Source: Candidatus Eiseniibacteriota bacterium (GTDB lineage Bacteria; Eisenbacteria; RBG-16-71-46; CAIMUX01; VGJL01). From it: 64,000 nt of DNA. Below the pieces are notes generated by a model. The model was not told where the DNA came from, did no database searches, and saw only the letters and a program-made list of their open reading frames with translations. Below, piece by piece: positions 1 to 64,000 of this stretch. Where the stretch lies: assembly GCA_963792585.1 (NCBI GenBank), contig CAWBWI010000001.1, positions 672,001 through 736,000 of the forward strand. Direction: 5' to 3'. A program made the translations under genes and the position numbers. Position 1 is the stretch's first letter. Every line of letters begins with the position of its first letter.

Positions 1-330
<330 letters not shown>

Positions 331-476
331 GGGTTCACCTCTTCCTTTTCGTTGCAGGCCTTGGCGGGAGGATCGTGTCTTGCCTGGCATCTGTCTATCG
401 CATATTGGTTAGAGGAGACATAACCCTGGCAAATGGATGGAGGCGCATTGGCGCGCAGGATGGGAATCACGCGCGG

Positions 477-1370
477 ATGAGCGAGATCGAGATCTTCACC
501 CTCCGCTGTCTCGAGGCGGCGGCGCGTCTGGGCAGTCTGACTGCCGCGGCGCGAGCGCTCGGCGTGAGTCAGCCGGCCGTATCGGTGCAGATTGCGTCCC
601 TGGAGCGGCATCTGGGCGCGCGCCTCCTCGACCGCCGCGCCCGGGGCGTCCGCCCGACCGCCGCGGGGGAGTCCATCCTGGAACGCGCCCGCCGCGTGCT
701 GGACGAATTCCGCTCGCTCCAGGGGGATATCGAGCAGGGCGCGCTCCGGGGCCTCCTGCGGATCGGCTCGACCGACGTCGTCGTGCTGCACCGCTTGCCG
801 GCCGTGCTCAAGAGCTTCCGGGCAAAGCACCCGGGGGTCGATCTGCAGTTGATCATCGAGGGGAGTCTCGTTCTTGCGGAGGCGGTCCGCGCCCGCGACA
901 TCGAGCTGGCGTTGCTCACGCTCCCGATCCCAAACCCGCCCGGACCGCTGAGGCCGCTCTATCGAGATCCACTCCTCTTCGTCGTGGCGCCGCGGCACGC
1001 CCTCGCGCAGCGCCGGGCCGTTCGACTCGAGGAGATCGCCGCCGCGCAGTTGCTCGCCCACAAGACCGGTTCGGTCACACGCGGCATGATCGATGGCTTC
1101 TTCACGGCGCGGGGTCTGGCCCCGCGCGTCGTCATGGAGGTCTCGAGCCCGGAGGTGCTGCGCCGGATGGCCCAGAGCGGCCTGGGTGTCGCCATCCTTC
1201 CGGGGGTGAGCGTCGCCGAGGATCTTCGTCGCGGCCGGCTGAGGAGTCTCGCCGTCCGCGGCTGGAACCTCGAGCGCGTGTCGGGACTCCTCCTGCCGCC
1301 CGCGGGCCCGCCGTCGCGCGCCGGGCGGGAGTTCGTCCGCATCCTCCTGGGGGCGGTTTCTCCAGCCTAA
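477..1370 (+). CDS. LysR-family transcriptional regulator
   Basis: N-terminal HTH (GSLTAAARALGVSQPAVSVQIASLE) plus LysR substrate-binding domain; divergent from ino1. Confidence 0.95.
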   Translation: MSEIEIFTLRCLEAAARLGSLTAAARALGVSQPAVSVQIASLERHLGARLLDRRARGVRPTAAGESILERARRVLDEFRSLQGDIEQGALRGLLRIGSTDVVVLHRLPAVLKSFRAKHPGVDLQLIIEGSLVLAEAVRARDIELALLTLPIPNPPGPLRPLYRDPLLFVVAPRHALAQRRAVRLEEIAAAQLLAHKTGSVTRGMIDGFFTARGLAPRVVMEVSSPEVLRRMAQSGLGVAILPGVSVAEDLRRGRLRSLAVRGWNLERVSGLLLPPAGPPSRAGREFVRILLGAVSPA

Positions 1371-1463
1371 TCGTCGAACACGGTCTCGCCTACCACCGGG
1401 TTCGGTCTGCCCTCTGAGAGGGTCAATGGCGATACCTCTCCGCCCCACGGCAGCGGAAGGATC

Positions 1464-3935
1464 TCAGCGCTTCCGCCCCGCGAGGATCGCCTCGCGGCCC
1501 GCCAGGTAGAGGACCAACGTCAGCGCCAGGAACGGCAACATCGAGAGGGCATCGGCGTGCGCCCCGCCGTAGAACGGATTGTGCGCGATCGACCACTCCT
1601 CGATTCTCTGGTTGCTGCGGGTCAGGACCCCGGCCATGAACGCGATGACGATCCCCGCGATCGCTCCTCCCGCGATGTACCCCGACGCCATCAGCACGCC
1701 GGGGCTCTTGTCGCCCTCGGCGACCAACTCCTCTTCGGTCAAGCTCCGGTGACGGAGCTTGCGCCGCAGATTGCGGTCGACGAGCCAGCGGACGAAGCCT
1801 CCGATGAGGATCGGCGAGGAGGATGAGAGGGGAAGGTAGACTCCCACGGCGAAGGCGAGCGATGGGATGCTCGCCATCTCCAGGACGATCGCGATCATCA
1901 CGCCGAGCAGGACGAGCGCCCACGGAAGCTGGTGATTGAGGATCCCCTTGATGATGTAGGACATCAGGGTCGCCTTCGGCGCATCGTACTTCGCGACGGT
2001 CGTGCCGTCGGGACGGGTGCGATGGATGCCGTTGATTCCGGGGTCGACAAGATAGGCCGGAACGCCGTCCGCGGCCACGAGGTAACGTCCGGCGGGTCCG
2101 CCGACGTCGTCGACCTTCTGCCAGACGCGATAGTCCGCTCGATCGGACGATGCCTGCGGTCCCCGGATCTTCTCCTGGGCGCCCAGCTGTGCGGCGTCGG
2201 CGCGCAGGGCCGCGGGGAAGTTCGCCTCGACCCGGTAGCGAACCTGCCCCGTTTCGGTGAGGAGGTACTCTCCCGGTCCGAGCCCGACGACGGCCGGTGC
2301 ATCGGGAGCGATCGCGAGCACCCGGTAAGTGGCGGAGCCTGGTGGGCGGATCGGATCGGCATAGGGGGGAAGTCCCTCGACCGCGCCGGCATCGAGCGCC
2401 GGGGCGTTCGCGACCGCCGCGAATGTGACCCGCGGAACGTAGACCGTGGCGGCGTCGTTCAACCGCAGGAGGATCGGCCCGAGGATCACCGCGGAGGCCA
2501 GGGCCCCGACCAAGATCGAGATCTGCTGCAGCCGCGGGGTGGCGCCGACGAGGTAGCCGGTCTTCAGATCCTGAGATGTCGTCCCGCCGTTGGAGGCCGC
2601 GATGCAGACGATCGCACCCACGGACAGGGCGGTGACGTAGTAGACGGGTCCCGTCCAGCCGACGATCAGAAAGATCAAACAGGTGAGCAGGAGTGTGGCG
2701 ACCGTCATGCCGGAAATTGGATTCGACGAGGATCCGATCTCCCCTGTCAGACGGGACGAGACGGTCACGAAGAGGAAACCAAAGGCGACGATCATGATCG
2801 CGCCGAGCAGGTTCATGTGGAGCGTGCGGAAGGCCAGGATCATGACGACCAGGACGACGATACCGGCGATGACGAAGTTCATCGACAGGTCCCGGTCGAC
2901 CCTCGGCGCGGCTGCGGCCCCTGCGCGGCCACCCCGCACGTCCGCGATGCCGCCCTTCAGACCGTGCCAGATGATCGGGAGAGATCGTGCCAGGCTGATG
3001 ATGCCGCCTGCGGCGACGGCGCCGGCGCCGATGTAGAGGACATATGCGCCGCGGATCTGGTGCGGGCTCATCTCCGCGATCGGTATCGTTCCCGGCGGAA
3101 GGGCGCGCGTCATCCCCTCGCCGAAGAACTTGATCGCCGGGATCAGCACGAGGTAGGCGAGCACGCCGCCCGCGCACATGATCGACGAGATCCGCGGGCC
3201 GATGATGTAGCCCACGCCCAGCAGCGCGGGGGAGATCTCGGCGCCGATCGATCCGGACTGGAAGGGGCGCCCGAAGACTTTTTCCGGAATGTCCTTCCAG
3301 CCACGCAGCGCGGACATGACGACCTGGTAGGCGAAGCCGATCCCGAAGCCGGTGAAGATCGTCTTGGCGCCGATCTGTGATCCCGCCGGATCTTCGATGA
3401 GGCCCCCTTTGGCCGCGACGGCGCGCGACTCCTCCGAGGCGCCGGCTTTCAGAACCTCTGCGCAGGCGGTTCCCTCCGGGTACTTGAGGATGCCGTGCTG
3501 TTGCACGATCAGCGCCCGGCGCAACGGGATCATCATCAGGATGCCGAGGAGCCCTCCGAGGACGGCGACGAGCATGACCCGCGTGATTTCCAGATCGAAG
3601 CCGAGGATCATGATGGCCGGCATCGTGACGCCGATCCCGAAGGCGATCGACTCGCCCGCGGACCCGGCGGTTTGCACGATGTTGTTCTCGAGGATCGTCG
3701 CGTTTCGGACCCCGGCCCGTGAAAGCAGCCGGAAGAGCGTGATCGAGAGGACCGCTACCGGGATCGAGGCGCTCACCGTCAATCCGACCTTGAGAACGAG
3801 GTAGAGCGAGGAAGCGCCGAATACCACGCCGAGCAAGGTCCCAACGATGAGGGGCAGAGGGGTCAGCTCGGCGATCCGGGCTTCGGTGGGGATATAGGGT
3901 CGGAATGAGGCGGGGTCGCTGGGGCGCGTCGCCAT
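1464..3935 (-). CDS. OPT-family oligopeptide transporter
   Basis: Motifs LKVGLTVSASIP, ENNIVQTAGSAGES, YPEGTACAEVL, GSSSNPISGM, QDLKTGYLVGATP; many TM segments. Confidence 0.93.
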   Translation of the reverse strand: MATRPSDPASFRPYIPTEARIAELTPLPLIVGTLLGVVFGASSLYLVLKVGLTVSASIPVAVLSITLFRLLSRAGVRNATILENNIVQTAGSAGESIAFGIGVTMPAIMILGFDLEITRVMLVAVLGGLLGILMMIPLRRALIVQQHGILKYPEGTACAEVLKAGASEESRAVAAKGGLIEDPAGSQIGAKTIFTGFGIGFAYQVVMSALRGWKDIPEKVFGRPFQSGSIGAEISPALLGVGYIIGPRISSIMCAGGVLAYLVLIPAIKFFGEGMTRALPPGTIPIAEMSPHQIRGAYVLYIGAGAVAAGGIISLARSLPIIWHGLKGGIADVRGGRAGAAAAPRVDRDLSMNFVIAGIVVLVVMILAFRTLHMNLLGAIMIVAFGFLFVTVSSRLTGEIGSSSNPISGMTVATLLLTCLIFLIVGWTGPVYYVTALSVGAIVCIAASNGGTTSQDLKTGYLVGATPRLQQISILVGALASAVILGPILLRLNDAATVYVPRVTFAAVANAPALDAGAVEGLPPYADPIRPPGSATYRVLAIAPDAPAVVGLGPGEYLLTETGQVRYRVEANFPAALRADAAQLGAQEKIRGPQASSDRADYRVWQKVDDVGGPAGRYLVAADGVPAYLVDPGINGIHRTRPDGTTVAKYDAPKATLMSYIIKGILNHQLPWALVLLGVMIAIVLEMASIPSLAFAVGVYLPLSSSSPILIGGFVRWLVDRNLRRKLRHRSLTEEELVAEGDKSPGVLMASGYIAGGAIAGIVIAFMAGVLTRSNQRIEEWSIAHNPFYGGAHADALSMLPFLALTLVLYLAGREAILAGRKR

Positions 3936-3984
3936 CTTCGAGTCCTCCGATCGGCCTCCTAGGCCGGTGGGATCTCCCTACGGA

Positions 3985-5190
3985 TCAAACTTGGAGCCCA
4001 GGATATTGTTTGAGACCTTCGAGCAGGATCGACATCGCGCGGCGAAGCGTCTTCTCCTCGAAGACGTAGGCGATGCGAATCTCCTTCTTGCCCATGCCGG
4101 GAGTGGCGTAGAAGCCGTCCCCGGGAGCGGCCATGACCGTCTCGCCATCGCGCTCGAAGGATGTGAGCATCCAGCGGATGAACGTGTCGGCGTCGTCGAC
4201 CGGCAGAGTCGCCATGACGTAGAAGGCGCCGCGGGGTGGGCGACAACGGATGCTCGGCGCCGCGGCGAGCATCTCCATGACGGTGTTGCGGCGTCCCTCG
4301 AACTCGCGGACGAAGCCGTCGTAGTAGCTCTCCGGCAGCGAGAGGGCCGGGACGGCGGCGATCTGCCCGAGCCCGGGCGGAGAGAGACGGGCCTGGGCGA
4401 AGCGCATGCAGCAGTCGAAGACCTCGCGATTCTTCGTCGCGAGGCAGCCGATTCTCGCCCCGCACGCGCTGAAGCGCTTCGAGATCGAGTCGACGAGGAT
4501 CACTCGCTGGTCGATCCCCGGAATCGTCAGGACGGACTGGTGCTTCCGGCCGTCGTAGCAGAACTCCCGGTAGACCTCGTCCACGATCAGGAAGAGACCG
4601 TGGCGCACCGCGAAGGCGGCGATCGCCTCGACTTCCGACTGATCATAGACGGTGCCAGTGGGATTGCCGGGATTGCAGAGGAGGATCGCACGGGTCCGCG
4701 GGCCGACCGCCGCCGCCCAGCTCTCCGGGGGCGGGAGGTGATAGCCGTTGTCGGCCGAACAGGTCAGTGGGCGCACCTCGACGCTCATGAACCTCGCGAA
4801 TCCGACATAGTTGGCGTACAGCGGCTCGGGGACGATCACCTCGTCGCCGGAGTCGGCGACCGCACCGATCGCGAAGAGGATCGCCTCGCTCCCCCCGGCC
4901 GTGACGAGGATTTCGGCGGGGTCCAGCGCGATCCCGTGGCGACGGTAGTAGGCAGAGAATGCATCCCGGAGCTCCGGAATCCCGCCGGAAGGGGAGTAGG
5001 CCAGGGTCGTGGGGAGTTTGCCCCTCAGCGTCTCCCACATGACCTCCGGGGTCGGTATGTCCGGCTGTCCGATGTTCAGGCCGTGGACGAAGATCCCCCG
5101 TCGGCGGGCCTCATCCGCCAACGGCACGAGCTTGCGAATCGGCGACGGCGGGACCGACTGGCCCCTACGCGAGATCGACAACCCCTCCAT
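3985..5190 (-). CDS. PLP-dependent aminotransferase class I/II (aspartate aminotransferase-like)
   Basis: LNIGQPD, NPGNPTG, DEVYREF, DSISKRFSACGARIG (PLP lysine). Confidence 0.93.
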   Translation of the reverse strand: MEGLSISRRGQSVPPSPIRKLVPLADEARRRGIFVHGLNIGQPDIPTPEVMWETLRGKLPTTLAYSPSGGIPELRDAFSAYYRRHGIALDPAEILVTAGGSEAILFAIGAVADSGDEVIVPEPLYANYVGFARFMSVEVRPLTCSADNGYHLPPPESWAAAVGPRTRAILLCNPGNPTGTVYDQSEVEAIAAFAVRHGLFLIVDEVYREFCYDGRKHQSVLTIPGIDQRVILVDSISKRFSACGARIGCLATKNREVFDCCMRFAQARLSPPGLGQIAAVPALSLPESYYDGFVREFEGRRNTVMEMLAAAPSIRCRPPRGAFYVMATLPVDDADTFIRWMLTSFERDGETVMAAPGDGFYATPGMGKKEIRIAYVFEEKTLRRAMSILLEGLKQYPGLQV

Positions 5191-5224
5191 CACGTACCCC
5201 CCAGCGATCTCGGCCCAACTGGGC

Positions 5225-5536
5225 CTAATGTGATTCGGGTTTGAAGCCGATATCACGGACGGGAGGAGGTTCCCCCTGCGTCCGGATCTTCCCGTATTGG
5301 GCCTCGTAGCCCTCGATCATGACCTGCAGCCTACCCAGGAAGGAGCGGGCCGTTGTGGGCGTCATCAGGATGCGGGAGAAGACCTTCGGCCTTGGAAGTC
5401 CCGGCAGGTTTCGAGCGAAATCCAGGATGAACTCATGGTCCGAATGAGCGAGCACCACGAAGTTTGCGTAGATCCCAATCGCCTCGTTGGGATCGATTTG
5501 GACTTGGACCTGTGCGGGAGGCGGCTGCTTCTCCAT
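5225..5536 (-). CDS. DUF3467-like small protein
   Basis: GIYANFVVLAHSDHEFILDF...SRILMTP...YEAQYGKI pattern; start taken at MEKQPPP. Confidence 0.8.
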   Translation of the reverse strand: MEKQPPPAQVQVQIDPNEAIGIYANFVVLAHSDHEFILDFARNLPGLPRPKVFSRILMTPTTARSFLGRLQVMIEGYEAQYGKIRTQGEPPPVRDIGFKPESH

Positions 5537-5646
5537 CGATTCGAACCCCCTCGCGGCATGCCCGACACCATCGGGCGCCGCCTCCGATCCACCCCATCCT
5601 CCCGGCCCGGCACCCGGGCGGGAGTCGAGAAGACCGGGCGGAAACC

Positions 5647-7428
5647 ATGACATCCAGTCCGTCGAATCCGGGCCGGCCCGGAAAGAAGCCGGGGACCGAA
5701 AGCCAGCCGGAGTATATCCGACGCCTCGAGGCGAGGCTCCAGCAAATCTCCCGACTCGCCGATACGGGGGCCCGGGTGCAGCAGGCGGGCGCGATCGACG
5801 TCATCAGCGGCGAGTTGCTCACCGCGGTGCGTGATGCCGTCCCCGACGCCGAGGTACGGCTCTATCTTTGCGAGGGGGAGAGCCTGCGGGACGCGGAAGC
5901 GGCCCACAGGTTCGATGGCCTCGGTCAGGGCGGAGAGATCGCGGGTGACGACCTCGGCGTGACCGAGCGGGCGTTGCGTGACCACAGGACGATCTGGGTC
6001 GGCGCCGGCCCCGACGGCGGGACCCATGTCGTTGCCGCAGTTCCCCTGCCGGTCGACGCGGAACCGATCGGCGTCCTGGCGTTCCGGGCGGACCGGAGCC
6101 TGGAGCCTCCGGATCCCGTGGTGCTGTCCGGGATCGAGACCCTGGGTCGCCACGCCTCCGCGGCGATCGAGCGGTTGCGCGCGGCCCAAAGGGCGGATCA
6201 GCGGAGGGTCTACCTCGACACCCTCGTTGAGATCGACCGCGAGATCCTGGGTGCGACCCGCCTGAACGAGGTGATCCGCTTCGCGCTGCGGACCGCGGTG
6301 GAACGGACCGGCGCCGCGTGGGGCGTGGCCTGGCTCTACGACGCATCGGCCGAGCGGCTGCGCCTTTCCTCGACGTTTGGGGGCGGGTCCCCCGAATTCG
6401 ATGCGCAGCTGGCCCGCATGGGAGAGCAGGCGCTTCGCGCCCTGCGTTCCCATGGCCCCGTCAGCGGCGCCGACCCGGACACGGCCGCCAGCTTCCTTTG
6501 CGCGCCCATGATCGCCTTCGACGAGCCCCTTGGCGCACTCGCCGTCGGGGAGCGCCGGGGGGGCCGGGCATTCGGAGGCGACGAAGAGGCGTTCCTGCGA
6601 ACGGTCGCCTCCCAATGCGCATTGGCGACCCAGAACGCTCACCTCTGCGACCGCGAGCGGGACGCCATGCGGAGGCTCCAGGAAACGCAAGGGATGCTGA
6701 TGCAGACCGAGCGACTCGCCGCACTGGGCGAGTTGAGCGCGAAGGTCGCGCACGAGATCCGCAATCCTCTCTCGGCGATCGGAGGATTCGCGAGGCGGAT
6801 CGAGAAGGCGCTTCCCGAGACGGATCCGAATGCTTCCTACGCGGCGATCATCACCCGCGAGATCCGGCGGCTCGAGACCATCCTGACCGAACAGCTCGAG
6901 TTCGCCCGTTCCCCGCATCCGCGGCTCGTCATGATCGATCTGAACGAAGTCGTGCGCGAGACCATGACCCTCATCCGCGAGGAGACCGAAAAGATCGGCG
7001 TGGAACTCCTGGAGGGTTACGAGAGCAGGATCCCCCCGATGCTTCTCGACGCCGATCGCGTCAAGCAGGTCCTCTTGAACATCCTCAAGAACGCCGCCGC
7101 CTCGACGCGCAAGGGGCAGCGGATCCGCGTGCGAACGAGGGCTTCGGAAGGGTGGGCGCAAATCGAGATCGCCAATGACGGGGAGCGCCTGGCCGGAGAG
7201 ATCCTCGAGCAGCTGTTCGTTCCGTTTGCCACCGGGCGAAACCAGGGATGCGGACTCGGCCTGGCCGTGGCCGATCAGATCGTCAAAGAGCACGGCGGGG
7301 AGATCCGCGTTCGGTCGGACGAGGAGTGGAGTGTCGTGTTCACCGTGAGTCTCCCGATCCGACAAAACCAGGACAAGCGCCGGAATCCACAACGGCGAAG
7401 GGGACGCGACCGGAGATGGGCCGCGTGA
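5647..7428 (+). CDS. GAF-GAF sensor histidine kinase
   Basis: Two GAF-like regions; H-box AHEIRNPL, N-box QVLLNILKNA, G-box GCGLGL. Confidence 0.92.
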   Translation: MTSSPSNPGRPGKKPGTESQPEYIRRLEARLQQISRLADTGARVQQAGAIDVISGELLTAVRDAVPDAEVRLYLCEGESLRDAEAAHRFDGLGQGGEIAGDDLGVTERALRDHRTIWVGAGPDGGTHVVAAVPLPVDAEPIGVLAFRADRSLEPPDPVVLSGIETLGRHASAAIERLRAAQRADQRRVYLDTLVEIDREILGATRLNEVIRFALRTAVERTGAAWGVAWLYDASAERLRLSSTFGGGSPEFDAQLARMGEQALRALRSHGPVSGADPDTAASFLCAPMIAFDEPLGALAVGERRGGRAFGGDEEAFLRTVASQCALATQNAHLCDRERDAMRRLQETQGMLMQTERLAALGELSAKVAHEIRNPLSAIGGFARRIEKALPETDPNASYAAIITREIRRLETILTEQLEFARSPHPRLVMIDLNEVVRETMTLIREETEKIGVELLEGYESRIPPMLLDADRVKQVLLNILKNAAASTRKGQRIRVRTRASEGWAQIEIANDGERLAGEILEQLFVPFATGRNQGCGLGLAVADQIVKEHGGEIRVRSDEEWSVVFTVSLPIRQNQDKRRNPQRRRGRDRRWAA

Positions 7429-7466
7429 GCGCTCCGCACATGGGGAGCGCTGGAAAGGGGCGTCCT

Positions 7467-7829
7467 ATGCAAACCCTCTTGATCGTGGAGGACGATCCGA
7501 ACCTCCGCCTCCTTTACGAGGAGGAATTTCGAGAAGAGGGATACCACGTTCTCACGGCTGCCTCCGGCGAGGAGGCGCTCGAGATCGCGCGCAGGTCACG
7601 GGTGGCGGGCGTGGTGCTGGACATCCGTCTGGGGGGGATCGACGGCCTCGAGGTGATGCGAAGACTGCTGGACATAAGTCCGGACACAGCCGTGGTCCTG
7701 AACTCGGCCTACCCGAGCTTCAAGTCCGATTTCGCGAGTTGGGGCGCGGAACACTACGTGGTGAAGTCCTCAAACTTGTTGGAGTTGAGACAGGCCGTCC
7801 ACGACGCTCTCTGCAGATTCGCCGCCTGA
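7467..7829 (+). CDS. single-domain response regulator
   Basis: LLIVEDD, VVLDIRLGGIDG, YVVKS receiver motifs. Confidence 0.92.
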   Translation: MQTLLIVEDDPNLRLLYEEEFREEGYHVLTAASGEEALEIARRSRVAGVVLDIRLGGIDGLEVMRRLLDISPDTAVVLNSAYPSFKSDFASWGAEHYVVKSSNLLELRQAVHDALCRFAA

Positions 7830-7890
7830 CGAGCCTCAAATCGGGCCTTGACCAGCACGGGTAGGGTCGTGCTTATATCGTGCCTTGGGT

Positions 7891-7966
7891 GCTGGCTTAG
7901 CTCAGTTGGTAGAGCGCTAGACTGAAAATCTGGAAGTCCGCAGTTCGAATCTGCGAGCCAGCACCA
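7891..7966 (+). tRNA. tRNA-Phe (GAA)
   Basis: Cloverleaf GCTGGCT/AGCCAGC, anticodon loop CTGAAAA, TTCGAAT T-loop, encoded CCA. Confidence 0.97.
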
Positions 7967-7997
7967 GTATTCCATTCCTACGATTCGCATGGTTCTC

Positions 7998-8073
7998 GCT
8001 GGTGTAGCTCAGCTGGTAGAGCAGCGCATTCGTAATGCGCAGGTCAGCGGTTCGATTCCGCTCACCAGCTCCA
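7998..8073 (+). tRNA. tRNA-Thr (CGT)
   Basis: Cloverleaf GCTGGTG/CACCAGC, anticodon loop TTCGTAA, encoded CCA. Confidence 0.97.
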
Positions 8074-8135
8074 TCCTTGGTCCCAGGCCCTTCCCGGCGC
8101 GTCCGGGGAGGGCTTGAACCTATCCGGGAGGACGA

Positions 8136-9485
8136 ATGAGCCGTCTGATGGTCAGCATCTCGGGTGTGCGGGGAATCGTCGGGCCGGACCTCAATCCATT
8201 GCTCGTCGCCCGCTGGACGGCGGCTTTCGCCGCGGGATTGCCGGAGGGACCGGTCGTCGTGGGACGCGACTCGCGGCCCAGCGGGGAGCGACTGGCCTGC
8301 TGCGCGATGGACGTGCTCCAAGCGTGCGGACGCGATGTCTGGGACCTGGGAATCGTCCCGACCCCGACGGTGCAAGTTGCGGTCGAGACGTGGCATGCGG
8401 CGGGAGGCCTCATCCTCACCGCGAGCCACAACCCCGCACCGTGGAATGCCCTGAAGTTCGTCGCGCCGAACGGGTCGTTTCTCGATCCCGACGCCTTCGC
8501 CGGACTGCGCGCGCGCGTGGATGCCGAGGTCTCCAATTTCCGGCCGGCCGACGGGTGGGGCGCACGCTTCCATCGGGGCGAAGAGGCGCTCGGGGAACAC
8601 CGTCGCCTCATCCTGGCCGGGGTCGACACGGAGTCGATCCGGAAGCGTCGGGTATCCATATTGATCGACTGCGTACACGGGGCGGGAGGTGTCCTCATCC
8701 CGGATCTCCTCCGGGACCTGGGGGCGGACGTGCGGGTTCTTCACGGCGAGCCGCACGGGAGATTTCCGCGGGACCCGGAGCCCACGGGGCCCGCGATCGA
8801 TGACCTGGCGCGGGAGGCGGCCGCGACCGGCGCGACATTCGCCCTGGCCGTGGACCCGGATGCCGACCGGTGCGCCCTCGCGTTGCCGGGCGGAGAGGCT
8901 GTCGGAGAGGAGTGGACGTTGCCGCTGGTGGCGGCCCAGGTCCTGTCCAAGCGACCCGGACCGATCGTGACGAACTTGAGCACTTCGACCCGGATCGACG
9001 CCGTTGCGGAACGCTTCGGGTGCGTGGTGACCCGGACCCCGGTCGGGGAGGCGAACGTGGTCGCGGGAATGCGCGCCGCGGGGGCCGTGCTTGGCGGCGA
9101 GGGCAACGGCGGCGTCATCGATCCCATGGTCCACTACGGTCGGGATGCCGCCGTGGCCGCGGTTTGGCTGCTCCAGGCCGCCGCCGCCCCGGATGGCCTG
9201 TCCGGGATGGCGCGCTCGCTGCCGCCGCGCTACCTTCTGAAGAGAAAACTGCCCTTGAAGCAGGGCACGGGCCCCGAGGATCTGCTGGAAGGCATTCGCG
9301 GACTCTTCGGGGAGGCCGACGCGCGGGATGGCCTTCGGTGGGGGATGGCGGACGGATTCGTGCACGTCCGAGCTTCGGGGACGGAACCAGTCGTGCGGGT
9401 CATCGTAGAAGCGGCGTCCGAGGATGAAGCCCAAACGAGACTCGAGCGGGTGATGCGGGCCGGGCCCTTCGGGGCCGGAGGGTAA
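8136..9485 (+). CDS. glmM: phosphoglucosamine mutase
   Basis: TASHNP phosphoserine loop, DPDADR metal loop, GGEGNGG, RASGTEP; directly upstream of glmS. Confidence 0.88.
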   Translation: MSRLMVSISGVRGIVGPDLNPLLVARWTAAFAAGLPEGPVVVGRDSRPSGERLACCAMDVLQACGRDVWDLGIVPTPTVQVAVETWHAAGGLILTASHNPAPWNALKFVAPNGSFLDPDAFAGLRARVDAEVSNFRPADGWGARFHRGEEALGEHRRLILAGVDTESIRKRRVSILIDCVHGAGGVLIPDLLRDLGADVRVLHGEPHGRFPRDPEPTGPAIDDLAREAAATGATFALAVDPDADRCALALPGGEAVGEEWTLPLVAAQVLSKRPGPIVTNLSTSTRIDAVAERFGCVVTRTPVGEANVVAGMRAAGAVLGGEGNGGVIDPMVHYGRDAAVAAVWLLQAAAAPDGLSGMARSLPPRYLLKRKLPLKQGTGPEDLLEGIRGLFGEADARDGLRWGMADGFVHVRASGTEPVVRVIVEAASEDEAQTRLERVMRAGPFGAGG

Positions 9486-9492
9486 CGACGCG

Positions 9493-11319
9493 ATGTGTGG
9501 AATCGTCGGCTACGTGGGTCCCAAGCAGTGTCAGTCGATCCTGATCGACGGGCTGAGACGCCTCGAGTACCGCGGCTACGACTCGGCCGGGATCGCGGTC
9601 ATCAACGCAGAGGGACTGAAGGTCACGAAGGACGTCGGCAAGATCAGCGCCCTCGACGCCCTCGTAGCCGCCCACCCGATGGAGGGAACCGTAGGCATCG
9701 CCCATACGCGATGGGCGACCCATGGGGTGCCCAGCCAGCGCAACGCGCATCCTCATATCGACTGCAATCGCCACTTCGCGGTCGTCCACAACGGGATCAT
9801 CGAGAACTTCGATGCCCTCCGCGAGCGCCTCAAGCGCAGCGGTCATCGGTTCACGACCGATACCGACACGGAAGTCCTGGCACACCTCCTCGAGGAATCC
9901 TGGACCGGGACGCTCGAGGAAACGGTGGCGACCGCGCTCAAGACCGTCGACGGCACCTTCGGCATCGCGGTGGTGAGCGATCTGGACCCCGGAAAGGTGA
10001 TCGGGGCGCGGCGCGGGAGCCCGCTCGTGGTCGGGGTCGGCAAGGACGAGTACTTCTTAGCCTCCGATGTCTCGGCGATCCTCGGACACACCCGGCAGGT
10101 CATCTATCTGGATGATGAGGAGATGGTGGTTCTCAGCCGGGACGGTTACCGAACGCAGACCCTCGATGAGGTCGCGGTGGAAAAGGCGGTCGAGGAGATC
10201 ACCTGGGAACTCGCCCAGATCGAGAAGGGGGGCTACCCCCACTTCATGCTCAAGGAGATCTTCGAGCAGCCGCGCGCACTGCGCGACTCCATGCGCGGTC
10301 GCGTCAACGAGGTGACGGGGGAGACGAAGCTCGGGGGGCTCAACCTGAGCGCCGAGCAATTCCAGCACTTTCGACGGGTCATCCTGACCGCCTGTGGCAC
10401 CTCCTGGCATGCCGCCATGATCGGCGAGTACATGATGGAGGAGTTCTGCCGCATCCCCGTCGAGGTGGAGTACGCATCCGAGTTCCGATACCGGAATCCG
10501 GTCATCGACGAGACGACGCTCGTCGTCGTGATCAGCCAGAGCGGGGAGACGGCCGACACTCTCGCCGCCCTACGCGAAGCGAAGCGGCGCGGGGCCTGTG
10601 TGCTCGGGATCTGCAACGTGGTGGGTTCCACCATCGCCCGGGAGTCCCATGGCGGGATCTATACGCACGCCGGTCCGGAGATCGGGGTCGCCTCGACGAA
10701 GGCCTTCACGACACAGGTCGCGGCCCTGATGATCCTGACCCTGCACCTCGCCCAGATGCGCGGGCACGCGGTTCCGATCGCCGCCGCATTGATCCGGAGC
10801 TTGATGGATATCCCGTTGCTCATCGACCGATGCCTGGAGGGCAGCGAGCATATCCGCGAGATCGCCGCCGTCTATGCGAAGCACAACAACTTCCTCTACC
10901 TAGGTCGCGGGTACAACTTCCCCGTTGCCCTCGAGGGAGCGCTGAAGCTCAAGGAAATCTCCTACATTCATGCGGAGGGATATCCCGCGGCGGAGATGAA
11001 GCACGGCCCGATCGCGCTGATCGACGCCAACATGCCCGTCGTCTTCATCTGCACTCGGGACTCGGCCTACGAGAAGATCCTCAACAACATGGAAGAGGTC
11101 CGGACGCGAAGGGGCCGGATCATCGCGATCGCCACGGAAGGGGATGAGGGTCTGTTCGGCAAGGCGGACCACGTCATTCCGATCCCGCGGACGCTCGACT
11201 CATTGACGCCGCTGCTCTCGGTGATCCCGCTCCAGTTGCTCGCCTACCATATGGCGGTTCTTCGCGGATGCGACGTCGATCAGCCCCGGAACCTGGCCAA
11301 GAGCGTCACGGTCGAATGA
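9493..11319 (+). CDS. glmS: glutamine--fructose-6-phosphate aminotransferase
   Basis: MCGIVG N-terminus, LEYRGYDSAG, C-terminal PRNLAKSVTVE. Confidence 0.98.
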   Translation: MCGIVGYVGPKQCQSILIDGLRRLEYRGYDSAGIAVINAEGLKVTKDVGKISALDALVAAHPMEGTVGIAHTRWATHGVPSQRNAHPHIDCNRHFAVVHNGIIENFDALRERLKRSGHRFTTDTDTEVLAHLLEESWTGTLEETVATALKTVDGTFGIAVVSDLDPGKVIGARRGSPLVVGVGKDEYFLASDVSAILGHTRQVIYLDDEEMVVLSRDGYRTQTLDEVAVEKAVEEITWELAQIEKGGYPHFMLKEIFEQPRALRDSMRGRVNEVTGETKLGGLNLSAEQFQHFRRVILTACGTSWHAAMIGEYMMEEFCRIPVEVEYASEFRYRNPVIDETTLVVVISQSGETADTLAALREAKRRGACVLGICNVVGSTIARESHGGIYTHAGPEIGVASTKAFTTQVAALMILTLHLAQMRGHAVPIAAALIRSLMDIPLLIDRCLEGSEHIREIAAVYAKHNNFLYLGRGYNFPVALEGALKLKEISYIHAEGYPAAEMKHGPIALIDANMPVVFICTRDSAYEKILNNMEEVRTRRGRIIAIATEGDEGLFGKADHVIPIPRTLDSLTPLLSVIPLQLLAYHMAVLRGCDVDQPRNLAKSVTVE

Positions 11320-11356
11320 TGGGGGACGGACCAAGGGCCGAATGGAGGAGCGAGGA

Positions 11357-11779
11357 ATGTCGCGGATGCACGTGAGAGTCCAGACCGATCGGGCCCCCGA
11401 GGCGATCGGGTCCTACAGTCAAGCCGTCTCCGTTCCCGAACTGGGCCTGGTCTTCACGTCCGGGCAGATCGGCCTCGACCCGGCCACCGGGAAACTCGTC
11501 GAAGGGGGGATCGAGGCGGAGACCCGCCAGGTCATGGAGAACCTCTCCGGCGTCCTCGAGGCTGCCGGGTCCGGTTTCCACCGCGTCATCAAGGCGACCG
11601 TCTACCTGATCGACCTCGCGGAGTTCGCTCAGGTCAATGCCATCTACGCCGAGCGCGTCGGCGAACCGCTCCCGGCGCGCAGCACCGTCGGGGTCGCTTC
11701 CCTGCCCCGGGGCGCGCGGCTCGAGATCGATCTGGTCGCATCCCTCGCGGACTCCGGAACCGCGGGGCTCACTCATTGA
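11357..11779 (+). CDS. RidA/YjgF-family enamine deaminase
   Basis: APEAIGSYSQAV, FTSGQIGLDP, PARSTVGVASLPRGARLEID. Confidence 0.92.
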   Translation: MSRMHVRVQTDRAPEAIGSYSQAVSVPELGLVFTSGQIGLDPATGKLVEGGIEAETRQVMENLSGVLEAAGSGFHRVIKATVYLIDLAEFAQVNAIYAERVGEPLPARSTVGVASLPRGARLEIDLVASLADSGTAGLTH

Positions 11780-11805
11780 CCCCAGCGGCGCCGGAAACGT
11801 ATTCT
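11776..11805 (+). promoter_or_regulatory. putative sigma70 promoter of selC
   Basis: TTGACC-N18-TATTCT, 26 nt upstream of the tRNA. Confidence 0.55.
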
Positions 11806-11831
11806 CCCGCGGGGTCCACTCTCAAGATTGC

Positions 11832-11927
11832 GGGAGCGCATGGGTCCTGGTGGGTCCCAAGGACTTCAAATCCTCTGTCGGGCGTTTCTGCGTCCGGGGT
11901 GGGTTCGATTCCCACACGTTCCCGCCA
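11832..11927 (+). tRNA. selC: tRNA-Sec (TCA)
   Basis: 96 nt; anticodon loop CTTCAAA, 6-bp D-stem with TGGT loop, long variable arm, T-arm GTGGG-TTCGATT-CCCAC, G discriminator plus CCA. Confidence 0.93.
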
Positions 11928-11973
11928 TATCTCTACGCGCGTTCGGCCGCGATTCGAGCGGACCGGGCGCGCG

Positions 11974-12438
11974 TTGATTACGATCTGCGGACTGCTCGCG
12001 CTCGCGGGGGGTGCGCACGCGGCCGGATCCGGGACCGACTCGACGAGCGTTGGGAGGGGCAAGGGTTTCGACCGCCCCTTCTGGGTGATGATGCGTTCGG
12101 TCGCGGTGCCCGGATGGGGCCAGGCGAAGAACGGGCAGTGGGTAAAGGCTGTCCTCCTGGGCGGGACGGAAGCCGGGTTCATCGTCGCCGCGGTCCGGGA
12201 AGACCGCCTGGCATCGGACGCGCGGCATAACGGCCGGCTCATGCCGGATGAGTCGGCATACTGGGCCGACCGGGCCGACGCGCATGTTTCGAGGAAGAAG
12301 GATTACGTCTGGTGGGGCGCGTTCACGCTGCTCCTGAGTTTGGGGGATGCATACGTGGATGCCCACTTGAAGGGATTCGACGCGGAGTTCGATCCTGAGG
12401 GCTCGGCCATGAGGGTCTCGATGGGGGTGCGCTGGTGA
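11974..12438 (+). CDS. DUF5683-like membrane/exported protein
   Basis: Signal-like N-terminus; [10 protein letters not shown] and DAYVDAHL motifs; start (TTG) uncertain. Confidence 0.7.
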
Positions 12439-14237
12439 GCGAAGAGCGCGAGCGCGTCCGGAACTTCTGCATCATCGCCCACATCGACCACGGAAAGTCG
12501 ACCCTGGCCGACCGAATCCTGGAGGTGACCGGGACTCTCTCGAAGAAGCAGATGCGCGATCAGGTTCTCGACGACATGGATCTCGAACGGGAACGTGGGA
12601 TCACGATCAAGGCCCACGCGATCACCATGCAGTACGAGGCCGCGGACGGGCAGAGCTATCGCATGAACCTGATCGACACCCCCGGCCATGTCGATTTCTC
12701 GTACGAAGTCTCCCGGAGTCTCGCCGCCTGCGAGGGGGCGCTCCTCCTGATCGACGCCTCCCAAGGAGTCGAAGCGCAGACCCTGTCCAACCTCTTCATG
12801 GCCCTCGATCACAATCTCACCATTCTGACCGTGTTGAACAAGATCGACCTCCCGAGCGCCCGCGTCGATGAGGTCCGCTCCTCGATCTGCAATCTGACGG
12901 GGGAGGCGGAGGAGAAGGTCCTGCTCGCGAGCGCGCGGGAAGGGATCGGCGTGAGGGAAATCCTGGAGGCGGTCGTCCGCGAGGTGCCCGCCCCGAAGGG
13001 TCGCGCCGAGGATCCCCTGCGCGCGTTGATCTTCGATTCCACCTTCGATCCCTACCGGGGAGTGTGCGCCTATGTCCGCGTCGTCGACGGAACCATCCGG
13101 ACCGGCGACCGGGTCCGCCTGCACTCGACCGGCAAGGAGTACGACGTCCAGGAGGTCGGGATTTTCCAGCTTCGCCTGGTGCCCCAGGAGCACCTCGAGG
13201 CGGGTGACGTCGGATACATCGTCGCCGGGATCAAGATCGTCGCCGAGGCCAAGGTGGGGGACACGGTAACCGGCGCCGACTCGGTCATCGAGCCGCTGCC
13301 CGGCTACAAGCCGATGAAGCCGATGGTCTACTCCGGGCTCTTCCCGATCGAGAGTGATGACTACCTGAGGCTCAAGGACGCCCTCGGCAAATTCCAGCTC
13401 AACGACGCCTCCCTGGTCTACGAGCCGGAGACGTCGTTGGCCCTCGGGTTCGGCTTCCGAGCAGGATTCCTCGGCCCCCTGCACATGGAGATCGTGGTCG
13501 AACGTCTCCGGCGGGAGTACGCCCTGGATCTGATCGCAACCTCGCCGACCGTTCCGTACTTCGTCTACCGAACCGACGGCACACGGATCGAGGTCGACAG
13601 CCCGGCGCAGCTGCCTGCCGGCAGCGAGATCGAGCGGCTCGAAGAGCCCTTCGTTCTGGCCACCGTCATCACCCCCACGGACTACGTCGGTGGGGTGATG
13701 AAGCTCTGTCAGGAGAGGCGGGGGGAGTTTCAGGAGATGCAGTACCTGGATGCCACCCGCGCGCGGCTGACCTACCTGATCCCCCTCTCCGAGCTGATCT
13801 ACGACTTCTACGATCGTCTCAAGTCGTGCAGCCGCGGGTACGCGACCCTCGATTACGACTTCCACGGTTACGTCGACTCGAACCTCGTCAAGCTGGACGT
13901 GCTCCTCAACGGCGATCCGGTCGACGCGCTATCGATGATCGTTCACGCCGACCACGCCTACGAGCGCGGGCGGGATCTCGTCGATCGACTGAAGGATCTG
14001 ATCCCGCGCCAGCTGTTCCGCATCGCGGTGCAGGCGGCCATCGGCTCGCGGGTCGTGGCGCGTTCGACGATCTCTCCGATGAGGAAAGACGTCATCGCGA
14101 AATGCTATGGTGGCGATATCAGTCGCAAGCGGAAGCTGCTCGAGAAGCAGCGGGAGGGCAAGAAGAGGATGAAGCAGATCGGCAGCGTGCAGGTGCCCCA
14201 GGAGGCCTTCCTCGCCCTCCTGAAGACGACGGAGTAG
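12435..14237 (+). CDS. lepA: elongation factor 4
   Basis: [44 protein letters not shown]. Confidence 0.98.
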
Positions 14238-14240
14238 ATC

Positions 14241-14876
14241 GTGGCCGCCTCCAGAGCGAGCACGAGGCCGGGGGAAACCCGCCTGAAGCGGGAAGTGCGA
14301 GAGACTGCGAACTCCTTCCTCTGGGCGATCGTCCTCTTCCTGATCATTCGCAGCCTGGCATTCCAGGCCTTCCGGATCCCGTCCCCCTCGATGGAGGACT
14401 CGCTTCTGATCCACGATTTCCTCTTCATCAGCAAGCTGACCTACGGCCCGAACATCCCCTTCACGCACACCCGGCTCCCGGGTCTGCGAAAGCCGAAACC
14501 GGGCGACATCATCGTCTTCCAGAACCCGACAAACCCGAAGGAGGACTACATCAAGAGGTGCGTGGCTGTCGCGGGGCAGACCGTGGAGGTCCGGGACAAG
14601 GCCCTTTTCGTCGACGGTGTGGAGAAGGTCGAGCCGTACACCAAGCACGTGGATCCGAGGAACATCGGAATCCCCCGGGACACCTTCGGCCCCGTGCGCG
14701 TCCCGAAAGGGATGGTCTTCATGATGGGGGACAACCGCGACAACAGCGCCGACAGCCGCTACTGGGGCTTCCTCGACATGAAGCTGATCCGGGGGAAGGC
14801 CGCGATCATCTACTTCTCGTGGGACGGCGAACGGAAGCTCCCGAGATTCAGCCGGTTCTTCCGGTTGATCCACTAG
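14241..14876 (+). CDS. lepB: signal peptidase I
   Basis: IPSPSM (catalytic Ser), YIKRCV (Lys), GDNRDNSADSRYWG. Confidence 0.95.
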   Translation: MAASRASTRPGETRLKREVRETANSFLWAIVLFLIIRSLAFQAFRIPSPSMEDSLLIHDFLFISKLTYGPNIPFTHTRLPGLRKPKPGDIIVFQNPTNPKEDYIKRCVAVAGQTVEVRDKALFVDGVEKVEPYTKHVDPRNIGIPRDTFGPVRVPKGMVFMMGDNRDNSADSRYWGFLDMKLIRGKAAIIYFSWDGERKLPRFSRFFRLIH

Positions 14877-14930
14877 ATCGATCGCGGACCAGGGCCTGCG
14901 AATGGACTTGAAGATCCGCCCGCAATCGCC

Positions 14931-16076
14931 ATGAACGCCGGCCTCTACGTACACGTCCCGTTCTGCGCCCGTCGCTGCTCCTACTGTGATTTCTACACGC
15001 TCGTGGCTGACACCGGCGCTCAGGACCGGTGGGTCGAGGCGCTCCTCCGGGAGGCCGAATTGCAGGGACCCGCTTGGGCGCACCATCGTTTCGACAGCGT
15101 ATTCCTCGGGGGCGGAACGCCGAGCCATCTGGGTCCTGAGCGCCTCCGTCGCCTCTTCCGAGGGTTGCTGGCCCGTCTCCCGATCGCGCGCGACGTGGAA
15201 TGGACCATGGAAGCGAACCCCGAGTCGGCGGACGACGACGTCCTTGGCGTCGCGCTCGCGGAGGGGGCGAATCGGATCAGTTTTGGCGTCCAGACCCTGG
15301 ACGACGGGGAGCTTGCGCTGCTCGGCCGGCTCCATGACGCGACCTCGGCGCGGGAAGCGGTGGCGCGCGCCCGGCGCGCGGGTTTCGATAACATCAGCGT
15401 CGATCTCATTTACGGACTGCCGCCCGGCCCGGACCGCCGGGACGCCTGGGAGCGGAGTCTGCAGGGGGTCATCGAGATGGGCACGGATCACGTCTCCTGC
15501 TATCTCCTCACCCTCGAGCCCGCGGTGCCGATGGCCCGGGCCGTAGCCCGCGGAGAGGTTCACCTGCCTCCGGAGGAATCCCAGGTCGCCGAATACGCGC
15601 TCGCGCGAGAACTTCTTGCGGCGGCCGGATATGAGCGCTACGAGATCTCGAACTGGGCGCGGGGCGGGCGACGTTGCCGTCACAATGTGAATGTCTGGGA
15701 GGGAAACGTCTATCTCGGCCTCGGACCGGGCGCACACGGCTTCGACGGCTCCGCGAGGCGCGCCAACAGGCCCGACATCGGGGCATATGTCACCGCTCTC
15801 GAGGTCGGGGAGGATCCGCCCCACACGCTCGAGACGATCGAAGGTCGGGCGCGCGAAGAGGAGGTCATCTTCTTGGGTCTGCGGTTGCGCGAGGGTCTCG
15901 CCTGGGATGATCTCGCCGAACTTCTCGGCCCGGATCGAACGGATCGGCTCCGGGCGCGCTCGGCGCAGTGGATCGCACCCGGTTATCTTGTCGACGAAGG
16001 CGGACGGCTGCGGATCGGTGAGGAGGGACTTCTCGTCTCCAACGCCTTGATTGCGGACTTGCTCGATTCGATCTGA
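14931..16076 (+). CDS. hemW: radical SAM heme chaperone (HemN-like)
   Basis: YVHVPFCARRCSYCDF, GGGTPS, YEISNW, HN motif. Confidence 0.88.
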   Translation: MNAGLYVHVPFCARRCSYCDFYTLVADTGAQDRWVEALLREAELQGPAWAHHRFDSVFLGGGTPSHLGPERLRRLFRGLLARLPIARDVEWTMEANPESADDDVLGVALAEGANRISFGVQTLDDGELALLGRLHDATSAREAVARARRAGFDNISVDLIYGLPPGPDRRDAWERSLQGVIEMGTDHVSCYLLTLEPAVPMARAVARGEVHLPPEESQVAEYALARELLAAAGYERYEISNWARGGRRCRHNVNVWEGNVYLGLGPGAHGFDGSARRANRPDIGAYVTALEVGEDPPHTLETIEGRAREEEVIFLGLRLREGLAWDDLAELLGPDRTDRLRARSAQWIAPGYLVDEGGRLRIGEEGLLVSNALIADLLDSI

Positions 16077-16082
16077 GGAGGC

Positions 16083-17195
16083 ATGGTGCGGGTCGCTCTG
16101 GTGCACGACTGGCTGACCGGGATGCGCGGGGGGGAGAAGGTTCTCGAGGCCTTCTGCGAGCGGTTCCCCGAGGCGCCGATCTACACGATCGTCCACAGGC
16201 CCGGCTCGGTGAGTGCGTCCATCGAGAGCCACCCCATCGTCACCTCGTTCGTGCAGCGTCTACCGGGCGGCGCGAGTTCCTACCAGCGCTACCTGCCGCT
16301 TCTGCCCGCGGCGATCGAGCGCTTCGACCTGCGCGGCTTCGACCTCGTCCTCTCCACGAGCCACTGCGTGGCGAAGGGGGCAAGGGTTCATCCCGGCTCC
16401 CTGCACCTCTGTTACTGCCATACGCCGATGCGATACGTCTGGCCCGCCTATGAGGAATACTTCGGCGACGGGCGGATCGGCGCTCCCGCCTCCTGGGTCA
16501 TGCCGGTCCTCGCGAGCTGGCTGCGAACCTGGGACGTTGCGAGCGTCCCACGGGTCGACTCCTTCGCGGCCAACAGCGCCCACGTCGCGGCGCGGATTCG
16601 ACGCTGGTACGGCCGCGCCTCGCGGGTGATCCATCCATGGGTCGACACGGAGCGCTTCCGTCTGCCGGTCGTGAAAGCCCAGGAGCCCTACGATCTGATC
16701 CTCTCCGCACTGGTTCCCTACAAGCGAATCGACGTCGCCATCGAAGCCTATCGGGGGCGCGATGACGAACTGGTCATCGCAGGGAGCGGAGTCGAGCGCG
16801 AACGTCTCATGCGGCTGGCGCCGCGCAACGTCCGGTTTCTCGGTTGGCTTTCCCCCGAGGAGACCGTGAAGCTCGTGCAAGGTTGCCGCTTCCTCCTCTT
16901 CCCGGGCGAAGAGGACTTCGGGATCGTGCCGGTCGAGGCGATGGCCTGCGGCAAGCCGGTGATCGCCCTGGGCCGCGGGGGAGTTCTCGAGACGGTCCGG
17001 AGCGGCGAAACGGGGATCTTCTTCGACGAGCCCACGCCGGCCGCCGTGCGGACGGCGATCGATCGCGCGGGCGCGATCCGGTGGGACGAGGCGGTGATTC
17101 GCAACCAGGCGGAACGGTTCGGCCGCAAACGCTTCGAGGCCGAGATCGACGCGTGGCTCGCGGAAGAGTCGGCGCGCCCAGCGGCGGCCGGGTAA
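16083..17195 (+). CDS. glycosyltransferase family 4
   Basis: HDWLTGMRGGEKV, EEDFGIVPVEAMACG. Confidence 0.92.
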   Translation: MVRVALVHDWLTGMRGGEKVLEAFCERFPEAPIYTIVHRPGSVSASIESHPIVTSFVQRLPGGASSYQRYLPLLPAAIERFDLRGFDLVLSTSHCVAKGARVHPGSLHLCYCHTPMRYVWPAYEEYFGDGRIGAPASWVMPVLASWLRTWDVASVPRVDSFAANSAHVAARIRRWYGRASRVIHPWVDTERFRLPVVKAQEPYDLILSALVPYKRIDVAIEAYRGRDDELVIAGSGVERERLMRLAPRNVRFLGWLSPEETVKLVQGCRFLLFPGEEDFGIVPVEAMACGKPVIALGRGGVLETVRSGETGIFFDEPTPAAVRTAIDRAGAIRWDEAVIRNQAERFGRKRFEAEIDAWLAEESARPAAAG

Positions 17196-17199
17196 CACC

Positions 17200-18606
17200 G
17201 TGGGACAGGTCGAGCGGCGGAAGCGGATCACGCGCATCGAGGCCGTTTGGCATCTCACGGATGGGATCGGGGTCGTCGGGGGCTTCGCCATCGGTTATCT
17301 GATTCGCTTCGCTCCCCCCATGGCGACCTGGTTCCCGCCGAGGCAGGCGCTCCCTTCCCTTCGGCTCTATCTGGCGGCGGGCGTCGTTGCCGCGATCCTG
17401 TGGATCGTCCTGTTCCATGCGCTCGATCTCTACAGGGTCGAGGGAACGCGCCGCGGCCTGCGAACCCCTGTCCTGTTACGAGCGACCGGGCTCGGGATGC
17501 TCGGGAATGCGGGAATCGCATTCTTCTATCGCGGAGCGAGCTTCTCCCGCCTCGCCGCGCCCGTCATCTGGCTCGTCGCGTTTCTGCTGATCCGTACACT
17601 TCGGCGCGCAGGCCTTCGGCTCTTGGTGGGCGTGGGCGGCGTCCCCCCGGTTCGGTTCGCCCTGGTCGGCGGCGGCCCCGCGGGTCTAAGACTCGCGCAA
17701 CAACTACCTCGGGCCGGTGTGGTGCCCCACGAATTCCGGGGACTGTTCCGGCTGCCGGGGGATCCGCCGCCCCCCGCAGGGGTCGTGGACCTCGGCGGAC
17801 CGGAGCGGCTTGCCGAGGTTGCGACCCGCGAAGGGCTCGATCGAGTCGTGGTCGCCCTGCCGGCCGAGAACGAGCAACTGGTCGAGCGCGTCGCGCAGAC
17901 CTGCCGGGAACTGGACATCGACTTCGACTTGGTCCCGGACCTCGGTTTCCCCTTCCGGGGAGGGATCCAGGTCGAGGAGATCGCCGGGCTCCCGGTCGTG
18001 CGGGGGCGACCGCTGCCCCTCGTGGGTTGGAACGGCGTGATGAAGCGGACCGTGGACATCATCGTCTCCGGAGCTCTCCTGGTCCTTCTCGCGCCCGTGC
18101 TGCTGGTCTCGGCGCTGGCCGTCATCGTCGACTCACGCGGGCCGGTCTTCTATGGACAGGAGCGGATGGGACGCGACCGGCGCGTCTTCCGGATGGTCAA
18201 GTTTCGCTCGATGCGCGTCGACGCGGAGACGGCAAGCGGGCCGGTCTGGGCAAAGGACGCGGATCCGCGGCGGACGAAGGTCGGGAGCTTCCTGCGAACA
18301 TGGAGTCTCGACGAGTTGCCCCAGCTCTGGAATGTCCTCAAGGGGGACATGAGCTTGGTCGGACCCAGGCCGGAACGGCCGTACTTCGTCGACCAGTTCC
18401 TCGAGAAGGTTCCCGACTACTACGGCCGACATCGGGTCAAATCCGGGGTGACGGGGTGGGCGCAGGTCAACGGCCTGCGGGGAAACGTGCCGGTCGAAGA
18501 CCGGACGAAGTACGATCTCTACTACATGGAGAACTGGTCGCTCTGGCTCGACGTGCGGATCCTCTTGATGACCGTGAAAGCGGTCGTCACGCATCGCGGG
18601 AGCTGA
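17200..18606 (+). CDS. undecaprenyl-phosphate sugar phosphotransferase (WcaJ-like)
   Basis: N-terminal TMs; KFRSM, SLDELPQLWNVLKGDMSLVGPRPE, GVTGWAQVNG. Confidence 0.92.
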   Translation: MGQVERRKRITRIEAVWHLTDGIGVVGGFAIGYLIRFAPPMATWFPPRQALPSLRLYLAAGVVAAILWIVLFHALDLYRVEGTRRGLRTPVLLRATGLGMLGNAGIAFFYRGASFSRLAAPVIWLVAFLLIRTLRRAGLRLLVGVGGVPPVRFALVGGGPAGLRLAQQLPRAGVVPHEFRGLFRLPGDPPPPAGVVDLGGPERLAEVATREGLDRVVVALPAENEQLVERVAQTCRELDIDFDLVPDLGFPFRGGIQVEEIAGLPVVRGRPLPLVGWNGVMKRTVDIIVSGALLVLLAPVLLVSALAVIVDSRGPVFYGQERMGRDRRVFRMVKFRSMRVDAETASGPVWAKDADPRRTKVGSFLRTWSLDELPQLWNVLKGDMSLVGPRPERPYFVDQFLEKVPDYYGRHRVKSGVTGWAQVNGLRGNVPVEDRTKYDLYYMENWSLWLDVRILLMTVKAVVTHRGS

Positions 18607-18743
18607 TCGCGTCGGCCCTGATCGGGCCGCATAGATCGGCAACGGCACAGATCGGGCCGTCCGTTGCCAGTCCGATCGCGATCGCATAGCATCGGTAGTT
18701 TCACGACCCGCGGTGCGACGCCGCCGCGATGAGGGGAGGGCGA

Positions 18744-20351
18744 TTGGAGACTCTCGAGAGCAGGATCGACCTGAACGACCCGACCTATCGGGAGAACCAG
18801 GCCCATCATGCGAGCCTCCGTGACCAGCTCCGCTCGCGATTGGCCGTGATTCGCGAAGGCGGACCCGCCGAGTCGCGCGAGCGGCACGTCAAGCGGGGCA
18901 AGCTCCTGCCGCGCGATCGGATCACGAGGCTCTGTGATCCGGGAACCCCATTCCTCGAGTTGATGCCGCTGGCGGCGTACGAAATGTACGGAGGCGAGGT
19001 TCCCGCGGCGGGGATCGTGACCGGGATCGGTCGGGTCAGCGGACTCGAGTGCATGATCATCGTCAACGATGCGACCGTGAAGGGCGGAACCTACCATCCG
19101 ATCACGGTGCGCAAGCACGTCCGCGCCCAGGAGATCGCGCTCGAGAACGGCTTGCCCTGTGTCTACCTGGTCGACTCGGGCGGCGCGTTTCTGCCGCTTC
19201 AGGCCGAGGTCTTCCCGGACGAGAAGCACTTCGGGAGGATCTTCTACAACCAGGCCCAGATGAGCGCGGCGGGGATTCCGCAGGTGGCCGCGGTGCTCGG
19301 CTCCTGCACGGCGGGAGGCGCCTACGTTCCCGCGATGAGCGACGAGACCGTCATCGTCCGCAATCAGGGGACGATCTTCCTCGCGGGGCCGCCCCTGGTG
19401 AAGGCGGCGACGGGTGAGGAAGTCACGGCGGAAGACCTGGGTGGCGCGGAAGTCCACTGCAAGGTCTCGGGCGTGGCCGACCACATCGCCGACGATGACG
19501 CGCATGCTCTGGATACGGTGCGGGAGATCCTGGCGCACGCCAACCGCGCAACGGCGTCGACGGCGGTCGTCGCCCCGCCGGAAGACCCTCAGTATGACCC
19601 GGCGGAGATCCTCGGGATCCTGCCGAAGGATCTGCGTCATCCCTTCGATGTGCGCGAGATCCTGGCGCGGCTGCTCGACGGTAGCCGGTTCCACGAGTTC
19701 AAGAGGCTGTATGGATCGACCCTCGTGTGCGGTTTCGGCCGAATCCACGGCTACCCGGTCGGGATCCTGGCGAACAACGGCGTCCTCTTCTCGGAGAGCG
19801 CCCTGAAGGGGACGCACTTCATCGAGCTGGCGAGCCAGCGAAAGATCCCCCTTCTCTTCCTGCAGAACATCACCGGCTTCATGGTGGGGCGACGGTACGA
19901 GTCGGGCGGCATCGCCAAAGACGGCGCGAAGCTCGTGCAAGCGGTTGCGACGAGCGCGGTGCCGAAGATCACCGTGATCATCGGCGGATCGTTTGGCGCG
20001 GGGAATTACGGCATGTGCGGCCGCGCGTTTGCGCCGCGATTCCTGTTCATGTGGCCCAACGCGCGGATCTCCGTCATGGGGGGCGAGCAGGCCGCCGGCG
20101 TTCTGGTCACGGTCAAGCGGGATCAGTTGTCCGTACGCGGCGAGAAGCTGTCCGCCCAGGATGAGGCCGCGATCACGAGGCCCATCCTCGAGAAGTACGA
20201 AACCGAGGGGAATCCGTACTACAGCTCGGCCCGACTCTGGGACGACGGAATCCTCGACCCGCTCGAGACGCGAAGGGTCCTCGCCCTCTGCCTCTCGACG
20301 GTCCTGGGCCGACCGGTCGGCGAGAGCCGCTTCCCGGTCTTCCGGATGTAG
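18744..20351 (+). CDS. liuB: 3-methylcrotonyl-CoA carboxylase beta (carboxyltransferase) subunit
   Basis: [38 protein letters not shown]-terminal VFRM; alternative start ATG at 18729. Confidence 0.9.
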
Positions 20352-20359
20352 GGGGGTCG

Positions 20360-21154
20360 ATGACCGCTGGAATCACTCTGGTCCGGGAGGGAGACGTCGC
20401 GCGCGTCCGGCTGACGCGCGCGGATCGCCGCAACGCGCTCGACGAAGCGATGATCGCAGGTCTCCGCGAGGCATTCGCATCGATCGAATCCGGCCCGGAT
20501 GTGCGCGTGGTCGTGATCGAGGGGGAGGGCGAGGCCTTCTGTGCGGGGGCTGACCTTGCGTGGATGCAGCGGATCGGGGAGGCGGATCGGGAGACCAACC
20601 GCCTCGACGCGCTGAACATCTCGGCGATGTTCCGTGGCGTCGCCGACTGCCCCTTTCCCGTGCTGGCCCGCGTGCATGGCGCCGCGCTGGGCGGTGGGGC
20701 CGGGCTCGCGGCGGCCGCGGACATCGCCGTTGCCGATTCCAAGGCGGTATTCGGTTTCACGGAGGTCCGCCTCGGGATCGTCCCCGCCGTGATCTCCCCG
20801 TTCGTCCTGCGAAAGGTGGGAGCGGGGGATGCGCGACGGTATTTCCTCACCGGAGAACGATTCTCCGCCGCCGAGGCGCTGCGGATCGGGCTCGTGCAGG
20901 TCACCGCGGAGCCCGACGCGCTCGACGCGACCGTCGATCGGCTCATTGGAGAACTGCTGGCCGGTGGACCCGTGGCGCAACGAGAGGTCAAATCGCTCAT
21001 CGAGCGATTACGCGGGACGAAGGAGGAGGAGCAATCGGCGCTGACCGCCGACCTCATCGCCCGCCTCCGCGCCTCGGATGAGGGCCGGGAGGGGATGCGC
21101 GCCTTCCTCGAGCGCCGGGCGCCGTCGTGGGCGCCTCGGAAGGAGGGTCGATGA
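20360..21154 (+). CDS. liuC: enoyl-CoA hydratase (methylglutaconyl-CoA hydratase-like)
   Basis: AFCAGADL, GGGAGL, EVRLGIVPAVISP; context between MCC subunits. Confidence 0.82.
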   Translation: MTAGITLVREGDVARVRLTRADRRNALDEAMIAGLREAFASIESGPDVRVVVIEGEGEAFCAGADLAWMQRIGEADRETNRLDALNISAMFRGVADCPFPVLARVHGAALGGGAGLAAAADIAVADSKAVFGFTEVRLGIVPAVISPFVLRKVGAGDARRYFLTGERFSAAEALRIGLVQVTAEPDALDATVDRLIGELLAGGPVAQREVKSLIERLRGTKEEEQSALTADLIARLRASDEGREGMRAFLERRAPSWAPRKEGR

Positions 21155-22650
21155 TCCGGCGACTCCTCGTAGCGAATCGTGGTGAGATCGCCGTGCGCGT
21201 GATCCGGGGGGCGCGCGAGCTTGGGATCGAGACCGTCGCGGTCTATTCCGAAGCCGATCGGCAAGCGCTGCACGTGCGGACCGCCGATCGCGCGGTCGCG
21301 ATCGGCCCGCCGCCGGCGCGCGACAGCTACCTGAACATCGAGGCCGTGCTGGGGGCCGCGCGCACGACCGGGTGCGACGCGCTGCATCCCGGCTACGGCT
21401 TCCTGGCTGAGTCGGCGGATTTCGCGGAAGCCTGCGCGGCCGCAGGGCTGATCTTCGTCGGTCCGCCGGCGGAGGCGATGCGGGCGCTGGGAGACAAGAA
21501 GAGAGCCCGTGCGCTTGCCGAGAAGGCGGGTTTGCCCGTTGTGCCCGGCTACTCGGGGGCGACGGACGATGTCAAGACGCTGACCGAGCGTGCCCTCGCC
21601 GTGGGCTTTCCCCTGCTCGTCAAGGCGTCCGCCGGAGGCGGCGGCAAGGGAATGCGCAAGGTCGACCGAGTCGAGGATCTTCCGGACGCCCTCGCCTCGG
21701 CGCGGCGTGAGGCGGAGGCGGCCTTCGGGGACGGGATGCTCCTGCTCGAACGCTATCTCGATCCGGTTCGCCACGTGGAGATCCAGATCATTGCCGATGC
21801 GCAGGGAAACGTCGTCTCCTTCGGGGAGAGGGACTGCTCCCTGCAGCGACGGCATCAGAAGATCGTCGAAGAGGCGCCCTCTCCGGCCGTCGGCCACGAA
21901 CTTCGTATGCGGATGGGGGAAGCGGCGGTCGCGCTCGCTCGAACCGCCGGGTATCGCTCGGCCGGAACGGTCGAATTCATGCTCGATGGCGACGGGCATT
22001 TCTACTTCCTGGAGGTGAACACCCGCCTGCAGGTGGAGCATCCCGTCACGGAGCTGATCACGGGATACGATCTCGTGCAGATGATGTTGCGCGAGGCGGT
22101 GGGGGAACCGCTGCGGGTCCACAAGCGCCAGATTGCTCCGCGCGGACACGCGATCGAGGCGCGCATCTACGCCGAGGATCCGGAGAACGGCTTTCTCCCC
22201 TCACCAGGGCCGATCCTCTTCGCGCGGATGCCGGCCGGGCCGGGAATCCGCGTCGATGCGGGCATTGCCACGGGGTGCGAGGTCAGCGTGCACTACGATC
22301 CGATCCTGGCGAAGGTCGTCGCGCATCACGAGGACCGGGAGGGCGCGATCCGGCGACTTCGACGCGCGCTCGCGGAGACGATCATCTTGGGGGTCCGCAC
22401 CAACCTCCCGTTCCTGCAGGCCGTTCTCGCGCACCCGGAATTCGAAAGGGGCGCGGCGAATACCCGCACGGTCGAGCGTTCGTTCGGAGGCTGGCAAGCT
22501 ATGACGGCTCCGCCCCCCCCGGTCGTGCTCGCTGCGGCTGCTTTCACGGAGATGACCGGCTCCAAGCGGACCCCGGGGAGAACGCCCGGGGAAGCGGCCG
22601 CGTACTCGCCGTGGAACGGGCCGGAGTTTCGTATCGGAGAGTCGGCATGA
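21151..22650 (+). CDS. liuD: biotin carboxylase subunit of methylcrotonyl-CoA carboxylase
   Basis: LVANRGEIA, HPGYGFLAE, GGGGKGMR, ERDCSLQRRHQK, EVNTRLQVEHPVTE. Confidence 0.88.
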   Translation: MIRRLLVANRGEIAVRVIRGARELGIETVAVYSEADRQALHVRTADRAVAIGPPPARDSYLNIEAVLGAARTTGCDALHPGYGFLAESADFAEACAAAGLIFVGPPAEAMRALGDKKRARALAEKAGLPVVPGYSGATDDVKTLTERALAVGFPLLVKASAGGGGKGMRKVDRVEDLPDALASARREAEAAFGDGMLLLERYLDPVRHVEIQIIADAQGNVVSFGERDCSLQRRHQKIVEEAPSPAVGHELRMRMGEAAVALARTAGYRSAGTVEFMLDGDGHFYFLEVNTRLQVEHPVTELITGYDLVQMMLREAVGEPLRVHKRQIAPRGHAIEARIYAEDPENGFLPSPGPILFARMPAGPGIRVDAGIATGCEVSVHYDPILAKVVAHHEDREGAIRRLRRALAETIILGVRTNLPFLQAVLAHPEFERGAANTRTVERSFGGWQAMTAPPPPVVLAAAAFTEMTGSKRTPGRTPGEAAAYSPWNGPEFRIGESA

Positions 22651-23159
22651 GAATCGATCGCACCTATGGTTGGGGATGGGGGGACGTGACGATCGAGGCT
22701 TCCTGCGAGGGGCGCGAACTCCTGCTCCGGGTCGACGGAGCGGAGCATTCTTTCTCGATCGATGAGCCGGAAGCCTGCGTCCAGTTTCTCCGTTCCGAAT
22801 CGGGGACCGATTCGATCGCCGCGGTTGATCGTGACGGCAAGATCTGGATCCACCACCTGGGGCAAACCTACTGTCTCGAAGCGCGGAGTCAGAAGCGCCG
22901 AAGCGCGGGTGTGGCCGCCGGTCGTCTCGGGCCGATCGAGTCTCCCATGACCGGGACGGTGCGGCGCGTCCTGGCCGCAAAGGGACAATCGGTCGCGCAG
23001 GGGGAACCGCTCGTCGTCCTGGAGGCGATGAAGATGGAACTCAGCGTGCGCGCCCCCGTGGCCGGCCGGGTCGGGTCGGTCATGGCCAGCGAGGGAGAAC
23101 GCGTAGAGCAGGGAAGCGTTCTCCTCGTGCTCCTGCCTCTCACGGAGGATGGGGCGTGA
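22647..23159 (+). CDS. biotin carboxyl carrier protein
   Basis: EAMKM biotinylation motif; ATGA overlap with the preceding stop codon. Confidence 0.88.
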   Translation: MRIDRTYGWGWGDVTIEASCEGRELLLRVDGAEHSFSIDEPEACVQFLRSESGTDSIAAVDRDGKIWIHHLGQTYCLEARSQKRRSAGVAAGRLGPIESPMTGTVRRVLAAKGQSVAQGEPLVVLEAMKMELSVRAPVAGRVGSVMASEGERVEQGSVLLVLLPLTEDGA

Positions 23160-24063
23160 CCCGCGCGACCCCCGATCGCGTTCGCATCGTCGAGGTCGGC
23201 CCTCGGGACGGCCTCCAGAACGAGTATGGGACGGTCCCCGTCGAGATTCGCGTGCGCTTCATCGAGCAGCTGGTGGCGGCGGGACTGACGGAGATCGAGG
23301 TCGGCAGCTTCGTTCGCCCCAGTGGGTGCCGCAGATGGCCGATACCGATGATGTGGTCCGTAGGCTCCCGCCCGCGCCCGGGGTCACCTATTCCGCGCTC
23401 GTCCCCAACGAGAAGGGCATGCTGCGCGCGATGGCCTCCGGGCTCCGATCGGTCGCGGTCTTCACGGCCGCAAGCGAGACCTTCAACCTCAAGAACACCA
23501 ACGCCGATTGCAAGTCGCTCGAACGATTCCGGCCCGTCCTGGACCTTGCTCGTGGCGAACGGATCCACGTGCGCGGGTACGTGTCGACGGCCTTCGCCTG
23601 CCCCTACGAGGGACCGATTCCGCCCGCGCAGGCCGTCGAGGTGTCCCAGCGTCTGTTCGAGATGGGCGTGGACGAGGTGTCGGTCGGCGACACGATCGGC
23701 ATGGCCACGCCGCGCGACGTGCGGGCGTTCATCGCCGCCGCGGATGGGACCCTGGATCCGGCGAAACTCGCCTTCCACTTCCACGACACCCGAGGAATCG
23801 CTCTCGCCAACGTACTGACCGCCATCGAGGATGGGTTCGCGATCTTCGACGCATCGGCCGGAGGACTCGGAGGGTGCCCCTACGCGCCGGGGGCGAGCGG
23901 CAATCTCGCGACCGAGGATCTTGTCTACATGCTCGCCGGGATGGGGATCGCGACGGGGGTGGACCTGAACCTACTCGCCGCGGCCTCGAGCACGATCGAG
24001 CGCTCCCTGGATCACCCCCTTCCCTCCAAGGCGTACCGCGCCCTGCGCGCGTGCCAAGCCTGA
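23156..24063 (+). CDS. liuE: hydroxymethylglutaryl-CoA lyase (frameshift near 23318)
   Basis: EVGPRDGLQNE in one frame; HFHDTRG and GGLGGCPYAPGASGNLATED in another. Confidence 0.88.
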
Positions 24064-24073
24064 GTCCCATGCG

Positions 24074-24102
24074 TTGCAGAGATCAAAGAAATGGGCTATT
24101 CT
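24074..24102 (+). promoter_or_regulatory. putative sigma70 promoter of dnaJ
   Basis: TTGCAG-N17-TATTCT in an AT-richer spacer; no CIRCE seen. Confidence 0.55.
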
Positions 24103-24156
24103 CAGACGATTGTGCCCGTCGGGAGGCCCGGCAGGCGTCTCAAGGAGGTTCTCTAG

Positions 24157-25310
24157 TTGGCGAAGCGCGACTTCTATGAAGTCCTCGGGGTCGAACGGGA
24201 ACCGACGCCCGACGCGATAAAGAAGGCCTACCGCAAGCTGGCCATCCAGCACCACCCGGACAGCAATCCCGGCGACAAGACCGCCGAGGAGACGTTCAAG
24301 GAGGTGACGGAGGCCTACGAAGTCCTCTCCGACGAACAGAAGCGCTCCGCCTACGACCAGTACGGCCACGCGGGGGTCGACCCGAGCTATTCGGGAGGCG
24401 GCCCCGGGCCCGGGGGGTTCGGATTCGACCTGTCCGACGCCCTGCGCGCCTTCATGCGGGAGTTCGGCTGGTTCGGCTCGAGGTTCGAAGGGGACGACGG
24501 CTTCGGGCGATCGCGTGAGAGCCGCGGAGCCGACATCCAGGTAAGGGTCCGCCTGACCCTCGAGGAGATCGCCGAAGGCGTCGAGAAGAAGATCCGCTTG
24601 AAGAAGGCGGTCGTCTGCTCCCACTGCAAGGGCAAGGGGGCGGAGCCCGGCAGTTCGGTCATCACATGCACCCAGTGTGAGGGCCAGGGGCAAGTCCGTC
24701 AGGTCCAGCGTTCCTTCTTCGGTCAGATCGTCAACGTGACGACCTGTCCGCGTTGCCGCGGCGAAGGAGAGATCGTCCGCAACCCGTGCAAGCCGTGCGG
24801 TGGTGAAGGGAAGGTCGAAGGGAGCGAGACCGTGGCGGTCAAGATCCCCGCGGGAGTCATGGAAGGCAACTACATGACGCTCCGCGGCCACGGCCACATC
24901 GGCTACCGGGGCGCGTCGCCCGGGGATCTGATCGTCGTCATCGAGGAGAAGCCCCACGAGATCTTCGAACGGCACGGCGAGATATCCTGACGCGGATCAC
25001 GATCACGCCCGCGATGGCGGCCCTCGGCACGAAGGTGGACGTTCCGACGCTCACCGGGCGGGCCATCGTGGAGATCCCTCACTCGATTCAGGCGGGAAAG
25101 GTCCTGCGCCTTCGCGGCAAGGGGACTGAAGTCTCTGCGCGGTTCCGAGCAGGGCGATGAGCTGATCCGGGTCGAGATCCGGGTACCGGAGAAGCTCTCC
25201 GGCCAGGAGCGCGAGCTGTACGAGGAGCTGCCGCCGGCTCGAGGGCGATCATCCCGCCGAAGGCGGAGCGGGGGTTCTTCGAGCGGGTTCGGGATGCATT
25301 CTCGGGCTGA
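24157..25310 (+). CDS. dnaJ: chaperone DnaJ (several frameshifts after 24980)
   Basis: J-domain HPD, four CxxCxGxG repeats; C-terminal domain continues in other frames to ...GFFERVRDAFSG*. Confidence 0.92.
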
Positions 25311-25314
25311 GACG

Positions 25315-26062
25315 ATGGCGCGGGATCCCCATCCATTCCTCGTCGCCCCCGGATCGCTTCGACGCCCGACGGCCGGGTGCGTTTCCCGGCCGACGAGGCG
25401 CATCACGCCCGACGCGTCGTGCGCCTCGGATCCGGAGACGAGTGTCGGGTCGTCGATGGTCGCGGCGGGCTCTTTCGGGTCCGTCTGGAGGAGGACGCGA
25501 GCGAACTCGTCCGGCGGATCCTCGAGACGTCGCGGGAAGCGCGCGGCGAGCCGCTCGCGGTGCTGGGGTTTCCGGTCCTGCGGCAGCACGCGCGCGCGGA
25601 CTGGCTGATCGAGAAAGCGGTCGAGGTCGGGATCGATCGTCTCATACCGGTCGCGTGGGAACGAATCGATAAAGGGCGCGACGGCGGATCAACGGCGCCG
25701 GTGGGAGCGGATCGCGCGCGAGGCGATGAAGCAGTCGGAGCGCGGGTGGCTCCCGGGCATCGGTCCGAGAGGCGACCCCGAGCGAGCTGCCTCGGGACCA
25801 GCGGATGGTCCTCGCAGACCCTGAAGGGGAAGCGGATTTGCCCGATCTGACGGAGGCCTCCTCGGTGATGCTCTTGGTCGGTCCGGAGGGCGGGCTGACC
25901 GATGACGAGAAGCGGATGATGATCGAACGCGGTTGCGCGCTCTGGTCGTTGGGCCCGACACGCCTGAGGGCGGAGACCGCTGCCGTTGTTGGATCGCACA
26001 GACTCACCTGCGCCGCGCGCGCGTCGCGGGCACGGACGAGACCCGTGGAAGGGGGACGTTGA
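25315..26062 (+). CDS. rsmE: 16S rRNA m3U1498 methyltransferase (frameshifted)
   Basis: HHARRVVRL, WLIEKAVEVG, EAMKQS, LLVGPEGGL...LGPTRLRAETA across frames; follows dnaJ. Confidence 0.85.
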
Positions 26063-26066
26063 GACC

Positions 26067-27578
26067 ATGTCATTGACCGAGGAACAGGTTCGCCTCCTGA
26101 AGACACTGGCGGCCCTTCCCGACGGAGAACGGGTGGACGCGCTGGCCGCACGGCTGGAGATCGACCAGGCGCGGGTATCGGCCGCTTCCGTCCAGCTTCG
26201 GGATGCGGGATTCGTGCGGATCGAGGAGGAGCCGTTCCGCGAGCTGGCCATCCGGCCGGATGGGCGACGCTCCGCCAGCGAGGGGTTCCCCGAACGACGG
26301 GTCCTTCGAGCGTTGATCGCAGGTGGAGGAGCCCTTTCTATGGCCGATGCCGCCGCGAAGAGCGGACTCGAGGCCAAGGAGGTCGGGGGCAGCCTGCGTT
26401 GGCTGACAGGTCGTGGCTGGGCGCGGAAGGACGGCTCTCTCCTGCACGCCCTCGTTTCGGAGCCGGAGCCTTGCGCCGATGAGCGGCTCATCGCGGAACT
26501 CGATCGGCGCGAGAAGGCGCCGGAAGCCGACCTTCGCGCCGCCGGCCTTCCCGTTGACGAGGCGATCGAGTTGCTCAAGGGGCGCGCGAGCTGGTGCGAG
26601 GTGCGCGAAAAGGTCCATCGCCGCGTCGTCCTCGAAGAGGCGGGCAGGAAGATGGCCTCGGCCGATCTGAGGGCGACGACCGAGGTAACTCAGTTGACGC
26701 CGGAACTGATCGCCTCGGGTCGTTGGCGCGAGGTGAGCGTGCGGGCCTACGACGTCCGACTCGCGACCGACCCGATCCACCCGGGAAAGCGCCACCCGTT
26801 GCAGCGGATCCTCGACGAGACTCGTCACAATTTCCTGGAGATGGGTTTTCAGGAGACGATCTCGCCGGTTGCGGAATCGGCCTTCTGGGATTTCGACGCC
26901 CTCTTCCAGCCGCAGGACCATCCCGCGCGGGAGATGCAGGACACCTTCTACCTCGCAGCCCCCGCCACGGCCGCATTGCCGTCGGACGCCAAGCTGGTCG
27001 ATGCCGTGCGGCGCGCGCACGAGGACGGGGGAGACACCGGATCGATCGGCTGGCAATACCGATGGGACGCGGATCGCGCGCGCCGGATGGTCCTGCGCAC
27101 GCATACGACCGCGACGACGATCCGATCGCTGGCTGCCGATCCCATCGGTCCGCGGCGCGTCTTCTCCGTCGGCAGGGTCTTCCGCAGCGAGACGATCGAC
27201 TACAAGCACCTGCCGGTGTTCCACCAGGTGGACGGGATCGTCATCGACGCGGATGCGTCCTTCGCGACGCTGCTGGGCACGCTCGCGGCGTTCTATCGGA
27301 AGATGGGCTTCGAGCAGTTGCAGTTCCGGCCGGCCTTCTTCCCGTACACCGAGCCGAGCGTGGAGGTCTACATTGGTTCGAAAGAGGAAGGATGGGTGGA
27401 GATGGGGGGGGCGGGCATCTTCCGCCCCGAGGTGACGGAGCCGCTGGGCTGCAAGCAGCCGGTGCTCGCCTGGGGCCTCGGCCTCGAGCGCTCGCCATGC
27501 TGCGCTACGACCTCTCGGACATCCGCGAACTCTACCGCCCGACACGGAGTGGTTGAAGGGGTGCCGCTATGCCGGTGA
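26067..27578 (+). CDS. pheS: phenylalanine--tRNA ligase alpha subunit, archaeal/eukaryotic type
   Basis: About 500 aa with long N-terminal extension; FDALFQPQDHPAREMQDTFY, LRTHTT, FPYTEPS, WGLGLER; small frameshifts near the C-terminus. Confidence 0.93.
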   Translation: MSLTEEQVRLLKTLAALPDGERVDALAARLEIDQARVSAASVQLRDAGFVRIEEEPFRELAIRPDGRRSASEGFPERRVLRALIAGGGALSMADAAAKSGLEAKEVGGSLRWLTGRGWARKDGSLLHALVSEPEPCADERLIAELDRREKAPEADLRAAGLPVDEAIELLKGRASWCEVREKVHRRVVLEEAGRKMASADLRATTEVTQLTPELIASGRWREVSVRAYDVRLATDPIHPGKRHPLQRILDETRHNFLEMGFQETISPVAESAFWDFDALFQPQDHPAREMQDTFYLAAPATAALPSDAKLVDAVRRAHEDGGDTGSIGWQYRWDADRARRMVLRTHTTATTIRSLAADPIGPRRVFSVGRVFRSETIDYKHLPVFHQVDGIVIDADASFATLLGTLAAFYRKMGFEQLQFRPAFFPYTEPSVEVYIGSKEEGWVEMGGAGIFRPEVTEPLGCKQPVLAWGLGLERSPCCATTSRTSANSTARHGVVEGVPLCR

Positions 27579-29445
27579 TCGGAATCCCGCTCGATCTTCT
27601 GCGCAAGCGGCTCGGCGCCGACCTGCCGGGGGAGCGCCTCCTGCGCGTGCTGGAGCAGATCGGCTGCGACGTGGAAGGCTTCGCGCGCCTGAAGCGGACG
27701 CGTTGCCGCTCGTGCGGCTGGATCGAAGAGCGGACCGAGACCGAAGAGTCTCCGGCCCGTTGCGATCGCTGCGACGCGGACCACCGGCAGGATCCCGCCA
27801 GCATCGAGGATCTCGCCGACCTCGAGGTCGTCCGGATGGAACTCCTGGCCGTTCGGCCCGACATGTTCGATCCGGGCGGACTCGCCCGCGCGCTTCGCGG
27901 CTATCTCGAGCTCGAGACGGGGCCCGTCGGCTACGACGTGGGTCCCGCCGCGGCGCGTGTGCGGGTCGACCGAGCGTTCGCGATGCGCGATCCTCTCGGC
28001 CGTTCATCGCGTGCGCGGTGATCGAGGGCGCGCGGCTCGACGGCGACCTGGTCAAGGTCGTCATGAAGCTGCAGGAGAACCTCCACTGGGCGCTCGGCCG
28101 CGATCGCAAGCTCGCGTCGATCGGCGTCTACGATTTCGACACGATCGCGGCCGACCTCGAGTACTCCACGGAAGACCCGGATCAAGGCCGTTTCGTGCCG
28201 CTGGGAGCGACGGACGGGCAGGCGCGCACGTTGCGGGAGATCCTGGAGGAGCATCCGAAGGGTCGGGCCTACAAACACCTGCTGGAGAGCTTCGCGCGCT
28301 ATCCGATCCTGCGCGACTCTCGGGGGCAGGTGCTCTCGATGCCGCCGATCATCAACAGCGAGGAGACGAAGGTCCATCTGGGGAGCACGAGGCTCTTCAT
28401 CGACGTCACCGGCACCGGTGAGCGGATCGTTCAGCGGGCGCTGAACATCCTCGTCACGTCCCTCATGGAGAATCTGCCGGGCGTCAAGGCCCGCGCGGTC
28501 TCCATCGACGGCGCGAGCACGGAGGATGGGAAGGCGGGGCGTCCGGCGACCCTCTCCACGCCCGACCTCTCGCCCCAGAAGGCCCAGGTTCATGTCGAGG
28601 CCGCGTCGCGTCTGATCGGCGTTCCCATGACGACGGAGCAGGCGGCGAAGCTACTGGAGCGGATGCGCCATGGGGTGCGCACCGCCGGCACGGACCTGCT
28701 CGAGGTCGCGGTGCCTGCCTATCGAAATGACATCCTCCACGAGCGCGATCTGATGGAGGACCTCGCCATCGCCTATGGATACCACCGGATCGTCCCGGAG
28801 CTGCTCCCCGCGCGAACGGTGGGACGGGCCCTCCCGCTGGAGAATCTCACGGGGAACGTTCGCGACACGCTCTGCGGTCTCGGGTTCCACGAGGTGATGA
28901 CCCTGGTGCTCACCAACGACGAGGAGAGCGACCTGGCGCTCGGCAGGAACGTCGATGGCCGGGCCGTGCGGATCGAGAACCCGATCTCCGGAGAGCAAAC
29001 GCGGTTGCGGACCCGACTCATTCCCGGGCTCCTGCAAGTGTTCCGTCACAACCTCCACCAGCCGCTGCCGCAGCGGATCTTCGAGGTCGGGGACGTGACC
29101 TGGCTCGACCCCGAGGCCGAGACGGAAGCGGTCGAGCAACGGATGATCAGCTTCGCTCTGATCTCACCCAAGGCCGGATTCACCGACGCCCGGGCGCTGG
29201 CGGAGGCGATCGTGCGGGAGTTCGGCGTTGCGATCGACTGGGAGCCGGCGCAGGAAGCGCCTTTCCTGACGGGACGCTGCGCTCGGATCCGCACAACGGC
29301 GGGGGACCCGATCGGAATCCTCGGGGAGATTGACCCGGAGGTGCTCGAACGGCTCGGCCTCGAGAACCCCGTGGCGACGGGGGAACTCTGGCTCGAAGGC
29401 CTGGCGGGTCGCCCGCCGCGCCTCCAGTTCTCTCTCGACGATTGA
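27569..29445 (+). CDS. pheT: phenylalanine--tRNA ligase beta subunit, archaeal type (frameshift near 27990)
   Basis: RPDMF..GGLARALRGYL, LQENLHWALGRDRK, SMPPIINSE, YRNDILHERDLMEDLAIAYGY; short, no OB or ferredoxin-fold anticodon domain apparent. Confidence 0.9.
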
Positions 29446-29447
29446 GC

Positions 29448-30836
29448 ATGCGCGTCACCGCGGCCCTGGCGCTTCTCTTCTTCGCCGCGACCGGCGCGGG
29501 CGCGACGCCGGCGGGTCTCTCGGCCGAGCTGGCGGGCAAGGGCGCGCCGGCGGGCGTGGCCGTGAGCATCTGCTTCGCGCCGATTTGCGGAGATGGTCCG
29601 CGCGTCTCGCTGGATGCGGAACGGCCCCTGCCGCCGGCAAGCGTCCAGAAGATCGTCACGTCGGCGGCCGTCCTCGATCTCCTGGGACCGGATCACACCT
29701 TCGAGACCCGCGTGCGCGCGGACGGCTCGATCCAGGGGCCTCGCATGGATGGAAACCTCTATCTGGAGGGGGACGGGGATCCTTTCCTGGTCTCCGAGCG
29801 GCTCTGGCTGCTCGCCCAGGACCTCGCGGCGACGGGACTTCGCGAGGTCGGCGGCTCCCTCATCGTCAACGCGAGAAGGGTCGCGGACCTCGACTCGATC
29901 CGCATCGCCGAACGCACCGATAGCCCCTATGCGTCGCCCGTCTCGCGACTCGGGGTCAACTTCAACAATCTCTGTTTTCTCGTGCGTCCTGCCCCGCGGG
30001 CTGGGGCGCCCGCCTTCGTCGCCTGCGATCCGTATCCCGTTGCAGGGGTCTCGATCGACAACCAGGTCCGCACAGGGGCGGCGGCTCCCATCGAGATGAC
30101 CCGATCCTCATGGAAGGGAGCGGAACGGTGGACGGTGCGGGGCTCGGTTCCCCCCGACGCGACGCCCGAGCGCATTTATCGCGCGGCCGCGGATCCCGCC
30201 CGCCTCGCAGGGAGCGTTCTGATGGGCCTCATGAAGGAGACCGGCATTGTCGTGCGCACGGTCGCCGCGGGGGCCGCGCCCAAGAGCGCGCCGGTCGTCG
30301 CCCGTCTCTCTTCGTTGCCTCTGGGCGAGTTGGTGCGGAGCATGAACGGCTACAGCAACAACTTCATGGCCGACCTCCTGCTCGCCGACATCGGCGAGGG
30401 AAGCGCGCGCGTTGGGGCGGAACGCGTCCGCGGGTGGCTCGCGCAGAGCGTTGGTTTGCGGTCCCTTCCGGAGATCCGGGACGGAAGCGGCCTCTCCGGC
30501 GCGAATCGGATCTCCGCCGCGCAGATCGTCGGGGTTCTGGAATGGGCCTCCCGAAGCGAGCGGGTCTTCCCGGACCTGTACGCTTCCCTGCCCCGGCCGC
30601 ACGGTTCCGGGACCCTCGAGAAGCGCTTCCGCGACGCGAGCGCTCCCGCGGTGCGCGCCAAGACGGGCACGCTCGGGGATCGGGGGGTATCGAGCATCGC
30701 AGGCTACATCGACACCGCCGCGGGGGAGCGCTATGCCTTCTGCATCATCCAGCAGGCATCGCCCGAGTCGGGAGTCAAGGTCGCCGACCTGCGCGCCCGT
30801 GAGGAGGCCTGGCTCCGCCTCTTCGTGGCACCTTGA
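29448..30836 (+). CDS. dacB: D-alanyl-D-alanine carboxypeptidase/endopeptidase (PBP4, S13)
   Basis: Signal peptide; SxxK (ASVQK), SNN, DGSGLS, KTGTL. Confidence 0.9.
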   Translation: MRVTAALALLFFAATGAGATPAGLSAELAGKGAPAGVAVSICFAPICGDGPRVSLDAERPLPPASVQKIVTSAAVLDLLGPDHTFETRVRADGSIQGPRMDGNLYLEGDGDPFLVSERLWLLAQDLAATGLREVGGSLIVNARRVADLDSIRIAERTDSPYASPVSRLGVNFNNLCFLVRPAPRAGAPAFVACDPYPVAGVSIDNQVRTGAAAPIEMTRSSWKGAERWTVRGSVPPDATPERIYRAAADPARLAGSVLMGLMKETGIVVRTVAAGAAPKSAPVVARLSSLPLGELVRSMNGYSNNFMADLLLADIGEGSARVGAERVRGWLAQSVGLRSLPEIRDGSGLSGANRISAAQIVGVLEWASRSERVFPDLYASLPRPHGSGTLEKRFRDASAPAVRAKTGTLGDRGVSSIAGYIDTAAGERYAFCIIQQASPESGVKVADLRAREEAWLRLFVAP

Positions 30837-30882
30837 GAAGCGCCGAGAACGGTATCCCGGCTCCGATGTCGGGGTCGCACGA

Positions 30883-31776
30883 TCAGGAGAGCGAGAACCC
30901 CACGGGCTGGATCTCGAGGGCGAGGTCGACGCCGGCGGTCTCGCGCACGCGCGCGCGCACCGCTTCGATGAGCGCGACGACTTCGCGGGCTGTCCCACCC
31001 CCTTCGTTGATGATGTAGTTCGCGTGAAGCGTGCTGACGACCGCCGCGCCGCGGCGCATCCCTTTGCATCCCGCCGCCTCGATCAATCGGCCCGCCGACG
31101 TGCCGGGGGGATTGCGGAAGACCGAGCCGCAGGAAGCGCCGATCGGAGTCTTCGCGCGTCGCTCTGCGGAGATGCGCGCAATCTCGGACACCAGGATGAC
31201 GGGATCGCCCTTCTCCAGGCGGAATCGCGCGGCGACGACCGCGGGACCGGCGGGATCGCGTCCCTTCAAGCAGGATGCGCGATAGGCGTATTCCATCCGC
31301 GCGGGCGCCCAGGTCTCGCGCGTGCCGTCGGATTGAACGATCTCGACGTCGATCAGCCTTGATGCGATATCGCCGCCGTAGGCGCCTGCATTCCCGATGA
31401 CTGCGCCGGCGACCGTCCCGGGGATTCCCTCCGCCCAGACAAGACCGGACCACCCCGCGCGGGCCGTCTCCCGCGCGAGGCCGGCGAGGGGCATGCGCGC
31501 TTGTGCCCGCACCCAGGCGCCGTCGCCATCGGCCTCGATCGCCCGCGCGCGTCCCGCGTACCGGATCACCATTCCCGGGTAACCCTCATCGGCTACGAGG
31601 ATGTTGCTGCCCCCGCCCAGGAGGAAGACGGGCCAACCCTGCGCGGCCGCCTCTCGGCGCGCTGCGGTCAACTCATCGGGATTGCGCGGCTCGGCAAAAG
31701 CGCGGGAAGGGCCGCCGATCCGCCACGTCGTCAGCGGGGCGAGGGGGACGCCGTTGCGGATCGAGATCTCGTTCAC
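30883..31776 (-). CDS. murB: UDP-N-acetylmuramate dehydrogenase
   Basis: TTWRIGG, GGGSNIL, GIPGTVAGAVIGNAGAYG, GSVFRNP, HANYIIN. Confidence 0.95.
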   Translation of the reverse strand: MNEISIRNGVPLAPLTTWRIGGPSRAFAEPRNPDELTAARREAAAQGWPVFLLGGGSNILVADEGYPGMVIRYAGRARAIEADGDGAWVRAQARMPLAGLARETARAGWSGLVWAEGIPGTVAGAVIGNAGAYGGDIASRLIDVEIVQSDGTRETWAPARMEYAYRASCLKGRDPAGPAVVAARFRLEKGDPVILVSEIARISAERRAKTPIGASCGSVFRNPPGTSAGRLIEAAGCKGMRRGAAVVSTLHANYIINEGGGTAREVVALIEAVRARVRETAGVDLALEIQPVGFSLS

Positions 31777-32732
31777 CGCTCTTCTTCCGGCGCGTCCTGA
31801 ACGGCAGGCAACGCCTCCGGCTTCGGCGGCGCGGGAATGACGAGTGAGGCGAAGACGGAGGCGCCGAGCAGCGTGGCCACGATGGCGAGCGAGATGCCGA
31901 CCGGAACCTCTACGAAGTGGCTCGTGGCCATCTTCAGACCGACGAAACAGAGAACGAACGCCAGACCGTAGCGCAGGAACCGGAGGCGATCGACGAGGGC
32001 GACGAAGAGGAAGTAGAAGGAACGCAGCCCCAGAATGGCGCAGATGTTGGAGCTGAAGACGATGAACGGCTTCTGTGTGATCGCGAGCACTGCCGGGATC
32101 GAGTCGAGGGCGAAGACGATGTCGGTCGTCTCGACGGCGATCAGGACCGCCATCATCGGCGTGGCCAGCAGGCGGCCTTCGCGACGGCTGAAGAACCGGG
32201 CGCCGTCATAGCTCTTGAGCATCGGCACGGCCCGCCGGAAGAGTCGAAGCATGCGATTCTGCTCGGGATCGACGGCCACCTCGTCGCTGCGCAAGATCTG
32301 GATCCCGCCCCAGATCAAGACTGCGCCCAGGACATACACCAGCCAGTGGAACATCTGCAGGAGAACGATACCGCCGAAGATGAAAGCGGCGCGTAGGACG
32401 ACGGCTCCGACGATGCCCCAGAAGAGGACGCGGTGTTGATAGGCGGCGGGCACCTTGAAATAGGTGAAGATCAACAGGAATACGAAGATATTGTCGACGC
32501 TCAAGGAGAGCTCGATGATGTAGCCCGTCGCGAACTCGAGCGCGGCCTGGCGGCCGTGAACCTCGAGCACCATGACGGCGATGACGACGGCGATGCCGAC
32601 CCACACGGCGGACCAGAGTGCCGCCTCGCGCGGGGCGATCGCCCGAGCCTTGCGCTGGATGATCCCGAGATCGATGACGAGTGCGCAGAGGGAGATTGCC
32701 GAGAATGCCACCCAAAGGAATGTTTCCGACAC
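31773..32732 (-). CDS. TerC/Alx-family membrane protein
   Basis: ELSLSVDNIFVF, YQHRVLFWGI, DIVFALDSIPAV, SNICAILGLR. Confidence 0.93.
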   Translation of the reverse strand: MSETFLWVAFSAISLCALVIDLGIIQRKARAIAPREAALWSAVWVGIAVVIAVMVLEVHGRQAALEFATGYIIELSLSVDNIFVFLLIFTYFKVPAAYQHRVLFWGIVGAVVLRAAFIFGGIVLLQMFHWLVYVLGAVLIWGGIQILRSDEVAVDPEQNRMLRLFRRAVPMLKSYDGARFFSRREGRLLATPMMAVLIAVETTDIVFALDSIPAVLAITQKPFIVFSSNICAILGLRSFYFLFVALVDRLRFLRYGLAFVLCFVGLKMATSHFVEVPVGISLAIVATLLGASVFASLVIPAPPKPEALPAVQDAPEEER

Positions 32733-32810
32733 GCCGACTCCTTCCGAAACCTGTCAATTCCGTGGGAGGTTATCATGCGCATGGCCGCGCCGAAACCGGG
32801 GGGATGGGTG

Positions 32811-32894
32811 TGCCGGAGGTGGGACTTGAACCCACACGAGGTTTCCCTCACGGGATTTTGAGTCCCGCGCGTCTGCCAATTTCACCACTCCGGC
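32811..32894 (-). tRNA. tRNA-Leu (CAA)
   Basis: GCCGGAG/CTCCGGC acceptor stem, loop CTCAAAA, long variable arm; CCA not encoded. Confidence 0.95.
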
Positions 32895-32961
32895 ACCGTC
32901 GGCGGACTGCAGCGTTCAGGATACACACGAAGGCGGGGGGACGGGCAAGAGGCTTTTGACG

Positions 32962-32991
32962 TTGACACCTTCGAGCCGCCGCCGATACGAT
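32962..32991 (+). promoter_or_regulatory. putative sigma70 promoter of tRNA-Ala
   Basis: TTGACA-N18-TACGAT. Confidence 0.55.
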
Positions 32992-33030
32992 CGCGAACGG
33001 ATTGATGACCCACGGGTCATGGGTTCCAGC

Positions 33031-33103
33031 GGGGCTGTAGCTCAGTTGGGAGAGCGCTTGACTGGCAGTCAAGAGGTCGACGGTTCGATCCCGTTCAGCT
33101 CCA
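33031..33103 (+). tRNA. tRNA-Ala (GGC)
   Basis: GGGGCTG/CAGCTCC stem with G3:U70, loop CTGGCAG; CCA not encoded. Confidence 0.96.
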
Positions 33104-33109
33104 AGACAT

Positions 33110-33147
33110 GAAGAAGCCGGGGATGTCCGAACGTCCCCGGCTTCTTC
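33110..33147. terminator. hairpin terminator between convergent tRNA-Ala and clpP
   Basis: 17-bp inverted repeat GAAGAAGCCGGGGATGT-CCGA-ACGTCCCCGGCTTCTTC. Confidence 0.75.
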
Positions 33148-33162
33148 GTGCGCTTCCCGCGC

Positions 33163-33793
33163 CTAGATCTCGTCCCGCCGCGTGATGACCCGATCCACCA
33201 GCCCGTACGCAACCGCCTGAGGAGCCGCCATCCAGAAGTCCCGGTCCGCGTCCTGGGCGACGGTGTCGGCCGGCTTGCCGGTCGCCTCGCTCACGATCCC
33301 GTTGTAGCGATCCCGGAGCCGGATGATCTCGTTCGCCGCGATCTCCAGGTCCGACGCCTGGCCGAAACTGGCCGACGAGGGCTGGTGGAGGAGGTACCGC
33401 GAGTGGGGAAGGCTCAGCCGTTGCCTCCTTCTTCGCCGCAAGGAAGATCAAGATCGCCGCGCTCGCGCATAGCCCCGCGACGATGGTCCGGACGGGGGGG
33501 CGAACGAAGCGCATCATGTCATAGATCCCGAAGCCGGAATCGGCCTCGCCTCCGGGGGAGTTGATCACAACGGTGATCGGCTTCTCGGCGTCGTCCGCCT
33601 CGAGCAACAGCAGGTTCTGGTAGACCCGCTTCGCGAGCTCGGAGGTGATCTCCTCCGAGATCAGGATCGTGCGGGTCTTGAGGAACTTCTCGAGCAGCTT
33701 CGGCTCCTCGTCCTTCTCGGGCGCGGGCTTCTCCTCCTCGGGCTCCTCTTCCTCACCGTCTTCCAGCTGCCAGCGGCGCGTCAATTCCTCCAC
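33163..33793 (-). CDS. clpP: ATP-dependent Clp protease proteolytic subunit (frameshift near 33425)
   Basis: INSPGG and GLCASAA (Ser) in one frame; LLHQP (His) and DRDFWM...YGLVD in another. Confidence 0.9.
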
Positions 33794-33863
33794 GTATTCC
33801 TCCCTTTTGGGTGCTGGCCCCTTCGCGGGGCTCCCTATCCATTCGGCGTTTCGCGGAACGGAC

Positions 33864-34323
33864 TCAAGCCGGATTTGGCGCTCCGCCCGGGGTCGAAGCG
33901 GAGCTCAGATCGACCAACCGGATACCGGCAAGCTCTGCGTACCGGAAGATCCGATCATCGGAATAGAACTCTCCATAGTAGATCGTGCGAATGCCCGAGT
34001 TGGCGATCATCTTGAAGCAGTTCCAGCAGGGACTCGCGGTCGTGTAGATCTCTGCCTCGTCGATTCGAACGCCATTCTTGGCTGCCTGCAGGATCGACGT
34101 TGGTCTCCGCGTGGATCGTCGCCACGCAGTGACCGTTCTCCATCATGTGCCCCGCCTCGTCGCAGTGGGGCATCCCCCGGATCGACCCGTTGTACCCGGT
34201 CGACAAGATCGTCCGGTCCCGGACAATGACGGCTCCCACGTTCTTCCGATCGCAGGTCGATCGCGTGGCGACGACGCGCGCGATCCCCATGAAGTACTCG
34301 TGCCAACTGACGCGGTGATCCAT
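33864..34323 (-). CDS. dCMP deaminase / ComEB family (frameshift near 34098)
   Basis: WHEYFM..RSTC..VGAVIV..GYNG..HAE, then [14 protein letters not shown] in the shifted frame. Confidence 0.88.
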
Positions 34324-34407
34324 GAATCCTCCTGAAGGCGAAGTCTAACACGGCCTACGCGGCCCGGGGGGCGGGGGCTTGGGGCGTTGGCCGTGCCCAG
34401 AAACAGC

Positions 34408-34450
34408 TTGACAACATATCATAACATACTACAAAGTACTGATACGTACA
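34408..34450 (+). promoter_or_regulatory. sigma70-like promoter overlapped by four 10-bp direct repeats
   Basis: TTGACA at 34408; ACAACATATC/ATAACATACT/ACAAAGTACT/GATACGTACA; strong RBS AAGGAGGT follows. Confidence 0.65.
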
Positions 34451-34467
34451 CAAAGGAGGTGAATCCT

Positions 34468-35019
34468 ATGGACGCGTCCCTTCGGGAGACCAACTTCCTG
34501 ACGGCCGCCGAAGTCGCAGCGATCCTGAAGCTGAATCACCAGGTTCTGCTTCGCAAGCTCCAGTCGGGAGAGATCCCCGCCTACAAGATCGGCAAGGACT
34601 GGCGGATCGATGAAACGGAGCTCAAAAGCTGGCTCGACTCGGTCTCGAATCGCCATGCGCCGGTCAAGGGCACCGAGGCCGAGGAAGCCACGATCCGCCG
34701 CAATTTCTTCGACGGCAACCGGCTCAAGACGATCCCCGCCCGTCGGTCGAAGCGGGAAGTGATCCTCAAGATCCTCGCGCTCCGGTTCGAACCGGGACGC
34801 ACCTATCGCGAGACCGAGGTGAACGAGATCCTCAAATCCGCGCACCCCGACTTCTGCACCCTGCGGCGGGAGCTGGTCATGGCCCGTCTCCTGACTCGGG
34901 AGCGGGGGATCTATCGACGAGGAACCGCAGCCGAAGTGGATTCGGCGCGGGAGGCGCTGGAGCCTCGTTCCGCCGATAGCGCGCCAGGTGCACGGAGCGC
35001 CCCTCGCGCGCGTACTTGA
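34468..35019 (+). CDS. excisionase-like HTH (HTH_17) fused to DUF2087-like domain
   Basis: LTAAEVAAILKL...GEIPAYKIGKDWRI, then FF.G.RLKTIPAR..KR..F..GRTY.E.EVN..L...HPDFCTLRRELV. Confidence 0.85.
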   Translation: MDASLRETNFLTAAEVAAILKLNHQVLLRKLQSGEIPAYKIGKDWRIDETELKSWLDSVSNRHAPVKGTEAEEATIRRNFFDGNRLKTIPARRSKREVILKILALRFEPGRTYRETEVNEILKSAHPDFCTLRRELVMARLLTRERGIYRRGTAAEVDSAREALEPRSADSAPGARSAPRART

Positions 35020-35572
35020 GCGCGTAGTTCGTGGCGATCGACTCGAGCGCCCCCGCAGGGAGCTCCATGCGCTCGAAGCAAGAGTGCGCATCGAGGCTCT
35101 CCGTCGCGGACAGAAAGTACGGGGTCACGTCGGTGGCGATCGAGAGCAAACCGTTCGTGGCGATCACGCGCGCGCCGAGGTCGAAGAGGGGAGGGGAGAG
35201 CATCCGCCGCTTCGCGTGCCGCTTCTTCGGCCACGGATCCGGAAAGTAGACGTGCAGGACACCGAGGCTGCCCACCGGTATCCAGCGGGACAGGAGATCG
35301 AACGCATCGGCCCGCGTGAGCAACACGTTCGGCCGGCCGTCTCTCTGGACCCTCGCGACGGCCATCTCGAAGAACTTCCCGGCGCGCTCGACCCCCAGGA
35401 ACCCGACCCCGGGTCGGGCGGCCGCCTCCCGGCGCAGGAACATCCCCTTGCCGGATCCCAGCTCCACCTCGACGGAGTCGACCGGCACCGGGAAGACGTC
35501 GCTCCAGATGAGCGGCGGTACGCGGTCCCGAAGATCGAGCACCCATCGATTGGAGACCTGATTCTCCACCAT
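34877..35572 (-). CDS. trmB: tRNA (guanine-N7)-methyltransferase
   Basis: VELGSGKG, FPDPWPKKRHAKRR, ATD, TNYALK. Confidence 0.92.
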   Translation of the reverse strand: MVENQVSNRWVLDLRDRVPPLIWSDVFPVPVDSVEVELGSGKGMFLRREAAARPGVGFLGVERAGKFFEMAVARVQRDGRPNVLLTRADAFDLLSRWIPVGSLGVLHVYFPDPWPKKRHAKRRMLSPPLFDLGARVIATNGLLSIATDVTPYFLSATESLDAHSCFERMELPAGALESIATNYALKYAREGRSVHLARYRRNEAPAPPAPNPLRLRFLVDRSPAPESGDGP

Positions 35573-35586
35573 CCGGTGTGATCCGC

Positions 35587-36630
35587 CTAGACGGCGACGC
35601 CGAGCTGGGCGAGAAGCGCCTGGGCCGCGGCCATGAAGGCGCGGCCGGGCACGGAATCGGGGGACTGCGCCACGATCGGGTTCCCCAGGTCGCCTCCGAT
35701 CGGAATCCGCGGATCGATGGGGATCTCTCCGAGCAGCGGCACACCCAGGCGATCCGCTTCCCGGCGGCCGCCCCCCGCGCGGAAGATCTCGGTGGTTTCT
35801 CCGCAGTGAGGACAGAGGAACGCGCTCATGTTCTCGATGATCCCGAGGATCGGCACTTTCACCTTCTCGAACATCGCAACGCCCTTCGCCGCGTCGATCA
35901 ACGCCACATCCTGCGGAGTGGTCACGATCACCGCGCCCGACAGGGCCACCCGCTGCGCGATCGAGATCTGGATGTCGCCCGTGCCCGGCGGCAGATCCAT
36001 CACCATGATCTGCGTGGCCTCCCACTCGACGTCGGTCATCATCTGATCGAGCGCTTTCCCGACCATCGGTCCCCGCCAGATCACCGGCGTGTTCCGGTCG
36101 ATCAGGTATCCGATCGACATCGATCGAACGTCGTACCGGGAAAGGGGGACGAGCTTCTCGTTGCGGACGAGCGGCTGCTCGTTCTCCATCCCGAGCATCA
36201 GCGGAACGCTGGGACCGTAGATGTCGCAGTCGAGCAGTCCGACCTTCCCGCCCAGACGGGCGAGCGCGAGCGCCAGATTGACGGCGACGGTCGATTTGCC
36301 GACCCCTCCCTTGCCGCTCGCGATGGCGATCTTGTATGGGATGTCGGCGAGGAGGGTCACGGGGGCCGGCGGGGTCTCGGGCCGGGCCTGGGGGGCGCGC
36401 ACCCGCATCTCGATCTCGACCGGGAAATCGAGCGTTCCCAGGGCCGCGCGGGCGTCCCGTTCGATGGCCGCGCCCGCCTCGGGCTGGTTCGTCGACATCT
36501 CGATGCGAACGACGGCCCCGCCATCCGCCTCGCGGACGTCCTTCACGTAGCCCAGCGCGACGATGTCCCGATCGATCCCGGGGAATCGAACTCCACGCAG
36601 CGCCTCCAGGATCCTCTCGGCCTGACTCAT
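35587..36630 (-). CDS. mrp: Mrp/NBP35 (ApbC) Fe-S carrier ATPase
   Basis: [40 protein letters not shown]. Confidence 0.93.
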
Positions 36631-36750
36631 TCGTCCTCCTTCAACGCACAAACAGAAACGGTGCGACCGATCTCGGCCGCGAACCCCGCAGTATAGCCGC
36701 CCTGATCGCATGCCGAAAAGCAGAGTGATGCCGTCGGACGCGCGCCCTTC

Positions 36751-36779
36751 TTGCCAGGAAACTGCTGCGGTGCTATACC
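36751..36779 (+). promoter_or_regulatory. putative sigma70 promoter upstream of maeB
   Basis: TTGCCA-N17-TATACC with TG extension. Confidence 0.5.
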
Positions 36780-37009
36780 ATCGGTCGGAGAGGACGGGGC
36801 CTCGGGAGGCCCCTGTGGAAGGGAGTGTGGAGAGTGGTCGGGCCTCTGGCCGCCCCTGATGTCCGCCCGGACGCGGCGTCCTCCGCCGCGTCGGTGATCT
36901 CGTACCCGCAACCCTCCCCCCGTCCGGCACCGATTCGGCCGCGCCTCCTGCTAGCCATGCCGCGGCCCGCGCGCAGCCCATCCACCCGCCCCGAAGGAGG
37001 ATTCGCTCG

Positions 37010-39277
37010 ATGAGTCTCAAAGAAGATTCCCTGCTCTACCACTCCGGAAGCCGGCCGGGAAAGATCGAGGTCGTCTCGACGAAACCGTGCGTTACGCAGC
37101 GCGACCTATCGCTGGCCTATACGCCCGGAGTCGCCGACCCGTGCCTCGAGATCGCGAAGAACCCCGAGGACGCCTACAAGTACACGACCCGCGGCAATCT
37201 CGTCGCCGTCGTCAGCAATGGAACGGCGGTCCTGGGCCTCGGCAATATCGGCGCCCTCGCCGGCAAGCCCGTGATGGAGGGCAAGGGGGTCCTCTTCAAG
37301 AGATTCGCGGATATCGATGTCTTCGACATCGAGGTGGCTACCGAGAATCCGGAGGAGGTCATCAAGGTCTGTCAACTTCTCGAACCGACGTTCGGCGGGA
37401 TCAACCTGGAGGACATCAAGGCGCCTGAGTGCTTCTACATCGAGGAGACCCTGAAGAAGACGATGGGTATCCCGGTCTTCCACGACGACCAGCACGGAAC
37501 GGCGATCATCTCCGGCGCGGCATTGCTGAACTCCCTCGAGGTGACGGGCAAGAAGATCGAGGAGCTCCGCGTGGTGGTGAGCGGGGCCGGCGCCTCGGGA
37601 ATCGCCTGCTCCAAGTTCTACGTTTCGCTCGGGGTGAAGCGTGAGAACCTGATCATGCTCGACACCAAGGGGGTGATCTACAAGGGGCGGACCGAGGGGA
37701 TGAACCCTTACAAGGAGCAGTTCGCCCGGGACACGAAGTGTCGCACGCTCGCCGACGCGCTCAAGGACGCCGACCTCTTCCTCGGTCTTTCCGGCCCCAA
37801 TCTACTGAAGCCCGAGTGGCTCAAGACTATGGCGAAGGATCCGGTGGTCTTCGCGATGGCGAATCCCAACCCCGAGATCACCTATCCGGAGGCGGTCGCC
37901 GCGCGAAAAGACGTGATCATGGCCACGGGACGCAGCGACTATCCGAACCAGGTGAACAACGTCCTCGGCTTCCCCTTCATCTTCCGGGGCGCGCTCGACT
38001 GCCGCGCCACGACCATCAACGAAGAGATGAAGCGGGCCGCGGCCCACGCCCTTGCGTCTCTGGCGAAAGAAGATGTGCCCGACAAGGTGTCGCGCGCCTA
38101 TGAAGATCAACACTTCACGTTCGGCCGCGAGTACTTGATCCCAAAGCCCTTCGACCACCGTGTTCTCCTCTGGGAGGCGGCGGCAGTGGCGCGGGCCGCG
38201 ATGGAAACCGGCGTCGCGCAGCACCCGCTCGATCTCGAGGAGTACAAGTACAGGCTCGAGCGCCTGCTCGGTCGCAGCCGGGGTCTCATGCGCAGCATCA
38301 TCAACAGAGCGCGCCGGACTCCGAAGCGGATCGTCTATGCCGAGGGGGAGAACGAGCGGATCATCCGCGCCACGGTCATGGTGCGGGAAGAGCGCCTCGC
38401 AAAGCCCATCCTCCTGGGCCGCACCTCGCAGATCAAGGCGATATGCCAGAAACTCTCCCTCGACCTCGGCCAGACCGAGATCGTCGATATCGAGCACGAC
38501 TCGCGCCTCGATTCCTATGTGGACGAGTACTACAAGCTCCGACACCGGAAGGGGATCACGATCGAAGGGGCCAGAAACGCGATGACGAACCCCAACGTCT
38601 TCGCCTCGATGATGGTTCACATGGGGGACGCCGACGGTCTCGTTTCCGGGATTGCCCATCGGTATCCCGACACGATTCGCCCCGCGCTCCAGATCATCAA
38701 GATGCGGGATGGGGTCCACAAGGTTGCGGGCATGGAAGTGATCGTGGTGAGGAATCGGGTCTTCTTCTTCGCGGACCCAGTGGTGAACATCAATCCAACC
38801 GCCGTCGAGCTTGCGGAGATCGCCCTCATGGCCGCAGAAGTGGCGCGCGAGTTCGGTTTCGAACCGCGGGTCGCGCTGCTCTCCTATTCGAACTTCGGGA
38901 CGAGCAATGACGCGAACACGGCGAAACTGCAGGAGGCGCTGCGCATCCTGCGTGAGAAGGCTCCGGACCTCATCGCCGACGGCGAGATGCAGGCCGACAC
39001 GGCGGTCACGCCCGGAATCATCGACCGGCTCTTCCCGTTCAGCCCGTTGAAGGGGGAGGAGGCGAACGTCCTGATCTTCCCGGATCTCGACGCTGCGAAC
39101 ATCTCCTACAAGCTCCTACAGCGTATCGGCGGGGCGGAGGTCATCGGACCGATCCTGATGGGGATGTCGAAACCGGTGCAGCTCCTTCAGCCGCAATCGG
39201 AAGACAACGACATCGTCAACGCGACGGCGATCGCCGTCGCGGAGAGCGCCCTCGGCGACCGGGGATCTCTCATGTAG
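37010..39277 (+). CDS. maeB: NADP-dependent malic enzyme with PTA-like domain
   Basis: [37 protein letters not shown]-terminal phosphotransacetylase-like domain (DGEMQAD). Confidence 0.96.
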
Positions 39278-39345
39278 GAGAGCGGACGTTGCACTGTGTG
39301 TGAGCGGGCGGTCCTGCACGACAACGTGGGGGACCGCTCGCCGTA

Positions 39346-40326
39346 TCAGGCCCGCGGGAACTCGGGCGAGCCGCCGGGCCGCCGAGCGATGGCGAGCTTC
39401 GCGTCCTCGGCGTATTCGGGGGGCACGCAGACGCGAACCTCGCCGAGCCCGTCCATCGTGAGGCCCATGACGGGGCCCGCGCTCTCGTAATCGAGATCGA
39501 CCGGGAAACCTTCTGCCTCGAGGTATCCCTTGACGATCTCCGCCTCCGCCATGCCCGATGCCCTGTAGACGACTTCCATGCCTTCCATCGCCGTTCCTTC
39601 CACCTCGAGGAGTGCCTCGAGGAAACGCCGCCGCGCCGCTGCGGCGTGCGGGTTGCGTCTCTCGATGTCGATGAACAGCTGGAGCGAATCCCCCGTGACA
39701 TATCGGAGGATCTCGAGGAGTCGCGTGTACCCGGTCGTTGCGAGGGGACGGGGGGATGCCCCGAGCCGCTCGAGCGCACGCCCGATCCACATCACGAGCG
39801 CCTGCGTCTCCGCGATCTCCCGGTCGTGCGCATCCGGCGTCATCACGATCGTTTCGAGCCCCAGACGCTCGAGGAATCGACGGGTGAGGCGGGGCCTCCC
39901 CCCGCGCAGCGGGCAGATGACGATCGTGTGGCCCACGAGCCCGCCTGACGCGCTGTCGGGGCCGAATAGGGGATGCGTGGCCATGCAGTCGATTTCCGCG
40001 GGAACCTCCTCGAGGAGGATGGCCGCCGGCTCCACCTTCACGCTGCAGGTGTCGATCACGACGGTCGGGGGACGAAGGTGGGGCGCGAGATCACGCACGC
40101 ACTCTCGCAGCCGACCGATGGGGGGCGAGAGAACCACGTGGCGCGCACGGGCAGCTTGGCGGTGCGAGACCAACTCCACGTCAAGCTCCGTGGCATCCGC
40201 GCGCACGTCGCGGGCATCGCAGACGACTGTTTTCCCGTGATTGCGCAGGGTGGCGGCCGCGAGACGTCCGAAGCGTCCCAGGCCGACCACGGCGAACTCG
40301 GGTCGACTCAGCTCTGCCGTACCCAC
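39346..40326 (-). CDS. prephenate/arogenate dehydrogenase (TyrA-like) in frame with a C-terminal DUF2007-like domain
   Basis: GLGRFG Rossmann motif, DTCSVK, THPLFGP, HDR..A.TQ; then AEIVKGYLEAEG...GEVRVCVP; GTG start preceded by GGAG. Confidence 0.8.
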   Translation of the reverse strand: MGTAELSRPEFAVVGLGRFGRLAAATLRNHGKTVVCDARDVRADATELDVELVSHRQAARARHVVLSPPIGRLRECVRDLAPHLRPPTVVIDTCSVKVEPAAILLEEVPAEIDCMATHPLFGPDSASGGLVGHTIVICPLRGGRPRLTRRFLERLGLETIVMTPDAHDREIAETQALVMWIGRALERLGASPRPLATTGYTRLLEILRYVTGDSLQLFIDIERRNPHAAAARRRFLEALLEVEGTAMEGMEVVYRASGMAEAEIVKGYLEAEGFPVDLDYESAGPVMGLTMDGLGEVRVCVPPEYAEDAKLAIARRPGGSPEFPRA

Positions 40327-41570
40327 CGCAGGATCTCCGGCAGGGTCGCCCGCTTGCCGTACATCAGGATCCCCACCCGGAAGATGCGGGCCGCCACGGC
40401 CGCGAACCCGATGATCGACAGCACCAGAATTCCCAGCGAGGTGGCGATTTGCCAGACAGGGGGCGTGTGGAGGTTGATGCGGACCAGCATGATGATCGGG
40501 GAGAAGAAGGGGATCATCGAGTAGACGACGCTCATCGTGCCATCCGGATCGCGCAGGACCTGCATCATCAGGATGATCGGTATGACGATCAACATCGTGA
40601 CCGGCCACTGCATCTGCTGAGCCTCCTGGTCCGTGGTGACCATCGCTCCGACGGCCGCATAGATTGCCGCGTAGAGCAGGAAGCCGAGCACGAAGTAGAT
40701 CACGAAGAAGCCGATGGTCAGGGGCGCCAGGGCGGCTACGTCGGCGAGGGCGGGAGTGGTGGCCTTGAGGTACGCGGCCCCGCCGATGGCGACCACCGCC
40801 CAGACCGCGTACTGGGTCAGGCCGACGCCGCCGACGCCGAGAATCTTGCCGAGCATCAGCTGGAAGGGCTTCGTAGTGGACAGAAGGATCTCCACGATGC
40901 GGGAGGTCTTGTCCTCGAGGACGCTCCGCTGCACCGCCATGCCGTAGAGCAGGACGGTCATGTAGATGATCATCGCGAAGACATAGGAGGTGATGAAGTC
41001 AGACTCGATCCCTCCCTCGCGCGCCCCCTCCTCGGTCAGCTTGAAGAGCTTGAAGGAGACCGCCTTGGAAATCGCCTTGGTCTCGTCGACCGAGATCCCG
41101 CGCACTTCGAGACGGCTCATCATGGCGGCACGCGACAGAGCGTCCCGAAAGCGACCCAGCATCTCCATGTCGCTCGCCCCCCGCGCGAAGACCTCCGCCG
41201 TACCGCCCTCGAGCGCGTCGGCCGGAATCCACAGAAGTCCCGTGTAGCTTCCCGCCAGCACTTGTTTCTGGAGCTCCTCGCGCGACCGGGCCACGCCTGC
41301 GTCCATCGGTTGCTGCCACTCGAACGTGAACCTGCGACTGCCGTCGGGCATCGTGTCGGGGAGGACACTCTCGAGCTTTCCCCCGAGGACTCCGGTCCCG
41401 TCGACCGCCAGCATGTGCATCGGCCGGCCGGTCGAGCGGGACGCCAGCCAGATCGGGACGAACGTCACCCCGAGCATGAAGACCGGAACCAGGATCGTGC
41501 TGATGAGGAAGGAGCGTTGCCGGACGCGCTCGAAGTACTCGCGCTTGAGAATGGTTCCCGTGCTGTTCAT
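40308..41570 (-). CDS. ABC-2 type exporter permease (NatB-like)
   Basis: EDKTSRIVEILLS, GKILGVG, FVLGFLLYAAIYAAVGA, IFRVGILMYGK. Confidence 0.9.
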   Translation of the reverse strand: MNSTGTILKREYFERVRQRSFLISTILVPVFMLGVTFVPIWLASRSTGRPMHMLAVDGTGVLGGKLESVLPDTMPDGSRRFTFEWQQPMDAGVARSREELQKQVLAGSYTGLLWIPADALEGGTAEVFARGASDMEMLGRFRDALSRAAMMSRLEVRGISVDETKAISKAVSFKLFKLTEEGAREGGIESDFITSYVFAMIIYMTVLLYGMAVQRSVLEDKTSRIVEILLSTTKPFQLMLGKILGVGGVGLTQYAVWAVVAIGGAAYLKATTPALADVAALAPLTIGFFVIYFVLGFLLYAAIYAAVGAMVTTDQEAQQMQWPVTMLIVIPIILMMQVLRDPDGTMSVVYSMIPFFSPIIMLVRINLHTPPVWQIATSLGILVLSIIGFAAVAARIFRVGILMYGKRATLPEILRWVRQS

Positions 41571-42466
41571 CGCGTTCCCTCCACCAGGCGGATGAATATC
41601 TCCTCGAGCGACGCCTCGCTCGTGTCGAAGCGACGGACTTCCACGGCATCGACGAGCCGGCGCAGGAGCACGCCGGCATCCTCGGGTCGACGCAAACGCA
41701 TCTCGGCGTAACGACCGTGGTCATCGAGCTTCTCCAGGAGGTCGAGGATCCCCTCGCGGGGAAGCTGCCCCGCGTATTCCACTTTCACCGTGCCCGTGCC
41801 GTGCTCCTGGCGGATCTTGTCCAGCGGACCCTGGATCACCACGCGTCCCTGGTGGATCAGGCAGATCCGATCGCAGCTCTTCTCCACCTGATCCATCTGG
41901 TGTGTGGAGAAGATCACGGTGGCCCCCCGGTCGCGCATCTCGAGCATCACGTCCTTCATCAGACGGGAATTGACGGGATCGAGCCCGGAGAAGGGTTCGT
42001 CGAGAATGATGAGGGCGGGGTCGTGCAAGATCGTTCCGATGAACTGAACCTTCTGCTGCATTCCCTTCGACAGCTCCTGAACCTTGCGTTTCGACCACTC
42101 GGGAACCTCGAACCTCTCGAGCCATGCGCGCGCGCGCCGGCGCGCTTCCGTCGCGGCGAGCCCGTGCAGTTCTCCGAAGAACACGAGGTGATCCTCGACC
42201 CGCATGCCTCTGTAGAGTCCTCGCTCCTCGGGCAGGAAGCCGATACGCATCATGCCCGCCTCGTCCAGTTCTCGGCCGAGGACGGTGATCGTTCCTTCGT
42301 CCGGGAGCAGGATCTTGAGGATCATGCGGATCGTCGTGGTCTTGCCGGACCCGTTGGGCCCCAGAAGCCCGAATATGGAACCCTCGGGCACATCGAAGCT
42401 CAGCCGATCGACCGCCCGTTGGGAAGCGAAGGTCTTCGAGACCTCCCGGATCGATATTGCATTCAT
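41567..42466 (-). CDS. ABC exporter ATP-binding protein
   Basis: GPNGSGKTT, LSKGMQQK, ILDEPFSGLD. Confidence 0.95.
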   Translation of the reverse strand: MNAISIREVSKTFASQRAVDRLSFDVPEGSIFGLLGPNGSGKTTTIRMILKILLPDEGTITVLGRELDEAGMMRIGFLPEERGLYRGMRVEDHLVFFGELHGLAATEARRRARAWLERFEVPEWSKRKVQELSKGMQQKVQFIGTILHDPALIILDEPFSGLDPVNSRLMKDVMLEMRDRGATVIFSTHQMDQVEKSCDRICLIHQGRVVIQGPLDKIRQEHGTGTVKVEYAGQLPREGILDLLEKLDDHGRYAEMRLRRPEDAGVLLRRLVDAVEVRRFDTSEASLEEIFIRLVEGTR

Positions 42467-42659
42467 GCGCGCCCCTCCGTTTCCGCGGGATGATACGCAG
42501 TCGCCCAGCGCGACGCCACGCCGGATCCGCCGATGCTATACTGCGGCTCGAGCGAGAGGAGCGGAATTGGACCTCGACGAGACCGGCGCTGCAGGATCAC
42601 CTCCCCGGGGATCGGCAGGCGGAGGATCGGTTCCTTCGCCGGTCCCTGCGGGGCGTAGG

Positions 42660-43448
42660 ATGCGCCCCTTCCTGGTTCCAGGCGCCCTCTTCCTGCTGAC
42701 CGTCATCACGACCACGCTCGCGAATGGTCCTTTCTACGCCGCCTGTCTGCTCGGGATCCTCGTCGTGCACGAGGGAGGTCACTACCTCATGTGCCGGCGG
42801 TATCACGTGCCGTCGACGCTTCCCTACTTCATTCCCCTCCCGCCGATGATCTCGTTTCTCGGGACTCTCGGCGCCGTGATTCGCATGCGTCTGATGACGG
42901 GGGATCGGAAGATCCTCTACGACATCGGCATCGCCGGCCCCCTGGCGGGCCTCTGCGTCGCGGTTCCGGTGAGTTGCTGGGGGCTCGCGCACTCCAGGCT
43001 CGTGACGAAGCCCCCCCCGGGAACTTCGATCGAGCTGGGCGACTCGTTGCTCTTCCATTTCCTTCAACGCGTCTTCTTCGGCCCTGTGGGGCCTGGACAG
43101 GATCTGCTGCTCCATCCGGTCGCTCTGGCGGGATGGGCGGGCCTGTTCGTCACTGGGCTCAACCTGATCCCCGTCGGGATGCTCGACGGCGGACACGTCG
43201 TCTACGGTCTGCTGGGGCGCAAGGCTCTCTGGGTGAACATCGCCGCGATGGCGGGAATCGCGGTGCTCGGCGTGACCTTCTTCCCATTCTGGCTAGGATG
43301 GTTCGTGCTGCTCCTGATCATCGGCATCCGTCATCCGGCCTCCGCGCTCCCCAGCGGGACCATCGACCGTCGAAGGCTGCTGCTGGGGGTGGCCACGCTC
43401 GTTCTCTTCGCCCTCTGCTTCGTGCCTCGTCCCGTCCGCATTCCATGA
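42660..43448 (+). CDS. site-2 protease (peptidase M50)
   Basis: HEGGH, GIAGPLAG, NLIPVGMLDGGH; multiple TMs. Confidence 0.92.
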   Translation: MRPFLVPGALFLLTVITTTLANGPFYAACLLGILVVHEGGHYLMCRRYHVPSTLPYFIPLPPMISFLGTLGAVIRMRLMTGDRKILYDIGIAGPLAGLCVAVPVSCWGLAHSRLVTKPPPGTSIELGDSLLFHFLQRVFFGPVGPGQDLLLHPVALAGWAGLFVTGLNLIPVGMLDGGHVVYGLLGRKALWVNIAAMAGIAVLGVTFFPFWLGWFVLLLIIGIRHPASALPSGTIDRRRLLLGVATLVLFALCFVPRPVRIP

Positions 43449-44527
43449 GCGCTCCCGAGACGGCTCTGCTGGTCCTGCATCGAGGCGCCCGCGCCGGCAC
43501 GGAGTTCCATGCGCTCTGGCTGGCCCAGGGACTCCGGAAGCGCGGATGGGATGTGGCCCTCGCCGTGTCGGAGGATGGTCCGATCCTCGACCTCTTTCGG
43601 GATGCGAGTGTGAGCGTCCACAGGATCCCGCGCCGACGCGGGATGGACTTCGTCTACATCGCATCCCTGGCGAGGCTCGCCGCGCGGCTTGGGGCCGAGG
43701 TCATGCACGCGCACAGCGGGCGACTGCCGATGCTCGCCGCGAGACTGGCGGGCGTTCCCGCGCGGATCGAAACGCGTCACGGCCTCGGAGCGCCCGAGGA
43801 TTCTGTTTCGCCCGGGCGTGCCCGTGCCGAGGCGCGACGCTGCCGAATGGCACAGATGACGATCACGGTGAGCCGGGTCGATCGAGAACGTCTCATTGCG
43901 GGCGGTCTCGAACCGGAGCGGATCCGATGCATCCCGAACGGGATCCCCTCCGCCAGCGTCGGCCGCGGCGTTGCGATCCCAGGGATGGTGCGGCTCGGAT
44001 TTCTCGGGCGATTGACCGAACAGAAGGATCCGTTGTTCCTGATCCCGCTGGCCGGCGAGTTGGACCGCCGTCTTCCCGGACGCTGGAGCCTTGCGATCGC
44101 AGGCGACGGTCCGCTGCGTGCCCGGTTGGAGGCGGGGTTCCGGTCTCCAAACGTGCAGTTTCTGGGGGAGATCCCCGGGCCCGCGTCGCTGTTCGCACAG
44201 ATCGACATCCTCTGTGTCCCTTCGGCATGGGAGGGTCAACCGCTCGGGGTCCTCGAAGCGATGGCTGCGGGGGTTCTAGTCGTCGCCCGGGACATCCCAA
44301 CGCTCAAGGAACTGCTCGGCGGCCCGCCCGGGGCGGGCGTGGTCCTGCCAGGAGACCCCAAGGCATGGGCCGATGAGATCATCTCACTCTCCACGGACCT
44401 CGCCCGACAGGAGATGCTTCAGGGCAATGCGCGCGCGCGGATCCTCGACGAGCATGGACTCGATCGGATGATCGAGCGGATCGAGTCCGCCTATCGGGAT
44501 GCCCTGGCCGCGGCGGGTCGCGGCTGA
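43445..44527 (+). CDS. glycosyltransferase family 4
   Basis: IPNGI, GFLGRLTEQKD, PSAWEGQPLGVLEAMAAG. Confidence 0.9.
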   Translation: MSAPETALLVLHRGARAGTEFHALWLAQGLRKRGWDVALAVSEDGPILDLFRDASVSVHRIPRRRGMDFVYIASLARLAARLGAEVMHAHSGRLPMLAARLAGVPARIETRHGLGAPEDSVSPGRARAEARRCRMAQMTITVSRVDRERLIAGGLEPERIRCIPNGIPSASVGRGVAIPGMVRLGFLGRLTEQKDPLFLIPLAGELDRRLPGRWSLAIAGDGPLRARLEAGFRSPNVQFLGEIPGPASLFAQIDILCVPSAWEGQPLGVLEAMAAGVLVVARDIPTLKELLGGPPGAGVVLPGDPKAWADEIISLSTDLARQEMLQGNARARILDEHGLDRMIERIESAYRDALAAAGRG

Positions 44528-44563
44528 TACGATCGCGCGGGTGTGGATCGTCTGGAGGAGCGG

Positions 44564-45244
44564 ATGAAGGTCAGTGTCATCATGCCCGTTTACAACGAGC
44601 TCAAGACGATCGATGAGATCGTTCAGCGGGTTCTTGCCGTTCCCGTCGATCTCGAGCTCCTGATCGTCAATGACGCCTCGACCGATGGGACGGGGGAGGC
44701 GCTGGCGGCGATGCGCGACCCGCGGATCCGGCTCCTAACGCACGAGCGGAATCGCGGGAAGGGCGCGGCGATCCGCACCGCCATTCCCGAGGCGACGGGG
44801 GATGTGATCGTCATCCAGGATGGTGACCTCGAGTACGACCCCGCGCAGATCCCCACACTGCTCGGTCCGATCGAGCGGGGCCTTGCGGACGTCGTCTACG
44901 GCTCCCGCTTTCTTGGGGGACCTCATCGGGCGCACCTCTTCTGGCACCATGTCGCCAATCAGTTCCTGACGGGATTCTCCAACTTCCTCAACAACCTGAA
45001 CCTCACCGACATGGAGACCTGCTACAAGTGCTTCCGGCGCGAGATGCTGCAATCGCTTCGGCTCCGCTCGGATCGCTTCGGATTCGAGCCCGAGGTGACC
45101 GCGAAACTCGCCCGCCGCCGCGCGCGCTTCTACGAGGTTCCGATCAGCTACTTCGGGCGCGACTATTCCGAGGGAAAAAAGATCCGCTGGACCGATGGTG
45201 TCGCCGCCATCGCCGCCGTTGTTCGTTTCCGGTTTTTCGACTAG
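44564..45244 (+). CDS. glycosyltransferase family 2 (polyprenol-phosphate mannosyltransferase-like)
   Basis: IMPVYNE, NDASTDGT, NRGKGAA, QDGDLEYDP, TDMETCYK. Confidence 0.92.
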   Translation: MKVSVIMPVYNELKTIDEIVQRVLAVPVDLELLIVNDASTDGTGEALAAMRDPRIRLLTHERNRGKGAAIRTAIPEATGDVIVIQDGDLEYDPAQIPTLLGPIERGLADVVYGSRFLGGPHRAHLFWHHVANQFLTGFSNFLNNLNLTDMETCYKCFRREMLQSLRLRSDRFGFEPEVTAKLARRRARFYEVPISYFGRDYSEGKKIRWTDGVAAIAAVVRFRFFD

Positions 45245-45290
45245 TGTCCCGCTACCGACCGGTTCCTGCGACATAGCGTGTAACCAAGAC

Positions 45291-45319
45291 TTGACACATT
45301 CTAGACATCCGTCTATTCT
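45291..45319 (+). promoter_or_regulatory. sigma70 promoter of the FG-GAP/kinase-TPR/bEBP operon
   Basis: TTGACA-N17-TATTCT, near consensus. Confidence 0.8.
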
Positions 45320-45390
45320 GTTCTCGCAACAGCTTTCGGGGCAAAGGATCCGCGCCCCCGGGAATTTCGTGTTTGACCAGGAGGTCTCGC

Positions 45391-47088
45391 GTGTCTCGAC
45401 TTGCGCCGTTTGGCTTGCTCTGCACCCTGCTCGCCCTCGCTTCCTCCTCCATCGCCGTGATTCCGCTACCGACCACTCCCGACTGGGAGTCGACGCCGAA
45501 CGGCCAGTATGGGACCGGTCTCGGCGTCGGCGACCTGAACGGGGACGGGTGGGTCGACCTGGTCGTCGCCAACGGAAACGACATGGCCCGGCAGCGCGTC
45601 ACCGTCTATCTGAATAGCGGGGCCGGGAGCTATCCGGTCGCCCCGAACTGGTCGTCCGCGGATATCGACTATCACGGGCACCTGGACCTCGCCGATGTCG
45701 ACGGGGACGGATTCCTCGACTGCGCCGTCGCCGTCTATCTCGGTGCGGGAGGGTTCGGCACGAAGGGAAGAGTCAAACTCTACCGAGGAGCGGGAGACGG
45801 CACCTTCAGCGCCAATCCCGTCTGGCAGTCAGCGGACACATTCTATTGTTTCTCCCTGGCGTTCGGGGACATCAACATGGACGGTCGTCCGGACCTCGCC
45901 TGCGCAACCGGCGACGACTACAACAACAACGCGGAGAGGCGACGCGTCTACAGGAACCTTGGCGCGACGTTGGAAACCAGTCCTTCCTGGATGTCGACCG
46001 AGAACGAATACTCGCTCGACGCCACCTGGGCCGACTTCAACAATGACGGCTACCTCGATCTCGCATTCGCCGGGACCTCGTGTCCGAACAGAATCTACTT
46101 CTCCCAGGGGGGGATCCTCCAAACGACGGCGGGCTGGAGTTCCTCGGACGCCTCGATCTACGCCAATACGGCTGCCACAGGAGACGTAGACGGCGACGGT
46201 TGGACCGACCTTGCGATCGCCGACAACAACCAGCTCGGCGGATCCGGTCGTTTCAAGTTGTACCGAAACCAAGGCAACGGAACGCTTGCCACCCAGCCGA
46301 CATGGCAATCGGTCCAGGCGGGCTACGGATCTCAGGTCTCTCTGATCGATGTCGACGAGGATGGTGATCTCGACCTGTCCACGGGGATGTGGTGGGGCCC
46401 GGTCCGGATCTACGAGAACCAGGGTGGGACCCTCACCGTGAACCCCACCTACAGCTCGGCGACGAGTTCCGTGATCGAAAACGAGGTGTGGGAGGATGTC
46501 GACAACGACGGTCTGCAGCGCGGCCTCGGCGCCAGCTGGACGGGGGACGGGACCCGCAAGCTCTTCTACTTCCCGACTCGACCGGTCCGACAAGTCCTGT
46601 CGATGACCGTCGGGGATCTCAGCGTGCCGGTATCGAGCCTTCTACTCGACGCGGACGACGCCTGGGTTGTGCTGCCATCCGCCCCGTCGACAGGCGCCGT
46701 CGTTCGCGCATCCTATGTCAGCTCCGCGGATGTGGATCTCGCCCTCTCGAACTGGGACACCAGTGAGGGAGAGTATCTCTTCCGCAATCTCCGCAATCCC
46801 TCGGCCACCCCCGAGCCGCTCGCGGGCGCGATCCGTCTGATCCTCTCGCCGAACCCCTCGCGGGGCACACTCCGTCTCCGTCTCGAAGACCAGAACTCCG
46901 CCGCGCCGGGAGAGATTGAGATCTTCGATCCGGCCGGCCGCCGGGTCCGTGTCCTGGCGGGGATGTCGACGGAAGGCGTGTGGGATGGGCGGGACGCATC
47001 CGGTAGATCCGTTCCAAGCGGCGTCTACTTCATCCGCTGGACGCGGGGTTCCGGTGCCTCGGTTACCGGACAAGTGATCCGCGAATGA
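45391..47088 (+). CDS. secreted FG-GAP (VCBS) repeat protein with C-terminal FlgD-Ig/T9SS-like domain
   Basis: Signal peptide; repeated GDxxGDGxxDL motifs; C-terminus PNPSRG..IFDPAGRRVR..WDGRDASGRSVPSGVYFIR; RBS AGGAGG before GTG. Confidence 0.88.
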   Translation: MSRLAPFGLLCTLLALASSSIAVIPLPTTPDWESTPNGQYGTGLGVGDLNGDGWVDLVVANGNDMARQRVTVYLNSGAGSYPVAPNWSSADIDYHGHLDLADVDGDGFLDCAVAVYLGAGGFGTKGRVKLYRGAGDGTFSANPVWQSADTFYCFSLAFGDINMDGRPDLACATGDDYNNNAERRRVYRNLGATLETSPSWMSTENEYSLDATWADFNNDGYLDLAFAGTSCPNRIYFSQGGILQTTAGWSSSDASIYANTAATGDVDGDGWTDLAIADNNQLGGSGRFKLYRNQGNGTLATQPTWQSVQAGYGSQVSLIDVDEDGDLDLSTGMWWGPVRIYENQGGTLTVNPTYSSATSSVIENEVWEDVDNDGLQRGLGASWTGDGTRKLFYFPTRPVRQVLSMTVGDLSVPVSSLLLDADDAWVVLPSAPSTGAVVRASYVSSADVDLALSNWDTSEGEYLFRNLRNPSATPEPLAGAIRLILSPNPSRGTLRLRLEDQNSAAPGEIEIFDPAGRRVRVLAGMSTEGVWDGRDASGRSVPSGVYFIRWTRGSGASVTGQVIRE

Positions 47089-50000
47089 GCACGCGCACGC
47101 CAGGGCGGACCGAGAAGCGTTGGGGTCCGTTCGATTGCATCGCCCTGGTCCACCAGGCTCTGGATCGCGGTCTGTGGCAGGTCCGGAATGCTCGCAATGG
47201 TCACACGGAGATCCTGAAGCTTGCCCCGCCCGAGGCATCGGAGGAGGCTCGGCGCGCCCTCGCGGAGGAATTCCTACTCCTGGACCGGATCCATCACCCA
47301 CACTGGGTGCGACCCATCGGCTTTATTCACCTCGACGACGGCTCGAGCGGATATCGGATGGAGGACGCGGGGACACCCGTGTCCGAAGGCGCCGGCGATG
47401 GTTGGCTTCCTCGAGATCTCGGCGCCGTGCGTGAGTTGCTGGGTGCTCTGGCCTGTCTGCATGCGCTCGGTTACGTCCACCTCGACATCAAGCCGTCCCA
47501 ACTCCTGCAAAGCCCCGGCGGAGTGAAGCTGATCGATCCGGGTCTAGCCGCGGTGGAAGGATCCGCACTGGCGGCGAGGGGAACGTGGGGCTTCATCGCA
47601 CCCGAGGTTCTGCGCGACGCTCCTTGGGATCGACGCGCCGATTTCTACGCGCTCGGCTGCGTTCTCGTGGAGATCTGGACAGGAGAGAATCCACTCGGTG
47701 AGGGGGAGATCGCCGAGCAACTTCGCAGACAGCGAAGCCGACCCCGTCTGCGCCTGCGTGAGAGAGTGTCCGACGTTCCCGAGGGGCTCGATCGAGTCGT
47801 CGAGGCGCTGCTCGATCCAGACCCGGAGCGACGACCTCGAACGGCGCGCGAGGTCTGGACCTCATTGCACACCATGGCGGCCTACCGAGAGGGATACGCC
47901 GAGCGCAGGCGACTGCCCCAGCCACTCGACCTGCCGTTCCTGGGGGTGGAGGCGGTCGAGGCGGCCTGGGATCGCGCCCTGGAGGGCGGCGGGCCGGAGC
48001 GCTGGGTCATCACCGGACCCATCGGAAGCGGCAGGCGCCGATTGCTCGAGCGCCTGAGTGCGCGGTCCGAAGTGGCCGGGTTCTCTTGCGAGTCGCGGCC
48101 CGATGCGTTCATGGCCGTGCGCAAGGACCCATCGAGCGGCGCCTTGAGGGAGGTGCAGTGCCGCGTCGGGAAGCCCTCGCGGGGCGAGGAACGAATCGAG
48201 TTGGGCGCAGTCGGGGACCGCGCGGCCGCCGCCGCCCTCGAGGCGTACGGCCTCGAGGCCGAGGGGGACGAGGCGACTTGGACGCGCGTCCTGCTTCGAC
48301 TCCGTCTCCTGGAGCGCCTGGGAGCGGAGGCGGAGCGACGCAGGAGTGGCCGCGAGCGACGCGCCGTCGCGACTGCGGTTGGGGGCGCGATCGAGGACGC
48401 GGACCGCCTGCGACTGGGGAGATTGCTCGCCCGCGATGTCTCGGATCCACCTCTTCACGGCGCCTCGGGAGAGGCTCTCGTCAAGTGCGGCCTGGCCCGT
48501 GTGGATTCCGCGGGGAATCTCCAGGCAGCCTGCCCTCCTTGGGAGGAGATGTCGCTCGCCGTCGTGGTTGGCGAGGAGGCGCTGGCCGAGGCCCACCGCG
48601 CCTTCTTGGAGGAGGCCGGAGGCCGCCTCATCGCAGGGGCAGTTCATGCGCTCGGCTGCGGGGATACGGCGACGACACTCACCCAAGTGCTTCCCGCAGT
48701 GGCGCAGCTTCGGGAAGAAGGCGACCTCGGTCGCGCATTCGAACTCCTCGCCCGTTCGCGCGACCTGCTCGCGGCGGACTGGCCCGCCTCGTGGGCGATC
48801 GAGCATGCGTCCATTGCGCTGGAGGACGGGACGCCCGCTCGTGTGATGTCCCTCCTGGGACCGACGGGTCCCGCGCTTCCCGACGCGTGGCGGATGCTTC
48901 TCGAAGCCCATCTGCAGTACCGCTCCGGGCGACGGAGGGAAGCAATCGCCGCCGCGCGGGCGGCGCAGGAACGAACCGGCGATACCCGGATCGCGCGCGC
49001 AGCGGAGATGATCGTAATCCGCTCCCAGAACGCGCTCGGTGAGACGGAGGATGCGGAGGCGGGCGCGAGGAAGCTCCTCGAGCAAACGGCTCCTGATGCG
49101 CCGTTGATCGAACGTCTCCGTCCTGCTGCGCTGTTGTTGAGCATCCTCTCCTCCCATGGAGCATCCGAGGAGGCATGTGCCCCGCTGCGAGACCTGTGCG
49201 CAAGAAACCTGACCAGAGTAGGCGCGCGGGAACGGCACGAAGTCGCGGCCTCGCTCGGAACAGAGGCGTTCCAGCGGGGCGATTTCGCTGCGGCCGGGAC
49301 ATTCATGGAGATCGCCGTAGAGGCGGCTGCAAGCTGCCACGATCCAGCGAACCTGGCCATCGGCCAGATGAACCTGGCCGGAGTCTATTTCGAAGAAGGG
49401 CGCACGGCGGAATGCGAGGACCTGAATGGTCAGGCCTTGCGGGCCTGCGTGGCGGTTGGGATGGAAGTCCAGGCGGCTTACGCTCAGCGCAATCTCGGGA
49501 CAGTGATGCTCGCAACCGGACGGTTGGGGGAGGCACTGAATCTCTGCAGGAAGGCGCGGGAAGTACTCGGGGCAAATCCGGCGTCTCCGAATGCCCTCGC
49601 TGCTCTCGCCGTAGAGAGCGAGACCCTATTGGAAGCAGGGCTGTATGAATCTTCTCGAAGATCCCTTGGCGAGGCCATTGACCTCCTGGCAGCAAACCCG
49701 ATCCCGATGATCGCCACGGTCATCTGGCGCGACATGGCGCGCCTCGAGCGATGGACGGGTCAACTCGATAGGTCCGCAGACCTGCTGGATGAAGCAAGGC
49801 GCCAAGCGCGCGAATGCGGCGCCTCGGACGACGAAGCCAGGGCGCTCATCGAGATGGCAGCATTGCGCATCGCAGGTGGAGACTTGTGCGGGGGCGCGAG
49901 GTTTCTCGATGAAGCCGCCCCGATCGTCCGGGCTTCGACGAGCCTCGAGTTGGCCCTCCGTTTCGATTTCGCGCGTGCGATGCACTGCCGGGATGAGAAC

Positions 50001-50318
50001 GCCCAGGCCGCCGAATTGCTCGCCGCAGCGACCGCGCGGGCGGCGCGGGCCCATCTCGCCGGATGGCTCTGGCGCTGTTACGCGGCCGATGCGGGGATCG
50101 CGCGGTCCGCTGGGGACGGTGACCGTGTGCTTCGCTCCATCTATGCGGCCCGCCGAACGCTCCTCGACCTGCTGGACGGCATCGGGCCGGAGGCGATGCG
50201 GGAATCATACGTAATGCTTTGCGACAGCCGCCTGTTCCTCGCTTGGTGCGATGGGGATACGGGCACACGTGAGGAGCTCCCCCGCGGGGGCTCCGATTTG
50301 GAGGTATTTCTGCAATGA
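47085..50318 (+). CDS. Ser/Thr kinase-like domain + degenerate P-loop + TPR-like helical repeat protein
   Basis: HLDIKPSQ, IDPGLA, GTWGFIAPE, DFYALG; GPIGSGRR; C-terminal repeats such as SLGTEAFQRGDFAAA, NLAGVYFEEG, NLGTVMLATGRLGEA. Confidence 0.85.
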   Translation: MSTRTPGRTEKRWGPFDCIALVHQALDRGLWQVRNARNGHTEILKLAPPEASEEARRALAEEFLLLDRIHHPHWVRPIGFIHLDDGSSGYRMEDAGTPVSEGAGDGWLPRDLGAVRELLGALACLHALGYVHLDIKPSQLLQSPGGVKLIDPGLAAVEGSALAARGTWGFIAPEVLRDAPWDRRADFYALGCVLVEIWTGENPLGEGEIAEQLRRQRSRPRLRLRERVSDVPEGLDRVVEALLDPDPERRPRTAREVWTSLHTMAAYREGYAERRRLPQPLDLPFLGVEAVEAAWDRALEGGGPERWVITGPIGSGRRRLLERLSARSEVAGFSCESRPDAFMAVRKDPSSGALREVQCRVGKPSRGEERIELGAVGDRAAAAALEAYGLEAEGDEATWTRVLLRLRLLERLGAEAERRRSGRERRAVATAVGGAIEDADRLRLGRLLARDVSDPPLHGASGEALVKCGLARVDSAGNLQAACPPWEEMSLAVVVGEEALAEAHRAFLEEAGGRLIAGAVHALGCGDTATTLTQVLPAVAQLREEGDLGRAFELLARSRDLLAADWPASWAIEHASIALEDGTPARVMSLLGPTGPALPDAWRMLLEAHLQYRSGRRREAIAAARAAQERTGDTRIARAAEMIVIRSQNALGETEDAEAGARKLLEQTAPDAPLIERLRPAALLLSILSSHGASEEACAPLRDLCARNLTRVGARERHEVAASLGTEAFQRGDFAAAGTFMEIAVEAAASCHDPANLAIGQMNLAGVYFEEGRTAECEDLNGQALRACVAVGMEVQAAYAQRNLGTVMLATGRLGEALNLCRKAREVLGANPASPNALAALAVESETLLEAGLYESSRRSLGEAIDLLAANPIPMIATVIWRDMARLERWTGQLDRSADLLDEARRQARECGASDDEARALIEMAALRIAGGDLCGGARFLDEAAPIVRASTSLELALRFDFARAMHCRDENAQAAELLAAATARAARAHLAGWLWRCYAADAGIARSAGDGDRVLRSIYAARRTLLDLLDGIGPEAMRESYVMLCDSRLFLAWCDGDTGTREELPRGGSDLEVFLQ

Positions 50319-52042
50319 ACATTGAACCCGAGCCGGCGAGAGGATTACCGGATATCGATGGGGCCGATGAGCGCGGAGAGCAGAGGACGACGGCCCGACG
50401 GCAGCTGGACGGCCTCAACCGCGGCATGACCCTGGAGGAGAGGATTACTCTCCTCGCCCAGCAAGAGGAGTCGCGCAAGGAGTTGGAGCGGCTTGACCGT
50501 CTTGTCCAGGCGTACCACCGACTGGCGGCCGGTTCCCGAGCGCTCACCTCGATCCTGGACCTCGATGCCCTCTTGGCAGCGATCCTCAAGGAGGTCGTCA
50601 ACCTCACGAAAGTCGATCGCAGCTTCCTCCTGCTCGCCGATGCATCGGGCACGCTTCGGATCGAGAAAGGGTACGACAGGCAGTTGGGCGCCCTCGAGGC
50701 AGATGCCGTCAATTTGGTGAGCATGTCCACGGCAAGACGCTGCCTCACGGAATCGAAGCAGCTTTGGATCCACCACCCGCTGCAGCTGCCCGAGTTCCGC
50801 ATGCAGGGGAGCATCGCCGAACTCAAGCTGTCCGAGATCCTGTGCGCCCCGCTGGAGACTGCCGGCGGTCCGATCGGCGTTCTCTACCTTGACAGCCGGC
50901 GCGCCGACAGCCTCGTGCCGCCCGAGGAACGTGAAGTCCTGGGGGCGTTCGCGGCGCAGGCGGCCATCGCACTCGAGAATGCGAGACTTCACCGGGAGCT
51001 CATGGAGGCGCGAGCGGGCCTTGAACGCGAGAACCGAGACCTTCGGAGGACGGTTCCCGGCGCGACAGGAGTCGGGGCCATCCTGGGTCACAGCCGTGCA
51101 ATCGAAGAACTCCGCGACCGGATCGGCCTGGTGCAGGAGTCTCACTTCCCGGTCATGATCTTGGGTGAAACCGGAACGGGAAAGGACCTTGTTGCAAGGG
51201 CGATTCACAGCGGCGGCCTTCGGGCGGCGGCGCCGTTCTTGGCGGTTCATTGCGGGGCCCTCCCCGGAGAGCTGCTGGAGAGCGAGATGTTCGGCCACAA
51301 GAAAGGGTCCTTCACCGGGGCGCTCCAGGACAAGCAAGGCGTATTCGAGGCCGCGGACGGCGGCAGCCTCTTCCTCGACGAGATCGGGGAAATGCCGATG
51401 CAACTCCAGGTCAAGCTCCTGCGCGCCCTCGAGGACGGAGAGATCCGCAGAGTCGGAGAGAACCTTCCTCGGAAAGTCGACGTGCGGATCATCTCCGCGA
51501 CGAACCGCGATGTCGATGCGATGATCGCCGACAGCACTTTTCGCGACGACCTCTACTACAGGCTCAGGGTCGTCACCCTGCTGACTCCGCCCCTGCGGGA
51601 GCAGAAGGAGGACATCCTGTCTCTCGCCGAGCATTTCCTGCGCAGTTTGCTCGACGCCATCAACCGCCCCTACGCCGGGTTCACTCCGGCTGCCGCTCGG
51701 TTCCTCTTGGAACATCCGTGGCCCGGCAATGTCCGGGAGCTGCGAAACATGATCGAGGGCGCCTCCGTGTTCCTGAAGCCGGGTTCCCCGATGGACGCGG
51801 CGGACCTACAGCTCGCGGCCGGTGGCAGGCGGAATCCTACTCGGGCATCCGCGGTCCCTGCCGCAGGGGAGTCGAGCCTCCGCGACTTCCGCCAGGAAGC
51901 CGAAAGGCAGCTCGTGGTGGAGTCCTTGGAACGATCGAATTGGAACGTGAGTCGTGCCGCGAAGGACCTGGGGATCTCGCGCCAGCACCTTCACAACCGG
52001 ATCCGCTATTACGAGCTGGAGCGGCCGGAACGCCACGAGTAA
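50315..52042 (+). CDS. GAF-domain sigma54-dependent activator (bEBP)
   Basis: GAF; Walker A GETGTGKD, ESEMFGHKKGSFTGA, FLDEIGE, FRDDLYYRL, WPGNVREL, Fis-type HTH. Confidence 0.95.
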   Translation: MNIEPEPARGLPDIDGADERGEQRTTARRQLDGLNRGMTLEERITLLAQQEESRKELERLDRLVQAYHRLAAGSRALTSILDLDALLAAILKEVVNLTKVDRSFLLLADASGTLRIEKGYDRQLGALEADAVNLVSMSTARRCLTESKQLWIHHPLQLPEFRMQGSIAELKLSEILCAPLETAGGPIGVLYLDSRRADSLVPPEEREVLGAFAAQAAIALENARLHRELMEARAGLERENRDLRRTVPGATGVGAILGHSRAIEELRDRIGLVQESHFPVMILGETGTGKDLVARAIHSGGLRAAAPFLAVHCGALPGELLESEMFGHKKGSFTGALQDKQGVFEAADGGSLFLDEIGEMPMQLQVKLLRALEDGEIRRVGENLPRKVDVRIISATNRDVDAMIADSTFRDDLYYRLRVVTLLTPPLREQKEDILSLAEHFLRSLLDAINRPYAGFTPAAARFLLEHPWPGNVRELRNMIEGASVFLKPGSPMDAADLQLAAGGRRNPTRASAVPAAGESSLRDFRQEAERQLVVESLERSNWNVSRAAKDLGISRQHLHNRIRYYELERPERHE

Positions 52043-52070
52043 GTGTCACTGTAATACGACAGTGACACTT
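52041..52070. promoter_or_regulatory. palindromic enhancer-like site (putative bEBP UAS)
   Basis: Perfect 12-bp inverted repeat AAGTGTCACTGT-N6-ACAGTGACACTT containing two overlapping TGT-N12-ACA. Confidence 0.65.
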
Positions 52071-52266
52071 GACACTGTCGCGGGATGCCAACTCCTTATC
52101 ATATAAACGGTTGCCAGCAACAGCCACCGCGGAGTGTAAACAGCCGACTTCTCGCTGCGCAAACTGCCGCCACGGCGCTTCCGCTGCATCCCGCCGAGGA
52201 GCTTCGTAACAATAAACATTGTAGCTAGTTACGGGTTCGCATATTTCCTAACAGCCTTAGGGGAAT

Positions 52267-52283
52267 TTGGCACGCCCCCTGCT
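52267..52283 (+). promoter_or_regulatory. sigma54 promoter 1 (-24/-12)
   Basis: TTGGCACGCCCCCTGCT; GG at 52269-70 and GC at 52281-82 with exact N10 spacing. Confidence 0.8.
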
Positions 52284-52359
52284 CTACAGGAGGTCGGATG
52301 CGCGGAATGCGCATCTGAAGTGAGGCAAAGGCCTCGTGTCCAGGAAGGGGGTGAGTAGG

Positions 52360-52431
52360 ATGTTCGTAGGTGGTCTCGTGATCAGCTTCTTCTGGTTCCT
52401 TGCTCTGGCCATGGGCCGGGCTGGCTGGTAG
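52360..52431 (+). CDS. 23-aa hydrophobic peptide MFVGGLVISFFWFLALAMGRAGW (unannotated sORF)
   Basis: Strong SD (AAGGGGGTGA) upstream of ATG; downstream of the sigma54 promoter; followed by hairpins; below the ORF-track cutoff. Confidence 0.65.
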   Translation: MFVGGLVISFFWFLALAMGRAGW

Positions 52432-52506
52432 GCGGATGTAGCTCAACTCTCCCGTCCGGGCGTCGCGGCAGTGGCGGTCGGTCAGTGCGGGAGAAGAGAG
52501 CGCGGA

Positions 52507-52567
52507 GCGGCCTCAAACCTCGTCTGGGACAGCCCCAACCGGACGAGGGGGGAGGCCGCACCTTTGT
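52507..52567 (+). terminator. long GC hairpin closing the peptide transcript
   Basis: GCGGCCTC..CCTCGTCTGG-loop-CCGGACGAGG..GAGGCCGC followed by ACCTTTG. Confidence 0.5.
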
Positions 52568-52792
52568 ACCCGCCTGCTGACCCAATTTGGCGGAAATCGG
52601 CCCATGATGTTTAACCCACGGGTTGGCAATGGTTTGCGTCGCCCGATTCCCCTGGTACGCCGCGATTGGGGCGCTTCGACGCACCAAGTGGTTTCCCCGC
52701 GCGAATCCACTTGGTTCACGGATGCCCCGTAGTCATATGGCATGCAATGGGATAGAGAATGGTCAGCCAGGCTCTGCTCCGGGCAGATCAAC

Positions 52793-52808
52793 CTGGCACC
52801 GAACCTGC
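52793..52808 (+). promoter_or_regulatory. sigma54 promoter 2 (-24/-12)
   Basis: CTGGCACCGAACCTGC; GG-N10-GC, about 40 nt before the lipoprotein start. Confidence 0.72.
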
Positions 52809-52848
52809 CGTCACCTCCCGCAGGCATTCGCCTGGGGAGGAACCAGAC

Positions 52849-53308
52849 ATGAAGAACCATCGGTACCTGCTGATGCTCGTAGCGCTCCTGATGCTGGGGG
52901 CGGGATGTTCGAGCGACTCTGAATCGCCCCTCGCACCCGCGGTAGCTGTTCCGATGGGGGGCCCCGGGCTAGAATTTTCAGACCCGAGTCATCGGCCCCG
53001 ATGGAGGGTGCGTCGTCAACGGCGGAGTCCGCCTCGATATCCCGGCCGGGGCTCTCAGCGCCCCGACGATGATCGGGATCGAGTTGCTAGCGGACGGCTC
53101 CGTCGATCTCACGCCGAATGGCCAGCAGTTCGAGGTTCCGGTTTCTCTCACGTTCAACTTGGCCCCGGGTCAAGACCCACTTCACCGCGTGGTCGAGTGG
53201 TTCGATCCGGCCGGCGGATGGGTCGTGATTCCGAGCCTCGCGTCCGCGGGTCGCCGGGTTGCGCCTCTGATGCACTTCTCGATTTACCACATCGTCGCTT
53301 ACGAATAG
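52849..53308 (+). CDS. lipoprotein with ZU5-like domain (frameshift near 52955-52978)
   Basis: RBS GGGGAGG; lipobox LGAG-C; after a 1-nt shift IGPDGG..LDIPAGAL..LTPNGQQFEVPVSLTF..HFSIYHIVAYE*. Confidence 0.75.
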
Positions 53309-53436
53309 CCTGCTAGTCCTCCCTGCCCAAACACCGCGAGGCGGGCCGGGGTCATCCCCCGACCCGCTTCGGCCTTTTGGCCGCTTGTGGGGGCGGCGCT
53401 CTCATCCGTACGATCCGGCCCGGGAGTGGAGGTGCG

Positions 53437-54881
53437 ATGGACGCGTTGGGTGACATCCGACGGAGGGAGTGGAACGGGCTCGAGTCGGCTGCCGCGATTC
53501 CGCTCAAGAACCGCATCTATGTGAATCGCAACCTCCGGATGGCCCGCCTCGGTGCGATCGGGTTCGACATGGACCACACCCTCGCTATCTACGATCCCAT
53601 CCCCTTCGAGAGCCTCGCCTTCGAAGAGGCCAAGCGAAAGCTGCTCGCCGGGGGCTATCCGAGGACGATTGCGGATCTCCACTACCGTCCCGATTCGATG
53701 ATCCGCGGACCTGGTCGTTGACAAGCGGCGCGGCAACATCCTGAAGATGGATCAGCACCGCTACGTCGCGATGGCGTGCCACGGCTCCCGTCCTCTAGCC
53801 GACGAGGAGCGCAAGGGGATGTACCAAACCCGGTCCGTGAGCCTGTCGACGAAGCGATTCGTCGCCATAGACACGCCCTTCTCGCTGCCGGAGATCGACC
53901 TCTTCGCTCAGATGGTCGATCTGGTCGAGCGAGAGCGCTGGCGCCCGCGGGATTTCGCCAGGATGTATGTCGACGTCCGCGGCGCCATGGACCTTTCCCA
54001 TGCCGACGGCAGCATCAAGGAGAAGATCGCCGAGGACCCGGACCGCTACCTTCTCTTCGATCCTGAGTTGCCGGAAACCCTTCGCCGCTTTCGCGCCCAT
54101 GGCTATCGGCTCTTCGTCGACCAACTCGGGACCGGGCTACACGGCGCTCATCATGGAACGCCTGCTGCGCCGCGGTTCGACGTCGAATAGCCGTTGGACG
54201 GAGGCTTTCGATTGGATCGTTGTTCGCGCGGGCAAGCCCACCTTCTTCCGAAGGCGGGGAGAGTCGATCGCGACCCCGATGCCCCGTGTCACGCGCACTC
54301 GTGAGCGGGCGAAGGCGATTACCGGCGGGGGGGTCGCCGATCTGGAACACCGCTTGGGCTGCGGGGGAGACAGGATCCTCTACTTCGGCGACCACACATA
54401 CGGAGACATCATGAGATCCAAGCGCATACGGCTTTGGCGGACGGCGATGGTCCTCAAGGAGCTGGAGCGAGAGATCGAGGTCGGCGCAGCGCAGGTCGGA
54501 ATTCGAATGGAGGTGGCGTCCCTCAGTGCCCATCGGGAGAATCTGGAGTTCGTTCGAGACTATCTGGAGCGGATGGCACGTGGTGAAGTCGCTCCACGGA
54601 TGCCCGACATCCGCCGCCCCGAAGCGGCCCGTCTCCGCGGCCAACTGGATGCCGAGGTCGCCGAACTTGGCGCTAGGCTGGATGAACTCGAGACGGCCGA
54701 CCGCCGAGGCTACAACGAGACTTGGGGGCCGCTCTTTCGCACCGGGGCCGAGCTGAGTCACTTCGCCGGGCAGGTCCGTGACTTTGCATGCATCTATACC
54801 AGCCAGGTATCGAACTTGCTCCACTACCCCGTGGACAAGTACTTGCAGGCCCATCCCGAGCGAATGCCACACGAGATCTAG
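53437..54881 (+). CDS. HAD-IG (cN-II type) 5'-nucleotidase (frameshifts near 53710 and 54118)
   Basis: IYVNRNL, GFDMDHTL, TNS, AGKPTFF, YFGDHTYGDI, FACIYTS. Confidence 0.88.
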
Positions 54882-54922
54882 GGCCGCCGAACTCGGAATC
54901 CCGATAGGGCAACGAGGGCGCG

Positions 54923-54951
54923 TTGACACCCGTTTGGGGCTTTGGTACGTT
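54923..54951 (+). promoter_or_regulatory. putative sigma70 promoter of the beta-barrel gene
   Basis: TTGACA-N17-TACGTT with TG extension. Confidence 0.6.
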
Positions 54952-55034
54952 CCCGGGGGCAAATGCCGGGGTCCCCAGGGGTTGGACCTCGCGTCCGCGC
55001 CGGGGTTGGGGATCAATCCTCCGGGGAGGGAGAG

Positions 55035-55891
55035 ATGGTGAAGATGGTGGGGAGGTTGGGGGAGCGGTTCTTCTGCTCGCGGTCGTATGTCTCCCTCGTC
55101 CTACGCTTGCGGTCGATCCGGTCGGCAAGTTCAGCATCTCAGGGCGCGTCGGGATTGCCGGCATTCGCATGGGCGCCATCAATGACGGCATCAGCCGCAG
55201 CAACCGACTCCTCGCGTCCCTCCCGGAATCTCAGGAGTGGGAGGTTCCGAGCCGAATCCACTCCGCCTTCGAGTTCAGCGGGGATGCTTCCTACGATTTG
55301 ACGCCGTGGATACGTCTCGGCCTCGTCTATGGCTCGATTTCCGGCAAGTCCAGCGTCGACTATGTCCAACGGATCGAAGTTCGCCCGTCGACTACGATGC
55401 TCGTGCCCCGCGCCTTCTATCGACTCCCGATTCGATTGCTCGACAACCTGGCCCTCCGCGCGTTCGGTGGCGTGGTTCTGCTGTCGGGTTCCAAGGTCGC
55501 GATCGAGCACGAGAACACGAGCCCCAATGCCCCCAGGCTGGAAACGGTCTCCATCAAAGGCTCCGGCGCAGGAGCGACGGGTGGAGTCGCAGGGGAACTC
55601 ACACTCTCGGAGCGGTTCACCCTGACCTTCGAAGGGGGATACCGGCAGGCGAAGGCTTCCTTCGACTCCGGCAGCTACGCGATCAGCAAGCTTCGCGACC
55701 CGGGCAACAACGAGGATGACGACGTGCTTCTCAACGACCGCGATCCGAGCCAGACGTCATACGTCTGGGGATTCATGGACGGATGGAGAAGCGACAGCCA
55801 GCAGGATGAGGAACCGAAGGTCTACGGGACCAACGATATCGACTTCAGCGGCGGCTACCTGCAGTTGGGGCTCCGCGTCTACATCTTCTAA
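55035..55891 (+). CDS. outer-membrane beta-barrel protein (start region probably frameshifted in a G-run)
   Basis: Signal-like segment, alternating beta strands, C-terminal beta-signal YLQLGLRVYIF. Confidence 0.7.
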
Positions 55892-55916
55892 GGGCGGGTG
55901 ACGTGCCTCGATTGGC

Positions 55917-56810
55917 TCAGGCGGGCCCGATCAGTCTGTAGTTCCGGTAGACCCCGACCTGACGCCCGAAGATCCGATCCTGAGCATTGGTGATCATCCG
56001 CGTGACCAGACGGTTGTGTTCGTGCTGGACGGTTCGATCGTCATCCGCCCCCACACGGGGGGCCGTCGCCGCGATCCAATCGCGCATGACTGCCGGGTGC
56101 GTGCCGTCGAACTTGCGTAGATGCCGACTCGGCCCGTACCGAAACGCTGTCGCGTTCGCGTCCGGGTGGCGCCTTCGCACCCACTCCTCGGGATGGTGAA
56201 GTCGATCGAGGGCGATCTGCTTTCGCTTCATGAGGTCGGGCGGTCGCACCCATCCATAATGGAAGACATGGGCTCCTGTGGATCGCACCCGAAGTTTGTC
56301 GCCGTTCCGGCGGAACCCCTGCGCGCTCTTCCAGGAGCGGATTCCCCGACCCATCCGAACGATCCGCACTTCGTGCCGGTACCAGTTCCGCGTCCACTGG
56401 ACGTGGTCGAAGTCGCCCCAGAAGTGGAGCCAATCGAAGAGAAAGGCGTCGACCTCAGGGTCATCCTTCCATCTCGACATGGCCGCCCTGAGCCTTGGGA
56501 GATCGTCTTCGTGAAGCACCTCATCGGCCTGAAGGTACAACCCCCAGTCTCCGCTGCATGCGTCCATGGCGAGGTCGGTCTGGACGGCGTTGATGCGGCC
56601 GTGGACGAAGTGGGATGGGTCCCAGGATGTCTCCAGGATGCGGACGCGGGGGTCATCGATGGCACGAATCGCCTCGATGGTTCCGTCCTCGGACGGACCC
56701 ACGGCGACCACGAATTCATCCACCAGGGGCAGGGCGGACCGGATCGCCTCGGCAATCGGGTAGTGAAGCCGGACCGCGTCGCGAACGAAGGAGAACCCAC
56801 TGACTCGCAT
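55917..56810 (-). CDS. glycosyltransferase family 2
   Basis: MRVSGFSFVRDA..YP, SEDGT, YLQADE, HYGWVR. Confidence 0.88.
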   Translation of the reverse strand: MRVSGFSFVRDAVRLHYPIAEAIRSALPLVDEFVVAVGPSEDGTIEAIRAIDDPRVRILETSWDPSHFVHGRINAVQTDLAMDACSGDWGLYLQADEVLHEDDLPRLRAAMSRWKDDPEVDAFLFDWLHFWGDFDHVQWTRNWYRHEVRIVRMGRGIRSWKSAQGFRRNGDKLRVRSTGAHVFHYGWVRPPDLMKRKQIALDRLHHPEEWVRRRHPDANATAFRYGPSRHLRKFDGTHPAVMRDWIAATAPRVGADDDRTVQHEHNRLVTRMITNAQDRIFGRQVGVYRNYRLIGPA

Positions 56811-56930
56811 CACGTTCGGCATTCTGCCGAGGGCGTGAGGGGGGTGCAAGTCAAAACCGGGGATGCCTTCGGCTCCTGCCGATCATAGAATGGATCGTCC
56901 GCCCGGATTGGGCAGGCAAAAGGGGGCGAA

Positions 56931-58733
56931 TTGAGACAGTGCCATTGCCTGAGGGCCCTAGTGCTCGCGCTGTGGGTGGCCTTCATGGCCGGCGCGCGCG
57001 CGCGCGCCGAAAACGTGACGGGACCCATACTCCCGATCGAAGATGTCCGCCCGGGTATGCGCGGTGTTGCCTGGACCGTGTTCGAGGGCGATCGGGCCCG
57101 CAGCTTCGATGTGGAGTTGGTGGGCGTCGCCGAGGCGAGCCGACCGAAGGGGCGCCTGATCCTGTTCCGAGCGCTCGGGGACTCGCTTGCCCATATCGGG
57201 ATCGTCGCGGGCATGAGCGGCAGTCCGGTCTACGTCGATGGGAAGCTCGTCGGCGCGATTTCGATCGGCTTCGCATTCGCAAAGGACGCGATCGGGATGA
57301 TCACCCCGATCGGCGAAATGCTCGATGTCATGAATCGAGTCGAGCAGCCCTCCGGTCCGTGGATGGGGTCCTCGACGGAGACGTTCCAACCGATCCTGCG
57401 GAGTTTCCTGACCCGAACCCCCACTCCGAATGCGTGGGCGAGTCCCTTCCTTGCGGGCGCCGCGTCGTCGGAAGGATTGAAGCTGACGACCCTCTGCGGA
57501 AGTGGGTGGGCGCCCGGAATGGAATCAACCCTCGCTGCGTTCGCCGACCAATGCGGGATGGCTTCGCCGCTGGGCGCCTGGGCGGGCGGCAGCGAGGAGC
57601 ACGAGCCGAAGGAACTGACCGCCGGCTCTGCGATGGGAGTCCTCCTCATCAGCGGGGATGCGTCCTTGGGAGCGATCGGAACCGTGACGTGCCGCGAGGG
57701 AAACCGGATCGTCGCCTTCGGACACCCGCTCTTCCAGGCCGGTCCCGTGGAGTTGCCGCTCACAGCATCCTGGATCCACACGATCGTGGCGTCGGTGAAC
57801 TCATCTTTCAAACTTGGGAGTCCGGGACCGATCGTAGGCACGATCCGCCAAGATCTGAGGGCGGGCGTCAGCGGCGTGCTGGGCGAAGCACCCTCGATGC
57901 TCCCGATCACGGTCACGTTGAAGGGGGCCGGGGACCCGGATGTCTACCACTACCGCGTCGCGCGGGGCGTGCTGCTCGAACCGAGTCTGGCCACCTGGGC
58001 CGCGACGAACTCATTCCTCGAACATGGCTGGAAGGTCGGAGAAGCGTGGATGGAGGCGACGGCGACCGTGGTCTACGACGGGGGCCGCACCCTGTCCCGC
58101 CACGAGCGCTTCGCCGCGCGCTCACCGTCGACCGACATTGCGACCCAGCTCCTGGCGCCGCTGCCGCTTCTGCTCTCGAACCCATTCGAGAAGGTCGCGA
58201 TCGACTCGATCCGCCTCGACGTTGCGTACTCCCCGATCCTGCGGGAATCGGTTCTGGTCGATCTCTGGGCCGAGCAGGGGTCGATCCGGCCGGGGGAGAA
58301 ACTCACCGTCACCGCCCGACTGCAGGACCGGCAGGGAGCCAGGCGCGAGGTCCCCATTGAGATCTCGATTCCGGAGCGGTGGCGCGGGGAAACTTTGCTG
58401 ATACTCGCCGGTGGCGTCAATGACCTGACGGATTGGGATCGGGACCGCTCGCCGACCCTCTACGAGCCGAAGAGTCTCGAAGGGCTCGAGCGACTGATCC
58501 GCGATTTCCCGGACGACGGCACGCTGCTGGTTCGGATCTACGGAGAAGAGGACGGAATCGTCCTCGGAGATCGGGAAGTCGGCTCCCTCCCGGATACATA
58601 TGCCCGGGTCCTGGGCGCGGGACACAAGCGAGGTCCGGCCCGATCGGCACCCAACTTTCGCCTCGAGGAACGACGGATCGATGCGGGCGGCGCAATCACC
58701 GGCGGACTCGCGGTGCGCGTGCGCGTTGAATAG
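56931..58733 (+). CDS. SpoIVB-like peptidase S55 domain protein
   Basis: Signal peptide; GIVAGMSGSPVYVDGKLVGAI, AIGTVT, AFGHP. Confidence 0.88.
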   Translation: MRQCHCLRALVLALWVAFMAGARARAENVTGPILPIEDVRPGMRGVAWTVFEGDRARSFDVELVGVAEASRPKGRLILFRALGDSLAHIGIVAGMSGSPVYVDGKLVGAISIGFAFAKDAIGMITPIGEMLDVMNRVEQPSGPWMGSSTETFQPILRSFLTRTPTPNAWASPFLAGAASSEGLKLTTLCGSGWAPGMESTLAAFADQCGMASPLGAWAGGSEEHEPKELTAGSAMGVLLISGDASLGAIGTVTCREGNRIVAFGHPLFQAGPVELPLTASWIHTIVASVNSSFKLGSPGPIVGTIRQDLRAGVSGVLGEAPSMLPITVTLKGAGDPDVYHYRVARGVLLEPSLATWAATNSFLEHGWKVGEAWMEATATVVYDGGRTLSRHERFAARSPSTDIATQLLAPLPLLLSNPFEKVAIDSIRLDVAYSPILRESVLVDLWAEQGSIRPGEKLTVTARLQDRQGARREVPIEISIPERWRGETLLILAGGVNDLTDWDRDRSPTLYEPKSLEGLERLIRDFPDDGTLLVRIYGEEDGIVLGDREVGSLPDTYARVLGAGHKRGPARSAPNFRLEERRIDAGGAITGGLAVRVRVE

Positions 58734-58745
58734 CAAGGAGGATGG

Positions 58746-60872
58746 ATGAATCCCACCCGTGCGACTGCGGTCTGCCTCGGACTGCTCGTGATCGGTTCCA
58801 CCGTTGCCGAAGCAGGGCGGACCCGATCGTTCCGGCTCGAGGGCGCGACGGCCTTCCGCAAGGGCGAGATGAACGGCGCGACAATCGACGATGAGGGACG
58901 GGTCGGGCCTGGACCGGCGGCACGTCTCCTGGAGTCGGCCGCAGGCGCGCAGGCCTGGTCCATGATTCGGGACCGCCGGGGCGCCCTCATCGTGGCGACG
59001 GGATCCGACGGCGCGCTCTATCGCATCGTCGGGAAGGAGTCGAAGCGCATCGATGGCAGTTTCGAATACGAGCTCTTCGCCGTCGTCGAAGGCAGGGACG
59101 GCAGAGTTTTCGCCGCCGGCGCGCCCAACGCGACGATCTCCGAACTCCAGCCGGATGGCACCATCAAAACCTTCTTCGATACTCCTGAAAAAGTGATCTG
59201 GGCGCTGGCGGCCGATCCCGGCGGAAATCTCTACGCCGGCACGGGCGAGCGCGGAGCGCTGTATCGCATCGATCCGGACGGCAAGGCGAAGGTCCTCTAC
59301 TCCGTGGAGGACACACATGTAACCGCACTTGCGTGGTCGAGCGATGGGAAGTTGATCGCTGGAACTTCGGGAAGGGGACTCCTGCTCGAGATCGACCCGG
59401 TCGGCGGCGCGGCTCGCGTGCTCTTCGAGGCGCCGGTTCCGGAGATTCCGCGCCTGGTCGTAGCGCCTTCAGGGGAGATCTACTTCGCCGCTGCGGGCGT
59501 TCCCGATGCGCCCATGGCCAAGAAGGAACCCCCGGCGGGCGATGCGGAAACAGAAGAGCCCCCCGCGGAAGGCTCGCGCATCTTCGTACGAAGCACGGAT
59601 GGCACGGTTCGAGAGGTCTGGCAGTCTCCGGAGGAAACGGTTCACGCGCTCGCGCTCGATCGAGATGGCAATCTCCTGGTCGGCACGGGGAGCGAGGCGG
59701 CCCTCTATCGGATCACCCCCACGGGGAAGGAAACACTGATCTGGAGGCCGGAGGAGGGGCAAATCCTCTCGCTTCTGGTCGAGGAGTCGACCATCTTCGT
59801 CGGCACGGGAAATCCGGGGCGCGTCTATGCCCTGGGGCCGGAGCGCGCAGGAGATGCGTGGTTGCGGTCCGAGCCGCTCGATGCCGGCGCAGCGGCATCC
59901 TGGGGGCACGCCATTTGGGAGACCCTGCCCGGAACCGGGCGCTGGCAACTCGTCACGCGAAGCGGCCACACCGAAGAACCCGACTCGTCCTGGAGCCCAT
60001 GGAGTGCTCCGCTCGCCGATCCGGAAGGCTCGGCGATCCCGAGTCCGCCGGCTCGTTTCCTCCAGTGCGAGGCTCGATTCGCCTCTTCCGGGGACGGGCC
60101 GCCCTCGACCCTCAGGAGGATCTGGCTTCCGTACAGCACGCCGAATCGACCGCCCCGCATCGGTGAGATCCGCTTCTCACCGATCACACCAGGGGGAAGC
60201 CGGGACGCCAGAGATCCGGGAACCTACTCGCAAGATCTCGGCGGCGGCCTGCGGGTGCAGTTCCTGCGCGCGCAGGATGCGGGCGCTCCGGCGGAAGATG
60301 CCGACGGCCCGCCCGCGTGGGTTCGCGACGTCAAGTCCATCACCTGGGACGCGACCGATCCGGACGGGGACAACCTCCGCGCCAAGCTCGGGATCCGCCA
60401 GGTCGGCGAGGAGGGCTTCCGTATCCTGACGCGCAACCACGCCACCAACGGCTACGCGATGGACACCTCGACCCTTCCCGACGGCCGTTACGAGGTTCAT
60501 CTGCTCGTGAGCGACGCCTCCGCGAATCCGCCGGGAGAGGCGCTGACCGACGAGAGAATCGGTGGGCCGTTCCGCGTCGATCATCGGGCGCCGGTCTTCA
60601 ACGGCCTGACCGCGCGCAAGAGCGATGGACGCACCCTGCTCGCCGAGGGGACGGTCGTGGACGAAGGGTCGCCCATCGTGCGCCTCGATGTCTCGTGGGA
60701 CGGGAAACCATGGCGCCCCGCGGGATCGGTAGACGGATTCCTCGATGCGCGCACCGAGTCGTTCCGCATCGAGATCCCGCTCGATCTGGATGATGAAGGG
60801 CAATGGCTCGCGGTCCGCGCCACGGATGCCGGTGGGAACGAGGCGGTCGGTCGGGTCTGGCTCGCTCCGTAG
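58746..60872 (+). CDS. secreted beta-propeller (WD40-like) protein with C-terminal Ig/Fn3-like domains
   Basis: Signal peptide; repeated IWALA.D..GNLYAGTG..G.LYRI units; WDATDPDGD, PDGRYEV. Confidence 0.75.
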   Translation: MNPTRATAVCLGLLVIGSTVAEAGRTRSFRLEGATAFRKGEMNGATIDDEGRVGPGPAARLLESAAGAQAWSMIRDRRGALIVATGSDGALYRIVGKESKRIDGSFEYELFAVVEGRDGRVFAAGAPNATISELQPDGTIKTFFDTPEKVIWALAADPGGNLYAGTGERGALYRIDPDGKAKVLYSVEDTHVTALAWSSDGKLIAGTSGRGLLLEIDPVGGAARVLFEAPVPEIPRLVVAPSGEIYFAAAGVPDAPMAKKEPPAGDAETEEPPAEGSRIFVRSTDGTVREVWQSPEETVHALALDRDGNLLVGTGSEAALYRITPTGKETLIWRPEEGQILSLLVEESTIFVGTGNPGRVYALGPERAGDAWLRSEPLDAGAAASWGHAIWETLPGTGRWQLVTRSGHTEEPDSSWSPWSAPLADPEGSAIPSPPARFLQCEARFASSGDGPPSTLRRIWLPYSTPNRPPRIGEIRFSPITPGGSRDARDPGTYSQDLGGGLRVQFLRAQDAGAPAEDADGPPAWVRDVKSITWDATDPDGDNLRAKLGIRQVGEEGFRILTRNHATNGYAMDTSTLPDGRYEVHLLVSDASANPPGEALTDERIGGPFRVDHRAPVFNGLTARKSDGRTLLAEGTVVDEGSPIVRLDVSWDGKPWRPAGSVDGFLDARTESFRIEIPLDLDDEGQWLAVRATDAGGNEAVGRVWLAP

Positions 60873-60885
60873 GAGGACGACCCTC

Positions 60886-63743
<2,858 letters not shown>

Positions 63744-63882
63744 TGATCCCCTTCGGTTGCTCTCGTAGACTCCGAGCGTCCACCACCGGTTCCATCGGCC
63801 CACGGGCCGGATATCTGGAGCGGGACATCATCGAGAGTCTAGAAGGAGGCCCGAGTCCCCTGCAACCTCAGGCGGCAAAATC

Positions 63883-64000
63883 GTGACCGTGCCCGGAACG
63901 CCGCTCGAGGCGGAGCGGGTGAGCCGCAGTTTTGGGGCGATCCGGGCCGTGGAAGACCTCTCCTTCAAGGTGGAACGCGGGGAGATCGTCGGACTTCTGG
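63883..64000 (+). CDS. ABC transporter ATP-binding protein, 5' fragment
   Basis: MTVPGTPLEAERVSRSFGAIRAVEDLSFKVERGEIVGLL; runs off the window just before Walker A. Confidence 0.75.
   Translation, partial: MTVPGTPLEAERVSRSFGAIRAVEDLSFKVERGEIVGLL

Follow-up and report, generated by a model that had tools for sequence, protein, structure and literature searches.

Which signal is read by a TPR-containing regulator when the promoters beside it precede the genes for a peptide of 23 amino acids and a small lipoprotein? This question is raised by a locus in a stretch of 64,000 nucleotides (the window) from the genome of a Candidatus Eiseniibacteriota bacterium (G000). The first-pass annotation had proposed that the TPR protein senses the processed 23-aa peptide. 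From the observed genes, promoters and enhancer, the conservation of a motif, a protein fold and gene neighbourhoods, we arrive at another reading, to which we give slightly less than an even chance: a split regulator, consisting of a kinase-TPR protein and a sigma54 activator (bEBP), would drive a GRAGW microprotein, which is a likely ligand of MASE9 sensors, and a lipoprotein, whose tail would feed back on the TPR protein.

The regulator operon is preceded by a predicted sigma70-like promoter (45291-45319, + strand; TTGACA-17-TATTCT, 10 of 12 consensus matches). Its first gene (45373..47088, +; likely GTG start at 45391, SD at 45380) encodes a secreted FG-GAP repeat protein with a C-terminal FlgD-Ig-like domain (Pfam FG-GAP_3, E 1e-41; FlgD_ig, E 5.5e-5) and is accessory, as gene maps showed that it is missing from several related loci. 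It is followed by the genes for a cytoplasmic protein of 1077 aa, composed of a kinase, a degenerate STAND-like NTPase and a long TPR region (Pkinase, TPR_12; 47085..50318, +), and for a bEBP of 575 aa with GAF, sigma54 activator and Fis HTH domains according to Pfam (50315..52042, +). The genes are coupled by ATGA overlaps at 47085 and 50315, and GGAGG is located 9 nt upstream of the bEBP start. The promoter, the couplings and the three proteins were found where the first-pass annotation had placed them, and the same applies to all other elements it had listed, including the palindrome, the AT-rich tracts, both -24/-12 boxes and the hairpins; a degenerate P-loop (48015) and an HF|S site (53273) had been overlooked. 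In four genomes (G007, G014, G020 and G040) the whole module is absent and M50(-GT2) directly abuts the nucleotidase gene, which shows that the module is a discrete cassette.

In the kinase part, K45, E62, D134 and D151 are unchanged in 15 of 15 homologues. The Asn of the catalytic loop is replaced by Gln in the window protein and in most homologues, DPG occurs in place of DFG, and a Gly-rich loop is lacking. The Walker A motif at the P-loop (GPIGSGRRR) is devoid of K[ST] and Walker B is not evident, so that the domain does not represent an intact STAND NTPase; it is shortened in family f1, and AAA_16 was found in the homologue L049 (E 1e-9) and in fused forms. Due to the loss of Walker A K[ST], Walker B and the kinase Asn, the kinase-TPR protein may act as a scaffold. 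A MalT-like TPR sensor (PF17874, TPR_MalT) was identified in the close homologues P0001, P0003 and P0004, and a further MalT match is weak (E 0.005). The predicted model comprises the kinase, a small alpha/beta domain and a long helical repeat; a TM segment is lacking. A Foldseek search with the whole model yielded generic TPRs and PknB-like kinases, with no STAND or RRNPP entry among the matches listed, and a search for related loci with the kinase-TPR protein as query gave no match.

The motifs of the bEBP are intact (GETGTGKD; GSFTGA, a GAFTGA variant; LFLDE; FRDDLYYRL), and Walker A and B, the GAFTGA-type loop, the arginine finger and the HTH of a sigma54 activator are thus all present. 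The genome also possesses rpoN, the enhancer and a -24/-12 target. That the kinase-TPR protein and the bEBP belong together, as had been assumed before, is confirmed by one relative (G036), in which a single chain of 1745 aa reads Pkinase-AAA_16-TPR_MalT-GAF-Sigma54-HTH. As judged from the sequences, both proteins are a split, degenerate STAND-type sigma54 regulator, and it can be proposed with fairly strong confidence that the kinase-TPR protein would control the bEBP by contact, like the halves of the fused family.

A perfect 12-bp inverted repeat (52041..52070) represents the putative enhancer (UAS) and contains TGTCA-N8-CGACA at 52044-52061 (TGT-N12-ACA). The consensus TGTCR-N8-YGACA was located upstream of 12 of 21 peptide loci in comparison to 0.41 in shuffled sequences. 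The adjoining spacer (52090..52252; 38-39% GC vs 65%) has two AT-rich tracts and is a possible IHF bend site, with at best 2-mismatch matches to an IHF consensus. Two sigma54 promoters, P1 (52267..52283, +) and P2 (52793..52809, +), match a strict -24/-12 pattern that occurs at only 19 sites in the 5.4-Mb genome, and P2 is near-identical (TGGCAYCGAA.STGCC) in four genomes of the same family. A YGGCAY -24 box was present 57-123 nt upstream of the peptide gene in 21 of 21 comparable loci, L039 being left out as its contig ends 19 nt upstream, in comparison to 1 of 11 loci in the HD-GYP context. The combination of a sigma54 box and a short open reading frame (sORF), first noticed in the window, is thus kept at homologous loci. 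Peptide copies distant from the bEBP gene retain box and enhancer as well (L038, L044, L055, L070, L078 and L079). It is proposed with strong confidence that the bEBP would bind TGTCR-N8-YGACA and activate P1 and P2. No wider regulon is claimed, since the motif is not over-represented genome-wide (14 sites vs 7-26 for other spacers) and the promoter filter applied missed even the known site.

The sORF downstream of P1 encodes the GRAGW microprotein of 23 aa (MFVGGLVISFFWFLALAMGRAGW; 52360..52431, +; SD at 52345). Its homologues comprise 16-29 aa and end with G[RK]AGW, and the codons of the motif vary synonymously. This variation and the 21 of 21 -24 boxes show that the sORF is a real gene, with a sigma54 promoter and a conserved enhancer upstream, in agreement with the first-pass annotation. 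Of 18 orthologous loci, 14 have the peptide gene next to the bEBP gene, and the four remaining genomes carry it at another site, where it is preceded by a separate -24 box; it was also detected at 12 of 17 other kinase-TPR loci, and no paralogous microprotein was found in the window genome. The pattern used for the phylum-wide search included TAG stops, without which family f1 is missed, and matches that were out of frame or non-hydrophobic were removed by translation or by eye. Matches outside Eisenbacteria were regarded as chance, the alphaproteobacterial ones (L067 and L077) being antisense inside a flagellar gene, and those in family f3 were read in the same way. In one f3 genome (G024) a tandem repeat reads KGRAGW and possesses neither a hydrophobic leader nor a stop.

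The sORF might also be a ribosome-arrest leader or, on a structured RNA, encode a type-I-toxin-like peptide; in that case the function would lie in the RNA or in its translation. The motif contains RAG, and a structured transcript with leader and 3' hairpins is predicted around the sORF (52292..52580, +; hairpins at 52441-52562, 3' of the sORF; fold z = -4.9), in which the SD is paired with the coding region. CAGGA is enriched in the leaders (9 vs 2.25), GGA itself is not (33 vs 36). In contigs from the same sequencing runs, the transcript region showed 5-7 differences in 261-315 nt and was more conserved than the lipoprotein gene, which had 54 over about 430 nt. RNA-library contigs spanning 52267-52581, 52308-52568 and 52315-52499 are a weak hint of transcription, with DNA as a possible source; contigs of these runs are low-share and indicate neither transcript level nor strand. 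Rfam returned only rsmX for the transcript (20.6 bits, cut-off 56). Arrest motifs of the SecM/ApdA type (RAGP/RAPP) require Arg and a Pro in the A-site and are located upstream of a coupled gene. The sORF does not correspond to this type: RAG is followed by Trp instead of Pro, 18 of 35 copies in the HD-GYP context have Lys in place of Arg, and the downstream gene has its own promoter. Furthermore, there are tandem copies and precursors with three repeated cores (L133 and L111), and lipoproteins encoded downstream of MASE9 genes carry the motif as well. A function of the RNA or of arrest is therefore highly improbable, and the repeated cores rather suggest that the motif is the active unit.

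If the first-pass annotation was right, the 23-aa peptide would be exported and cut down to a C-terminal 5-6-mer, which after re-import would bind to the TPR protein and in this way act on the bEBP, as in RRNPP systems. In the available part of the source, the criteria for these include a propeptide of 10-100 aa, a receptor of 250-500 aa with TPRs and adjacent genes, and the propeptide is secreted via Sec or, in the case of SHP, exported by PptAB (PMC10075063). The peptide length (23 aa, with SD) and the TPRs of the window protein (TPR_12, E 2e-8) correspond to this. In two of five points the system deviates, as the receptor comprises 1077 aa and the bEBP gene separates the kinase-TPR and peptide genes, which are adjacent in some relatives (L025, L028, L031, L049 and L091). 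No RRNPP receptor was among the NCBIfam, Foldseek and PDB sequence matches listed, which were filled by generic TPRs. The proximity of peptide and bEBP genes, the relocation of the peptide away from the HD-GYP locus in the order of the window (10 of 10) and the TPR superhelix model, which resembles the peptide-binding LGN repeats by fold, would be compatible with such a loop; the proximity is, however, also explained if the bEBP acts on the peptide gene. Upstream of the cassette lie genes for an M50 protease and an ABC-2 exporter, which were considered as an Eep/PptAB-like pair. This was rejected, since M50 does not track the peptide: 3 of 5 cassette-free f3 genomes retain it, and in 2 genomes with peptide it was not detected. 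The ABC-2 exporter had no match in four cassette-free loci. The motif does not vary with the TPR: GRAGW is invariant, whereas the TPR regions are 14-21% identical between families, with values of about 15-20% lying at the alignment limit and able to hide a conserved pocket. The other neighbours of the motif are MASE9 proteins. The pairing of the 23-aa peptide with the TPR protein is thus probably wrong, and the whole loop in this form is unlikely. A loop through the TPR protein as such is plausible, and the tail of the lipoprotein is the better candidate ligand.

In 26 of 30 loci outside the order of the window, the peptide gene directly precedes a MASE9-HD-GYP gene. There are also ZU5/GAIN-fold lipoproteins that terminate in this motif right after HF|S, often encoded beside MASE9 sensors; HFSxY..[RK][AS]GW-stop was detected in 87 of 206 genomes (reversed control: 0). 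A same-strand PF20972 match is located within 2 kb of 18 of 58 GW tails, and 40 of the 58 have no PF20972 nearby; the window genome's own GW tail, which lacks a MASE9 neighbour, is excluded from these 58. In 8 of 12 secondary MASE9 loci a GW lipoprotein is encoded directly upstream. The ligand of MASE9 was proposed to bind within the membrane (bioRxiv 10.1101/2021.11.05.467447; Pfam PF20972), and the available text names no ligand and does not contain the word peptide (bioRxiv 10.1101/2021.11.05.467447). About 200 kb from the cassette, the window genome encodes a MASE9-type histidine kinase (G000:C1:516523) without an adjacent peptide. Across families, this kinase is 42-54% identical in comparison to the 14-21% of the TPR region, which lie at the alignment limit, and it is sister to the tail-flanked MASE9 clade (support 94/87). 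Like the peptide, it occurs in f1 (6/6), f2 (12/13) and f4 (1/1) and is absent from f3 (0/15). As f3 lacks peptide, kinase and cassette altogether, this may be one event and cannot separate the candidate receptors. A complex prediction of a stand-alone MASE9 protein (G001) with the last 33 residues of the adjacent GRAGW lipoprotein gave 0.30, 0.34 and 0.16 in comparison to a mark of 0.32; controls were not folded. The invariance of the motif beside a variable TPR region and the MASE9 neighbourhoods make it likely that GRAGW is a MASE9 ligand and the output of the activator. With moderate confidence, the C-terminal G[RK]AGW would here be the ligand of the MASE9-type histidine kinase.

The motif is found at the end of two kinds of exported protein that are unrelated, and an output domain is missing from many MASE9 proteins next to motif carriers. 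This would also fit a C-terminal processing or sorting tag without signal function, for Trp modification or hand-over to a MASE9-type membrane enzyme. On the other hand, HD-GYP and histidine kinase outputs occur in fusion with related MASE9 domains, the compared loci share no modifying enzyme next to the microprotein, and the motif is sometimes internal (RAGWF, RAGWTS, RAGWGPGGP). A tag is therefore very unlikely.

The second product, downstream of P2, is a stand-alone ZU5/GAIN-fold lipoprotein of about 152 aa (lipobox LGAGC; 52849..53308, +). The first-pass annotation was correct about its presence and its ZU5-like nature, but its reading frame is broken in the assembly by one extra base near 52968-52978. 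As related-strain contigs from six runs have one base fewer, the lipoprotein is most likely intact and the frameshift an assembly error. An orthologue matches Pfam ZU5 weakly (E 0.0015) and a ZU5 cluster in the Atlas with 0.96. The beta-sandwich was recognised on the model of an in-genome paralogue, not of the window protein itself, which shares 31% identity with it in the aligned part; this model resembles the ZU5 domain of ankyrin (Z 12.4, rmsd 2.5, 116 aligned) and the GAIN domain of CD97 (Z 9.8, rmsd 2.9, 118 aligned). Strands 164-171 and 174-179 of the paralogue flank F172-S173, where HFS of the window protein (53273) is aligned, so that Hx(S/T) lies in the beta-turn before the last strand. 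According to this alignment to the family, a self-cleavage site HF|S followed by a tail of nine residues, SIYHIVAYE, is predicted (53273..53305, +). HxS/T is present in 78 of 81 family members, and the tail comprises 25 aa or fewer in 71 of 81.

MAIN domains, as described in the available part of a preprint, cleave at an HF|S-type site in the turn before the last strand, and the products remain associated (bioRxiv 10.64898/2026.05.12.724683). Release of the tail would thus need a trigger. It may be proposed, with weaker confidence than the other steps, that the lipoprotein cleaves at HF|S and that SIYHIVAYE is set free, taken up into the cell and sensed by the TPR protein. The lipoprotein gene was found at 13 and the microprotein gene at 12 of 17 other kinase-TPR loci, so that linkage as such gives the tail no advantage as TPR ligand. 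The GW motif occurs in none of 14 lipoproteins at kinase-TPR loci. Among six further non-GW tails, none is located by MASE9; three follow a sigma54 activator, two of them with a kinase-STAND-like gene. Two non-GW tails are encoded behind a fused kinase-STAND-TPR-GAF-HK protein (L156), and a GW-type tail lies between a sigma54 activator and a kinase gene (L168). This comparison of tails and neighbours covers 40 loci, which were not chosen blind. The class of variable non-GRAGW tails by kinase-STAND and sigma54 genes is the better candidate for a TPR ligand.

In 6 of the 14 lipoproteins linked to kinase-TPR genes, H-x-S is lost, and self-cleavage is consequently not essential at those loci. The microprotein is one hydrophobic helix (17-residue hydropathy 2.26) without a charged n-region, and no dedicated exporter or protease tracks the cassette in the compared loci. 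These findings, together with ligand binding to MASE9 suggested within the membrane (bioRxiv 10.1101/2021.11.05.467447), would also fit a regulation inside the envelope without diffusible signal, in which a cytoplasmic ligand acts via the kinase-TPR protein on the bEBP, the microprotein is an accessory inner-membrane subunit of MASE9, and the lipoprotein serves, with its tail uncleaved, as a decoy or surface protein. However, the three-core precursors (L133 and L111), the 16-residue acidic variants, which are poorly suited to spanning a membrane, and the placement of the motif right after the self-cleavage site in 87 genomes suggest that the motif can be detached, and we consider regulation without a diffusible signal rather unlikely.

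The preferred reading, with GRAGW directed to MASE9 and the tail to the TPR protein, can be extended to a two-channel peptide code built on GAIN-like self-cleavage, which is conceivable but doubtful. In the first channel, G[RK]AGW from the microprotein, or as a tethered peptide cut from lipoproteins, would be read in trans by MASE9, comparable to tethered agonists in adhesion GPCRs, but with the receptor on a separate molecule. In the second, variable tails would be read in the cytoplasm by kinase-STAND-TPR proteins. This locus would couple both channels, as a self-specific tail switches on the sigma54 activator and thereby the phylum-wide GRAGW broadcast.

No description of this system was found in a literature search, most subscription journals being outside its coverage. 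As a form of peptide signalling in bacteria with two membranes, the cassette would be previously undescribed. It provides a candidate ligand for an orphan sensor domain, MASE9, and, if true, adds a diderm-type phylum, with sigma54 as output, to the range of peptide communication. Owing to their small size, all parts could be rebuilt in E. coli.

MgrB-PhoQ is an example of a small membrane regulator of a sensor kinase, and Agr/Com systems are peptide-histidine kinase circuits with an adjacent membrane kinase and a dedicated maturase. A short peptide acting on a membrane sensor is proposed here as well. Unlike in these systems, another sensor family is concerned, one motif has two carriers, and the sigma54 promoter is under an unrelated regulator; the cassette encodes neither a membrane kinase nor a maturase, with the MASE9 kinase about 200 kb away. 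MASE9 sensors, in the available description, are membrane sensors fused to HD-GYP, as here (bioRxiv 10.1101/2021.11.05.467447); in the present case MASE9 additionally occurs as a histidine kinase fusion or as a stand-alone protein, with the G[RK]AGW peptide as candidate ligand. With MAIN and ZU5-GAIN domains, as far as described in the accessible parts, the lipoprotein shares the sandwich, HFS before the last strand and the export of the protein (10.64898/2026.05.12.724683, PMC3482391). The described MAIN proteins have an average mass of 158 kDa, a C-terminal anchor and an N-terminal ectodomain that is shed (bioRxiv 10.64898/2026.05.12.724683), whereas the window protein is a lone domain with an N-terminal lipid anchor and a short tail and thus differs from MAIN as described; its free part would be a 9-residue peptide. 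According to the available part of the preprint, signalling by the C-terminal MAIN fragment is not known (bioRxiv 10.64898/2026.05.12.724683). The cassette lends itself to a direct test of whether the fragment behind a bacterial HF|S cut signals, which bears on the origin of tethered-agonist signalling. MalT-type STAND regulators, in the part of the source at hand, have the same layout, in which a MalT-like TPR sensor follows an NTPase-like domain and is coupled to a transcription activator (PMC4381067); these, like the fused kinase-AAA_16-TPR-GAF-bEBP proteins, are one chain, here divided into two genes. Finally, the RRNPP systems (Rap, Rgg, NprR, PlcR, PrgX and AimR), as available from the source, likewise combine a cytoplasmic TPR protein with a nearby gene that has a strong SD and encodes a small hydrophobic peptide (PMC10075063). 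They differ in that the receptor of the window has kinase and STAND-like parts, its host has outer-membrane-type genes, and the motif does not co-vary with the TPR; the output is transcriptional in both cases, here via sigma54 (PMC10075063).

The regulatory cassette is real and conserved, and all of its sequence elements listed in the first-pass annotation were confirmed in the window. Two -24/-12 boxes, P1 (52267) and P2 (52793), lie 526 bases apart. The strict pattern matches just 19 sites, these two included, across the whole 5.4-Mb genome, which also carries a sigma54 gene. The lipoprotein gene (52849-53308) and the downstream 5'-nucleotidase gene (53437-54881, split over three frames) are both out of frame in the assembly. 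These frame breaks are most likely assembly errors, because related-strain contigs have one base fewer at 52968-52978 in the lipoprotein gene (six runs) and, for at least one of the nucleotidase breaks, at 53709-53710 (four runs). In four genomes (G007, G014, G020, G040) the cassette is missing and the M50 peptidase gene, with or without a GT2 gene, continues directly to the nucleotidase gene; the module is therefore a discrete cassette. At loci of families f2 and f4 (L025, L026, L028-L031, L087, L091) it is followed by a T2SSE-family ATPase instead of the nucleotidase, usually together with a DUF4388 protein.

The 23-codon reading frame (52360-52431) is a real gene. Four genomes of the same family share its gene order and a hydrophobic peptide of 22-23 amino acids ending in GRAGW-stop, which starts 82-89 nt downstream of the -24 box. 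Within the window's order, and after chance matches had been discarded by translation or by eye, the microprotein was found in 5/6 (f1), 12/13 (f2), 1/1 (f4) and 0/15 (f3) genomes, several genomes carrying two to four copies. A short reading frame behind a -24 box had been expected near homologues of the kinase-TPR and sigma54 activator (bEBP, 50315-52042) genes. Of 18 orthologous loci, 14 have the peptide beside the bEBP; the remaining four genomes encode it at another site, where it has a box of its own. The motif YGGCAY occurs 57-123 nt upstream of the peptide at 21/21 comparable loci, versus 1/11 loci of the HD-GYP context described below. TGTCR-N4-14-YGACA, mostly with a spacer of 8 nt, was present upstream at 12 of the 21 loci (shuffle mean 0.41, n=200), a count without formal probability, because the motif was picked after inspection of loci that are themselves related. 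The codons of the peptide motif vary synonymously. An arrest or RNA-level function is hardly to be expected. In RNA libraries of three studies, short separate contigs span the region of the reading frame, a weak hint of transcription. CAGGA, which we take to be a Csr-type consensus, was counted 9 times in 21 leaders (52292-52360 and homologous regions) versus 2.25 in shuffles, and CsrA was found in 5/5 genomes; Csr control of the leaders is possible.

At three loci remote from the bEBP (L038, L055, L070), two or three microprotein genes stand in tandem beside a tRNA-synthetase gene; these arrays have an enhancer and a -24 box of their own. At L078 and L080, a copy is convergent with a second sigma54 activator gene (836-839 aa), alongside a conserved 114-aa gene.

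The 1077-aa kinase-TPR protein (47085-50318) has no membrane segment and combines a kinase domain with a P-loop domain of reduced size and an extended TPR region. The kinase retains Lys, Glu and both Asp, the catalytic-loop Asn being replaced by Gln; the Walker A motif of the P-loop domain lacks K[ST]. Since a homologue from family f7 still scores AAA_16 and genome G036 encodes the whole chain as one protein (Pkinase-AAA_16-TPR_MalT-GAF-sigma54-HTH), both regulator genes are best read as a putative split, degenerate STAND-type bEBP. The fused chain also bears out the earlier view that the two proteins belong together, and we infer a physical contact between them.

The first-pass annotation had the TPR protein sensing the 23-aa peptide in an RRNPP-like loop. 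The anatomy stands; the pairing of ligand and receptor must change. In four genomes compared, the peptide motif is constant while the TPR is only 14-21% identical (sensor domain of the MASE9 kinase: 42-54%), and carriers of the motif adjoin MASE9; the RRNPP-like loop appears distinctly unlikely. This MASE9-type histidine kinase was detected in 6/6 (f1), 12/13 (f2), 1/1 (f4) and 0/15 (f3) genomes. The window's genome contains two MASE9-like membrane histidine kinases, at C1:516523-518260 (L151, frameshifted in this assembly) and C1:1791947-1793467 (L153).

Loci outside the window's order have the peptide between a conserved, uncharacterised 250-aa gene and a MASE9-HD-GYP gene. Thirty such loci showed G[RK]xGW in 26 cases, a GGHAWW-type in two (one cut by a contig end) and no peptide in two. 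Precursors with three repeats precede MASE9-HD-GYP at L133 (G067; DGK[AG]GW) and L111 (G061; GGHAWW). In the window's order, the counterpart locus was without peptide and HD-GYP at 10/10 loci examined and in the window's genome, and the MASE9-type histidine kinase counted above is kept about 5 kb upstream of it. The 250-aa two-domain protein (L042, L073, L107-L136) occurs in 61/81 genomes, with look-alikes in Gemmatimonadota, and AGCGAAGCG is repeated in the spacer between its gene and the peptide.

The second carrier of the motif is the lipoprotein family. HFS-x-Y-(0-7)-[RK][AS]GW-stop ends homologues of the window's lipoprotein in 87/206 genomes; in this search, the reversed control gave 0 matches and f3 likewise none. 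Of two ZU5-like paralogues in the window's genome (C1:1635505-1636575, L150; C6:256002-256565, L152), one has the GW tail, ending HFSTYRAGRSGW, and the other, with the ending RYTAGWAGR, lacks HFS and is preceded by a strict sigma54 box. A GW-tail gene lies immediately upstream at 8/12 secondary MASE9 loci (two being copies in one genome), and a MASE9 match (PF20972) was found within 2 kb for 18/58 GW tails. The tail-adjoining MASE9 proteins cluster in one clade, with the MASE9 kinases as its sister group (support 94/87), separate from the HD-GYP clade. The chief reason to regard GRAGW as a likely ligand of MASE9, and not of the TPR, is that two unrelated kinds of carrier share the motif and both occur by MASE9. 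A processing tag is very unlikely. For MASE9, a ligand bound inside the membrane has been proposed, and the consulted part of that source names none (bioRxiv 10.1101/2021.11.05.467447).

A structure model of the GW-tail paralogue (pLDDT 84.5) resembles ankyrin ZU5 (Z 12.4) and CD97 GAIN (Z 9.8), with F-S placed in the turn between the final two strands. Hx[ST] is present in 78 of 81 database homologues, and in 71 the chain stops no more than 25 residues after it. In f18 genomes, including L157 (G169) and L158 (G173), a stand-alone MASE9 gene is flanked on both sides by lipoproteins ending HFS..GKAGW, three of which stand in a row at L158. Further conserved tail classes (P0021-P0091: SRYAVAW, SRYMLASG, SGYLISSGR..., SEYGTT...GG) suggest many putative signal types in other phyla.

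HFS is also present in the window's lipoprotein, whose tail is SIYHIVAYE. At kinase-TPR loci, tails are variable and none has the GW motif (0/14); a related-strain contig diverges after 53297, with an in-frame D-V-D-stop in place of AYE, as read from loose contig ends. Forty further lipoprotein loci, not chosen blind, comprised 33 W-type tails (10 by MASE9, one with a sigma54 activator on one side and a kinase on the other), six other tails (none by MASE9, three immediately behind a sigma54 activator) and one cut off. At L156, two acidic-tail lipoproteins follow a fused kinase-STAND-TPR-GAF-histidine kinase. A variable tail would be a better match for a rapidly changing TPR than a motif that stays the same. 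Against the tail as TPR ligand count the loss of H-x-S in 6/14 of these lipoproteins and the lack of preference in linkage to kinase-TPR genes (lipoprotein 13/17, microprotein 12/17).

We infer the following mechanism. The kinase-TPR protein would gate the bEBP, which would activate P1 and P2; the GRAGW microprotein made from P1 would act on inner-membrane MASE9 sensors, and the tail of the lipoprotein made from P2 would be released by self-cleavage, imported and read by the TPR, closing the loop. The entire chain falls slightly short of an even chance, and its three steps without the tail feedback are more likely. A purely envelope-internal version of the scheme appears unlikely.

No description of the motif, of this cassette or of these lipoproteins as a source of peptides came up in the papers searched, the consulted part of the MAIN preprint among them, and the cassette is apparently undescribed. 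The ABC-2 exporter pair and divergent M50 peptidase upstream (40308-43448) are reminiscent of PptAB/Eep, but the M50 gene can be retained where the cassette is absent. With MAIN/ZU5 proteins the lipoprotein shares fold and predicted cut site, whereas the architecture differs; cleavage between F and S within HFS has been demonstrated for bacterial MAIN domains, and the consulted part of the preprint knows no signalling role for their C-terminal fragment (bioRxiv 10.64898/2026.05.12.724683). In both receptor length and adjacency the cassette falls outside RRNPP systems as delimited in the consulted part of PMC10075063. By analogy, it may work in an RRNPP- or Agr-like way, yet it is a member of neither.
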